Of a stretch of 64,000 bases of DNA, positions 1-64,000 are shown in pieces. How positions within the stretch are numbered: the first letter of the stretch is position 1; the number at the start of each line of letters is the position of its first letter. This stretch comes from Mobula hypostoma. Lineage: Eukaryota. Location of the stretch: the NCBI RefSeq assembly GCF_963921235.1, contig NC_086108.1, positions 1,612,001 through 1,676,000 of the forward strand, given 5' to 3'. The notes beneath the pieces are model-generated. The model did no database searches and was not told where the DNA came from. It saw nothing but the letters and a program-made list of their open reading frames with translations. The position numbers and the translations under genes are program-made.

Positions 1-3000
1 ATCACAGTGCGGAGTCAGTTCAGCGCTGTGCGATGGTCGTAGATCACAGTGCGGAGTCAGTTCAGCGCTGTGCGATGGTCGTAGATCACAGTGCGGAGTC
101 AGTTCAGCACTGTGAGATGGTCGTAGATCACAGTGCGGAGTCAGTTCAGCGCTGTGCGATGGTCGTAGATCACAGTGCGGAGTCAGTTCAGCGCTGTGCG
201 ATGGTCGTAGATCACAGTGCGGAGTCAGTTCAGCGCTGTGCGATGGTTGTAGATCACAGTGCGGAGTCAGTTCAGCGCTGTGCGATGGTTGTAGATCACA
301 GCCGCAGAGTCAGTTCAGCGCTGTGCGATGGTTGTAGATCACAGTGCGGAGTCAGTTCAGCGCTGTGTGATGGTTGTAGATCACAGTGCGGAGTCAGTTC
401 AGCGCTGTGCGATGTTTGTAGATCACCGTGTGGAGTCAGTTCAGCACTGTGCGATGGTTGTAGATCACAGTCGCAGAGTTAGTTCAGCGCTGTGTGATGG
501 TTGTAGATCACAGTGTGGAGTCAGTTCAGCGCAGTGCGATGGTTGTAGATCACAGTGCGGAGTCAGTTCAGCGCTGTGCGATGGTTGTAGATCACAGTGC
601 GGAGTCAGTTCAGCGCTGTGCGATGGTTGTAGATCACAGTGCGGAGTCAGTTCAGCGCTGTGCGATGGTTGTAGATCACAGTGCGGAGTCAGTTCAGCGC
701 TGTGCGATGGTTGTAGATCACAGCCGCAGAGTCAGTTCAGCGCTGTGCGATGGCTGTAGATCACAGTGCGGAGTCAGTTCAGCGCTGTGCAATGGTTGTA
801 GATCACAGTGCGGAGTCAGTTCAGCGCTGTGTGATGGTTGTAGATCACAGTGCGGAGTCAGTTCAGCGCTGTGCGATGGTCGTAGATCACAGCCGCAGAG
901 TCAGTGCAGCGCTGTGCGATGGTTGTAGATCACAGTGCGGAGTCAATTCAGCGCTGTGCGATGGTCGTAAATCATAGTGCAGAGTCTGTTCAGCACTGTG
1001 CGATGGTTGTAGATCACAGTGCGGAGTCAGTTCAGCGCTGTGCGATGGTTGTAGATCACAGTGCGGAGTCAGTTCAGCGCTGTGCGATGGTTGTAGATCA
1101 CAGTGCGGAGTCAGTTCAGCGCTGTGCGATGGTTGTAGATCACAGTGCGGAGTCAGTTCAGCGCTGTGCGATGGTTGTAGATCACAGTGCGGAGTCAGTT
1201 CAGCGCTGTGCGATGGTTGTAGATCACAGTGCGGAGTCAGTTCAGCGCTGTGCGATGGTTGTAGATCACCGTGTGGAGTCAGTTCAGCACTGTGCGATGG
1301 TTGTAGATCACAGTCGCAGAGTCAGTTCAGCGCTGTGCGATGGTTGTAGATCACAGTGTGGAGTCAGTTCAGCGCAGTGCGATGGTTGTAGATCACAGTG
1401 TGGAGTCAGTTCAGCGCTGTGCGATGGTTGTAGATCACAGTGCGGAGTCAGTTCAGCGCTGTGTGATGGTTGTAGATCACAGTGCGGAGTCAGTTCAGCG
1501 CTGTGCGATGGTTGTAGATCACAGCCGCAGAGTCAGTTCAGCGCTGTGCGATGGTTGTAGATCACAGCCGCAGAGTCAGTTCAGCGCTGTGCGATGGCTG
1601 TAGATCACAGTGCGGAGTCAGTTCAGTGCTGTGCAATGGTTGTAGATCACAGTGCGGAGTCAGTTCAGCGCTGTGTGATGGTTGTAGATCACAGTGCGGA
1701 GTCAGTTCAGCGCTGTGCGATGGCTGTAGATCACAGCCGCAGAGTCAGTTCAGCGCTGTGCGATGGTCGTAGATCACAGTGCGGAGTCAGTTCAGCGCTG
1801 TGCGATGGTTGTAGATCACAGTGCAGAGTCAGTTCAGCGCTGTGCGATGGTCGTAGATCACAGCCGCAGAGTCAGTTCAGCGCTGTGCGATGGTTGTAGA
1901 TCACAGTGCGGAGTCAGTTCAGCGCTGTGCGATGGTCGTAGATCATAGTGCAGAGTCTGTTCAGCGCTGTGCGATGGTTGTAGATCACAGTGCGGAGTCA
2001 GTTCAGCGCAGTGCGATGGTTGTAGATCACAGTGCGGAGTCAGTTCAGCGCTGTGCGATGGTTGTAGATCACAGTGCGGAGTCAGTTCAGCGCTGTGCGA
2101 TGGTTGTAGATCACAGTGCGGAGTCAGTTCAGCGCTGTGCGATGGTTGTAGATCACAGTGCGGAGTCAGTTCAGCGCTGTGCGATGGTTGTAGATCACAG
2201 TGCGGAGTCAGTTCAGCGTTGTGCGATGGTTGTAGATCACAGTGCGGAGTCAGTTCAGCGCTGTGCGATGGTTGTAGATCACAGTGCGGAGTCAGTTCAG
2301 CGCTGTGTGATGGTTGTAGATCACAGCCGCAGAGTCAGTTCAGCGCTGTGCGATGGTTGTAGATCACAGCCACAGAGTCAGTTCAGCGCTGTGCGATGGT
2401 TGTAGATCACAGCCGCAGAGTCAGTTCAGCGCTGTGCGATGGCTGTAGATCACAGTGCGGAGTCAGTTCAGCGCTGTGCAATGGTTGTAGATCACAGTGC
2501 GGAGTCAGTTCAGCGCTGTGCGATGGTTGTAGATCACAGTGCGGAGTCAGTTCAGCGCTGTGCGATGGTTGTAGATCACAGCCGCAGAGTCAGTTCAGCG
2601 CTGTGCGATGGTTGTAGATCACAGTGCGGAGTCAGTTCAGCGCTGTGCGATGGTTGTAGATCACAGTGCGGAGTCAGTTCAGCGCTGTGCGATGGTTGTA
2701 GATCACAGTGCGGAGTCAGTTCAGCGCTGTGCGATGGTCGTAGATCACAGCCGCAGAGTCAGTTCAGCGCTGTGCGATGGTTGTAGATCACAGTGCGGAG
2801 TCAGTTCAGCGCTGTGCGATGGTTGTAGATCACAGTGCGGAGTCAGTTCAGCGCTGTGCGATGGTTGTAGATCACAGTGCAGAGTCAGTTCAGCGCTGTG
2901 CGATGGTTGTAGATCACAGTGCGGAGTCAGTTCAGCGCTGTGCGATGGTTGTAGATCACAGTTTGGAGTCAGTTCAGCGCTGTGCGATGGTTGTAGATCA

Positions 3001-6000
3001 CAGCCGCAGAGTGAGTTCAGCGCAGTGCCATGTTCGTAGATCACAGTGCGGAGTCAGTTCAGCGCTGTGCGATGATTGTAGATCACAGTCGCAGAGTTAG
3101 TTCAGCGCTGTGTGATTGTTATAGATCATAGTGTGGAGTCAGTTCAGCGCTTTGCGATGGTTGCAGATCACAGCCACAGAGTCAGTTCAGCACTGTGCGA
3201 TGGTTGTAGATCACAGTGCGGAGTCAGTTCAGCGCTGTGCGATGGTTGTAGATCACAGTGCGGAGTCAGTTCAGCGCTGTGCGATGGTTGTAGATCACAG
3301 TGCGGAGTCAGTTCAGCGCTGTGCGATGGTTGTAGATCACAGTGTGGAGTCAGTTCAGCGCTGTGCGATGGTTGTAGATCACAGTGCAGAGTCAGTTCAG
3401 CACTGTGCGATGGTTGTAGATCACAGTGCGGAGTCAGTTCAGCGCTGTGCGATGGTTGTAGATCACAGTGCGGAGTCAGTTCAGCGCTGTGCGATGGTTG
3501 TAGATCACAGTGCGGAGTCAGTTCAGCGCTGTGCGATGGTTGTAGATCACAGTGCGGAGTCAGTTCAGCGCTGTGCGATGGTTGTAGATCACAGCCGCAA
3601 AATCAGTTCAGCACTGTGCGATGGTTGTAGATCACAGCCGCAGAGTCAGTTCAGCGCTCAGCGATGGTTGTAGATCACAGCCACAGAGTCAGTTCAGCGC
3701 TGTACGATGGTTGTAGATCACAGCCGCAAAGTCAGTTTAGCGCTGTGCGATGGTTGTAGATCACAGCCGCAGAGTCAGTTCAGCGCTGCGCGATGGTTCT
3801 AGATCACAGCCGCAGAGTCAGTTCAGCGCTGTGCGATGGTTGTAGATCACAGTGCGGAGTCAGTTCAGCGCTGTGCGATGGTTGTAGATCACAGTGCGGA
3901 GTCAGTTCAGCGCTGTGTGATGGTTGTAGATCACAGTGCGGAGTCAGTTCAGCGCTGTGCGATGGTTGTAGATCACAGTGCAGAGTCAGTTCAGCGCTGT
4001 GCGATTGTTATAGAACACAGTGCGGAGTCAGTTCAGGGCTGTGCGATGGTTGTAGATCACAGTGCGGAGTAAGTTCAGCGCTGTGCGATGGTTGTAGATC
4101 ACAGTGCGGAGTCAGTTCAGCGCTGTGCGATGGTTGTAGATCACAGTCGCAGAGTCAGTTCAGCGCTCTGCGATGGTTGTAGATCACAGTGTGGAGTCAG
4201 TTCAGCGCTGTGCGATGGTTGTAGATCACAGTGCGGAGTCAGTTCAGCGCTGTGCGATGGTTGTAGATCACAGTGCGGAGTCAGTTCAGGGCTGTGCGAT
4301 GGTTGTAGATCACAGTGCGGAGTAACTTCAGCGCTGTGCGACGGTTGTAGATCACAGTGCGGAGTCAGTTCAGCGCTGTGCGATGGTTGTAGATCACAGT
4401 GCGGAGTCAGTTCAGCGCTGTGCGATGGTTGTAGATCACAGTGCGGAGTCAGTTCAGCACTGTGCGATGGTTGTAGATCACAGTGTGGAGTCAGTTCAGT
4501 ACTGTGCGATGTCCGTTGATCACAGTGCGGAGTCAGTTCAGCGCTGTGCGATGGCTGTAGATCACAGTGCGGAGTCAGTTCAGCGCTGTGTGATGGTTGT
4601 AGATCACAGTGTGTAGTCAGTTCAGCGCTGTGCGATGGTTGTAGATCACAGTGTGTAGTCAGCTCAGCGCTGTGCGATGCTTGTAGATCACAGTGCGGAG
4701 TCAGTTCAGCGCTGTGCGATAGTTCTAGATCACAGTGCGGAGTCAGTTCAGCGCTGTGTGATGGTTGTAGATCACAGTGCGGAGTCAGTTCAGCGCTGTG
4801 CGATGGTTGTAGATCACAGCCGCAGAGTCAGTTCAGCGCTGTGCGATGGTTGTAGATCACAGTGTGGAGTCAGTTCAGCATTGTGCGATGGTTGTAGATC
4901 ACAGTGCGGAGTCAGTTCAGCGCTGTGCGATGGTTGTGGATCACAGTGTGGAGTCAGTTCAGCGCTGTGCGATGGTCGTAGATCACAGTGCGGAGTCAGT
5001 TCAGCGCTGTGCGATGGTTGTAGATCACAGTGCAGAGTCAGTTCAGCGCTGTGTGATGGTTGTAGATCACAGTGCGGAGTCAGTTCAGCGCTGTGCGATG
5101 GTTGTAGATCACAGCCGCAGAGTCAGTTCAGCGCTGTGCGATGGTCGTAGATCACAGTGCGGAGTCAGTTCAGCGCTGTGCAATGTTGTAGATCACAGTG
5201 CGGAGTCAGTTCAGGGCTGTCCGATGGTTGTAGATCACAGTGCGGAGTCAGTTCAGCGCTGTGTGATGGTTGTAGATCACAGTGCGGAGTCAGTTCAGCG
5301 CTGTGCGATGGTCGTAGATCACAGCCGCAGAGTCAGTTCAGCGCTGTGCGATGGTTGTAGATCACAGTGCGGAGTCAGTTCAGCGCTGTGCGATGGTCGT
5401 AGATCACAGTGCGGAGTCAGTTCAGCGCTGTGCGATGGTTGTAGATCACAGTGCGGAGTCAGTTCAGCGCTGTGCGATGGTCGTAGCTCACAGTGCGGAG
5501 TCAGTTCACCGCTGTGCGATGGTTGTAGATCACAGTGCGGAGTCAGTTCAGCGCTGTGCGAAGGTTGTAGATCACAGATTGGAGTCAGTTCAGCGCTGTG
5601 CGATGGTTGTAGATCACAGCCGCAGAGTCAGTTCAGCGCTGTGCGATGGTTGTAGATCACAGTGCGGAGTCAGTTCAGCGCTGTGCGATTGTTGTAGATC
5701 ATAGTGTGGAGTCAGTTCAGCGCTTTGCGATGGTTGTAGATCACAGTCGCAGAGTTAGTTCAGTGCTGTGTTATTGTTGTTAGATCACAGTGCAGAGTCA
5801 GTTCAGCGCTGTGCGATGGTTGTAGATCACAGTGCAGAGTCAGTTCAGCGCTGTGCGATGGTTGTAGATCACAGTGCGGAGTCAGTTCAGCGCTGTGCGA
5901 TGGTTGTAGATCACAGTGCAGAGTCAGTTCAGCGCTGTGCGATGGTTGTAGATCACAGTGCGGAGTCAGTTCAGCGCTGTGCGATGGTTGTAGATCACAG

Positions 6001-9000
6001 TGCGGAGTCAGTTCAGCGCTGTGCGATGGTTGTAGATCACAGCCGCAGAGTCAGTTCAGCGCTGTGCGATGGCTCTTGATCACAGTGTGGAGTCAGTTCA
6101 GCGCTGTGCGATGGCTGTTGATCACAGCTGGGAGTCAGTTCAGCACTGTGCGATAGTTGTAGATCACAGTGCGGAGACAGTTCAGCTCTGTGTGATGGTT
6201 GTAGATCACAGTGCGGAGTCAGTTCAGCGCTGTGCGATGTTGTAGATCACAGTGCGGAGTCAGTTCAGCGCTGTGCGATGGTAGTAGATCACAGTCGCGG
6301 AGTCAGTTCAGCGCTGTGCGATGGTCGTAGATCACAGTGCGGAGTCAGTTCAGCGCTGTGCGATGGTCGTAGATCACAGTGCGGAGTCAGTTCAGCGCTG
6401 TGCGATGGTCGTAGATCACAGTGCGGAGTCAGTTCAGCGCTGTGCGATGGTCGTAGATCACAGTGCGGAGTCAGTTCAGCGCTGTGCGATGTCCGTTGAT
6501 CACAGTGCGGAGTCAGTTCAGCGCTGTGCGATGGCTGTAGATCACAGTGCGGAGTCAGTTCAGCGCTGTGTGATGGTTGTAGATCACAGTGTGTAGTCAG
6601 TTCAGCGCTGTGCGATGGTTGTAGATCACAGTGTGTAGTCAGCTCAGCGCTGTGCGATGCTTGTAGATCACAGTGCGGAGTCAGTTCAGCGCTGTGCGAT
6701 AGTTCTAGATCACAGTGCGGAGTCAGTTCAGCGCTGTGTGATGGTTGTAGATCACAGTGCGGAGTCAGTTCAGCGCTGTGCGATGGTTGTAGATCACAGC
6801 CGCAGAGTCAGTTCAGCGCTGTGCGATGGCTGTTGATCACAGTGTGGAGTCAGTTCAGCGCTGTGCAATGGTCGTAGATCACAGTGCGGAGTCAGTTCAG
6901 AGCTGTGCGATGGTTGTCGATCACAGTGTGGAGTCAGTTCAGCGCTGTGTGATGGTCGTAGATCACAGTGTGTAGTCAGTTCAGCGCTGTGTGATGGTTG
7001 TAGATCACATTGCGGAGTCAGTTCAGCGCTGTGTGATGGTTGTAGATCACAGTGTGGAGTCAGTTCAGCGCTGTGCGATGGTTGGAGATCTCACCCGCAG
7101 AGTCAGTTCAGCGCTGTGCGATGGTTGTAGATCACAGTGCAGAGTCAGTTCAGCGCTGTGCGATGGTTGTAGATCACAGTGCGGAGTCAGTTCAGCGCTG
7201 TGCGATGGTTGTAGATCACAGTGCGCAGTCAGTTCAGCGCTGTGCAACGGTTGTAGATCACAGTGCGGAGTCAGTTCAGCGCTGTGTGATGGTTGTAGAT
7301 CACAGTGCGGAGACGGTTCAGCGCTGTGCGATGGCTGTAGATCACAGCCGCACAGTCAGTTCAGCGCTGTGCGATGGTCGTAGATCACAGCCGCAGAGTC
7401 AGTTCAGCGCTGTGCGATGGTTGTTGATCACAGTGCGGAGTCAGTTCAGCGCTGTGCGATGTTGTAGATCACAGTGCGGAGTCAGTTCAGGGCTGTCCGA
7501 TGTTTGTAGATCACAGTGCGGAGTCAGTTCAGCGCTGTGCGATGGTTGTAGATCACAGTGCGGAGTCAGTTCAGCGTTGTGCGATGGTTGTAGATCACAG
7601 TGCGGAGTCAGTTCAGCGCTGTGCGATGGTTGTAGATCACTGTGTGGAGTCAGTTCTGCGCTGTGCGATGGCTGTTGATCACAGTGCGGAGTCAGTTCAG
7701 CGCTGTGCGATGGTTGTAGATCACAGTGCGGAATCAGTTCAGCGCTGTGTGATGGTTGTAGATCACAGTGCGGAGTCAGTTCAGCGCTGTGCGATGGCTG
7801 TAGATCACAGCCGCAGGGTCAGTTCAGCGCTGTGCGATGGTCGTAGATCACAGCCGCAGAGTCAGTTCAGCGCTGTGCGATGGTTGTAGATCACAGTGCG
7901 GAGTCAGTTCAGCGCTGTGCGATGGTTGTAGATCACAGTGCGGAGTCAGTTCAGCGCTGTGCGATGGTTGTAGATCACAGCCGCAGAGTCAGTTCAGCGC
8001 TGTGCGATGGTCGTAGATCACAGTGCGGAGTCAGTTCAGCGCTGTGCGATGGTTGTAGATCACAGTGCAGAGTCAGTTCAGCGCTGTGCGATGGTTGTAG
8101 ATCACAGTGCGGAGTCAGTTCAGCGCTGTGCGATGGCGGTTGATCACAGTGTGGAGTCAGTTCAGCGCTGTGCGATGGTTGTAGATCACAGTGCGGAGTC
8201 AGTTCAGCGCTGTGTGATGGTTGTAGATCACAGTGTGTAGTCAGTTCAGCGCTGTGCGATGGTTGTAGATCACAGTGTGTCGTCAGTTCAGCGCTGTGCG
8301 ATGGTTGTAGATCACAGTGCGGAGTCAGTTCAGCGCTGTGTGATGGTTGTAGATCACAGTGTGTAGTCAGTTCAGCGCTGTGCGATGGTTGTAGATCACA
8401 GTGTGTCGTCAGTTCAGCGCTGTGCGATGCTTGTAGATCACAGTGCGGAGTCAGTTCAGCGCTGTGCGATGGCTGTTGATCACAGTGTGGAGTCAGTTCA
8501 GCGCTGTGCGATGGTTGTAGATCTCAGTGCGGAGTCAGTTCAGCGCTGTGTGATGGTTGTACATCACAGTGTGTAGTCAGTTCAGCGCTGTGCGATGGTT
8601 GTAGATCACAGTGTGTAGTCAGCTCAGCGCTGTGCGATTCTTGTAGATCACAGTGCGGAGTCAGTTCAGCGCTGTGCGATAGTTGTAGATCACAGTGCGG
8701 AGTCAGTTCAGCGCTGTGTGATGGTTGTAGATCACAGTGCGGAGTCAGTTCAGCGCTGTGCGATGGTTGTAGATCACAGCCGCAGAGTCAGTTCAGCGCT
8801 GTGCGATGGCTGTTGATCACAGTGTGGAGTCAGTTCAGCGCTGTGCAATGGTTGTACATCACAGTGCGGAGTCAGTTCAGCGCTGTGTGATTGCTGTAGA
8901 TCACAGTGTGTAGTCCGTTCAGCGCTGTGCGATGGTCGTAGATCACAGTGTGTAGTCAATTCAGCGCTGTGGATATTTGTAGATCACATTGCGGATTCAG

Positions 9001-12000
9001 TTCAGCGCTGTGCGATAGTTGCAGATCACAGTGCGGAGTCAGTTCAGCGCTGTGTGATAGTTGTAGATCACAGTGCGGAGTCAGTTCAGCGCTGTGCGAT
9101 GGTTGTAGATCACAGCCGCAGAGTCAGTTCAGCGCTGTGCGATGGTTGTAGATCACAGCCGCAGAGTCAGTTCAGCGCTGTGCGATGGTTGTAGATCACA
9201 GTGCGGAGTCAGTTCAGCATTGTGCGATGGTTGTAGATCACAGTGCGGAGTCAGTTCAGCGCTGTGCGATGGTTGTAGATCACTGTGTGGAGTCAGTTCT
9301 GCGCTGTGCGATGGCTGTTGATCACAGTGCGGAGTCAGTTCAGCGCTGTGCGATGGTTGTAGATCACAGTGCGGAGTCAGTTCAGCGCTGTGCGATGGTT
9401 GTAGATCACAGTGCGGAGTCAGTTCAGCGCTGTGCGATAGTTGTAGATCACAGTGCGGAATCAGTTCAGCGCTGTGCGATGGTTGTAGATCACAGTGCGG
9501 AGTCAGTTCAGCGCTGTGCGATGGTTGTAGATCACAGTCGCAGAGTCAGTTCAGCGCTGTGCGATGGTTGTAGATCACAGTGTGGAGTCAGTTCAGCGCT
9601 GTGCGATGGTTGTAGATCACAGTGCGGAGTCAGTTCAGCGCTGTGCGATGGTTGTAGATCACAGTGTGGAGTCAGTTCAGCGCTGTGCGATGGTCGTAGA
9701 TCACAGTGCGGAGTCAGTTCAGCGCTGTGCGATGGTTGTAGATCACAGTGCGGAGTCAGTTCAGCGCTGTGCGATGGTTGTAGATCACAGTGCGGAGTCA
9801 GTTCTGCGCTGTGCGATGGTTGTAGATCACAGCCGCAGAGTCAGTTCAGCGCTGTGCGATGGTTGTAGATCACAGCCGCAGAGTCAGTTCAGCGCTGTGC
9901 GATGGTTGTAGATCACAGTGCGGAGACAGTTCAGCTCTGTGTGATGGTTGTAGATCACAGTGCGGAGTCAGTTTAGCGCTGTGCGATGGTCGTAGATCAC
10001 AGTGCGGAGTCAGTTCAGCGCTGTGCGATGGTTGTAGATCACAGTGCGGAGTCAGTTCAGCGCTGTGCGATGGTTGTAGATCACAGCCGCAGAGTCAGTT
10101 CAGCGCTGTGCGATGGTCGTAGATCACAGTGCGGAGTCAGTTCAGCGCTGTGCGATGGTTGTAGATCACAGCCGCAGAGTCAGTTCAGCGCTGTGCGATG
10201 GTTGTAGATCACAGTGCGGAGTCAGTTCAGCGCTGTGCGATGGTTGTAGATCACAGTGCGGAGTCAGTTCAGCGCTGTGCGATGGTTGTAGATCACAGTG
10301 CGGAGTCAGTTCAGCGCTGTGCGATGGTTGTAGATCACAGTGCGGAGTCAGTTCAGCGTTGTGCGATGGTTGTAGATCACAGTGCGGAGTCAGTTCAGCG
10401 CTGTGCGATGGTTGTAGATCACTGTGTGGAGTCAGTTCTGCGCTGTGCGATGGCTGTTGATCACAGTGCGGAGTCAGTTCAGCGCTGTGCGATGGTTGTA
10501 GATCACAGTGCGGAATCAGTTCAGCGCTGTGTGATGGTTGTAGATCACAGTGCGGAGTCAGTTCAGCGCTGTGCGATGGTTGTAGATCACAGCCGCAGAG
10601 TCAGTTCAGCGCTGTGCGATGGTTGTAGATCACAGTGCAGAGTCAGTTCAGCGCTGTGCGATGGTTGTAGATCACAGTGCGGAGTCAGTTCAGCGCTGTG
10701 CGATGGTTGTAGATCACAGTGCGGAGTCAGTTCAGCGCTGTGCGATGGCTGTAGATCACAGCCGCAGAGTCAGTTCAGCGCTGTGCGATGGTCGTAGATC
10801 ACAGTGCAGAGTCAGTTCAGCGCTGTGCGATGGTTGTAGATCACAGTGCGGAGTCAGTTCAGCGCTGTGCGATGGTTGTAGATCACAGTGCGGAGTCAGT
10901 TCAGCGCAGTGCGATAGTTGTAGATCACATTGTGGAGTCAGTTCAGCACTGTGTGATGGTTGTAGATCACAGTGCGGAGTCAGTTCAGCGTTGTGCGATG
11001 GTTGTAGATCACAGTGTGGAGTCAGTTCAGCGCTGTGCGATGGTTGTAGATCACAGTGCGGAGTCAGTTCAGCGCTGTGCGATGGTTGTAGATCACAGTG
11101 CGGAGTCAGTTCAGCGCTGTGCGATGGTTGTAGATCACAGTGCGGAGTCAGTTCAGCGCTGTGCGATGGTTGTAGATCACAGTGCGGAGTCAGTTCAGCG
11201 CTGTGCGATGGTTGTAGATCACAGCCGCAGAGTCAGTTCAGCGCTGTGCGATGGCTGTTGATCACAGTGTGGAGTCAGTTCAGCGCTGTGCAATGGTTGT
11301 ACATCACAGTGCGGAGTCAGTTCAGCGCTGTGTGAATGCTGTAGATCACAGTGTGTAGTCAGTTCAGCGCTGTGCGATGGTCGTAGATCACAGTGTGTAG
11401 TCAGTTCAGCGCTGTGTGATGGTTGTAGATCACATTGTGGAGTCAGTTCAGCGCTGTGTGATGGCTGTAGATCACAGTGCGCAGTCAGTTCAGCGCTGTG
11501 CGATGGTTGTAGATCACAGCCGCAGAGTCAGTTCAGCGCTGTGCGATGGTTGTAGATCACAGCCGCAGAGTCAGTTCAGCGCTTTGCGATGGATGTAGAT
11601 CACAGTGCGGAGTCAGTTCAGCGCAGTGCGATGGTTGTAGATCACAGTGCGCAGTCAGTTCAGCGCTGTGCAACGGTTGTAGATCACAGTGCGGAGTCAG
11701 TTCAGCGCTGTGTGATGGTTGTAGATCACAGTGCGGAGACGGTTCAGCGCTGTGCGATGGCTGTAGATCACAGCCGCAGAGTCAGTTCAGCGCTGTGCGA
11801 TGGTTGTAGATCACAGTGTGGAGTCAGTTCAGCGCTGTGCGATGGTTGCAGATCACAGCCACAGAGTCAGTTCAGCACTGTGCGATGGTCGTAGATCACA
11901 GTGCGGAGTCAGTTCAGCGCTGTGCAATGTTGTAGATCACAGTGCGGAGTCAGTTCAGGGCTGTCCGATGGTTGTAGATCACAGTGCGGAGTCAGTTCAG

Positions 12001-15000
12001 CGCTGTGCGATGGTTGTAGATCACAGTGCGGAGTCAGTTCAGCGTTGTGCGATGGTTGTAGATCACAGTGCGGAGTCAGTTCAGCGCTGTGCGATGGTTG
12101 TAGATCACTGTGTGGAGTCAGTTCTGCGCTGTGCGATGGCTGTTGATCACAGTGCGGAGTCAGTTCAGCGCTGTGCGATGGTTGTAGATCACAGTGCGGA
12201 ATCAGTTCAGCGCTGTGTGATGGTTGTAGATCACAGTGTGGAGTCAGTTCAGCGCTGTGCGATGGCTGTAGATCACAGCCGCAGAGTCAGTTCAGCGCTG
12301 TGCGATGGTCGTAGATCACAGCCGCAGAGTCAGTTCAGCGCTGTGCGATGGTTGTAGATCACAGTGCGGAGTCAGTTCAGCGCTGTGCGATGGTTGTAGA
12401 TCACATTGCGGAGTCAGTTCAGCGCTGTGCGATGATTGTAGATCAGAGCCGCAGAGTCAGTTCAGCGCTGTGCGATGGTCGTAGATCACAGTGCGGAGTC
12501 AGTTCAGCGCTGTGCGATGGTTGTAGATCACAGTGCGGAGTCAGTTCAGCGCTGTGCGATGGTTGTAGATCACAGTGCGGAGTCAGTTCAGCGCTGTGCG
12601 ATGGTTGTAGATCACAGTGTGGAGTCAGTTCAGCGCTGTGCGATGGTTGTAGATCACAGTGCGGAGTCAGTTCAGCGCTGTGCGATGGTTGTAGATCACA
12701 GTGCGGAGTCAGTTCAGCGCTGTGCGATGGTTGTAGATCACAGTGCGGAGTCAGTTCAGCGCTGTGCGATGGTTGTAGATCACAGTACGGAGTCAGTTCA
12801 GCGCTGTGCGATGGTTGTAGATCACAGTGCGGAGTCAGTTCAGCGCTGTGCGATGGTTGTAGATCACAGTGCAGAGTCAGTTCAGCGCTGTGCGATGGTT
12901 GTAGATCACAGTGCGGAGTCAGTTCAGCGCTGTGCGATGGTTGTAGATCACAGTGTGGAGTCAGTTCAGCGCTGTGCGATGGTTGTAGATCACAGTGCGG
13001 AGTCAGTTCAGCGCTGTGCGATGGTTGTAGATCACAGTGCGGAGTCAGTTCAGCGCTGTGCGATGGTTGTAGATCACAGCCGCAGAGTCAGTTCAGCGCT
13101 GTGCGATGGTTGTAGATCACAGTGCGGAGTCAGTTCAGCGCTGTGCGATGGTTGTAGATCACCGTGTGGAGTCAGTTCAGCACTGTGCGATGGTTGTAGA
13201 TCACAGTCGCAGAGTTAGTTCAGCGCTGTGTTATTGTTGTTAGATCACAGTGCAGAGTCAGTTCAGCACTGTGCGATGGTTGTAGATCACAGTCGCAGAG
13301 TCAGTTCAGCGCTGTGCGATGGTTGTAGATCACAGTGCGGAGTCAGTTCAGCGCTGTGCGATGGTTGTAGATCACAGTGCGGAGTCAGTTCAGCGCTGTG
13401 CGATGGTTGTAGATCACAGTGCGGAGTCAGTTCAGCGCTGTGCGATGGTTGTAGATCACAGTGCGGAGTCAGTTCAGCGCTGTGCGATGGTTGTAGATCA
13501 CAGCCGCAGAGTCAGTTCAGCGCTGTGCGATGGTTGTAGATCACAGTGTGGAGTCAGTTCAGCGCTGTGCGATGGTTGTAGATCACAGTGCAGAGTCAGT
13601 TCAGCACTGTGCGATGGTTGTAGATCACAGTGCGGAGTCAGTTCAGCGCTGTGCGATGGTTGTAGATCACAGTGCGGAGTCAGTTCAGCGCTGTGCGATG
13701 GTTGTAGATCACAGTGCGGAGTCAGTTCAGCGCTGTGCGATGGTTGTAGATCACAGTGCGGAGTCAGTTCAGCGCTGTGCGATGGTTGTAGATCACAGTG
13801 CAGAGTCTGTTCAGCGCTGTGCGATGGTCGTAGATCACAGTGCGGAGTCAGTTCAGCGCTGTGCGATGGTCGTAGATCACAGTGCGGAGTCAGTTCAGCG
13901 CTGTGCGATGGTCGTAGATCACAGTGCGGAGTCAGTTCAGCGCTGTGCGATGGTCGTAGATCACAGTGCGGAGTCAGTTCAGCGCTGTGCGATGTCCGTT
14001 GATCACAGTGCGGAGTCAGTTCAGCGCTGTGCGATGGCTGTAGATCACAGTGCGGAGTCAGTTCAGCGCTGTGTGATGGTTGTAGATCACAGTGTGTAGT
14101 CAGTTCAGCGCTGTGCGATGGTTGTAGATCACAGTGTGTAGTCAGCTCAGCGCTGTGCGATGCTTGTAGATCACAGTGCGGAGTCAGTTCAGCGCTGTGC
14201 GATAGTTCTAGATCACAGTGCGAGTCAGTTCAGCGCTGTGTGATGGTTGTAGATCACAGTGCGGAGTCAGTTCAGCGCTGTGCGATGGTTGTAGATCACA
14301 GCCGCAGAGTCAGTTCAGCGCTGTGCGATGGCTGTTGATCACAGTGTGGAGTCAGTTCAGCGCTGTGCAATGGTTGTACATCACAGTGCGGAGTCAGTTC
14401 AGCGCTGTGTGAATGCTGTAGATCACAGTGTGTAGTCAGTTCAGCGCTGTGCGATGGTCGTAGATCACAGTGTGTAGTCAGTTCAGCGCTGTGTGATGGT
14501 TGTAGATCACATTGCGGAGTCAGTTCAGCGCTGTGTGATGGCTGTAGATCACAGTGCGCAGTCAGTTCAGCGCTGTGCGATGGCTGTAGATCACAGCCGC
14601 AGAGTCAGTTCAGCGCTGTGCGATGGTCGTAGATCACAGCCGCAGAGTCAGTTCAGCGCTGTGCGATGGCTGTAGATCACAGTGCGGAGTCAGTTCAGCG
14701 CAGTGCGATGGTTGTAGATCACAGTGCGGAGTCAGTTCAGCGCTGTGTGATGGTTGTAGATCACAGTGCGGAGACGGTTCAGCGCTGTGCGATGGCTGTA
14801 GATCACAGCCGCAGAGTCAGTTCAGCGCTGTGCGATGGTCGTAGATCACAGTGCGGAGTCAGTTCTGCGCTGTGCGATGGCTGTTGATCACAGTGCGGAG
14901 TCAGTTCTGCGCTGTGCGATGGTTGTACATCACAGTGCGGAGTCAGTTCAGCGCTGTGCAATGGTTGTAGATCACAGTGCGGAGTCAGTTCAGCGCTGTG

Positions 15001-18000
15001 CGATGGTTGTAGATCACAGTGCAGAGTCAGTTCAGCGCAGTGCGATAGTTGTAGATCACATTGCAGAGTCAGTTCAGCACTGTGCGATGGTTGTAGATCA
15101 CAGTGCGGAGTCAGTTCAGCGCTGTGTGATGGTTGTAGATCACAGTGCGGAGTCAGTTCAGCGCTGTGCGATGGTCGTAGATCACAGCCGCAGAGTCAGT
15201 TCAGCGCTGTGCGATGGTTGTAGATCACACTGCGGAGTCAGTTCAGCGCTGTGCGATGGTCGTAGATCACAGTGCAGAGTCAGTTCAGCGCTGTGCGATG
15301 TTGTAGATCACAGTGCGGAGTCAGTTCAGCGCTGTGCGATGGCGGTTGATCACAGTGTGGAGTCAGTTCAGCGCTGTGCGATGGTTGTAGATCACAGTGC
15401 GGAGTCAGTTCAGCGCTGTGTGATGGTTGTAGATCACAGTGTGTAGTCAGTTCAGCGCTGTGCGATGGTTGTAGATCACAGTGCGTCGTCAGTTCAGCGC
15501 TGTGCGATGCTTGTAGATCACAGTGCGGAGTCAGTTCAGCGTTGTGCGATGGCTGTTGATCACAGTGCGGAGTCAGTTCAGCGCTGTGCGATGGTCGTAG
15601 ATCACAGTGCAGAGTCAGTTCAGCGCTGTGCGATGGTTGTAGATCACAGTGCGGAATCAGTTCAGCGCTGTGTGATGGTTGTAGATCACAGTGCGGAGTC
15701 AGTTCAGCGCTGTGCGATGGTTGTAGATCACAGCCGCAGAGTCAGTTCAGCACTGTGCGATGGTTGTAGATCACAGCCGCAGTGTCAGTTCAGCGCTGTG
15801 CGATGGCTGTAGATCACAGTGCGGAGTCAGTTCAGCGCTGTGTGATGGTTGTAGATCACAGTGCGGAGACATTTCAGCGCTGTGCAATGGTTGTAGATCA
15901 CAGTGCGGAGTCAGTTCAGCGCTGTGCGATGGCTGTTGATCACAGTGCGGAGTCAGTTCAGCGCTGTGCAATGGTTGTAGATCACAGTTGGGAGTCAGTT
16001 CAGCGCTGTGCGATGGTCGTAGATCACAGTGCGGAGTCAGTTCAGCGCTGTGCGATGGTCGTAGATCACAGTGCAGAGTCAGTTCAGCGCTGTGCGATGT
16101 TGTAGATCACAGTGCGGAGTCAGTTCAGCGCTGTGCGATGGCGGTTGATCACAGTGTGGAGTCAGTTCAGCGCTGTGCGATGGTTGTAGATCACAGTGCG
16201 GAGTCAGTTCAGCGCTGTGTGATGGTTGTAGATCACAGTGTGTAGTCAGTTCAGCGCTGTGCGATGGTTGTAGATCACAGTGTGTCGTCAGTTCAGCGCT
16301 GTGCGATGCTTGTAGATCACAGTGCGGAGTCAGTTCAGCGCTGTGCGATGGCTATTGATCACAGTGCGGAGTCAGTTCAGCGCTGTGCGATGGTCGTAGA
16401 TCACAGTGCAGAGTCAGTTCAGCGCTGTGCGATGTTGTAGATCACAGTGCGGAGTCAGTTCAGCGCTGTGCGATGGCGGTTGATCACAGTGTGGAGTCAG
16501 TTCAGCGCTGTGCGATGGTTGTAGATCACAGTGCGGAGTCAGTTCAACGCTGTGCGATGGTTGTAGATCACAGTGCGGAGTCAGTTCAGCGCTGTGCGAT
16601 GGTTGTAGATCACAGCCGCAGAGTCAGTTCAGCGCTGTGCGATGGTTGTAGATCACAGTGCGGAGTCAGTTCAGCGCTGTGCGATGGTTGTAGATCACCG
16701 TGTGGAGTCATTTCAGCACTGTGCGATGGTTGTAGATCACAGTCGCAGAGTTAGTTCAGCGCTGTGTTATTGTTGTTAGATCACAGTGCAGAGTCAGTTC
16801 AGCAGTGTGCGATGGTTGTAGATTACTGTCGCAGAGTCAGTTCAGCGCTGTGCGATGGTTGTCGATCACAGTGCGGAGTCAGTTCAGCGCTGTGCGATGG
16901 TTGTCGATCACAGTGCGGAGTCAGTTCAGCGCAGTGCAATCGTTGTAGATCACAGTGCGGAGTCAGTTCAGCGCTGTGCGAAGGCTGTAGATCACAGTGC
17001 GGAGTCAGTTCAGCGCTGTGCGATGGTTGTAGATCACAGCCGCAGAGTCAGTTCAGCGCTGTGCGATGGCTCTTGATCACAGTGTGGAGTCAGTTCAGCG
17101 CTGTGCGATGGCTGTTGATCACAGCTGGGAGTCAGTTCAGCACTGTGCGATAGTTGTAGATCACAGGGCGGAGACAGTTCAGCTCTGTGTGATGGTTGTA
17201 GATCACAGTGCGGAGTCAGTTCAGCGCTGTGCGATGTTGTAGATCACAGTGCGGAGTCAGTTCAGCGCTGTGCGATGGTAGTAGATCACAGTCGCGGAGT
17301 CAGTTCAGCGCTGTGCGATGGTCGTAGATCACAGTGCGGAGTCAGTTCAGCGCTGTGCGATGGTCGTAGATCACAGTGCGGAGTCAGTTCAGCGCTGTGC
17401 GATGGTCGTAGATCACAGTGCGGAGTCAGTTCAGCGCTGTGCGATGGTCGTAGATCACAGTGCGGAGTCAGTTCAGCGCTGTGCGATGGTCGTAGATCAC
17501 AGTGCGGAGTCAGTTCAGCGCTGTGCGATGTCCGTTGATCACAGTGCGGAGTCAGTTCAGCGCTGTGCGATGGCTGTAGATCACAGTGCGGAGTCAGTTC
17601 AGCGCTGTGTGATGGTTGTAGATCACAGTGTGTAGTCAGTTCAGCGCTGTGCGATGGTTGTAGATCACAGTGTGTAGTCAGCTCAGCGCTGTGCGATGCT
17701 TGTAGATCACAGTGCGGAGTCAGTTCAGCGCTGTGCGATAGTTCTAGATCACAGTGCGGAGTCAGTTCAGCGCTGTGTGATGGTTGTAGATCACAGTGCG
17801 GAGTCAGTTCAGCGCTGTGCGATGGTTGTAGATCACAGCCGCAGAGTCAGTTCAGCGCTGTGCGATGGCTGTTGATCACAGTGTGGAGTCAGTTCAGCGC
17901 TGTGCAATGGTTGTACATCACAGTGCGGAGTCAGTTCAGCGCTGTGTGAATGCTGTAGATCACAGTGTGTAGTCAGTTCAGCGCTGTGCGATGGTCGTAG

Positions 18001-21000
18001 ATCACAGTGTGTAGTCAGTTCAGCGCTGTGTGATGGTTGTAGATCACATTGCGGAGTCAGTTCAGCGCTGTGTGAATGCTGTAGATCACAGTGTGTAGTC
18101 AGTTCAGCGCTGTGCGATGGTCGTAGATCACAGTGTGTAGTCAGTTCAGCGCTGTGTGATGGTTGTAGATCACATTGCGGAGTCAGTTCAGCGTTGTGTG
18201 ATGGTTGTAGATCACAGTGCGGAGTCAGTTCAGCGCTGTGCGATGGCTGTAGATCACAGCCGCAGAGTCAGTTCAGCGCTGTGCGATGGTCGTAGATCAC
18301 AGCCGCAGAGTCAGTTCAGCGCTGTGCGATGGTTGTAGATCACAGTGCGGAGTCAGTTCAGCGCAGTGCGATGGTTGTAGATCACAGTGCGGAGTCAGTT
18401 CAGCGCTGTGTGATGGTTGTAGATCACAGTGCGGAGTCAGTTCAGCGCTGTGCGATGGTCGTAGATCACAGCCGCAGAGTCAGTTCAGCGCTGTGCGATG
18501 GTTGTAGATCACAGTGCGGAGTCAGTTCAGCGCTGTGCGATGGTCGTAGATCATAGTGCAGAGTCTGTTCAGCGCTGTGCGATGGTCGTAGATCACAGTG
18601 CGGAGTCAGTTCAGCGCTGTGCGATGGTTGTAGATCACAGTGCGGAGTCAGTTCAGCGCTGTGCGATGGTTGTAGATCACAGTGCGGAGTCAGTTCAGCG
18701 CTGTGCGATGGTTGTAGATCACAGTGCGGAGTCAGTTCAGCGCTGTGCGATGGTTGTAGATCACAGTGCGGAGTCAGTTCAGCGCTGTGCGATGGTTGTA
18801 GATCACAGTGTGGAGTCAGTTCAGCGCTGTGCGATGGTTGTAGATCACAGTGCGGAGTCAGTTCAGCGCTGTGCGATGGGTGTAGATCACAGTGCGGAGT
18901 CAGTTCAGCGCTGTGCGATGGTTGTAGATCACAGTGCGGAGTCAGTTCAGCGCTGTGCAATGGTTGTTGATCACAGTGCAGAGTCAGTTCAGCGCTGTGC
19001 GATGGTTGTAGATCACAGCCGGAGAGTCAGTTCAGCGCTGTGCGATGGCTGTAGATCACAGTGCGGAGTCAGTTCAGCGCTGTGTGATGGTTGTAGATCA
19101 CAGTGCGGAGTCAGTTCAGCGCTGTGCGATGGTTGTAGATCACAGCCGCAGAGTCAGTTCAGCGCTGTGCGATGGTTGTACATCACAGTGCGGCGTCAGT
19201 TCAGCGCTGTGCAATGGTTGTAGATCACATTGTGGAGTCAGTTCAGCGCTGTGCGATGTTGTAGATCACAGTGCGGAGTCAGTTCAGCGCTGTGCGATGG
19301 CGGTTGATCACAGTGTGGAGTCAGTTCAGCGCTGTGCGATGGTTGTAGATCACAGTGCGGAGTCAGTTCAGCGCTGTGTGATGGTTGTAGATCACAGTGT
19401 GTAGTCAGTTCAGCGCTGTGCGATGGTTGTAGATCACAGTGTGTAGTCAGTTCAGCGCTGTGCGATGGTTGTAGATCACAGTGCGGAGTCAGTTCAGCGT
19501 TGTGCGATGGCTGTTGATCACAGTGCGGAGTCAGTTCAGCGCTGTGCGATGGTCGTAGATCACAGTGCAGAGTCAGTTCAGCGCTGTGCGATGTTGTAGA
19601 TCACAGTGCGGAGTCAGTTCAGCGCTGTGCGATGGCGGTTGATCACAGTGTGGAGTCAGTTCAGCGCTGTGCGATGGTTGTAGATCACAGTGCGGAGTCA
19701 GTTCAGCGCTGTGTGATGGTTGTAGATCACAGTGTGTAGTCAGTTCAGCGCTGTGCGATGGTTGTAGATCACAGTGTGTCGTCAGTTCAGCGCTGTGCGA
19801 TGCTTGTAGATCACAGTGCGGAGTCAGTTCAGCGCTGTGCGATGGCTGTTGATCACAGTGTGGAGTCAGTTCAGTGCTGTGCGATGGTTGTAGATCTCAG
19901 TGCGGAGTCAGTTCAGCGCTGTGTGATGGTTGTACATCACAGTGTGTAGTCAGTTCAGCGCTGTGCGATGGTTGTAGATCACAGTGTGTAGTCAGCTCAG
20001 CGCTGTGCGATTCTTGTAGATCACAGTGCGGAGTCAGTTCAGCGCTGTGCGATAGTTGTAGATCACAGTGCGGAGTCAGTTCAGCGCTGTGTGATGGTTG
20101 TAGATCACAGTGCGGAGTCAGTTCAGCGCTGTGCGATGGTTGTAGATCACAGCCGCAGAGTCAGTTCAGCGCTGTGCGATGGCTGTTGATCACAGTGTGG
20201 AGTCAGTTCAGCGCTGTGCAATGGTTGTACATCACAGTGCGGAGTCAGTTCAGCGCTGTGTGATTGCTGTAGATCACAGTGTGTAGTCCGTTCAGCGCTG
20301 TGCGATGGTCGTAGATCACAGTGTGTAGTCAGTTCAGCGCTGTGGATGTTTGTAGATCACATTGCGGATTCAGTTCAGCGCTGTGCGATAGTTGCAGATC
20401 ACAGTGCGGAGTCAGTTCAGCGCTGTGTGATGGTTGTAGATCACAGTGCGGAGTCAGTTCAGCGCTGTGCGATGGTTGTAGATCACAGTGCAGAGTCAGT
20501 TCAGCGCTGTGCGATGGTTGTAGATCACAGCCGCAGAGTCAGTTCAGCGCTGTGCGATGGTTGTAGATCACAGTGCGGAGTCAGTTCAGCGCTGTGCGAT
20601 GGTTGTAGATCACAGTGCGGAGTCAGTTCAGCGCTGTGCGATGGTTGTAGATCACTGTGTGGAGTCAGTTCTGCGCTGTGCGATGGCTGTTGATCACAGT
20701 GCGGAGTCAGTTCAGCGCTGTGCGATGGTTGTAGATCACAGTGCGGAGTCAGTTCAGCGCTGTGCGATGGTTGTAGATCACAGTGCAGAGTCAGTTCAGC
20801 GCTGTGCGATGGTTGTAGATCACAGCCGCAGAGTCAGTTCAGCGCTGTGCGATGGCTGTAGATCACAGTGCGGAGTCAGTTCAGCGCTGTGTGATGGTTG
20901 TAGATCACAGTGCGGAGACATTTCAGCGCTGTGCGATGGCTGAAGATCACAGCCGCAGAGTCAGTTCAGCGCTGTGCGATGGTCGTAGATCACAGTGCGG

Positions 21001-24000
21001 AGTCAGTTCAGCGCTGTGCGATGGTCGTAGATCACAGTGCAGAGTCAGTTCAGCGCTGTGCGATGTTGTAGATCACAGTGCGGAGTCAGTTCAGCGCTGT
21101 GCGATGGCGGTTGATCACAGTGTGGAGTCAGTTCAGCGCTGTGCGATGGTTGTAGATCACAGTGCGGAGTCAGTTCAGCGCTGTGTGATGGTTGTAGATC
21201 ACAGTGTGTAGTCAGTTCAGCGCTGTGCGATGGTTGTAGATCACAGAGTGTCGTCAGTTCAGCGCTGTGCGATGCTTGTAGATCACAGTGCGGAGTCAGT
21301 TCAGCGCTGTGCGATGGCTGTTGATCACAGTGCGGAGTCAGTTCAGCGCTGTGCGATGGTCGTAGATCACAGTGCAGAGTCAGTTCAGCGCTGTGCGATG
21401 GTTGTAGATCACAGTGCGGAATCAGTTCAGCGCTGTGTGATGGTTGTAGATCACAGTGCGGAGTCAGTTCAGCGCTGTGCGATGGTTGTAGATCACAGTG
21501 CAGAGTCAGTTCAGCGCAGTGCGATAGTTGTAGATCACATTGCAGAGTCAGTTCAGCACTGTGTGATGGTTGTAGATCACAGTGCGGAGTGAGTTCAGCG
21601 CTGTGCGATGGTTGTAGATCACAGTGCGGAGTCAGTTCAGCGCTGTGTGATGGTTGTAGATCACAGTGCAGAGACAGTTCAGCGCTGTGCGATGGTCGTA
21701 GATCACAGTGCGGAGTCAGTTCAGCGCTGTGCGATGGTCGTAGATCACAGTGCAGAGTCAGTTCAGCGCTGTGCGATGTTGTAGATCACAGTGCGGAGTC
21801 AGTTCAGCGCTGTGCGATGGCGGTTGATCACAGTGTGGAGTCAGTTCAGCGCTGTGCGATGGTTGTAGATCACAGTGCGGAGTCAGTTCAGCGCTGTGTG
21901 ATGGTTGTAGATCACAGTGTGTAGTCAGTTCAGCGCTGTGCGATGGTTGTAGATCACAGTGTGTCGTCAGTTCAGCGCTGTGCGATGCTTGTAGATCACA
22001 GTGCGGAGTCAGTTCAGCGCTGTGCGATGGCTATTGATCACAGTGCGGAGTCAGTTCAGCGCTGTGCGATGGTCGTAGATCACAGTGCAGAGTCAGTTCA
22101 GCGCTGTGCGATGTTGCAGATCACAGTGCGGAGTCAGTTCAGCGCTGTGCGATGGCGGTTGATCACAGTGTGGAGTCAGTTCAGCGCTGTGCGATGGTTG
22201 TAGATCACAGTGCGGAGTCAGTTCAACGCTGTGCGATGGTTGTAGATCACAGTGCGGAGTCAGTTCAGCGCTGTGCGATGGTTGTAGATCACAGCCGCAG
22301 AGTCAGTTCAGCGCTGTGCGATGGCTGTTGATCACAGTGCGGAGTCAGTTCAGCGCTGTGCGATGGTTGTAGATCACCGTGTGGAGTCAGTTCAGCATTG
22401 TGCGATGGTTGTAGATCACAGTGCAGAGTCAGTTCAGCGCTGTGCGATGGTTGTAGATCACAGTGCGGAGTCAGTTCAGCGCTGTGCGATGGTTGTAGAT
22501 AGTGCAGAGTCTGTTCAGCGCTGTGCGATGGTTGTAGATCACAGTGCGGAGTCAGTTCAGCGCTGTGCGATGGTTGTAGATCACAGTGCGGAGTCAGTTC
22601 AGCGCAGTGCGATAGTTGTAGATCACATTGCAGAGTCAACTCAGCACTGTGTGATGGTTGTAGATCACAGTGCGGAGTCAGTTCAGCGCTGTGCGATGGT
22701 TGTAGATCACAGTCGCAGAGTTTGTTCAGCGCTGTGTGATTGTTGTAGATCACAGTGTGAAGTCAGTTCAGCATTGTGCGATGGCTGTTGATCACAGCTG
22801 GGAGTCAGTTCAGCACTGTGCGATAGTTGTAGATCACAGGGCGGAGACAGTTCAGCTCTGTGTGATGGTTGTAGATCACAGTGCGGAGTCAGTTCAGCGC
22901 TGTGCGATGTTGTAGATCACAGTGCGGAGTCAGTTCAGCGCTGTGCGATGGTAGTAGATCACAGTCGCGGAGTCAGTTCAGCGCTGTGCGATGGTCGTAG
23001 ATCACAGTGCGGAGTCAGTTCAGCGCTGTGCGATGGTCGTAGATCACAGTGCGGAGTCAGTTCAGCGCTGTGCGATGGTCGTAGATCACAGTGTGTAGTC
23101 AGTTCAGCGCTGTGGATGTTTGTAGATCACATTGCGGATTCAGTTCAGCGCTGTGCGATAGTTGCAGATCACAGTGCGGAGTCAGTTCAGCGCTGTGTGA
23201 TGGCTGTAGATCACAGTGCGGAGTCAGTTCAGCGCTGTGCGATGGCTGTAGATCACAGCCGCAGAGTCAGTTCAGCGCTGTGCGATGGTCGTAGATCACA
23301 GCCGCAGAGTCAGTGCAGCGCTGTGCGATGGTTGTAGATCACAGTGCGGAGTCAGTTCAGCGCTGTGGGATGGTTGTAGATCACAGTGCGGAGTCAGTTA
23401 AGCGCAGTGCGATGGTTGTAGATCACAGTGTGAAGTCAGTTCAGCGCTGTGCGATGGTTGTAGATCACAGTGCGGAGTTAGTTCAGCGCTGTGCGATGGT
23501 TGTAGATCACAGTGCGGAGACAGTTCAGCGCTGTGCGATGGTTGTAGATCACAGCCGCAGAGTCAGTTCAGCACTGTGCGATGGTTGTAGATCACAGCCG
23601 CAGTGTCAGTTCAGCGCTGTGCGATGGCTGTAGATCACAGTGCGGAGTCAGTTCAGCGCTGTGTGATGGTTGTAGATCACAGTGCGGAGACATTTCAGCG
23701 CTGTGCGATGGCTGAAGATCACAGCCGCAGAGTCAGTTCAGCGCTGTGCGATGGTCGTAGATCACAGTGCGGAGTCAGTTCAGCGCTGTGCGATGGTCGT
23801 AGATCACAGTGCAGAGTCAGTTCAGCGCTGTGCGATGTTGTAGATCACAGTGCGGAGTCAGTTCAGCGCTGTGCGATGGCGGTTGATCACAGTGTGGAGT
23901 CAGTTCAGCGCTGTGCGATGGTTGTAGATCACAGTGCGGAGTCAGTTCAGCGCTGTGTGATGGTTGTAGATCACAGTGTGTAGTCAGTTCAGCGCTGTGC

Positions 24001-27000
24001 GATGGTTGTAGATCACAGAGTGTCGTCAGTTCAGCGCTGTGCGATGCTTGTAGATCACAGTGCGGAGTCAGTTCAGCGCTGTGCGATGGCTGTTGATCAC
24101 AGTGCGGAGTCAGTTCAGCGCTGTGCGATGGTCGTAGATCACAGTGCAGAGTCAGTTCAGCGCTGTGCGATGGTTGTAGATCACAGTGCGGAATCAGTTC
24201 AGCGCTGTGTGATGGTTGTAGATCACAGTGCGGAGTCAGTTCAGCGCTGTGCGATGGTTGTAGATCACAGCCGCAGAGTCAGTTCAGCACTGTGCGATGG
24301 TCGTAGATCACAGCCGCAGAGTCAGTGCCGCGCTGTGCGATGGTTGTAGATCACAGTGCGGAGTCAGTTCAGCGCTGTGCGATGGTTGTAGATCACAGTG
24401 CGGAGTCAGTTCAGCGCTGTGCGATGGTCGTAGATCACAGCCGCAGAGTCAGTTCAGCGCTGTGCGATGGTTGTAGATCACAGTGCGGAGTCAGTTCAGC
24501 GTTGTGTGATGGTTGTAGATCACAGTGCGGAGTCAGTTCAGCGCTGTGCGATGGTTGTAGATCACAGTGCGGAGTCAGTTCAGCGCTGTGCGATGGTTGT
24601 AGATCACTGTGTGGAGTCAGTTCAGCGCTGTGCGATGGTTGTAGATCACAGTGCGGAGTCAGTTCAGCGCTGTGCGATGGTTGTAGATCACAGTGCGGAG
24701 TCAGTTCAGCGCTGTGCGATGGTTGTAGATCACAGTGTGGAGTCAGTTCAGCGCTGTGCGATGGTTGTAGATCACAGTGCGGAGTCAGTTCAGCGCTGTG
24801 CGATGGTTGTAGATCACAGTGCGGAGTCAGTTCAGCGCTGTGCGATGGTCGTAGATCACAGTGCGGAGTCAGTTCAGCGCTGTGCGATGGTTGTAGATCA
24901 CAGTGCGGAGTCAGTTCAGCGCTGTGCGATGGTTGTAGATCACAGTGTGGAGTCAGTTCAGCGCTGTGCGATGGTTGTAGATCACAGTGCGGAGTCAGTT
25001 CAGCGCTGTGCGATGGTTGTAGATCACAGTGCGGAGTCAGTTCAGCGCTGTGCGATGGTTGTAGATCACAGCCGCAGAGTCAGTTCAGCGCTGTGCGATG
25101 GTTGTAGATCACAGTGCGGAGTCAGTTCAGCGCTGTGCGATGTTTGTAGATCACCGTGTGGAGTCAGTTCAGCACTGTGCGATGGTTGTAGATCACAGTC
25201 GCAGAGTTAGTTCAGCGCTGTGTGATTGTTGTAGATCACAGTGTGGAGTCAGTTCAGCATTGTGCGATGGTTGTAGATCACAGTGCAGAGTCAGTTCAGC
25301 GCTGTGCGATGGTTGTAGATCACAGTGCGGAGTCAGTTCAGCGCTGTGCGATGGTTGTAGATCACAGTGCGGAGTCAGTTCAGCGCTGTGCGATGGTTGT
25401 AGATCACAGTGCGGAGTCAGTTCAGCGCTGTGTGATGGTTGTAGATCACAGTGCGGAGTCAGTTCAGCGCTGTGCGATGGTTGTAGATCACAGCCGCAGA
25501 GTCAGTTCAGCGCTGTGCGATGGTTGTAGATCACAGTGTGGAGTCAGTTCAGCGCTGTGCGATGGTTGTTGATCACAGCTGGGAGTCAGTTCAGCACTGT
25601 GCGATGGTTGTAGATCACAGTGCGGAGTCAGTTCAGCGCTGTGCGATGGTTGTAGATCACAGTGCGGAGTCAGTTCAGCGCTTTGCGATGGTTGTAGATC
25701 ACAGTGCGGTAGTCAGTTCAGCGCTGTGCGATGGTAGTAGATCACAGTCGCGGAGTCAGTTCAGCGCTGTGCGATGGTCGTAGATCACAGTGCGGAGTCA
25801 GTTCAGCGCTGTGCGATGGTCGTAGATCACAGTGCGGAGTCAGTTCAGCGCTGTGCGATGGTCGTAGATCACAGTGCGGAGTCAGTTCAGCGCTGTGCGA
25901 TGGTCGTAGATCACAGTGCGGAGTCAGTTCAGCGCTGTGCGATGTCCGTTGATCACAGTGCGGAGTCAGTTCAGCGCTGTGCGATGGCTGTAGATCACAG
26001 TGCGGAGTCAGTTCAGCGCTGTGTGATGGTTGTAGATCACAGTGTGTAGTCAGTTCAGCGCTGTGCGATGGTTGTAGATCACAGTGTGTAGTCAGCTCAG
26101 CGCTGTGCGATGCTTGTAGATCACAGTGCGGAGTCAGTTCAGCGCTGTGCGATAGTTCTAGATCACAGTGCGGAGTCAGTTCAGCGCTGTGTGATGGTTG
26201 TAGATCACAGTGCGGAGTCAGTTCAGCGCTGTGCGATGGTTGTAGATCACAGCCGCAGAGTCAGTTCAGCGCTGTGCGATGGCTGTTGATCACAGTGTGG
26301 AGTCAGTTCAGCGCTGTGCAATGGTTGTACATCACAGTGCGGAGTCAGTTCAGCGCTGTGTGAATGCTGTAGATCACAGTGTGTAGTCAGTTCAGCGCTG
26401 TGCGATGGTCGTAGATCACAGTGTGTAGTCAGTTCAGCGCTGTGTGATGGTTGTAGATCACATTGCGGAGTCAGTTCAGCGCTGTGTGAATGCTGTAGAT
26501 CACAGTGTGTAGTCAGTTCAGCGCTGTGCGATGGTCGTAGATCACAGTGTGTAGTCAGTTCAGCGCTGTGTGATGGTTGTAGATCACAGTGCGGAGTCAG
26601 TTCAGCGTTGTGCGATGGTTGTAGATCACAGTGCGGAGTCAGTTCAGCGCTGTGCGATGGTTGTAGATCACAGCCGCAGAGTCAGTTCAGCGCTGTGCGA
26701 TGGTTGTAGATCACAGCCGCAGAGTCAGTTCAGCGCTTTGCGATGGCTGTAGATCACAGTGCGGAGTCAGTTCAGCGCAGTGCGATGGTTGTAGATCACA
26801 GTGCGGAGTCAGTTCAGCGCTGTGTGATGGTTGTAGATCACAGTGCGGAGACGGTTCAGCGCTGTGCGATGGCTGTAGATCACAGCCGCAGAGTCAGTTC
26901 AGCGCTGTGCGATGGTCGTAGATCACAGTGCGGAGTCAGTTCAGCGCTGTGCGATGGTTGTAGATCACAGCCGCAGAGTCAGTTCAGCGCTGTGCGATGG

Positions 27001-30000
27001 TCGTAGATCACAGTGCGGAGTCAGTTCAGCGCTGTGCAATGTTGTAGATCACAGTGCGGAGTCAGTTCAGGGCTGTCCGATGGTTGTAGATCACAGTGCG
27101 GAGTCAGTTCAGCGCTGTGCGATGGTTGTAGATCACAGTGCGGAGTCAGTTCAGCGTTGTGCGATGGTTGTAGATCACAGTGTGTAGTCAGTTCAGCGCT
27201 GTGCGATGGTTGTAGATCACTGTGTGGAGTCAGTTCTGCGCTGTGCGATGGCTGTTGATCACAGTGCGGAGTCAGTTCTGCGCTGTGCGATGGTTGTAGA
27301 TCACAGTGCGGAATCAGTTCAGCGCTGTGTGATGGTTGTAGATCACAGTGCGGAGTCAGTTCAGCGCTGTGCGATGGTTGTAGATCACAGCCGCAGAGTC
27401 AGTTCAGCACTGTGCGATGGTCGTAGATCACAGCCGCAGAGTCAGTGCCGCGCTGTGCGATGGTTGTAGATCACAGTGCGGCGTCAGTTCAGCGCTGTGC
27501 AATGGTTGTAGATCACATTGCGGAGTCAGTTCAGCGCTGTGCGATGATTGTAGATCAGAGCCGCCGAGTCAGTTCAGCGCTGTGCGATGTTCGTAGATCA
27601 CAGTGCGGAGTTAGTTCAGCGCTGTGTGATTGTTATAGATCATAGTGTGGAGTCAGTTCAGCGCTTTGCGATGTTGTAGATCACAGTGCGGAGTCAGTTC
27701 AGCGCTGTGCGATGGCGGTTGATCACAGTGTGGAGTCAGTTCAGCGCTGTGCGATGGTTGTAGATCACAGTGCGGAGTCAGTTCAGCGCTGTGTGATGGT
27801 TGTAGATCACAGTGTGTAGTCAGTTCAGCGCTGTGCGATGGTTGTAGATCACAGTGTGTCGTCAGTTCAGCGCTGTGCGATGCTTGTAGATCACAGTGCG
27901 GAGTCAGTTCAGCGCTGTGCGATGGCTGTTGATCACAGTGCGGAGTCAGTTCAGCGCTGTGCGATGGTCGTAGATCACAGTGCAGAGTCAGTTCAGCGCT
28001 GTGCGATGTTGTAGATCACAGTGCGGAGTCAGTTCAGCGCTGTGCGATGGCGGTTGATCACAGTGTGGAGTCAGTTCAGCGCTGTGCGATGGTTGTAGAT
28101 CACAGTGCGGAGTCAGTTCAGCGCTGTGTGATGGTTGTAGATCACAGTGTGTAGTCAGTTCAGCGCTGTGCGATGGTTGTAGATCACAGTGTGTCGTCAG
28201 TTCAGCGCTGTGCGATGCTTGTAGATCACAGTGCGGAGTCAGTTCAGCGCTGTGCGATGGCTGTTGATCACAGTGTGGAGTCAGTTCAGTGCTGTGCGAT
28301 GGTTGTAGATCTCAGTGCGGAGTCAGTTCAGCGCTGTGTGATGGTTGTAGATCACAGTGTGTAGTCAGATCAGCGCTGTGCGATGGTTGTAGATCACAGT
28401 GCGGAGTCAGTTCAGCGTTGTGCGATGGTTGTAGATCACAGTGCGGAGTCAGTTCAGCGCTGTGCGATGGTTGTAGATCACAGTGCGGAGTCAGTTCAGC
28501 GTTGTGCGATGGTTGTAGATCACAGTGCGGAGTCAGTTCAGCGCTGTGCGATGGCTGTAGATCACAGCCGCAGAGGCAGTTCAGCGCTGTGCGATGGCTG
28601 TAGATCACAGTGTGTAGTCAGTTCAGCGCTGCGCGATGGTTGTAGATCACAGTGCGGAGTCAGTTCAGCGTTGTGCGATGGCTGTAGATCACAGTGCGGA
28701 GTCAGTTCAGCGCTGTGCGATGGTTGTAGATCACAGCCGCAGAGTCAGTTCAGCGCTGTGCGATGGCTGTAGATCACACTGCGGAGTCAGTTCAGCGCTG
28801 TGCGATGGTTGTAACTCACTGTCGCAGTGGCAGTTCAGCACTCTGCGATGGTTGTAGATCACAGTGCGGAGTCAGTTCAGCGCTGTGCGATGGTTGTAGA
28901 TCACAGTGCGGAGTCAGTTCAGCGCTGTGCGATGGTTGTAGATCACAGTGCGGAGTCAGTTCAGCGCTGTGCGATGGTTGTAGATCACAGTGCGGAGTCA
29001 GTTCAGCGCTGTGCGATGGTTGTAGATCACAGTGCGGAGTCAGTTCAGCGCTGTGCGATGGTTGTAGATCACAGTGTGGAGTCAGTTCAGCGCTGTGCGA
29101 TGGCTGTTGATCACAGTGCGGAGTCAGTTCTGCGCTGTGCGATGGTTGTAGATCACAGTGCGGAATCAGTTCAGCGCTGTGTGATGGTTGTAGATCACAG
29201 TGCGGAGTCAGTTCAGCGCTGTGCGATGGTTGTAGATCACAGCCGCAGAGTCAGTTCAGCACTGTGCGATGGTCGTAGATCACAGCCGCAGAGTCAGTGC
29301 CGCGCTGTGCGATGGTTGTAGATCACAGTGCGGAGTCAGTTCAGCGCTGTGCGATGGTTGTAGATCACAGTGCGGAGTCAGTTCAGCGCTGTGCGATGGT
29401 TGTAGATCACAGCCGCAGAGTCAGTTCAGCGCTGTGCGATGGTCGTAGATCACAGTGCGGAGTCAGTTCAGCGCTGTGCGATGGTTGTAGATCACAGTGC
29501 GGAGTCAGTTCAGCGCTGTGCGATGTTGTAGATCACAGTGCGGAGTCAGTTCAGCGCTGTGCGATGGCGGTTGATCACAGTGTGGAGTCAGTTCAGCGCT
29601 GTGCGATGGTTGTAGATCACAGTGCGGAGTCAGTTCAGCGCTGTGTGATGGTTGTAGATCACAGTGTGTAGTCAGTTCAGCGCTGTGCGATGGTTGTAGA
29701 TCACAGTGTGTCGTCAGTTCAGCGCTGTGCGATGCTTGTAGATCACAGTGCGGAGTCAGTTCAGCGCTGTGCGATGGCTGTTGATCACAGTGCGGAGTCA
29801 GTTCAGCGCTGTGCGATGGTCGTAGATCACAGTGCAGAGTCAGTTCAGCGCTGTGCGATGTTGTAGATCACAGTGCGGAGTCAGTTCAGCGCTGTGCGAT
29901 GGCGGTTGATCACAGTGTGGAGTCAGTTCAGCGCTGTGCGATGGTTGTAGATCACAGTGCGGAGTCAGTTCAGCGCTGTGTGATGGTTGTAGATCACAGT

Positions 30001-33000
30001 GTGTAGTCAGTTCAGCGCTGTGCGATGGTTGTAGATCACAGTGTGTCGTCAGTTCAGCGCTGTGCGATGCTTGTAGATCACAGTGCGGAGTCAGTTCAGC
30101 GCTGTGCGATGGCTGTTGATCACAGTGTGGAGTCAGTTCAGTGCTGTGCGATGGTTGTAGATCTCAGTGCGGAGTCAGTTCAGCGCTGTGTGATGGTTGT
30201 ACATCACAGTGTGTAGTCAGTTCAGCGCTGTGCGATGGTTGTAGATCACAGTGTGTAGTCAGCTCAGCGCTGTGCGATTCTTGTAGATCACAGTGCGGAG
30301 TCAGTTCAGCGCTGTGCGATAGTTGTAGATCACAGTGCGGAGTCAGTTCAGCGCTGTGTGATGGTTGTAGATCACATTGCGGAGTCAGTTCAGCGCTGTG
30401 CGATGGTTGTAGATCACAGCCGCAGAGTCAGTTCAGCGCTGTGCGATGGCTGTTGATCACAGTGTGGAGTCAGTTCAGCGCTGTGCAATGGTTGTACATC
30501 ACAGTGCGGAGTCAGTTCAGCGCTGTGTGATGGTTGTGGATCACAGTGTGGAGTCAGTTCAGCGCTGTGCGATGGTCGTAGATCACAGTGCGGAGTCAGT
30601 TCAGCGCTGTGCGATGTTTGTAGATCACATTGCGGATTCAGTTCAGCGCTGTGCGATAGTTGCAGATCACAGTGCGGAGTCAGTTCAGCGCTGTGTGATG
30701 GTTGTAGATCACAGTGCGGAGTCAGTTCAGCGCTGTGCGATGGTTGTAGATCACAGCCGCAGAGTCAGTTCAGCGCTGTTCGATGGTTGTAGATCACAGC
30801 CGCAGAGTCAGATCAGCGCTGTGCGATAGCTGTAGATCAGAGTGCGGAGTCATTTCAGCGCTGTACAATGGTTGTAGATCACAGTGCGGAGTCAGTTCAG
30901 CGCTCTGCGATGGTTGTAGATCACAGTGTGGAGTCAGTTCAGTACTGTGCGATGGCTGTTGATCACAGTGCGGAGTCAGTTCAGCGCTGTGCGATGGTTG
31001 TAGATCACAGTGCGGAGTCAGTTCAGCGCTGTGCGATGGTTGTAGATCACAGTGCGGAGTCAGTTCAGCGCTGTGCGATAGTTGTAGATCACAGTGCGGA
31101 ATCAGTTCAGCGCTGTGCGATGGTTGCAGATCACCGTGCGGAGTCAGTTCAGCGCTGTGCGATGGTTGTAGATCACAGCCGCAGAGTCAGTTCAGCGCTG
31201 TGCGATGGCTGTTGATCACAGTGTGGAGTCAGTTCAGCGCTGTGCAATGGTTGTACATCACAGTGCGGAGTCAGTTCAGCACTGTGTGAATGCTGTAGAT
31301 CACAGTGTGTAGTCAGTTCAGCGCTGTGCGATGGTCGTAGATCACAGTGTGTAGTCAGTTCAGCGCTGTGTGATGGTTGTAGATCACATTGCGGAGTCAG
31401 TTCAGCGCTGTGTGATGGCTGTAGATCACAGTGCGCAGTCAGTTCAGCGCTGTGCGATGGCTGTAGATCACAGCCGCAGAGTCAGTTTAGCGCTGTGCGA
31501 TGGTCGTAGATCACAGCCGCAGAGTCAGTTCAGCGCTGTGCGATGGCTGTAGATCACAGTGCGGAGTCAGGTCAGCGCAGTGCGATGGTTGTAGATCACA
31601 GTGCGCAGTCAGTTCAGCGCTGTGCAACGGTTGTAGATCACAGTGCGGAGTCAGTTCAGCGCTGTGTGATGGTTGTAGATCACAGTGCGGAGACGGTTCA
31701 GCGCTGTGCGATGGCTGTAGATCACAGCCGCAGAGGCAGTTCAGCGCTGTGCGATGGTTGTGGATCACAGTGCGGAGTCAGTTCAGCGCTGTGCGATGGT
31801 TGTAGATCACAGCCGCAGAGTCAGTTCAGCGCTGTGCGATGGTCGTAGATCACAGTGCGGAGTCAGTTCAGCGCTGTGCAATGTTGTAGATCACAGTGCG
31901 GAGTCAGTTCAGGGCTGTCCGATGGTTGTAGATCACAGTGCGGAGTCAGTTCAGCGCTGTGCGATGGTTGTAGATCACAGTGCGGAGTCAGTTCAGCGTT
32001 GTGCGATGGTTGTAGATCACAGTGCGGAGTCAGTTCAGCGCTGTGCGATGGTTGTAGATCACTGTGTGGAGTCAGTTCTGCGCTGTGCGATGGCTGTTGA
32101 TCACAGTGCGGAGTCAGTTCAGCGCTGTGCGATGGTTGTAGATCACAGTGCGGAATCAGTTCAGCGCTGTGTGATGGTTGTAGATCACAGTGCGGAGTCA
32201 GTTCAGCGCTGTGCGATGGTTGTAGATCACAGCCGCAGAGTCAGTTCAGCACTGTGCGATGGTTGTAGATCACAGCCGCAGTGCCAGTTCAGCGCTGTGC
32301 GATGGCTGTAGATCACAGTGCGGAGTCAGTTCAGCGCTGTGTGATGGTTGTAGATCACAGTGCGGAGACATTTCAGCGCTGTGCGATGGCTGAAGATCAC
32401 AGCCGCAGAGTCAGTTCAGCGCTGTGCGATGGTCGTAGATCACAGTGCGGAGTCAGTTCAGCGCTGTGCGATGGTCGTAGATCACAGTGCAGAGTCAGTT
32501 CAGCGCTGTGCGATGTTGTAGATCACAGTGCGGAGTCAGTTCAGCGCTGTGCGATTGTTGTAGATCATAGTTTGGACTCAGTTCAGCGCTGTGCGATGGT
32601 TGTAGATCACAGTACGGAGTCAGTTCAGCGCTGTGCAATGGTTGTAGATCACAGTGTGTAGTCAGTTCAGCGCTGTGCGATGGTTGTAGATCACAGTGTG
32701 TCGTCAGTTCAGCGCTGTGCGATGCTTGTAGATCACAGTGCGGAGTCAGTTCAGCGCTGTGCGATGGCTGTTGATCACAGTGCGGAGTCAGTTCAGCGCT
32801 GTGCGATGGTCGTAGATCACAGTGCAGAGTCAGTTCAGCACTGTGCGATGTTGTAGATCACAGTGCGGAGTCAGTTCAGCGCTGTGCGATGGCGGTTGAT
32901 CACAGTGTGGAGTCAGTTCAGCGCTGTGCGATGGTTGTAGATCACAGTGCGGAGTCAGTTCAGCGCTGTGTGATGGTTGTAGATCACAGTGTGTAGTCAG

Positions 33001-36000
33001 TTCAGCGCTGTGCGATGGTTGTAGATCACAGTGTGTCGTCAGTTCAGCGCTGTGCGATGCTTGTAGATCACAGTGCGGAGTCAGTTCAGCGCTGTGCGAT
33101 GGCTGTTGATCACAGTGTGGAGTCAGTTCAGCGCTGTGCGATGGTTGTAGATCTCAGTGCGGAGTCAGTTCAGCGCTGTGTGATGGTTGTACATCACAGT
33201 GTGTAGTCAGTTCAGCGCTGTGCGATGGTTGTAGATCACAGTGTGTAGTCAGCTCAGCGCTGTGCGATTCTTGTAGATCACAGTGCGGAGTCAGTTCAGC
33301 GCTGTGCGATAGTTGTAGATCACAGTGCGGAGTCAGTTCAGCGCTGTGTGATGGTTGTAGATCACAGTGCGGAGTCAGTTCAGCGCTGTGCGATGGTTGT
33401 GATCACAGCCGCAGAGTCAGTTCAGCGCTGTGCGATGGCTGTTGATCACAGTGTGGAGTCAGTTCAGCGCTGTGCAATGGTTGTACATCACAGTGCGGAG
33501 TCAGTTCAGCGCTGTGTGATTGCTGTAGATCACAGTGTGTAGTCCGTTCAGCGCTGTGCGATGGTCGTAGATCACAGTGCGGAGTCAGTTCAGCGCTGTG
33601 CGATGGTAGTAGATCACAGTGCGGAGTCAGTTCAGCACTGTGCGATGGTTGTAGATCACAGTGCGGAGTCAGTTCAGCGCTGTGCGATGGTTGTAGATCA
33701 CAGTGCGGAGTCAGTTCAGCGCTGTGCGATGGTTGTAGATCACAGCCGCAGAGTCAGTTCAGCGCTGTGCGATGGTTGTAGATCACAGCCGCAGAGTCAG
33801 TTCAGCGCTGTGCGATGGTTGTAGATCATAGTGCGGATTCAGTTCAGTGCTGTGCGATGGTCGTAGATCACAGTGTTGAGTCAGTTCAGCGCTGTGCGAT
33901 GGTTGTAGATCACTGTGTGGAGTCAGTTCTGCGCTGTGCGATGGCTGTTGATCACAGTGCGGAGTCAGTTCAGCGCTGTGCGATGGTTGTAGATCACAGT
34001 GCGGAGTCAGTTCAGCGCTGTGCGATGGTTGTAGATCACAGTGCGGAGTCAGTTCAGCGCTGTGCGATAGTTGTAGATCACAGTGCGGAATCAGTTCAGC
34101 GCTGTGTGATGGTTGTAGATCACAGTGCGGAGTCAGTTCAGCGCTGTGCGATGGTTGTAGATCACAGCCGCAGAGTCAGATCAGCGCTGTGCGATGGTTG
34201 TAGATCACAGCCGCAGAGTCAGTTCAGCGCTGTGCGATGGCTGTAGATCACAGTGCGGTGTCAGTTCAGCGCTGTGTGATGGTTGTAGATCACAGTGCGG
34301 AGACATTTCAGCGCTGTGCGATGGCTGAAGATCACAGCCGCAGAGTCAGTTCAGCGCTGTGCGATGGTCGTAGATCACAGTGCGGAGTCAGTTCAGCGCT
34401 GTGCGATGGTCGTAGATCACAGTGCAGAGTCAGTTCAGCGCTGTGCGATGTTGTAGATCACAGTGCGGAGTCAGTTCAGCGCTGTGCGATGGCGGTTGAT
34501 CACAGTGTGGAGTCAGTTCAGCGCTGTGCGATGGTTGTAGATCACAGTGCGGAGTCAGTTCAGCGCTGTGTGATGGTTGTAGATCACAGTGTGTAGTCAG
34601 TTCAGCGCTGTGCGATGGTTGTAGATCACAGTGTGTCGTCAGTTCAGCGCTGTGCGATGCTTGTAGATCACAGTGCGGAGTCAGTTCAGCGCTGTGCGAT
34701 GGCTGTTGATCACAGTGCGGAGTCAGTTCAGCGCTGTGCGATGGTCGTAGATCACAGTGCAGAGTCAGTTCAGCGCTGTGCGATGTTGTAGATCACAGTG
34801 CGGAGTCAGTTCAGCGCTGTGCGATGGCGGTTGATCACAGTGTGGAGTCAGTTCAGCGCTGTGCGATGGTTGTAGATCACAGTGCGGAGTCAGTTCAGCG
34901 CTGTGTGATGGTTGTAGATCACAGTGTGTAGTCAGTTCAGCGCTGTGCGATGGTTGTAGATCACAGTGTGTCGTCAGTTCAGCGCTGTGCGATGCTTGTA
35001 GATCACAGTGCGGAGTCAGTTCAGCGCTGTGCGATGGCTGTTGATCACAGTGTGGAGTCAGTTCAGCGCTGTGCGATGGTTGTAGATCTCAGTGCGGAGT
35101 CAGTTCAGCGCTGTGTGATGGTTGTACATCACAGTGTGTAGTCAGTTCAGCGCTGTGCGATGGTTGTAGATCACAGTGTGTAGTCAGCTCAGCGCTGTGC
35201 GATGCTTGTAGATCACAGTGCGGAGTCAGTTCAGCGCTGTGCGATAGTTGTAGATCACAGTGCGGAGTCAGTTCAGCGCTGTGTGATGGTTGTAGATCAC
35301 AGTGCGGAGTCAGTTCAGCGCTGTGCGATGGTTGTAGATCACAGCCGCAGAGTCAGTTCAGCGCTGTGCGATCGCTGTTGATCACAGTGTGGAGTCAGTT
35401 CAGCGCTGTGCAATGGTTGTAGATCACAGTGCGGAGTCAGTTCAGAGCTGTGCGATGGTTGTGGATCACAGTGTGGAGTCAGTTCAGCGCTGTGCGATGG
35501 TCGTAGATCACAGTGTGTAGTCAGTTCAGCGCTGTGGATGTTTGTAGATCACATTGCGGATTCAGTTCAGCGCTGTGCGATAGTTGCAGATCACAGTGCG
35601 GAGTCAGTTCAGCGCTGTGTGATGGTTGTAGATCACAGTGCGGAGTCAGTTCAGCGCTGTGCGATGGTTGTAGATCACAGCCGCAGAGTCAGTTCAGCGC
35701 TGTGCGATGGTCGTAGATCACAGCCACAGAGTCAGTGCCGCGCTGTGCGATGGTTGTAGATCACAGTGCGGAGTCAGTTCAGCGCTGTGCGATGGTTGTA
35801 GATCACAGTGCGGAGTCAGTTCAGCGCTGTGCGATGGTTGTAGATCACAGTGCGGAGTCAGTTCAGCGCTGTGCAATGGCTGTAGATCACAGCCTCAGAG
35901 TCAGTTCAGCGCTGTGCGATGGTTGTAGATCACAGTGTGGAGTCAGTTCAGCACTGTGCGATGGTTGTAGATCACAATGCGGAGTCAGTTCAGCGCTGTG

Positions 36001-39000
36001 CAATGGTTGTAGATCACAGTGCAGAGTCAGTTCAGCGCTGTGCGATGGTTGTAGATCACAGTGCGGAGTCAGTTCAGCGCTGTGCGATGGCTGTTGATCA
36101 CAGTGCGGAGTCAGTTCAGCGCTGTGCGATGGTCGTAGATCACAGTGCAGAGTCAGTTCAGCGCTGTGCGATGGTTGTAGATCACAGCCGCAGAGTCAGT
36201 TCAGCGCTGTGCAATGGTTGTAGATCACAGTGTGGAGTCAGTTCAGCGCTGTGCGATGGTTGTAGATCACAGTGCGGAGTCAGTTCAGCGTTGTGTGATG
36301 GTTGTAGATCACAGTGCGGAGTCAGTTCAGCGCTGTGCGATGGTTGTAGATCACAGCCGCAGAGTCAGTTCAGCGCTGTGCGATGGTTGTAGATCACAGT
36401 GCGGAGTCAGTTCAGCGCTGTGCGATGGTTGTAGATCACAGTCGCAGAGTCAGTTCAGCACTCTGCGATGGTTGTAGATCACAGTGTGGAGTCAGTTCAG
36501 CGTTGTGCGATGTTGTAGATCACAGTGCGGAGTCAGTTCAGGGCTGTCCGATGGTTGTAGATCACAGTGCAGAGTCAGTTCAGCGCTGTGCGATGGTTGT
36601 AGATCACAGTGCGGAGTCAGTTCAGCGTTGTGTGATGGTTGTAGATCACAGTGCGGAGTCAGTTCAGCGCTGTGCGATGGTTGTAGATCACAGTGCGGAG
36701 TCACTTCAGCGCTGTGCGATGGTCGTAGATCACAGTGTAGAGTCAGTTCAGCGCTGTGCGATGTTGTAGATCACAGTGTGGAGTCAGTTCAGCGCTGTGC
36801 GATGGTTGTAGATCACAGTGCGGAGTCAGTTCAGCGCTGTGTGATGGTTGTAGATCACAGTGTGTAGTCAGTTCAGCGCTGTGCGATGGTTGTAGATCAC
36901 AGTGTGGAGTCAGTTCCGCGCTGTGCGATGCTTGTAGATCACAGTGCGGAGTCAGTTCAGCGCTGTGCGATGGCTGTTGATCACAGTGTGGAGTCAGTTC
37001 AGCGCTGTGCGATGGTTGTAGATCACAGTGCGGAGTCAGTTCAGCGCTGTGTGATGGTTGTAGATCACAGTGAGTACTCAGTTCAGCGCTGTGTGATGGT
37101 TGTAGATCACATTGCGGAGTCAGTTCAGCGCTGTGCGATAGTTGCAGATCACAGTGCGGAGTCAGTTCAGCACTGTGTGATGGTTGTAGATCACAGTGCG
37201 GAGTCATGTTCAGCGCTGTGCGATGGTTGTAGATCACAGCCGCAGAGTCAGTTCAGCGCTGTGCGATGGTCGTAGATCACAGCCGCAGAGTCAGTTCAGC
37301 GCTGTGCGATGGTTGTAGATCACAGTGCGGAGTCAGTTCAGCGCTGTGCGACGGTTGTAGATCACAGTGCGGAGTCAGTTCAGCGCTGTGTGATGGTTGT
37401 AGATCACAGTGCGGAGACAGTTCAGCGCTGTGCGATGGCTGTAGATCACAGCCGCAGAGTCAGTTCAGCGTTGTGCGATGGTCGTAGATCACAGTGCGGA
37501 GTCAGTTCAGCGCTGTGCGATGGTTGTAGATCACAGCCGCAGAGTTAGTTCAGCGCTGTGCGATGGTCGTAGATCACAGTGCGGAGTCAGTTCAGCGCTG
37601 TGCAATGTTGTAGATCACAGTGCGGAGTCAGTTCAGGGCTGTCCGATGGTTGTAGATCACAGTGCGGAGTCAGTTCAGCGCTGTGCGATGGTTGTAGATC
37701 ACAGTGCGGAGCCAGTTCAGCGTTGTGTGATGGTTGTAGATCACAGTGCGGAGTCAGTTCAGCGCTGCGCGATGGTTGTAGATCACAGTGCGGAGTCAGT
37801 TCAGCGCTGTGCGATGGCTGTTGATCACAGTGCGGAGTAAGTTCAGCGCTGTGCAATGGTTGTAGATCACAGTGCGGAGTCAGTTCAGCGCTGTGCGATG
37901 GTTGTAGATCACAGTGCGGAGTCAGTTCAGCGCTGTGCGATACTTGTAGATCACAGTGCGGAATCAGTTCAGCGCTGTGTGATGGTTGTAGATCACAGTG
38001 CGGAATCAGTTCAGCGCTGTGCGATGGTTGTAGATCACAGCCGCAGAGTCAGTTCAGCACAGTGCGATGGTTGTAGATCACAGCCGCAGTGTCAGTTCAG
38101 CGCTGTGCGATGGCTGTAGATCACAGTGCGGTGTCAGTTCAGCGCTGTGTGATGGTTGTAGATCACAGTGCGGAGACATTTCAGCGCTGTGCGATGGCTG
38201 AAGATCACAGCCGCAGAGTCAGTTCAGCGCTGTGCGATGGTCGTAGATCACAGTGCGGAGTCAGTTCAGCGCTGTGCGATGGTCGTAGATCACAGTGCAG
38301 AGTCAGTTCAGCGCTGTGCGATGTGTGTAGATCACAGTGCGGAGTCAGTTCAGTGCTGTGCGATGGCGGTTGATCACAGTGTGGAGTCAGTTCAGCGCTG
38401 TGCGATGGTTGTAGATCACAGTGCGGAGTCAGTTCAGCGCTGTGTGATGGTTGTAGATCACAGTGTGTAGTCAGTTCAGCGCTGTGCGATGGTTGTAGAT
38501 CACAGTGTGTCGTCAGTTCAGCGCTGTGCGATGCTTGTAGATCACAGTGCGGAGTCAGTTCAGCGCTGTGCGATGGCTGTTGATCACAGTGTGGAGTCAG
38601 TTCAGCGCTGTGCGATGGTTGTAGATCTCAGTGCGGAGTCAGTTCAGCGCTGTGTGATGGTTGTACATCACAGTGTGTAGTCATTTCAGCGCTGTGCGAT
38701 GGTTGTAGATCACAGTGTGTAGTCAGCTCAGCGCTGTGCGATGCTTGTAGATCACAGTGCGGAGTCAGTTCAGCGCTGTGCGATAGTTGTAGATCACAGT
38801 GCGGAGTCAGTTCAGCGCTGTGTGATGGTTGTAGATCACAGTGCGGAGTCAGTTCAGCGCTGTGCGATGGTTGTAGATCACAGCCGCAGAGTCAGTTCAG
38901 CGCTGTGCAATGGTTGTAGATCACAGTGTGGAGTCAGTTCAGCGCTGTGCGATGGTTGTAGATCACAGTGCGGAGTCAGTTCAGCGCTGTGCGATGGTTG

Positions 39001-42000
39001 TAGATCACAGTGTGGAGTCAGTTCAGCGCTGTGCGATGGTCGTAGATCACAGTGTGGAGTCAGTTCAGCGCTGTGCGATGGTTGTAGATCACAGTGCGGA
39101 GTCAGTTCAGCGCTGTGCGATGGTTGTAGATCACAGTGCGGAGTCAGTTCAGCGCTGTGCGATGGTTGTAGATCACAGTGCGGAGTCAGTTCAGCGCTGT
39201 GCGATGGTTGTAGATCACAGCCGCAGAGTCAGTTCAGCGCTGTGCGATGGTTGTAGATCACAGCCACAGAGTCAGTTCAGCGCTGTGCGATGGCTGTAGA
39301 TCACAGTGCGGAGTCAGTTCAGCGCTGTGCAACGGTTGTAGATCACAGTGCGGAGTCAGTTCAGCGCTGTGTGATGGTTGTAGATCACTGTGCGGAGACG
39401 GTTCAGCGCTGTGCGATGGCTGTAGATCACAGCCGCAGAGTCAGTTCAGCGCTGTGCGATGGTTGTAGATCACAGTGTGGAGTCAGTTCAGCGCTGTGCG
39501 ATGGTTGTAGATCACAGCCGCAGAGTCAGTTCAGCGCTGTGCGATGGTCGTAGATCACAGTGTGGAGTCAGTTCAGCGCTGTGCGATGGTTGTAGATCAC
39601 AGTGCGGAGTCAGTTCAGCGTTGTGTGATGGTTGTAGATCACAGTGCGGAGTCAGTTCAGCGCTGTGCGATGGTTGTAGATCACAGTGCGGAGTCACTTC
39701 AGCGCTGTGCGATGGTCGTAGATCACAGTGCAGAGTCAGTTCAGCGCTGTGCGATGTTGTAGATCACAGTGTGGAGTCAGTTCAGCGCTGTGCGATGGTT
39801 GTAGATCACAGTGCGGAGTCAGTTCAGCGCTGTGTGATGGTTGTAGATCACAGTGTGTAGTCAGTTCAGCGCTGTGCGATGGTTGTAGATCACAGTGTGG
39901 AGTCAGTTCAGCGCTGTGCGATGGTTGTAGATCACAGTGCGGAGTCAGTTCAGCGTTGTGCGATGGCTGTTGATCACAGTGTGGAGTCAGTTCAGCGCTG
40001 TGCGATGGTTGTAGATCACAGTGCGGAGTCAGTTCAGCGCTGTGTGATGGTTGTAGATCACAGTGAGTAGTCAGTTCAGCGCTGTGTGATGGTTGTAGAT
40101 CACATTGCGGAGTCAGTTCAGCGCTGTGCGATGGTTGCAGATCACAGTGCGGAGTCAGTTCAGCGCTGTGTGATGGTTGTAGATCACAGTGTGTAGTCAG
40201 TTCAGCGCTGTGCGATGGTTGTAGATCACAGTGTGTCGTCAGTTCAGCGCTGTGCGATGCTTGTAGATCACAGTGCGGAGTCAGTTCAGCGCTGTGCGAT
40301 GGCTGTTGATCACAGTGTGGAGTCAGTTCAGCGCTGTGCGATGGTTGTAGATCTCAGTGCGGAGTCAGTTCAGCGCTGTGTGATGGTTGTACATCACAGT
40401 GTGTAGTCAGTTCAGCGCTGTGCGATGGTTGTAGATCACAGTGTGTAGTCAGCTCAGCGCTGTGCGATGCTTGTAGATCACAGTGCGGAGTCAGTTCAGC
40501 GCTGTGCGATAGTTGTAGATCACAGTGCGGAGTCAGTTGAGCGCTGTGTGATGGTTGTAGATCACAGTGCGGAGTCAGTTCAGCGCTGTGCGATGGTTGT
40601 AGATCACAGCCGCAGAGTCAGTTCAGCGCTGTGCGATGGCTGTTGATCACAGTGTGGAGTCAGTTCAGCGCTGTGCAATGGTTGTACATCACAGTGCGGA
40701 GTCAGTTCAGCGCTGTGTGATGGCTGTAGATCACAGTGTGTAGTCCGTTCAGCGCTGTGCGATGGTCGTAGATCACAGTGTGTAGTCAGTTCAGCGCTGT
40801 GGATGTTTGTAGATCACATTGCGGATTCAGTTCAGCGCTGTGCGATAGTTGCAGATCACAGTGCGGAGTCAGTTCAGCGCTGTGTGATGGTTGTAGATCA
40901 CAGTGCGGAGTCAGTTCAGCGCTGTGCGATGGTTGTAGATCACAGCCGCAGAGTCAGTTCAGCGCTGTTCGATGGTTGTAGATCACAGCCGCAGAGTCAG
41001 TTCAGCGCTGTGCGATGGCTGTAGATCACAGTGCGGAGTCAGTTCAGCGCTGTGCAACGGTTGTAGATCACAGTGCGGAGTCAGTTCAGCGCTGTGTGAT
41101 GGTTGTAGATCACAGTGCGGAGACGGTTCAGCGCTGTGCGATGGCTGTAGATCACAGCCGCAGAGTCAGTTCAGCGCTGTGCGATGGTCGTAGATCACAG
41201 TGCGGAGTCAGTTCAGCGCTGTGCGATGGTTGTAGATCACAGCCGCAGAGTCAGTTCAGCGCTGTGCGATGGTCGTAGATCACAGTGTGGAGTCAGTTCA
41301 GCGCTGTGCAATGGTTGTAGATCACAGTGCGGAGTCAGTTCAGCGCTGTGCGATGGTTGTAGATCACAGTGCAGAGACAGTTCAGCGCAGTGCGATGGTT
41401 GTAGATCACAGTGCGGAGTCAGTTCAGCGTTGTGTGATGGTTGTAGATCACAGTGCGGAGTCAGTTCAGCGCTGTGCGATGGTTGTAGATCACAGTGCGG
41501 AGTCACTTCAGCGCTGTGCGATGGTCGTAGATCACAGTGCAGAGTCAGTTCAGCGCTGTGCGATGGTTGTAGATCACAGTGTGGAGTCAGTTCAGCGCTG
41601 TGCGATGGTTGTAGATCACAGTGCGGAGTCAGTTCAGCGCTGTGTGATGGTTGTAGATCACAGTGTGTAGTCAGTTCAGCGCTGTGCGATGGTTGTAGAT
41701 CACAGTGTGGAGTCAGTTCAGCGCTGTGCGATGCTTGTAGATCACAGTGCGGAGTCAGTTCAGCGCTGTGCGATGGCTGTTGATCACAGTGTGGAGTCAG
41801 TTCAGCGCTGTGCGATGGTTGTAGATCACAGTGCGGAGTCAGTTCAGCGCTGTGTGATGGTTGTAGATCACAGTGCGTAGTCAGTTCAGCGCTGTGTGAT
41901 GGTTGTAGATCACAGTGCGGAGTCAGTTCAGCGCTGTGCGATGGTTGTAGATCACAGTGCGGAGTCAGTTCAGCGCTGTGTGATGGTTGTAGATCACAGT

Positions 42001-44579
42001 GCGGAGTCAATTCAGCGCTGTGTGATGGTTGTAGATCACAGTGCAGAGACAGTTCAGCGCTGTGCGATGGTTGTAGATCACAGTGCAGAGACAGTTCAGC
42101 GCTGTGCGATGGTTGTAGATCACAGTGCGGAGTGAGTTCAGCGTTGTGTGGTGTTGTAGATCACAGTGCGGAGTCAGTTCAGGGCTGTCCGATGGTTGTA
42201 GATCACAGTGCGGAGTCAGTTCAGCGCTGTGCGATGGTTGTAGATCACAGTGCGGAGTCAGTTCAGCGCTGTGTGATGGTTGTAGATCACAGTGCGGAGT
42301 CAGTTCAGCGCTGTGCGATGGTTGTAGATCACAGTGCGGAGTCAGTTCAGCGCTGTGCGATGGCTGTAGATCACAGTGCGGAGTCAGTTCAGCGCTGTGC
42401 GATGGTTGTAGATCACAGTGCGGAGTCAGTTCAGCGCTGTGCGATGGTTGTAGATCACAGTGCGGAGTCAGTTCAGCGCTGTGCGATGGTTGTAGATCAC
42501 AGTGCGGAGTCAGTTCAGCGCTGTGTGATGGTTGTAGATCACAGTGCGGTGTCAGTTCAGCGCTGTGCGATGGCTGTAGATCACAGCCGCAGAGTCAGTT
42601 TAGCGCTGTGCGATGGTCGTAGATCACAGCCGCAGAGTCAGTTCAGCGCTGTGCGATGGTTGTAGATCACAGTGCGGAGTCAGTTCAGCGCTGTGCGATG
42701 GTTGTAGATCACAGTGCGGAGTCAGTTCAGCGCTGTGCGATGGTTGTAGATCACAGTGCGGAGTCAGTTCAGCGCTGTGCGATGGTTGTAGATCACAGCC
42801 GCAGAGTCAGTTCAGCGCTGTGCGATGGTTGTAGATCACAGTGCGGAGTCAGTTCAGCGCTGTGCGATGGTTGTAGATCACAGTGCGGAGTCAGTTCAGC
42901 GCTGTGCGATGGTTGTAGATCACAGTGCAGAGTCAGTTCAGCGCTGTGCGATGGTTGTAGATCACAGTTTGGAGTCAGTTCAGCGCTGTGCGATGGTTGT
43001 AGATCACAGTTTGGAGTCAGTTCAGCGCTGTGCGATGGTTGTAGATCACAGCCGCAGAGTGAGTTCAGCGCAGTGCGATGTTCGTAGATCACAGTGCGGA
43101 GTCAGTTCAGCACTGTGCGATGGTTGTAGATCACAGTCGCAGAGTCAGTTCAGCGCTGTGTGATGGTTGTAGATCACAGTGTGGAGTCAGTTCAGCGCTT
43201 TGCGATGGTTGTAGATCACAGTGTGGAGTCAGTTCAGCGCTGTGCGATGGTTGTAGATCACAGTCGCAGAGTCAGTTCAGCGCTGTGCGATGGTTGTAGA
43301 TCACAGTGCAGAGTCAGTTCAGCGCTGTGCGATGGTTGTAGATCACAGTCGCAGAGTCAGTTCAGCGCTGTGTGATGGTTGTAGATCACAGTGTGGAGTC
43401 AGTTCAGCGCTGTGCGATGGTTGTAGATCACAGTGCGGAGTCAGTTCAGCGCTGTGCGATGGTTGTAGATCACAGTGCGGAGTCAGTTCAGCATTGTGCG
43501 ATGTTTGTAGATCACCGTGTGGAGTCAGTTCAGCACTGTGCGATGGTTGTAGATCACAGTCGCAGAGTTAGTTCAGCGCTGTGTGATTGTTGTAGATCAC
43601 AGTGTGGAGTCAGTTCAGCGCTGTGCGATGGTTGTAGATCACAGTGCGGAGTCAGTTCAGCGCTGTGCGATGGTTGTAGATCACAGTGCGGAGTCAGTTC
43701 AGCGCTGTGCGATGGTTGTAGATCACAGTGCGGAGTCAGTTCAGCGCTGTGCGATGGTTGTAGATCACAGTGCGGAGTCAGTTCAGCGCTGTGCGATGGT
43801 TGTAGATCACAGCCACAGAGTCAGTTCAGCGCTGTGCGATGGTTGTAGATCACAGTGCGGAGTCAGTTCAGCGCTGTGCGATGGTTGTAGATCACAGCCA
43901 CAGAGTCAGTTCAGCGCTGTGCGATGGTTGTAGATCACAGTGCAGAGTCAGTTCAGCGCTGTGCGATGGTTGTAGATCACAGTGCGGAGTCAGTTCAGCA
44001 CTGTGCAATGGTTGTAGATCACAGTGCGGAGTCAGTTCAGCGCTGTGTGATGGTTGTAGATCACAGTGCGGAGTCAGTTCAGCGCTGTGCGATGGTTGTA
44101 GATCACAGTGCGGAGTCAGTTCAGCGCTGTGCGATGGTTGTAGATCACAGTGCGGAGTCAGTTCAGCGCTGTGCGATGGTTGTAGATCACAGTGCGGAGT
44201 CAGTTCAGCGCTGTGCGATGGTTGTAGATCACAGTGCGGAGTCAGTTCAGCGCTGTGCGATGGTTGTAGATCACAGCCGCAGAGTCAGTTCAGCGCTGTG
44301 CGATGGTTGTAGATCACAGTGCAGAGTCAGTTCAGCGCTGTGCGATGGTTGTAGATCACAGTGCGGAGTCAGTTCAGCGCTGTGCGATGGTTGTAGATCA
44401 CAGTGCGGAGTCAGTTCAGCGCTGTGCGATGGTTGTAGATCACAGTGCAGAGTCAGTTCAGCGCTGTGCGATGGTTGTAGATCACAGTGCGGAGTCAGTT
44501 CAGCGCTGTGCGATGTTGTAGATCACAGTGCGGAGTCAGTTCAGCGCTGTGCGATGGTTGTAGATCACAGTGCGGAGTC
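1..44579. repeat. 42-bp tandem satellite array, about 1050 units; runs off the window start and ends at an assembly gap
   Basis: Consensus ATCACAGTGCGGAGTCAGTTCAGCGCTGTGCGATGGTTGTAG (42 nt, 23/42 GC) repeats head-to-tail with no interrupting sequence seen. A common 43-bp variant (CACAGCCGCAGAGTC or CACAGTCGCAGAGTC) and a 41-bp variant (GATGTTGTAG) occur. All units are in one orientation. Confidence 0.99.
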
Positions 44580-44779
44580 NNNNNNNNNNNNNNNNNNNNN
44601 NNNNNNNNNNNNNNNNNNNNNNNNNNNNNNNNNNNNNNNNNNNNNNNNNNNNNNNNNNNNNNNNNNNNNNNNNNNNNNNNNNNNNNNNNNNNNNNNNNNN
44701 NNNNNNNNNNNNNNNNNNNNNNNNNNNNNNNNNNNNNNNNNNNNNNNNNNNNNNNNNNNNNNNNNNNNNNNNNNNNNNN
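44580..44779. other. Assembly gap (200 N)
   Basis: Exactly 200 consecutive N. The round number is typical of a fixed-size scaffolding placeholder, so the true distance is unknown. Confidence 0.99.
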
Positions 44780-47700
44780 TGTTACTCTGACCATCGACAC
44801 TGTCTGACCTGCTGAGTTCCTCCAGCATTTTGTGTGTGTTACTCTGACCATCGACACTGTCTGACCTGCTGAGTTCCTCCAGCATTTTGTGTGTGTTACT
44901 CTGACCATCGACACTGTCTGACCTGCTGAGTTCCTCCAGCATTTTGTGTGTGTTACTCTGACCATCGACACTGTCTGACCTGCTGAGTTCCTCCAGCATT
45001 TTGTGTGTGTTACTCTGACCATCGACACTGTCTGACCTGCTGAGTTCCTCCAGCATTTTGTGTGTGTTACTCTGACCATCGACACTGTCTGACCTGCTGA
45101 GTTCCTCCAGCATTTTGTGTGTGTTACTCTGACCATCGACACTGTCTGACCTGCTGAGTTCCTCCAGCATTTTGTGTGTGTTACTCTGACCATCGACATT
45201 GTCTGACCCGCTAAGTTCCTCCAGCATTTTGTGTGTGTTACTCTGACCATCGACACGGTCTGACCCGCTGAGTTCCTCCAGCATTTTGTGTGTGTTACTC
45301 TGCAGCATCGACACTGTCTGACCCGCCGAGTTCCTCCAGCATTTTGTGTGTGTTACTCTGACCATCGACACTGTCTGATCCGCCGAGTTCCTCCAGCATT
45401 TTGTGTGTTACTCTGACCATCGACACTGTCTGATCTGCCGAGTTCCTCCAGCATTTTGTGTGTGTTACTCTGACCATCGACACTGTCTGACCTGCTGAGT
45501 TCCTCCAGCATTTTGTGTGTGTTACTCTGACCATCGACACTCTCTGACCTGCTGAGTTCCTCCAGCATTTTGTGTGTGTTACTCTGACCATCGACACTGT
45601 CTGACCTGCTGAGTTCCTCCAGCATTTTGTGTGTGTTACTCTGACCATCGACACTGTCTGACCTGCTGAGTTCCTCCAGCATTTTGTGTGTGTTACTCTG
45701 ACCATCGACACTGTCTGACCTGCTGAGTTCCTCCAGCATTTTGTGTGTGTTACTCTGACCATCGACACTGTCTGATCGGCTGAGTTCCTCCAGCATTTTG
45801 TGTGTGTTACTCTGACCATCGACACGGTCTGACCAGCTGAGGTCCTCCAGCATTTTGTGTGTGTTACTCTGTCCATAGACACTGTCCGACCTGCTGAGTT
45901 CCTCCAGCATTTTGTGTGTGTTACTCTGACCATCGACACTGTCTGACCTGCTGAGTTCCTCCAGCATTTTGTGTGTGTTACTCTGACCATCGACATTGTC
46001 TGACCCGCTAAGTTCCTCCAGCATTTTGTGTGTGTTACTCTGACCATCGACACTGTCTGACCTGCTGAGTTCCTCCAGCATTTTGTGTGTGTTACTCTGT
46101 CCATAGACACTGTCTGACCAGCAGAGGTCCTCCAGCATTTTGTGTGTGTTACTCTGACCATCGACATTGTCTGACCCGCTAAGTTCCTCCAGCATTTTGT
46201 GTGTGTTACTCTGACCATCGACACTGTCTGACCTGCTGAGTTCCTCCAGCATTTTGTGTGTGTTACTCTGACCATCGACACTGTCTGACCTGCTGAGTTC
46301 CTCCAGCATTTTGTGTGTGTTACTCTGACCATAGACACTGTCTGACCTGCTGAGTTCCTCCAGCATTTTGTGTGTGTTACTCTGACCATCGACACTGTCT
46401 GACCTGCTGAGTTCCTCCAGCATTTTGTGTGTGTTACTCTGACCATCGACATTGTCTGACCCGCTAAGTTCCTCCAGCATTTTGTGTGTGTTACTCTGAC
46501 CATCGACACTGTCTGACCTGCTGAGTTCCTCCAGCATTTTGTGTGTGTTACTCTGACCATCGACACTGTCTGACCCGCTGAGTTCCTCCAGCATTTTGTG
46601 TGTGTTACTCTGACCATCGACACGGTCTGACCCGCTGAGTTCCTCCAGCATTTTGTGTGTGTTACTCTGACCATCGACACTGTCTGACCGGCCGAGTTCC
46701 TCCAGCATTTTGTGTGTGTTACTCTGACCATCGACACGGTCTGACCCGCTGAGTTCCTCCAGCATTTTGTGTGTGTTACTCTGCGCATCGACACTGTCTG
46801 ACCCGCCGAGTTCCTCCAGCATTTTGTGTGTGTTACTCTGACCATCGACACTGTCTGATCCGCCGAGTTCCTCCAGCATTTTGTGTGTTACTCTCACCAT
46901 CGACACTGTCTGATCTGCCGAGTTCCTCCAGCATTTTGTGTGTGTTACTCTGACCATCGACACTGTCTGACCTGCTGAGTTCCTCCAGCATTTTGTGTGT
47001 GTTACTCTGACCATCGACACTACCTGACCTGCTGAGTTCCTCCAGCATTTTGTGTGTGTTACTCTGACCATCGACACTGTCTGATCGGCTGAGTTCCTCC
47101 AGCATTTGTGTGTGTTACTCTGACCATCGACACTGTCTGACCCGCTGAGTTCCTCCAGCATTTTGTGTGTGTTACTCTGACCATCGACACTGTCTGACCT
47201 GCTGAGTTCCTCCAGCATTTTGTGTGTGTTACTCTGACCATCGACACTGTCTGACCTGCTGAGTTCCTCCAGCATTTTGTGTGTGTTACTCTGACCATCG
47301 ACACTGTCTGACCTGCTGAGTTCCTCCAGCATTTTGTGTGTGTTACTCTGACCATCGACACTGTCTGACCTGCTGAGTTCCTCCAGCATTTTGTGTGTGT
47401 TACTCTGACCATCGACACTGTCTGACCTGCTGAGTTCCTCCAGCATTTTGTGTGTGTTACTCTGACCATCGACACTGTCTGACCCGCTGAGTTCCTCCAG
47501 CATTTTGTGTGTGTTACTCTGACCATCGACACGGTCTGACCCGCTGAGTTCCTCCAGCATTTTGTGTGTGTTACTCTGACCATCGACACTGTCTGACCTG
47601 CAGAGTTCCTCCAGCATTTTGTGTGTGTTACTCTGACCATCGACACTGTCTGACCCGCCGAGTTCCTCCAGCATTTTGTGTGTGTTACTCTGACCATCGA

Positions 47701-50700
47701 CACTGTCTGACCTGCTGAGTTCCTCCAGCATTTTGTGTGTGTTACTCTGACCATCGACACTCTCTGACCTGCTGAGTTCCTCCAGCATTTTGTGTGTGTT
47801 ACTCTGACCATAGACACTGTCTGACCTGCTGAGTTCCTCCAGCATTTTGTGTGTGTTACTCTGACCATCGACACTGCCTGACCTGCTGAGTTCCTCCAGC
47901 ATTTTGTGTGTGTTACTCTGACCATCGACACTGTCTGACCTGCTGAGTTCCTCCAGCATTTTGTGTGTGTTACTCTGACCATCGACACTGTCTGACCTGC
48001 TGAGTTCCTCCAGCATTTTGTGTGTGTTACTCTGACCATCGACATTGTCTGACCCGCTAAGTTCCTCCAGCATTTTGTGTGTGTTACTCTGACCATCGAC
48101 ACGGTCTGACCCGCTGAGTTCCTCCAGCATTTTGTGTGTGTTACTCTGCGCATCGACACTGTCTGACCCGCCGAGTTCCTCCAGCATTTTGTGTGTGTTA
48201 CTCTGACCATCGACACTGTCTGACCTGCTGAGTTCCTCCAGCATTTTGTGTGTGTTACTCTGACCATCGACACTGTCTGACCAGCTGAGTTCCTCCAGCA
48301 TTTTGTGTGTGTTACTCTGACCATCGACACTGTCTGACCCGCTGAGTTCCTCCAGCATTTTGTGTGTGTTACTCTGACCATCGACACTGTCTGACCTGCT
48401 GAGTTCCTCCAGCATTTTGTGTGTGTTACTCTGACCATCGACACTGTCTGACCTGCTGAGTTCCTCCAGCATTTTGTGTGTGTTACTCTGACCATCGACA
48501 CTGTCTGACCTGCTGAGTTCCTCCAGCATTTTGTGTGTGTTACTCTGACCATCGACACTGTCTGACCTGCTGAGTTCCTCCAGCATTTTGTGTGTGTTAC
48601 TCTGACCATCGACACTGTCTGACCCGCTGAGTTCCTCCAGCATTTTGTGTGTGTTACTCTGACCATCGACACTGTCTGACCTGCTGAGTTCCTCCAGCAT
48701 TTTGTGTGTGTTACTCTGACCATCGACATTGTCTGACCCGCTAAGTTCCTCCAGCATTTTGTGTGTGTTACTCTGACCATCGACACGGTCTGACCCGCTG
48801 AGTTCCTCCAGCATTTTGTGTGTGTTACTCTGCACATCGACACTGTCTGACCCGCCGAGTTCCTCCAGCATTTTGTGTGTGTTACTCTGACCATCGACAC
48901 TGTCTGACCGGCCGAGTTCCTCCAGCATTTTGTGTGTGTTACTCTGACCATCGACACGGTCTGACCCGCTGAGTTCCTCCAGCATTTTGTGTGTGTTACT
49001 CTGCGCATCGACACTGTCTGACCCGCCGAGTTCCTCCAGCATTTTGTGTGTGTTACTCTGACCATCGACACTGTCTGATCCGCCGAGTTCCTCCAGCATT
49101 TTGTGTGTTACTCTCACCATCGACACTGTTTGATCTGCCGAGTTCCTCCAGCATTTTGTGTGTGTTACTCTGACCATCGACACTGTCTGACCTGCTGAGT
49201 TCCTCCAGCATTTTGTGTGTATTACTCTGACCATCGACACTATCTGACCTGCTGAGTTCCTACAGCATTTTGTGTGTGTTACTCTGACCATCGACACTGT
49301 CTGATCGGCTGAGTTCCTCCAGCATTTTGTGTGTGTTACTCTGACCATCGACACTGTCTGACCCGCTGAGTTCCTCCAGCATTTTGTGTGTGTTACTCTG
49401 ACCATCGACACTGTCTGACCTGCTGAGTTCCTCCAGCATTTTGTGTGTGTTACTCTGACCATCGACACTGTCTGACCTGCTGAGTTCCTCCAGCATTTTG
49501 TGTGTGTTACTCTGACCATCGACACTGTCTAACCTGCTGAGTTCCTCCAGCATTTTGTGTGTGTTACTCTGACCATCGACACTGTCTGACCTGCTGAGTT
49601 CCTCCAGCATTTTGTGTGTGTTACTCTGACCATCGACACTGTCTGACCTGCTGAGTTCCTCCAGCATTTTGTGTGTGTTACTCTGACCATCGACATTGTC
49701 TGACCCGCTAAGTTCCTCCAGCATTTTGTGTGTGTTACTCTGACCATCGACACGGTCTGACCCGCTGAGTTCCTCCAGCATTTTGTGTGTGTTACTCTGC
49801 GCATCGACACTGTCTGACCCGCCGAGTTCCTCCAGCATTTTGTGTGTGTTACTCTGACCATCGACACTGTCTGACCGGCCTGTGAGTTCCTCCAGCATTT
49901 TGTGTGTGTTACTCTGACCATCGACACTGTCTGACCTGCTGAGTTCCTCCAGCATTTTGTGTGTGTTACTCTGACCATCGACACTGTCTGACCTGCTGAG
50001 TTCCTCCAGCATTTTGTGTGTGTTACTCTGACCATCGACACTGTCTGACCTGCTGAGTTCCTCCAGCATTTTGTGTGTGTTACTCTGACCATCGACACTG
50101 CCTGACCTGCTGAGTTCCTCCAGCATTTTGTGTGTGTTACTCTGACCATCGACACTGTCTGACCTGCTGAGTTCCTCCAGCATTTTGTGTGTGTTACTCT
50201 GACCATCGACACTGTCTGACCTGCTGAGTTCCTCCAGCATTTTGTGTGTGTTACTCTGACCATCGACATTGTCTGACCCGCTAAGTTCCTCCAGCATTTT
50301 GTGTGTGTTACCCTGACCATCGACACGGTCTGACCCGCTGAGTTCCTCCAGCATTTTGTGTGTGTTACTCTGCGCATCGACACTGTCGGACCCGCCGAGT
50401 TCCTCCAGCATTTTGTGTGTGTTACTCTGACCATCGACACTGTCTGACCTGCTGAGTTCCTCCAGCATTTTGTGTGTGTTACTCTGACCATAGACACTGT
50501 CTGACCAGCTGAGGTCCTCCAGCATTTTGTGTGTGTTACTCTGACCATCGACATTGTCTGACCCGCTAAGTTCCTCCAGCATTTTGTGTGTGTTACTCTG
50601 ACCATCGACACTGTCTGACCTGCTGAGTTCCTCCAGCATTTTGTGTGTGTTACTCTGACCATCGACACTGTCCGACCTGCTGAGTTCCTCCAGCATTTTG

Positions 50701-53700
50701 TGTGTATTACTCTGACCATAGACACTGTCCGACCTGCTGAGTTCCTCCAGCATTTTGTGTGTGTTACTCTGACCATCGACATTGTCTGACCGGCTGAGTT
50801 CCTCCAGCATTTTGTGTGTGTTACTCTGACCATCGACATTGTCTGACCCGCTAAGTTCCTCCAGCATTTTGTGTGTGTTACTCTGACCATCGACACTGTC
50901 TGACCTGCTGAGTTCCTCCAGCATTTTGTGTGTGTTACTCTGACCATCGACATTGTCTGACCCGCTAAGTTCCTCCAGCATTTTGTGTGTGTTACTCTGA
51001 CCATCGACACGGTCTGACCCGCTGAGTTCCTCCAGCATTTTGTGTGTGTTACTCTGCGCATCGACACTGTCTGACCCGCCGAGTTCCTCCAGCATTTTGT
51101 GTGTGTTACTCTGACCATCGACACTGTCTGACCGGCCGAGTTCCTCCAGCATTTTGTGTGTGTTACTCTGACCATCGACACGGTCTGACCCGCTGAGTTC
51201 CTCCAGCATTTTGTGTGTGTTACTCTGCGCATCGACACTGTCTGACCCGCCGAGTTCCTCCAGCATTTTGTGTGTGTTACTCTGACCATCGACACTGTCT
51301 GATCCGCCGAGTTCCTCCAGCATTTTGTGTGTTACTCTCACCATCGACACTGTTTGATCTGCCGAGTTCCTCCAGCATTTTGTGTGTGTTACTCTGACCA
51401 TCGACACTGTCTGACCTGCTGAGTTCCTCCAGCATTTTGTGTGTGTTACTCTGACCATCGACACTATCTGACCTGCTGAGTTCCTACAGCATTTTGTGTG
51501 TGTTACTCTGACCATCGACACTGTCTGATCGGCTGAGTTCCTCCGGCATTTCGTGTGTGTTACTCTGACCATCGACACTGTCTGACCCGCTGAGTTCCTC
51601 CAGCATTTTGTGTGTGTTACTCTGACCATCGACACTATCTGACCTGCTGAGTTCCTCCAGCATTTTGTGTGTGTTACTCTGACCATCGACACTGTCTGAC
51701 CTGCTGAGTTCCTCCAGCATTTTGTGTGTGTTACTCTGACCATCGACACTGTCTAACCTGCTGAGTTCCTCCAGCATTTTGTGTGTGTTACTCTGACCAT
51801 CGACACTGTCTGACCTGCTGAGTTCCTCCAGCATTTTGTGTGTGTTACTCTGACCATCGACACTGTCTGACCTGCTGAGTTCCTCCAGCATTTTGTGTGT
51901 GTTACTCTGACCATCGACATTGTCTGACCCGCTAAGTTCCTCCAGCATTTTGTGTGTGTTACTCTGACCATCGACACGGTCTGACCCGCTGAGTTCCTCC
52001 AGCATTTTGTGTGTGTTACTCTGCGCATCGACACTGTCTGACCCGCCGAGTTCCTCCAGCATTTTGTGTGTGTTACTCTGACCATCGACACTGTCTGACC
52101 GGCCGAGTTCCTCCAGCATTTTGTGTGTGTTACTCTGACCATCGACACTGTCTGACCTGCTGAGTTCCTCCAGCATTTTGTGTGTGTTACTCTGACCATC
52201 GACACTGTCTGACCTGCTGAGTTCCTCCAGCATTTTGTGTGTGTTACTCTGACCATAGACACTGTCTGACCTGCTGAGTTCCTCCAGCATTTTGTGTGTG
52301 TTACTCTGACCATCGACACTGCCTGACCTGCTGAGTTCCTCCAGCATTTTGTGTGTGTTACTCTGACCATCGACACTGTCTGACCTGCTGAGTTCCTCCA
52401 GCATTTTGTGTGTGTTACTCTGACCATCGACACTGTCTGACCTGCTGAGTTCCTCCAGCATTTTGTGTGTGTTACTCTGACCATCGACATTGTCTGACCC
52501 GCTAAGTTCCTCCAGCATTTTGTGTGTGTTACCCTGACCATCGACACGGTCTGACCCGCTGAGTTCCTCCAGCATTTTGTGTGTGTTACTCTGCGCATCG
52601 ACACTGTCTGACCCGCCGAGTTCCTCCAGCATTTTGTGTGTGTTACTCTGACCATCGACACTGTCTGATCCGCCGAGTTCCTCCAGCATTTTGTGTGTGT
52701 TACTCTGACCATCGACACTGTCTGATCTGCCGAGTTCCTCCAGCATTTTGTGTGTTACTCTGACCATCGACACTCTCTGACCTGCTGAGTTCCTCCAGCA
52801 TTTTGTGTGTGTTACTCTGACCATCGACACTCTCAGACCTGCTGTGTTCCTGCAGCATTTTGTGTGTGTTACTCTGACCATCGACACTGTCTGACCTGCC
52901 GAGTTCCTCCAGCATTTTGTGTGTGTTACTCTGACCATCGACACTGTCTGACCTGCCGAGTTCCTCCAGCATTTTGTGTGTGTTACTCTGACCATCGACA
53001 TTGTCTGACCCGCTAAGTTCCTCCAGCATTTTGTGTGTGTTACTCTGACCATCGACACGGTCTGACCCGCTGAGTTCCTCCAGCATTTTGTGTGTGTTAC
53101 TCTGCGCATCGACACTGTCTGACCCGCCGAGTTCCTCCATCATTTTGTGTGTGTTACTCTGACCATCGACACTGTCTGACCGGCTGAGTTCCTCCAGCAT
53201 TTTGTGTGTGTTACTCTGACCATCGACACTGTCTGACCTGCTGAGTTCCTCCAGCATTTTGTGTGTGTTACTCTGACCATCGACACTGTCTGACCTGCTG
53301 AGTTCCTCCAGCATTTTGTGTGTGTTACTCTGACCATAGACACTGTCTGACCTGCTGAGTTCCTCCAGCATTTTGTGTGTGTTACTCTGACCATCGACAC
53401 TGTCTGACCTGCTGAGTTCCTCCAGCATTTTGTGTGTGTTACTCTGACCATCGACACTGTCTGACCTGCTGAGTTCCTCCAGCATTTTGTGTGTGTTACT
53501 CTGACCATCGACACTGTCTGACCTGCTGAGTTCCTCCAGCATTTTGTGTGTGTTACTCTGACCATCGACATTGTCTGACCCGCTAAGTTCCTCCAGCATT
53601 TTGTGTGTGTTACTCTGACCATCGACACGGTCTGACCCGCTGAGTTCCTCCAGCATTTTGTGTGTGTTACTCTGCGCATCGACACTGTCTGACCAGCCGA

Positions 53701-56700
53701 GTTCCTCCAGCATTTTGTGTGTGTTACTCTGACCATCGACACTGTCTGATCCGCCGAGTTCCTCCAGCATTTTGTGTGTGTTACTCTGACCATCGACACT
53801 GTCTGATCTGCCGAGTTCCTCCAGCATTTTGTGTGTGTTACTCTGACCATCGACACTCTCTGACCTGCTGAGTTCCTCCAGCATTTTGTGTGTGTTACTC
53901 TGACCATCGACACTCTCAGACCTGCTGAGTTCCTCCAGCATTTTGTGTGTGTTACTCTGACCATCGACACTGTCTGACCTGCCGAGTTCCTCCAGCATTT
54001 TGTGTGTGTTACTCTGACCATCGACACTGTCTGACCTGCCGAGTTCCTCCAGCATTTTGTGTGTGTTACTCTGACCATCGACACTGTCTGACCCGCTGAG
54101 TTCCTCCAGCATTTTGTGTGTGTTACTCTGCCCATCGACACTGTCTGACCCGCTGAGTTCCTCCAGCATTTTGTGTGTGTTACTCTGACCATCGACACTG
54201 TCTGACCCGCCGAGTTCCTCCAGCATTTTGTGTGTGTTACTCTGACCATCGACACTGTCTGATCTGCCGAGTTCGTCCAGCATTTTGTGTGTGTTACTCT
54301 GCACATCGACACTGTCTGACCCGCCGAGTTCCTCCAGCATTTTGTGTGTGTTACTGTGTCCATCGACATTGTCTGACCCGCTGAGTTCCTCCAGCATTTT
54401 GTGTGTGTTACTCTGACCATCGACACTGTCTGACCCGCTGAGTTCCTCCAGCATTTCTGTGTGTGTTACTCTGGCCATCGACACTGTCTGACCTGCTGAG
54501 TTCCTCCAGCATTTTGTGTGTGTTACTCTGACCATAGACACTGTCTGACCTGCTGAGTTCCTCCAGCATTTTGTGTGTGTTACTCTGACCATAGACACTG
54601 TCTGACCTGCTGAGTTCCTCCAGCATTTTGTGTGTGTTACTCTGTCCATAGACTCTGTCTGACCTGCTGAGTTCCTCCAGCATTTTGTGTGTGTTACTCT
54701 GACCATCGACACTGTCTGACCTGCTGAGTTCCTCCAGCATTTTGTGTGTGTTACTCTGACCATAGACACTGTCCGACCTGCTGAGTTCCTCCAGCATTTT
54801 GTGTGTGTTACTCTGGTCATCGACACTGTCCGACCTGCTGAGTTCCTCCAGCATTTTGCGTGTGTTACTCTGACCATCGACAATATCTGACCTGCTGAGT
54901 TCCTCCAGCATTTTGCGTGTGTTATCTGACCATCGACACTGTCTGACCTGCTGAGTTCCTCCAGCATTTTGTGTGTGTTACTCTGACCATCGACACTGTC
55001 TGACCTGCTGAGTTCCTCCAGCATTTTGTGTGTGTTACTCTGACCATCGACACTGTCTGACCTGCTGAGTTCCTCCAGCATTTTGTGTGTGTTACTCTGA
55101 CCATCGACACTGTCTGACCTGCTGAGTTCCTCCAGCATTTTGTGTGTGTTACTCTGACCATCGACATTGTCTGACCCGCTAAGTTCCTCCAGCATTTTGT
55201 GTGTGTTACTCTGACCATCGACACGGTCTGACCCGCTGAGTTCCTCCAGCATTTTGTGTGTGTTACTCTGCACATCGACACTGTCTGATCCGCCGAGTTC
55301 CTCCAGCATTTTGTGTGTGTTACTCTGACCATCGACACTGTTTGATCTGCCGAGTTCCTCCAGCATTTTGTGTGTGTTACTCTGACCATCGACACTGTCT
55401 GACCTGCTGAGTTCCTCCAGCATTTTGTGTGTGTTACTCTGACCATCGACACTGTCTGACCTGCCGAGTTCCTCCAGCATTTTGTGTGTGTTACTCTGAC
55501 CATCGACACTGTCTGACCTGCCAAGTTCCTCCAGCATTTTGTGTGTGTTACTCTGACCATCGACACTGTCTGACCCGCTGAGTTCCTCCAGCATTTTGTG
55601 TGTGTTACTCTGACCATCGACACTGTCTGACCCGCCGAGTTCCTCCAGCATTTTGTGTGTGTTACTCTGACCATCGACACTGTCTGACCTGCCGAGTTCC
55701 TCCAGCATTTTGTGTGTGTTACTCTGACCATCGACACTGTCTGACCGGCTGAGTTCCTCCAGCATTTTGTGTGTGTTACTCTGACCATCGACACTATCTG
55801 ACCTGCTGAGTTCCTCCAGCATTTTGTGTGTGTTACTCTGACCATAGACACTGTCTGACCTGCTGAGTTCCTCCAGCATTTTGTGTGTGTTACTCTGGCC
55901 ATCGACACTGTCTGACCTGCTGAGTTCCTCCAGCATTTTGTGTGTGTTACTCTGACCATCGACACTATCTGACCTGCTGAGTTCCTCCAGCATTTTGTGT
56001 GTATTACTCTGACCATCGACACTGTCTGACCTGCTGAGTTCCTCCAGCATTTTGTGTGTGTTACTCTGACCATCGACACTGTCTGACCTGCTGAGTTCCT
56101 CCAGCATTTTGTGTGTGTTACTCTGACCATCGACACTGTCTGACCTGCTGAGTTCCTCCAGCATTTTGTGTGTGTTACTCTGACCATTGACACTGTCTGA
56201 CCTGCTGAGTTCCTCCAGCATTTTGTGTGTGTTACTCTGACCATCGACACTGTCTGACCTGCTGAGTTCCTCCAGCATTTTGTGTGTGTTACTCTGACCA
56301 TTGACACTGTCTGACCTGCTGAGTTCCTCCAGCATTTTGTGTGTGTTACTCTGACCATCGACACTGTCTGACCTGCTGAGTTCCTCCAGCATTTTGTGTG
56401 TGTTACTCTGACCATCGACATTGTCTGACCCGCTAAGTTCCTCCAGCATTTTGTGTGTGTTACTCTGACCATCGACACGGTCTGACCCGCTGAGTTCCTC
56501 CAGCATTTTGTGTGTGTTACTCTGCGCATCGACACTGTCTGACCCGCCGAGTTCCTCCAGCATTTTGTGTGTGTTACTCTGACCATCGACACTGTCTGAC
56601 CGGCTGAGTTCCTCCAGCATTTTGTGTGTGTTACTCTGACCATCGACACTGTCTGACCTGCTGAGTTCCTCCAGCATTTTGTGTGTGTTACTCTGACCAT

Positions 56701-59700
56701 CGACACTGTCTGACCTGCTGAGTTCCTCCAGCATTTTGTGTGTGTTACTCTGACCATAGACACTGTCTGACCTGCTGAGTTCCTCCAGCATTTTGTGTGT
56801 GTTACTCTGACCATCGACACTGCCTGACCTGCTGAGTTCCTCCAGCATTTTGTGTGTGTTACTCTGACCATCGACACTGTCTGACCTGCTGAGTTCCTCC
56901 AGCATTTTGAGTGTGTTACTCTGACCATCGACACTGTCTGACCTGCTGAGTTCCTCCAGCATTTTGTGTGTGTTACTCTGACCATCGACATTGTCTGACC
57001 CGCTAAGTTCCTCCAGCATTTTGTGTGTGTTACTCTGACCATCGACACGGTCTGACCCGCTGAGTTCCTCCAGCATTTTGTGTGTGTTACTCTGCGCATC
57101 GACACTGTCTGACCAGCCGAGTTCCTCCAGCATTTTGTGTGTGTTACTCTGACCATCGACACTGTCTGATCCGCCGAGTTCCTCCAGCATTTTGTGTGTT
57201 ACTCTGACCATCGACACTGTCTGATCTGCCGAGTTCCTCCAGCATTTTGTGTGTTACTCTGACCATCGACACTCTCTGACCTGCTGAGTTCCTCCAGCAT
57301 TTTGTGTGTGTTACTCTGACCATCGACACTCTCAGACCTGCTGTGTTCCTGCAGCATTTTATGTGTGTTACTCTGACCATCGACACTGTCTGACCTGCCG
57401 AGTTCCTCCAGCATTTTGTGTGTGTTACTCTGACCATCGACACTGTCTGACCTGCCGAGTTCCTCCAGCATTTTGTGTGTGTTACTCTGACCATCGACAC
57501 TGTCTGACCCGCTGAGTTCCTCCAGCATTTTGTGTGTGTTACTCTGCCCATCGACACTGTCTGACCCGCTGAGTTCCTCCAGCATTTTGTGTGTGTTACT
57601 CTGACCATCGACACTGTCTGACCCGCCGAGTTCCTCCAGCATTTTGTGTGTGTTACTCTGACCATCGACACTGTCTGATCTGCCGAGTTCGTCCAGCATT
57701 TTGTGTTTGTTTCTCTGACCATCGACACTGTCTGACCGGCTGAGTTCCTCCAGCATTTTGTGTGTGTTACTGTGTCCATCGACATTGTCTGACCCGCTGA
57801 GTTCCTCCCGCATTTTGTGTGTGTTACTCTGACCATCGACACTGTCTGACCCGCTGAGTTCCTCCAGCATTCTGTGTGTGTTACTCTGGCCATCGACACT
57901 GTCTGACCTGCTGAGTTCCTCCAGCATTTTGTGTGTGTTACTCTGACCATAGACACTGTCTGACCCACTGAGTTCCTCCAGCATTTTGTGTGTGTTACTC
58001 TGTCCATAGACACTGTCTGACCTGCTGAGTTCCTCCAGCATTTTGTGTGTGTTACTCTGTCCATAGACTCTGTCTGACCTGCTGAGTTCCTCCAGCATTT
58101 TGTGTGTGTTACTCTGACCATCGACACTGTCTGACCTGCTGAGTTCCTCCAGCATTTTGTGTGTGTTACTCTGACCATAGACACTGTCCGACCTGCTGAG
58201 TTCCTCCAGCATTTTGTGTGTGTTACTCTGGTCATCGACACTGTCCGACCTGCTGAGTTCCTCCAGCATTTTGCGTGTGTTACTCTGACCATCGACAATA
58301 TCTGACCTGCTGAGTTCCTCCAGCATTTTGCGTGTGTTAATCTGACCATCGACACTGTCTGACCTGCTGAGTTCCTCCAGCATTTTGTGTGTGTTACTCT
58401 GACCATCGACACTGTCTGACCTGCTGAGTTCCTCCAGCATTTTGTGTGTGTTACTCTGACCATCGACACTGTCTGACCTGCTGAGTTCCTCCAGCATTTT
58501 GTGTGTGTTACTCTGACCATCGACACTGTCTGACCTGCTGAGTTCCTCCAGCATTTTGTGTGTGTTACTCTGACCATCGACATTGTCTGACCCGCTAAGT
58601 TCCTCCAGCATTTTGTGTGTGTTACTCTGACCATCGACACGGTCTGACCCGCTGAGTTCCTCCAGCATTTTGTGTGTGTTACTCTGCACATCGACACTGT
58701 CTGATCCGCCGAGTTCCTCCAGCATTTTGTGTGTTACTCTGACCATCGACACTGTTTGATCTGCCGAGTTCCTCCAGCATTTTGTGTGTTACTCTGACCA
58801 TCGACACTCTCAGACCTGCTGAGTTCCTGCAGCATTCTTTGTGTGTTACTCTGACCATCGACACTGTCTGACCTGCCGAGTTCCTCCAGCATTTTGTGTG
58901 TGTTACTCTGACCATCGACACTGTCTGACCTGCCAAGTTCCTCCAGCATTTTGTGTGTGTTACTCTGACCATCGACACTGTCTGACCCGCTGAGTTCCTC
59001 CAGCATTTTGTGTGTGTTACTCTGACCATCGACACTGTCTGACCCGCCGAGTTCCTCCAGCATTTTGTGTGTGTTACTCTGACCATCGACACTGTCTGAT
59101 CTGCCGAGTTCCTCCAGCATTTTGTGTGTATTTCTCTGACCATCGACACTGTCAGACCGGCTGAGTTCCTCCAGCATTTTGTGTGTGTTACTCTGTCCAT
59201 CGACACTATCTGACCTGCTGAGTTCCTCCAGCATTTTGTGTGTGTTACTCTGACCATAGACACTGTCTGACCTGCTGAGTTCCTCCAGCATTTTGTGTGT
59301 GTTACTCTGGCCATCGACACTGTCTGACCTGCTGAGTTCCTCCAGCATTTTGTGTGTGTTACTCTGACCATCGACACTATCTGACCTGCTGAGTTCCTCC
59401 AGCATTTTGTGTGTATTACTCTGACCATCGACACTGTCTGACCTGCTGAGTTCCTCCAGCATTTTGTGTGTGTTACTCTGACCATCGACACTGTCTGACC
59501 TGCTGAGTTCCTCCAGCATTTTGTGTGTGTTACTCTGACCATCGACACTGTCTGACCTGCTGAGTTCCTCCAGCATTTTGTGTGTGTTACTCTGACCATT
59601 GACACTGTCTGACCTGCTGAGTTCCTCCAGCATTTTGTGTGTGTTACTCTGACCATCGACACTGTCTGACCTGCTGAGTTCCTCCAGCATTTTGTGTGTG

Positions 59701-61468
59701 TTACTCTGACCATTGACACTGTCTGACCTGCTGAGTTCCTCCAGCATTTTGTGTGTGTTACTCTGACCATCGACACTGTCTGACCTGCTGAGTTCCTCCA
59801 GCATTTTGTGTGTGTTACTCTGACCATCGACACTGTCTGACCTGCTGAGTTCCTCCAGCATTTTGTGTGTGTTACTCTGACCATCGACACTATCTGACCT
59901 GCTGAGTTCCTCCAGCATTTTGTGTGTGTTAATCTGACCATCGACACTGTCTGACCGGCTGAGTTCCTCCAGCATTTTGTGTGTGTTACTCTGACCATCG
60001 ACACTGTCTGACCCGTTGAGTTTCTCCAGCATTTTGTGTGTGTTACTCTGACCATCGACATTGTCTGACCCGCTGAGTTCCTCCAGCATTCTGTGTGTGT
60101 TACTCTGACCATCGACACTGTCTGACCTGCTGAGTTCCTCCAGCATTTTGTGTGTTTTACTCTGACCATAGACACTGTCTGACCTGCTGAGTTCCTCCAG
60201 CATTTTGTGTGTGTTACTCTGACCATCGACACTGTCTGACCTGCTGAGTTCCTCCAGCATTTTGTGTGTGTTACTCTGACCATAGACCCTGTCTGACCTG
60301 CTGAGTTCCTCCAGCATTTTGTATGTGTTACTCTGACCATAGTCACTGTCCGACCTGCTGAGTTCCTCCAGCATTTTGTGTGTGTTACTCTGACCATCGA
60401 CACTGTCTGACCTGCTGAGTTCCTCCAGCACTTTGCGTGTGTTACTCTGGCCATCGACACTGTCTGACCGGCTGAGTTCCTCCAGCATTTTGTGTGTGTT
60501 ACTCTGACCATCGACACTATCTGACCTGCTGAGTTCCTCCAGCATTTTGTGTGTGTTACTCTGACCATCGACACTGTCTGACCTGCTGAGTTCCTCCAGC
60601 ATTTTGTGTTTGTTACTCTGACCATCGACATTGTCTGACCTGCTGTGTTCCTCCAGCATTCTGTGTGTGTTACTCTGACCATGGGCACTGTCTGACCCGC
60701 TGAGTTCCTCCAGCATTTTGTGTGTGTTACTCTGTCCATCGACACTGTCTGACCTGCTGAGTTCCTCCAGCATTTTGTGTGTGTTACTCTGACCATCGAC
60801 ACTATCTGACCTGCTGAGTTCCTCCAGCATTTTGTGTTTGTTACTCTGACCATCGACATTGTCTGACCTGCTGTGTTCCTCCAGCATTCTGTGTGTATTA
60901 CTCTGACCATCGACACTGTCTGACCTGCTGAGTTCCTCCAGTATTTTGTGTGTGTTACTCTGACCATCGACACTGTCTGACCTGCTGAGTTCCTCCAGCA
61001 TTTTGTGTGTGTTACTCTGACCATCGACACTGTCTGTCGTGCTGAGTTTCTCCAGCGTTTTGTGTGTGTTACTCTGACCATCGACACTGTCTGACCTGCT
61101 GAGTTCCTCCAGCATTTTGTGTGTGTTACTCTGACCATCGACACTGTCTGACCTGCTGAGTTCCTCCAGCATTTTGTGTGTGTTACTCTGACCATCGACA
61201 CTGTCTGACCTGCTGAGTTCCTCCAGCATTTCGTGTGTGTTACTCTGACCATCGACACTGTCTGACCTGCTGAGTTCCTCCAGCATTTTGTGTGTGTTAC
61301 TCTGACCATCGACACTGTCTGACCTGCTGAGTTCCTTCAGCATTTTGTGTGTGTTACTCTGACCATCGACACTGTCTGACCTGCTGAGTTCCTCCAGCAT
61401 TTTGTGTGTGTTACTCTGACCATCGATCTGTCTGACCTGCTGAGTTCCTCCAGCATTTTGTGTGTGTT
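44780..61468. repeat. 57-bp tandem satellite array, about 290 units
   Basis: Consensus TGTTACTCTGACCATCGACACTGTCTGACCTGCTGAGTTCCTCCAGCATTTTGTGTG (57 nt) repeats head-to-tail. Some 55-bp units have lost one TG. The array ends sharply at ...CATTTTGTGTGTGTT (61468) and passes into unique sequence. Confidence 0.99.
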
Positions 61469-61594
61469 TACCAGTTTGTGTGATCTGCCATCTATGAAGT
61501 GCTTCCAGTTGTAACATGGGAAAGGAATGTCTGTTCAGCTCACACACCATGTGCTCTTGCTAATGACCAGACATGACCACTGATTTGAGGAGTG

Positions 61595-61620
61595 TGAGGG
61601 GAGAATGAGGGGAGAATGAG
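61595..61620. repeat. Short tandem duplication (TGAGGGGAGAA)x2.4
   Basis: TGAGGGGAGAA TGAGGGGAGAA TGAG read directly from the sequence. Confidence 0.9.
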
Positions 61621-61693
61621 AGCTGAGTCCCTCACAGTGGCTGGTGCTGAGGTGTCAGCCGTGCTCCGTCTAGAGGACTCCAAGATGACTCAC

Positions 61694-61785
61694 GGCTGGG
61701 CGCTGCAGCAGCTGTGGCTGACGTCTCCACCGTCAGCCTCGTCAGCCTTCTCTTCTTCCCCAGGGGAGCGTCACGCGCAGAGCAT
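61694..61785 (-). other. Candidate internal exon of an unidentified gene (92 bp)
   Basis: GC- and CpG-rich unique patch. The minus strand has a consensus donor GTGAGT (plus ACTCAC 61688-61693) and an acceptor ...CCTGTCAG (plus CTG 61786-61788). One frame is open: CSARDAPLGKKRRLTRLTVETSATAAAAPS. No homology recognised and the acceptor is weak. Confidence 0.25.
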
Positions 61786-61908
61786 CTGACAGGTTAATGG
61801 CCAAGGGACTGAAAATACAAATATCAGCTCATCAAGCAGAAAGTTCACTTGAACTGTTGACTTTTCTGAGTGCAAGTCATGTGTTATGTCAGATATTTAA
61901 TTTCACAC

Positions 61909-62331
61909 TCATCTGGTAGACGGTACAAGAGCCTCTGTACTCACACCATCAGGTTAAAGAACAGTCACTACCTCTCAGACATCTAAATGACAATAAAAGA
62001 GGACTGCATGTCCTCATAATCTAATCTAATCTAATCAGGCTCTTGAACAAAAGAGGACAACTACACTCACTTCTCCAACCATTGAGATGTTCCCACAACC
62101 AATGATCTCACTTTAAGGACTCTATCTCATTTTCTCGTTATTTAATGCTATTTATTTATATTTGCATTTTCACAGTTTTCTGTCTTCTGCATTCTGGTTG
62201 ATCTTTCATTGATCCTGTTATAGTTACTATTCTACAGATTTGCTCAGTATGCCCACAGGAAAACGAATCTCAGGGTTGTCTGTGGTGACGGGTATGTACC
62301 CTGATAATAACATTGACCTTGAACTTTGAAC
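61909..62331 (+). mobile_element. 5'-truncated Rex1/Babar-type LINE relic (ORF C-terminus, 3'UTR and TTGAAC-like tail), interrupted at 61984-62036
   Basis: 61909-61983 translates SSGRRYKSLCTHTIRLKNSHYLSDI and resumes at 62037 as RLLN. This matches the SGRRYRS...T.R..NS.YP..IRLLN C-terminal signature I recall for Rex1/Babar ORFs. An AT-rich UTR follows, ending AATAACATTGACCTTGAACTTTGAAC. Family assignment is from memory, not a search. Confidence 0.7.
61984..62036 (+). mobile_element. 53-bp extreme 3' tail of a non-LTR retrotransposon with a (TAATC)n tail
   Basis: Contains AATAAA (61992-61997), a perfect hairpin GAGGAC-TGCAT-GTCCTC (61999-62015) and (TAATC)4 (62017-62036). Removing it restores the host frame ...GAC ATC|AGG CTC TTG AAC. 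Confidence 0.7.
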
Positions 62332-62335
62332 AAGT

Positions 62336-62459
62336 ACCTTCTTATTCTGGCTTCTGCCCCCTTTCTTTCCAGTCTTGAAGAAGGGTTTCAGTCTAAAATG
62401 TCAACTATTTATTCCCCTCCATGGATGCTGCCTGACCTGCTAAGCTCTTCCAGTGCTTT
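62336..62459 (+). mobile_element. Fragment of a Penelope-like (or PLE-derived) dispersed repeat terminus with a decayed minimal hammerhead motif
   Basis: A pyrimidine-rich tract is followed by AGTC-TTGAAGA-AGGGTTTCAGTCT-AAAA-TGTC-AACT (62371-62406) and then CCATGGATGCTGCCTGACCTGCTAAGCTCTTCCAG. This resembles an abundant elasmobranch repeat I recall as AGTCCTGATGAAGGGTCTCGGCCCGAAACGTCGACT...CCATAGATGCTGCCTGACCTGCTGAGTTCCTCCAGCA (not database-verified here). Confidence 0.65.
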
Positions 62460-62516
62460 ACCAAATATGAGACCGATTGAGGATCAAGGATCACCATCTA
62501 CCGTGAATTTTACACT

Positions 62517-62565
62517 CTGTACTGTGCACATGTATACAGCTGGGATGCCTAAGGCTTTTCACAGT
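62517..62565. mobile_element. Possible degraded Tc1-type MITE remnant
   Basis: Ends ACTGTG (62521-62526) and CACAGT (62560-62565) are inverted. The internal GGATGCCTAAGGCTTTTCACAGT resembles Tc1-like TIR ends (GTGCCTAAGACTTTTGCACAGTACTG, recalled). Short and degenerate. Confidence 0.3.
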
Positions 62566-62644
62566 TTATGCATTGCACTGTACTGCTGCTGCAAAATAAA
62601 CTAATTTTGTGGCATACATGAGTGCTGATAAACCTGATTCTGAT
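62566..62644 (+). mobile_element. 3' tail fragment of another LINE family (AAACCTGATTCTGAT end)
   Basis: TTATGCATTGCACTGTACTGCTGCTGCAAAA...GATAAACCTGATTCTGAT has a degenerate polyA-like signal followed by a (CTGATT)n-type tail. It resembles fish and elasmobranch LINE 3' ends (recalled). Confidence 0.45.
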
Positions 62645-64000
62645 ATAAGACATAAGACTATAAGATATAGGAGTAGAAGTAGGCCATTCGGGTCATCGAG
62701 TCTGCTCTGCCATTCAATCACGGCCTGATCCAATTCTTCCAGTCATCCCCACTCCCCTGTCTTCTCCCCATACCCTTTGATGCCCTGGCTAATCAAGAAT
62801 CTATCTATCTCTGCCTTAAGTACACTCAATGACTCGGCCTCCACAGCCGCTCGTGGGAACAACTTCCACAGATTTACCACCCTCTGACTAAAGTAATTTC
62901 TCTGCATCTCTGCTCTAAATGGACGTCCTTCAATCCTGAAATCGTGCCTTCTTGTCCTAGACTTCCCTACCATGGGAAATAACTAATCTGTTCAGCCTTT
63001 TAACATTCGGTCTGTTTCGATGAGATCCCCCCTCATTCTCCTGAACTCCAGGGAATACAGCCCAAGAACTGCCAGACGTTCCTCATACGGTAACCCTCTC
63101 ATTCCTGGAATCATTCTTGTGAATCTTCTCTGAACCATCTCCAATGTCAGTATATCCTTTCTAAAATAAGGAGCCCAAAACTGCACACAATACTCCAATG
63201 TGGTCTCACGACTGTCTTATAGAACTTCAACGTCACATACCTGATCTTATATTCTATACCTCTAGAAATGAATGCCAACATTGCATTCGCCTTCTTCACC
63301 ACCGACTCATCCTGGAGGTTAACCTTTAGGGTATCCTGCACAGGAACTCCCAAGTTCCTTTGCATCTCTGTATTTTGAATTCTCTCCCCATCTAAATAAT
63401 AGTCTGCCCGTTTATTTCTTCCACCAAAGTGCATGACCATACACTTTCCAACATTGTATTTCATTTGCCACTTCTTTGCCTATTCCACTAAACTATCTAA
63501 GTCTCTCTGCAGGCTCTCTGTTTCCTCAACACTACCCGCTCCTCCACCTATCTTTGTATCATCGGCAAATTTAGCCACAAATCCATTAATCCCGAAGTCC
63601 AAATCATTGACCTACATCGTAAAAAGCAGCAGTCCCAACACCGACTCCTGTAGAACTCCACTGGTAACCGGCAGCCAGCCAGAATAGGATCCCTTTATTC
63701 CCAGTCTCTGTTTTCTGCTGATCAGCCAATGCTCCACCCATGCTAGTAACTTCCCTGTAATTCCATGGGCTCTTATCTTGCTAAGCAGCCTCATGTATGG
63801 CACCTTGTCAAAGGCCTTTTGAAAATCCAAGTACACCACATCTACTGGATCTCCTTTGTCTACCCTGCTTGTAATTTACTCAAAAAATTGCAGTAGGTTA
63901 ATCAGGCAGGATTTTCCTTTCAGGAAACCATGCTGGCTTTGGCCTATCTTGTCATGTGTCTCCAGGTACTCCGTAATCTCATCCCTAACAATTAATTCCA
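62645..64000 (-). mobile_element. CR1-clade LINE, 3' part (RT domain, C-terminus, 3'UTR, TCTTAT-type tail); continues beyond the window
   Basis: Minus-strand peptides YLDFQKAFDKVP, SGVLQESVLG (from GVPQGSVLGP), KFADDTK (FADD at 63569-63558), [32 protein letters not shown] and FSQRVVNLW are canonical CR1 ORF2 motifs. The stop is at 62743 and the tail repeats ATAAGAC/ATAAGACT/ATAAGAT lie at 62645-62667. Confidence 0.95.
62743..64000 (-). pseudogene. Inactivated CR1 ORF2 (reverse transcriptase) fragment
   Basis: Premature TAG at 63614-63612 and another near 63480, a frameshift near 63198, and a TGA with small deletions near 62992-62980. Confidence 0.9.

Follow-up and report, generated by a model that had tools for sequence, protein, structure and literature searches.

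We asked from what DNA, and by what route, a short satellite of Mobula hypostoma arose. Within the window, by which we mean the whole 64,000-nt stretch of DNA that was analyzed, a 57-bp unit is repeated on the forward strand from 44780 to 61468 (16.7 kb, period 57, 293.1 copies and 95% matches by tandem-repeat call). Splitting the array unit by unit gave 293 units, in line with the roughly 290 copies estimated in an earlier, sequence-only reading of the same DNA. This count is a lower bound because the left edge of the array is an assembly gap of 200 N (44580-44779), which conceals the array's left end and the expected place of the founder's 5′ half. Across the gap lies a 42-bp satellite (1-44579; 1058 copies), whose relationship to the 57-bp unit was ruled out (best alignment score, 17). 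Our analysis suggests that the unit probably derives from a continuous stretch of a very abundant, likely Penelope-like repeat and that tandem duplication at the DNA level probably expanded a single copy into the array.

A decayed dispersed copy of the parent family lies about 1 kb away, at 62336-62453 on the same strand (5′ limit approximate); past 62454, family depth drops from 389,374 to 204 in run X1. As previously noted, the unit aligns without gaps and in the same orientation to 62419-62453 at 28 of 35 positions, with transitions accounting for six of the seven differences. When the 2.5-kb flank was dinucleotide-shuffled 1000 times and both strands were scored, the local score of 35 was never reached (mean 20.9, maximum 32). 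The shared segment begins 16 nt past the putative cleavage triplet GTC (62400-62402), again as read earlier. A relic minimal type I hammerhead, as that motif is defined in the sections of PMC4209133 consulted, could be placed by hand on the forward strand at 62370-62407, with stem I at 62370-62374/62403-62407, stem II at 62383-62385/62392-62394, the core at 62375-62381, an extra A at 62382 and a predicted cut after 62402; the assignment draws on this hand mapping together with the letters of the family contigs. An active ribozyme requires an intact core (C3-G8 pair, G12) and a paired stem I, and the relic has neither, since it bears U3, A12 and U15.2 and retains two of five stem I pairs. G12 is the general base of the hammerhead (PMC2553840, in the part seen), and C3G or G8C abolish cleavage, C3U not being among the mutants in the compared portion of that study (PMC11167929). 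Folding did not yield a hammerhead for the local copy, and Rfam returned none at gathering score in the window, nor any in 61300-64000 at E ≤ 10; three weak matches in the latter interval (E ≤ 10, below gathering score) were discarded. Over the full rotated unit, the copy matches at only 32 of 57 positions and is thus not the close relative it had been taken for. Judged by its letters, it is a dead relic, an unrelated sibling of the array and not its parent.

Data on the family came from contigs of three organisms (A, B, and C; DNA runs; 111,532, 138,054, and 103,677 contigs compared) and from a further run, X15, presumed to be RNA and used for sequence only; counts from runs X1 and X9 are lower bounds. 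The whole unit proved homologous to a continuous stretch of this dispersed repeat, as expected of satellite DNA derived from a transposable element, in agreement with the shuffle test: it matches the family majority letters at 6/9 + 13/14 + 27/27 + 4/7, or 50 of 57 positions, counted by eye on majority lines joined across runs from difference rows among those listed. At 61318, for example, the family letter C makes up 85-91% of the depth in each of the three DNA runs. Among the loose ends listed, at least 757/882/786 contigs (A/B/C) enter the unit at 61258 and at least 1227/1225/1135 at 61428. Their loose 5′ letters carry hammerhead stem III/stem I directly upstream, a pyrimidine spacer and nine letters that match unit positions 12-20 at 6/9. 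The sequence-only reading had named two observations that would speak against it, a family unlike the full 57-mer and a unit orphaned from any upstream hammerhead, and neither was made; its central proposal was supported, namely that a dispersed family bearing a hammerhead supplied the satellite with a piece that lies 3′ of the cut site and lacks the ribozyme. Its finer argument from array variants fared less well. The variants are real (C at unit position 24 in five of 293 units, including the unit at 47854; GCTAAG in 21), but the closer match of GCTAAG to the local copy is coincidental: at this place (loose end at 62441) the family has GAG and the AAG belongs to the local copy, and of the 21 units, 19 represent one haplotype with two further non-family changes.

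In the family, the hammerhead letters comprise U7-G8-A9, an extra A, a GGG/CCC stem II, GAAA, and a GTC/GAC palindrome, the core being displayed apart from positions 3-5. The end repeat of the family thus contains a minimal type I hammerhead, and this motif together with inverted copy pairs makes a Penelope-like retroelement end the likely parent; 12 of the 15 joints listed are opposite-strand, and contigs have in common a run-on of at least 30 nt. Protein searches around the local copy, which is 5′-truncated, found no reverse transcriptase (RT) or GIY-YIG endonuclease gene, and four hits were rejected as unrelated repetitive proteins. In the parts compared, the minimal hammerheads that metazoan Penelope-like elements carry in their pLTRs (Cervera and De la Pena, 2014; PMC4209133) share with the family an extra base between 9 and 10.1, the G10.1-C11.1 pair, a palindromic 15.2-16.2 without loop, and occurrence both as dispersed single motifs and as opposite-strand pairs. 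In contrast to the stem II of 7-8 pairs reported there for Schistosoma, three pairs are firm here; decay has affected the local copy, and no such motif occurs in the satellite.

Where the unit begins and ends within this family bears on how it arose. The unit corresponds to a stretch that starts 16 nt past the cut site, crosses a TG tract and takes in the first 7 nt of a further tail, and it excludes the ribozyme core. Among the loose ends listed, contigs exit at unit position 4 (at least 857/798/734 and at least 972/934/757 for A/B/C) and at unit position 10 (at least 715/737/603 and at least 826/922/711), the latter into a common tail of at least 30 nt. The unit is therefore not the last 57 nt or so of the element, as had been supposed, since the family continues past it. 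According to Frangieh et al. (2024; PMC11167929, in the portion compared), Penelope copies end at either of two points, between which lies a tail of 30-40 bp that is optional. The common run-on seen here may be likened to this pattern, as may the mixed exit of contigs at the TG tract, and the run-on may correspond to such a tail. The new junction of the unit falls between positions 11 and 12, while the TG tract lies inside the family-continuous stretch, which removes the TGT microhomology suggested earlier as the site of joining. A TTTCCA hexamer, repeated in the family 61 nt apart and at most 4 nt from both breakpoints, would be a better seed candidate than TGT, although a blunt join would take one event fewer. 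Insertions in the 58- and 60-nt units examined sit away from the junction, indicating that no 61-nt precursor survives. A single DNA repair or slippage event probably yielded the first dimer.

Alternatively, the first dimer or oligomer may have been made during retrotransposition, by RT template jumping or by copying of a small circular RNA, with later growth at the DNA level. Penelope-like elements form head-to-tail arrangements for which circular templates have been proposed (PMC4209133, in the sections seen), and partial comparison with a recent study (Li, Clavereau and Pollet, 2026; 10.64898/2026.07.22.740005) indicates that tandem non-LTR retrozymes arise from pLTRs; the consensus lengths of these retrozymes span 51-972 bp, and as many as 300 units occur. 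The 3′ limit of the unit also lies 7 nt from a contig exit of low agreement (0.40-0.45 vs. 0.56-0.64 at position 10, DNA runs), which is likely a common copy end. At least 19 contigs from the three DNA runs link the TG tract to another same-strand copy, with joints at 62418 and 62424; however, these limits fall directly behind mismatches that only the local copy carries and account for two of the 15 joints listed, and we rejected them as proof of shared limits, the letters between not being displayed. A unit that starts 16 nt past the cut site and carries no ribozyme is not a cleavage-to-cleavage monomer, and the nested structure of the array demands DNA-level events in any case. We therefore regard seeding by retrotransposition as rather unlikely.

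That nested structure favors DNA-level expansion over the repeated template jumping by RT previously suggested as the route of growth. Blocks of about 19, 39, 60, and 79 units are duplicated within one another: identical variant units recur at lags of 60 (30 pairs) and 39 (25 pairs), where the maximum over all lags in 1000 shuffles was 14, and duplicated blocks diverge by 0.6-1.3%, compared with a mean pairwise difference of 5.0% between array units. Such blocks of 19-79 units were probably duplicated recently, as through unequal exchange or replication-based copying. Family-like alleles are scattered among the 293 units (16A in 22, 24C in five, and 11G in seven) and never co-occur, and 5G, 20G, and a full-length unit with 19T are absent; hence, no ancestral unit is recoverable from the array. 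One might also read the array as a giant coding repeat on the minus strand with 19 codons per unit, given that the consensus unit has no stop in two of its three minus-strand frames and that a 941-aa open frame spans 58734-61559. Among 291 unit intervals, however, the frame is broken by units of 55 nt (nine), 56 nt (one), and 58 nt (one), protein searches retrieved no related protein, which counts for little, and the unit is already explained as retroelement end DNA, so this reading is hardly credible. The array instead conforms to transposable element-derived satellite DNA as a long head-to-tail series of a non-coding unit, one that is presumably passive and unable to self-cleave. No hammerhead core pattern occurs on either strand of the window, and an array dimer folded no better than shuffles (z = 0.53).

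Amplification of this kind has precedents, compared here through parts of the papers concerned. In squamate SINE-derived satellites (sSats), an internal piece of a very abundant retroelement is likewise tandemly amplified; loci hold up to 1000 units, long loci are homogeneous, and duplication with unequal recombination is favored (Vassetzky, Kosushkin and Ryskov, 2023; PMC10702118). Here, by contrast, the source is no tRNA-derived SINE but a hammerhead-bearing, likely Penelope-like end repeat, and its unit measures only 57 nt. sSats typically close with a longer terminal unit, which is missing at the right end of the present array, the left end lying within the gap. Animal non-LTR retrozymes (10.64898/2026.07.22.740005), known from a chondrichthyan as well, are also tandem repeats tied to Penelope pLTRs; their units start at 51 bp and number as many as 300. 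Whereas every retrozyme unit contains a hammerhead and is thought to propagate by rolling circle, the present unit excludes the ribozyme, showing neither core pattern nor Rfam match; it would thus be a pLTR-type satellite that needs none. Penelope-related satellites have been published before (PMC11955569; review, PMC12692304), among them HviSat02-2707 of Harttia, which is far longer (2707 in the name; PMC11955569). In the parts of both papers compared, unit limits are not mapped relative to ribozyme or tail, whereas here the satellite is traced base by base to a likely retroelement end, with its limits placed against ribozyme, TG tract, and tail. Growth of transposable element-derived satellites by DNA duplication has already been described, and the array is a further example; because the type of event is known, its worth lies in illustrating the process and serving as a test case.

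Beyond the family contigs, exact-pattern scans of viral contigs and of a first metagenome set returned nothing. Matches in prokaryotic genomes (39 loci) and a second metagenome scan (119 loci) were at seed level and were taken as chance, the best scores over these 158 loci (unit dimer, 49; local copy, 43) being barely above seed. Searches of the open-licence literature found no paper on the satellite and no match for a 17-nt unit motif, and the portions seen of the supplements to PMC8557442 and PMC4209133 held no match for the satellite. It is conceivable, if speculative and on balance unlikely, that the stretch 3′ of the hammerhead is a recurrent seed, with RT or the hexamer generating ribozyme-free dimers of the same limits at many loci, one of which became the array. 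If true, the array, which shares 88% identity with the terminus of an element amplified to huge numbers, could supply transcripts for small RNAs directed at silencing this family.

The right end of the array bears on where the satellite was born. In family phase, the last unit (61420-61468, forward strand) stops at the TG tract and is joined to unique DNA. It is the sole carrier, among 293 units, of the family-like T at position 19, which stands between satellite-type letters at 16 and 24. One-off variants occur in 17 of the last 29 units and in 39 of the other 264 (p = 6e-7), and this excess is the worn edge of an old array end. The single-copy flank (61469-61914) is also present in organisms B and C, joined to the last 24-28 nt of the unit; single contigs bridge the last unit and the same flank at 61441-61972 in B and at 61444-61965 in C (33 differences). 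Since the junction is common to these organisms, family-like DNA must have been at the locus before their split; the short contigs of B and C are compatible with either an array or a single copy there. A further explanation is that the same family gave rise to the satellite at a different locus, from which a piece later moved here, for instance by recombination with a resident copy ending at the TG tract. This would suit a last unit without tail letters, a right junction that predates the divergence from organism C, alongside a young array interior, and an array that abuts another satellite across the gap. However, a family-like position 19 between satellite-type 16 and 24 does not result from one crossover, and the worn right edge fits long residence, making such a transfer decidedly unlikely. 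We instead favor a birth in place, under which founder remains would be expected beside the array; on the right, the array halts at the TG tract and its last unit holds a single family-like letter, and the left end lies within the N gap. Because its right junction is common to three related organisms, this locus offers a possible means of dating when a satellite was born. The last unit also lacks the seven tail letters present in all inner units, which is unexpected under a simple in-place origin from a tail-bearing copy and obliges one to assume loss or decay of the tail.

The parent family of the 57-bp satellite, an abundant dispersed repeat, was read from contigs of four public sequencing runs placed on 61240-62560 at 80% likeness: DNA of organisms A, B and C, and one run of A guessed to be RNA. 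Organism A is possibly the window's own sample and hence not independent. The contigs placed numbered 111,532, 138,054, 103,677 and 13,091 (A, B, C and the guessed-RNA run, respectively), totals that include other repeats at 61915-62330. In every DNA run, 757-1227 contigs passed into the unit at each of the two entry points listed (position 20-21). Upstream of these points, the loose letters in the rows listed read as stem III and stem I of a hammerhead, followed by a pyrimidine spacer and by nine letters, 6 of which agree with unit positions 12-20. Contigs left the unit at position 4 (734-972) and at position 10 (603-922; both in the DNA runs, among the rows listed), those at position 10 continuing into a common run-on of at least 30 nt. 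Phased from position 12 and compared by eye with the family's majority letters in the rows listed, the unit matched at 50 of 57 positions (6/9 + 13/14 + 27/27 + 4/7). This match over its entire length indicates that the unit is one continuous family stretch, with its sole new joint at positions 11/12.

The sequence-only reading had taken the unit to be the element's last 57 nt, a limit that does not hold: the unit includes 7 nt of run-on and the family extends past it. TGT microhomology, put forward there as one possible route, does not account for the joint either, since the TG tract is internal to the unit. The hexamer TTTCCA stands at the start of the unit and recurs after 61 nt, at most 4 nt from the unit end (loose-end lines), and a slip between these copies, followed by loss of 4 nt and one substitution, is a possible origin of the joint. 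A blunt join plus one substitution is the more economical route, and the array retains no unit of 61 nt. Within the unit, the 7-mer TCTGACC is present at both 7-13 and 24-30. Changes from the family at positions 11 and 24 both contribute to this match, which may have arisen by chance or be left over from template switching.

The decayed family copy at 62336-62453 aligns with the satellite exactly as had been claimed (28/35 identity, six of seven differences transitions, same strand), a score reached by 0 of 1000 shuffles, and its satellite-like stretch (62419-62453) does begin 16 nt past the GTC at 62400-62402. Against the full 57-bp unit it matches at only 32/57 positions. Summed contig depth over the shared stretch, which is not a copy number, exceeds that over the single-copy flank by a factor of ~10^5; a sibling less than 1 kb from the array thus needs no explanation. 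By eye, loose letters before 62408 (54 contigs, guessed-RNA run) match 62378-62407 of the window at 19/30, and 10 of the 11 differences are transitions. In that run the family hammerhead has G at position 12, a GGG/CCC stem II and an extra A after A9; its GTC/GAC palindrome was seen in another run (X1). These letters indicate the minimal hammerhead known from Penelope-like end repeats (PMC4209133). Its counterpart in the local copy is decayed: it carries U3, A12 and U15.2, stem I is broken, and folding found no hammerhead in it. Since G12 is the general base (PMC2553840) and this copy carries A12, its ribozyme is very likely dead. Opposite-strand copy pairs account for 12 of the 15 joint rows listed, and the run-on resembles the optional 30-40 bp tail of Penelope elements (PMC11167929). 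Motif, opposite-strand pairs and tail-like run-on together make it likely that the family is Penelope-like; protein searches reached no RT or GIY-YIG gene.

The array itself (44780-61468; 293 copies, 95% matches) yielded no hammerhead core on either strand. Pairs of identical variant units are over-represented at two spacings, 60 units apart (30 pairs) and 39 units apart (25 pairs); shuffled arrays gave no more than 14. At lags of 79 and 19 units the matching runs are long (27 and 23 units), with pair counts (13 and 9) inside the shuffle range. Block copies differ by 0.6-1.3%, compared with 5.0% between random units. Multi-unit patterns are passed on in satellites by unequal exchange or replication-based duplication, and either process would transmit those of this array; repeated copying of one short RNA template would not. 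One-off variants are enriched in the last 29 units (17/29 vs. 39/264 elsewhere), and a family-like T at position 19 occurs in the last unit and in no other. The sequence-only reading had also noted array variants that match the dispersed copy even better. Of these, C at position 24 does agree with the family (85-91% of depth at 61318); GCTAAG does not, and 19 of its 21 array copies lie on one derived haplotype. The five units with 24C carry almost no other change and three directly follow a 16A unit; they look like duplication of a single event.

Individual contigs from B and C run from the unit's last 24-28 nt into the same flank as in the window, organism C differing at 33 of about 520 sites across the junction contig. 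Family-like DNA at the array's right end therefore predates the split of these lineages; the contigs, reaching just 24-28 nt into the unit, fit an array or a single copy alike. Two points weaken the case for a simple birth at this site: the 7 run-on letters are absent from the last unit, and the array's left end is hidden.

The satellite is real, and the kind of event is already known. It follows the pattern of the squamate SINE-derived satellites, whose authors argue similarly for satellite growth (PMC10702118), and of other TE-born satellites (reviewed in PMC9659126); Penelope elements have already been named as a source of satellites (PMC12692304; PMC11955569). A search of open-licence literature found no published description of this satellite. 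A retrozyme is ruled out, as the unit lacks a ribozyme (cf. 10.64898/2026.07.22.740005). That it represents a recurring, ribozyme-free seed that takes part in silencing seems quite improbable.

A 42-bp satellite array (1-44579; 1058 copies, 91% matches), CpG-rich (observed/expected 0.94) and unrelated to the 57-mer, is linked to the 57-bp array through a gap of 200 N only; a search for its origin found none. A 941-aa open frame on the minus strand (58734-61559) is the translation of a repeated 19-aa unit; 55-nt units break it further in, and gene callers may thus report a false repeat protein. Beyond the 57-bp array lies a mixed 2.5-kb flank. Its minus strand holds a candidate exon-like stretch of 150 nt (61636-61785) between AG and GTGAG, open for 49 codons, for which a search found no relatives. 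There, 14 differing sites are listed for organism C, and 9 nt are deleted in frame in run X1; coverage by the guessed-RNA run is partial and at low depth. High-depth dispersed repeats (61915-62335, by contig depth) lie between flank and hammerhead relic and end in a short TGAACTT repeat. Decayed LINE reverse-transcriptase frames follow on the minus strand (about 62740-64000), with a PF00078 match for 63612-63875 (E=7.6e-5) below the Pfam cut-off. An 11-bp unit is repeated 2.4 times at 61595-61620, with one copy missing in organism B.
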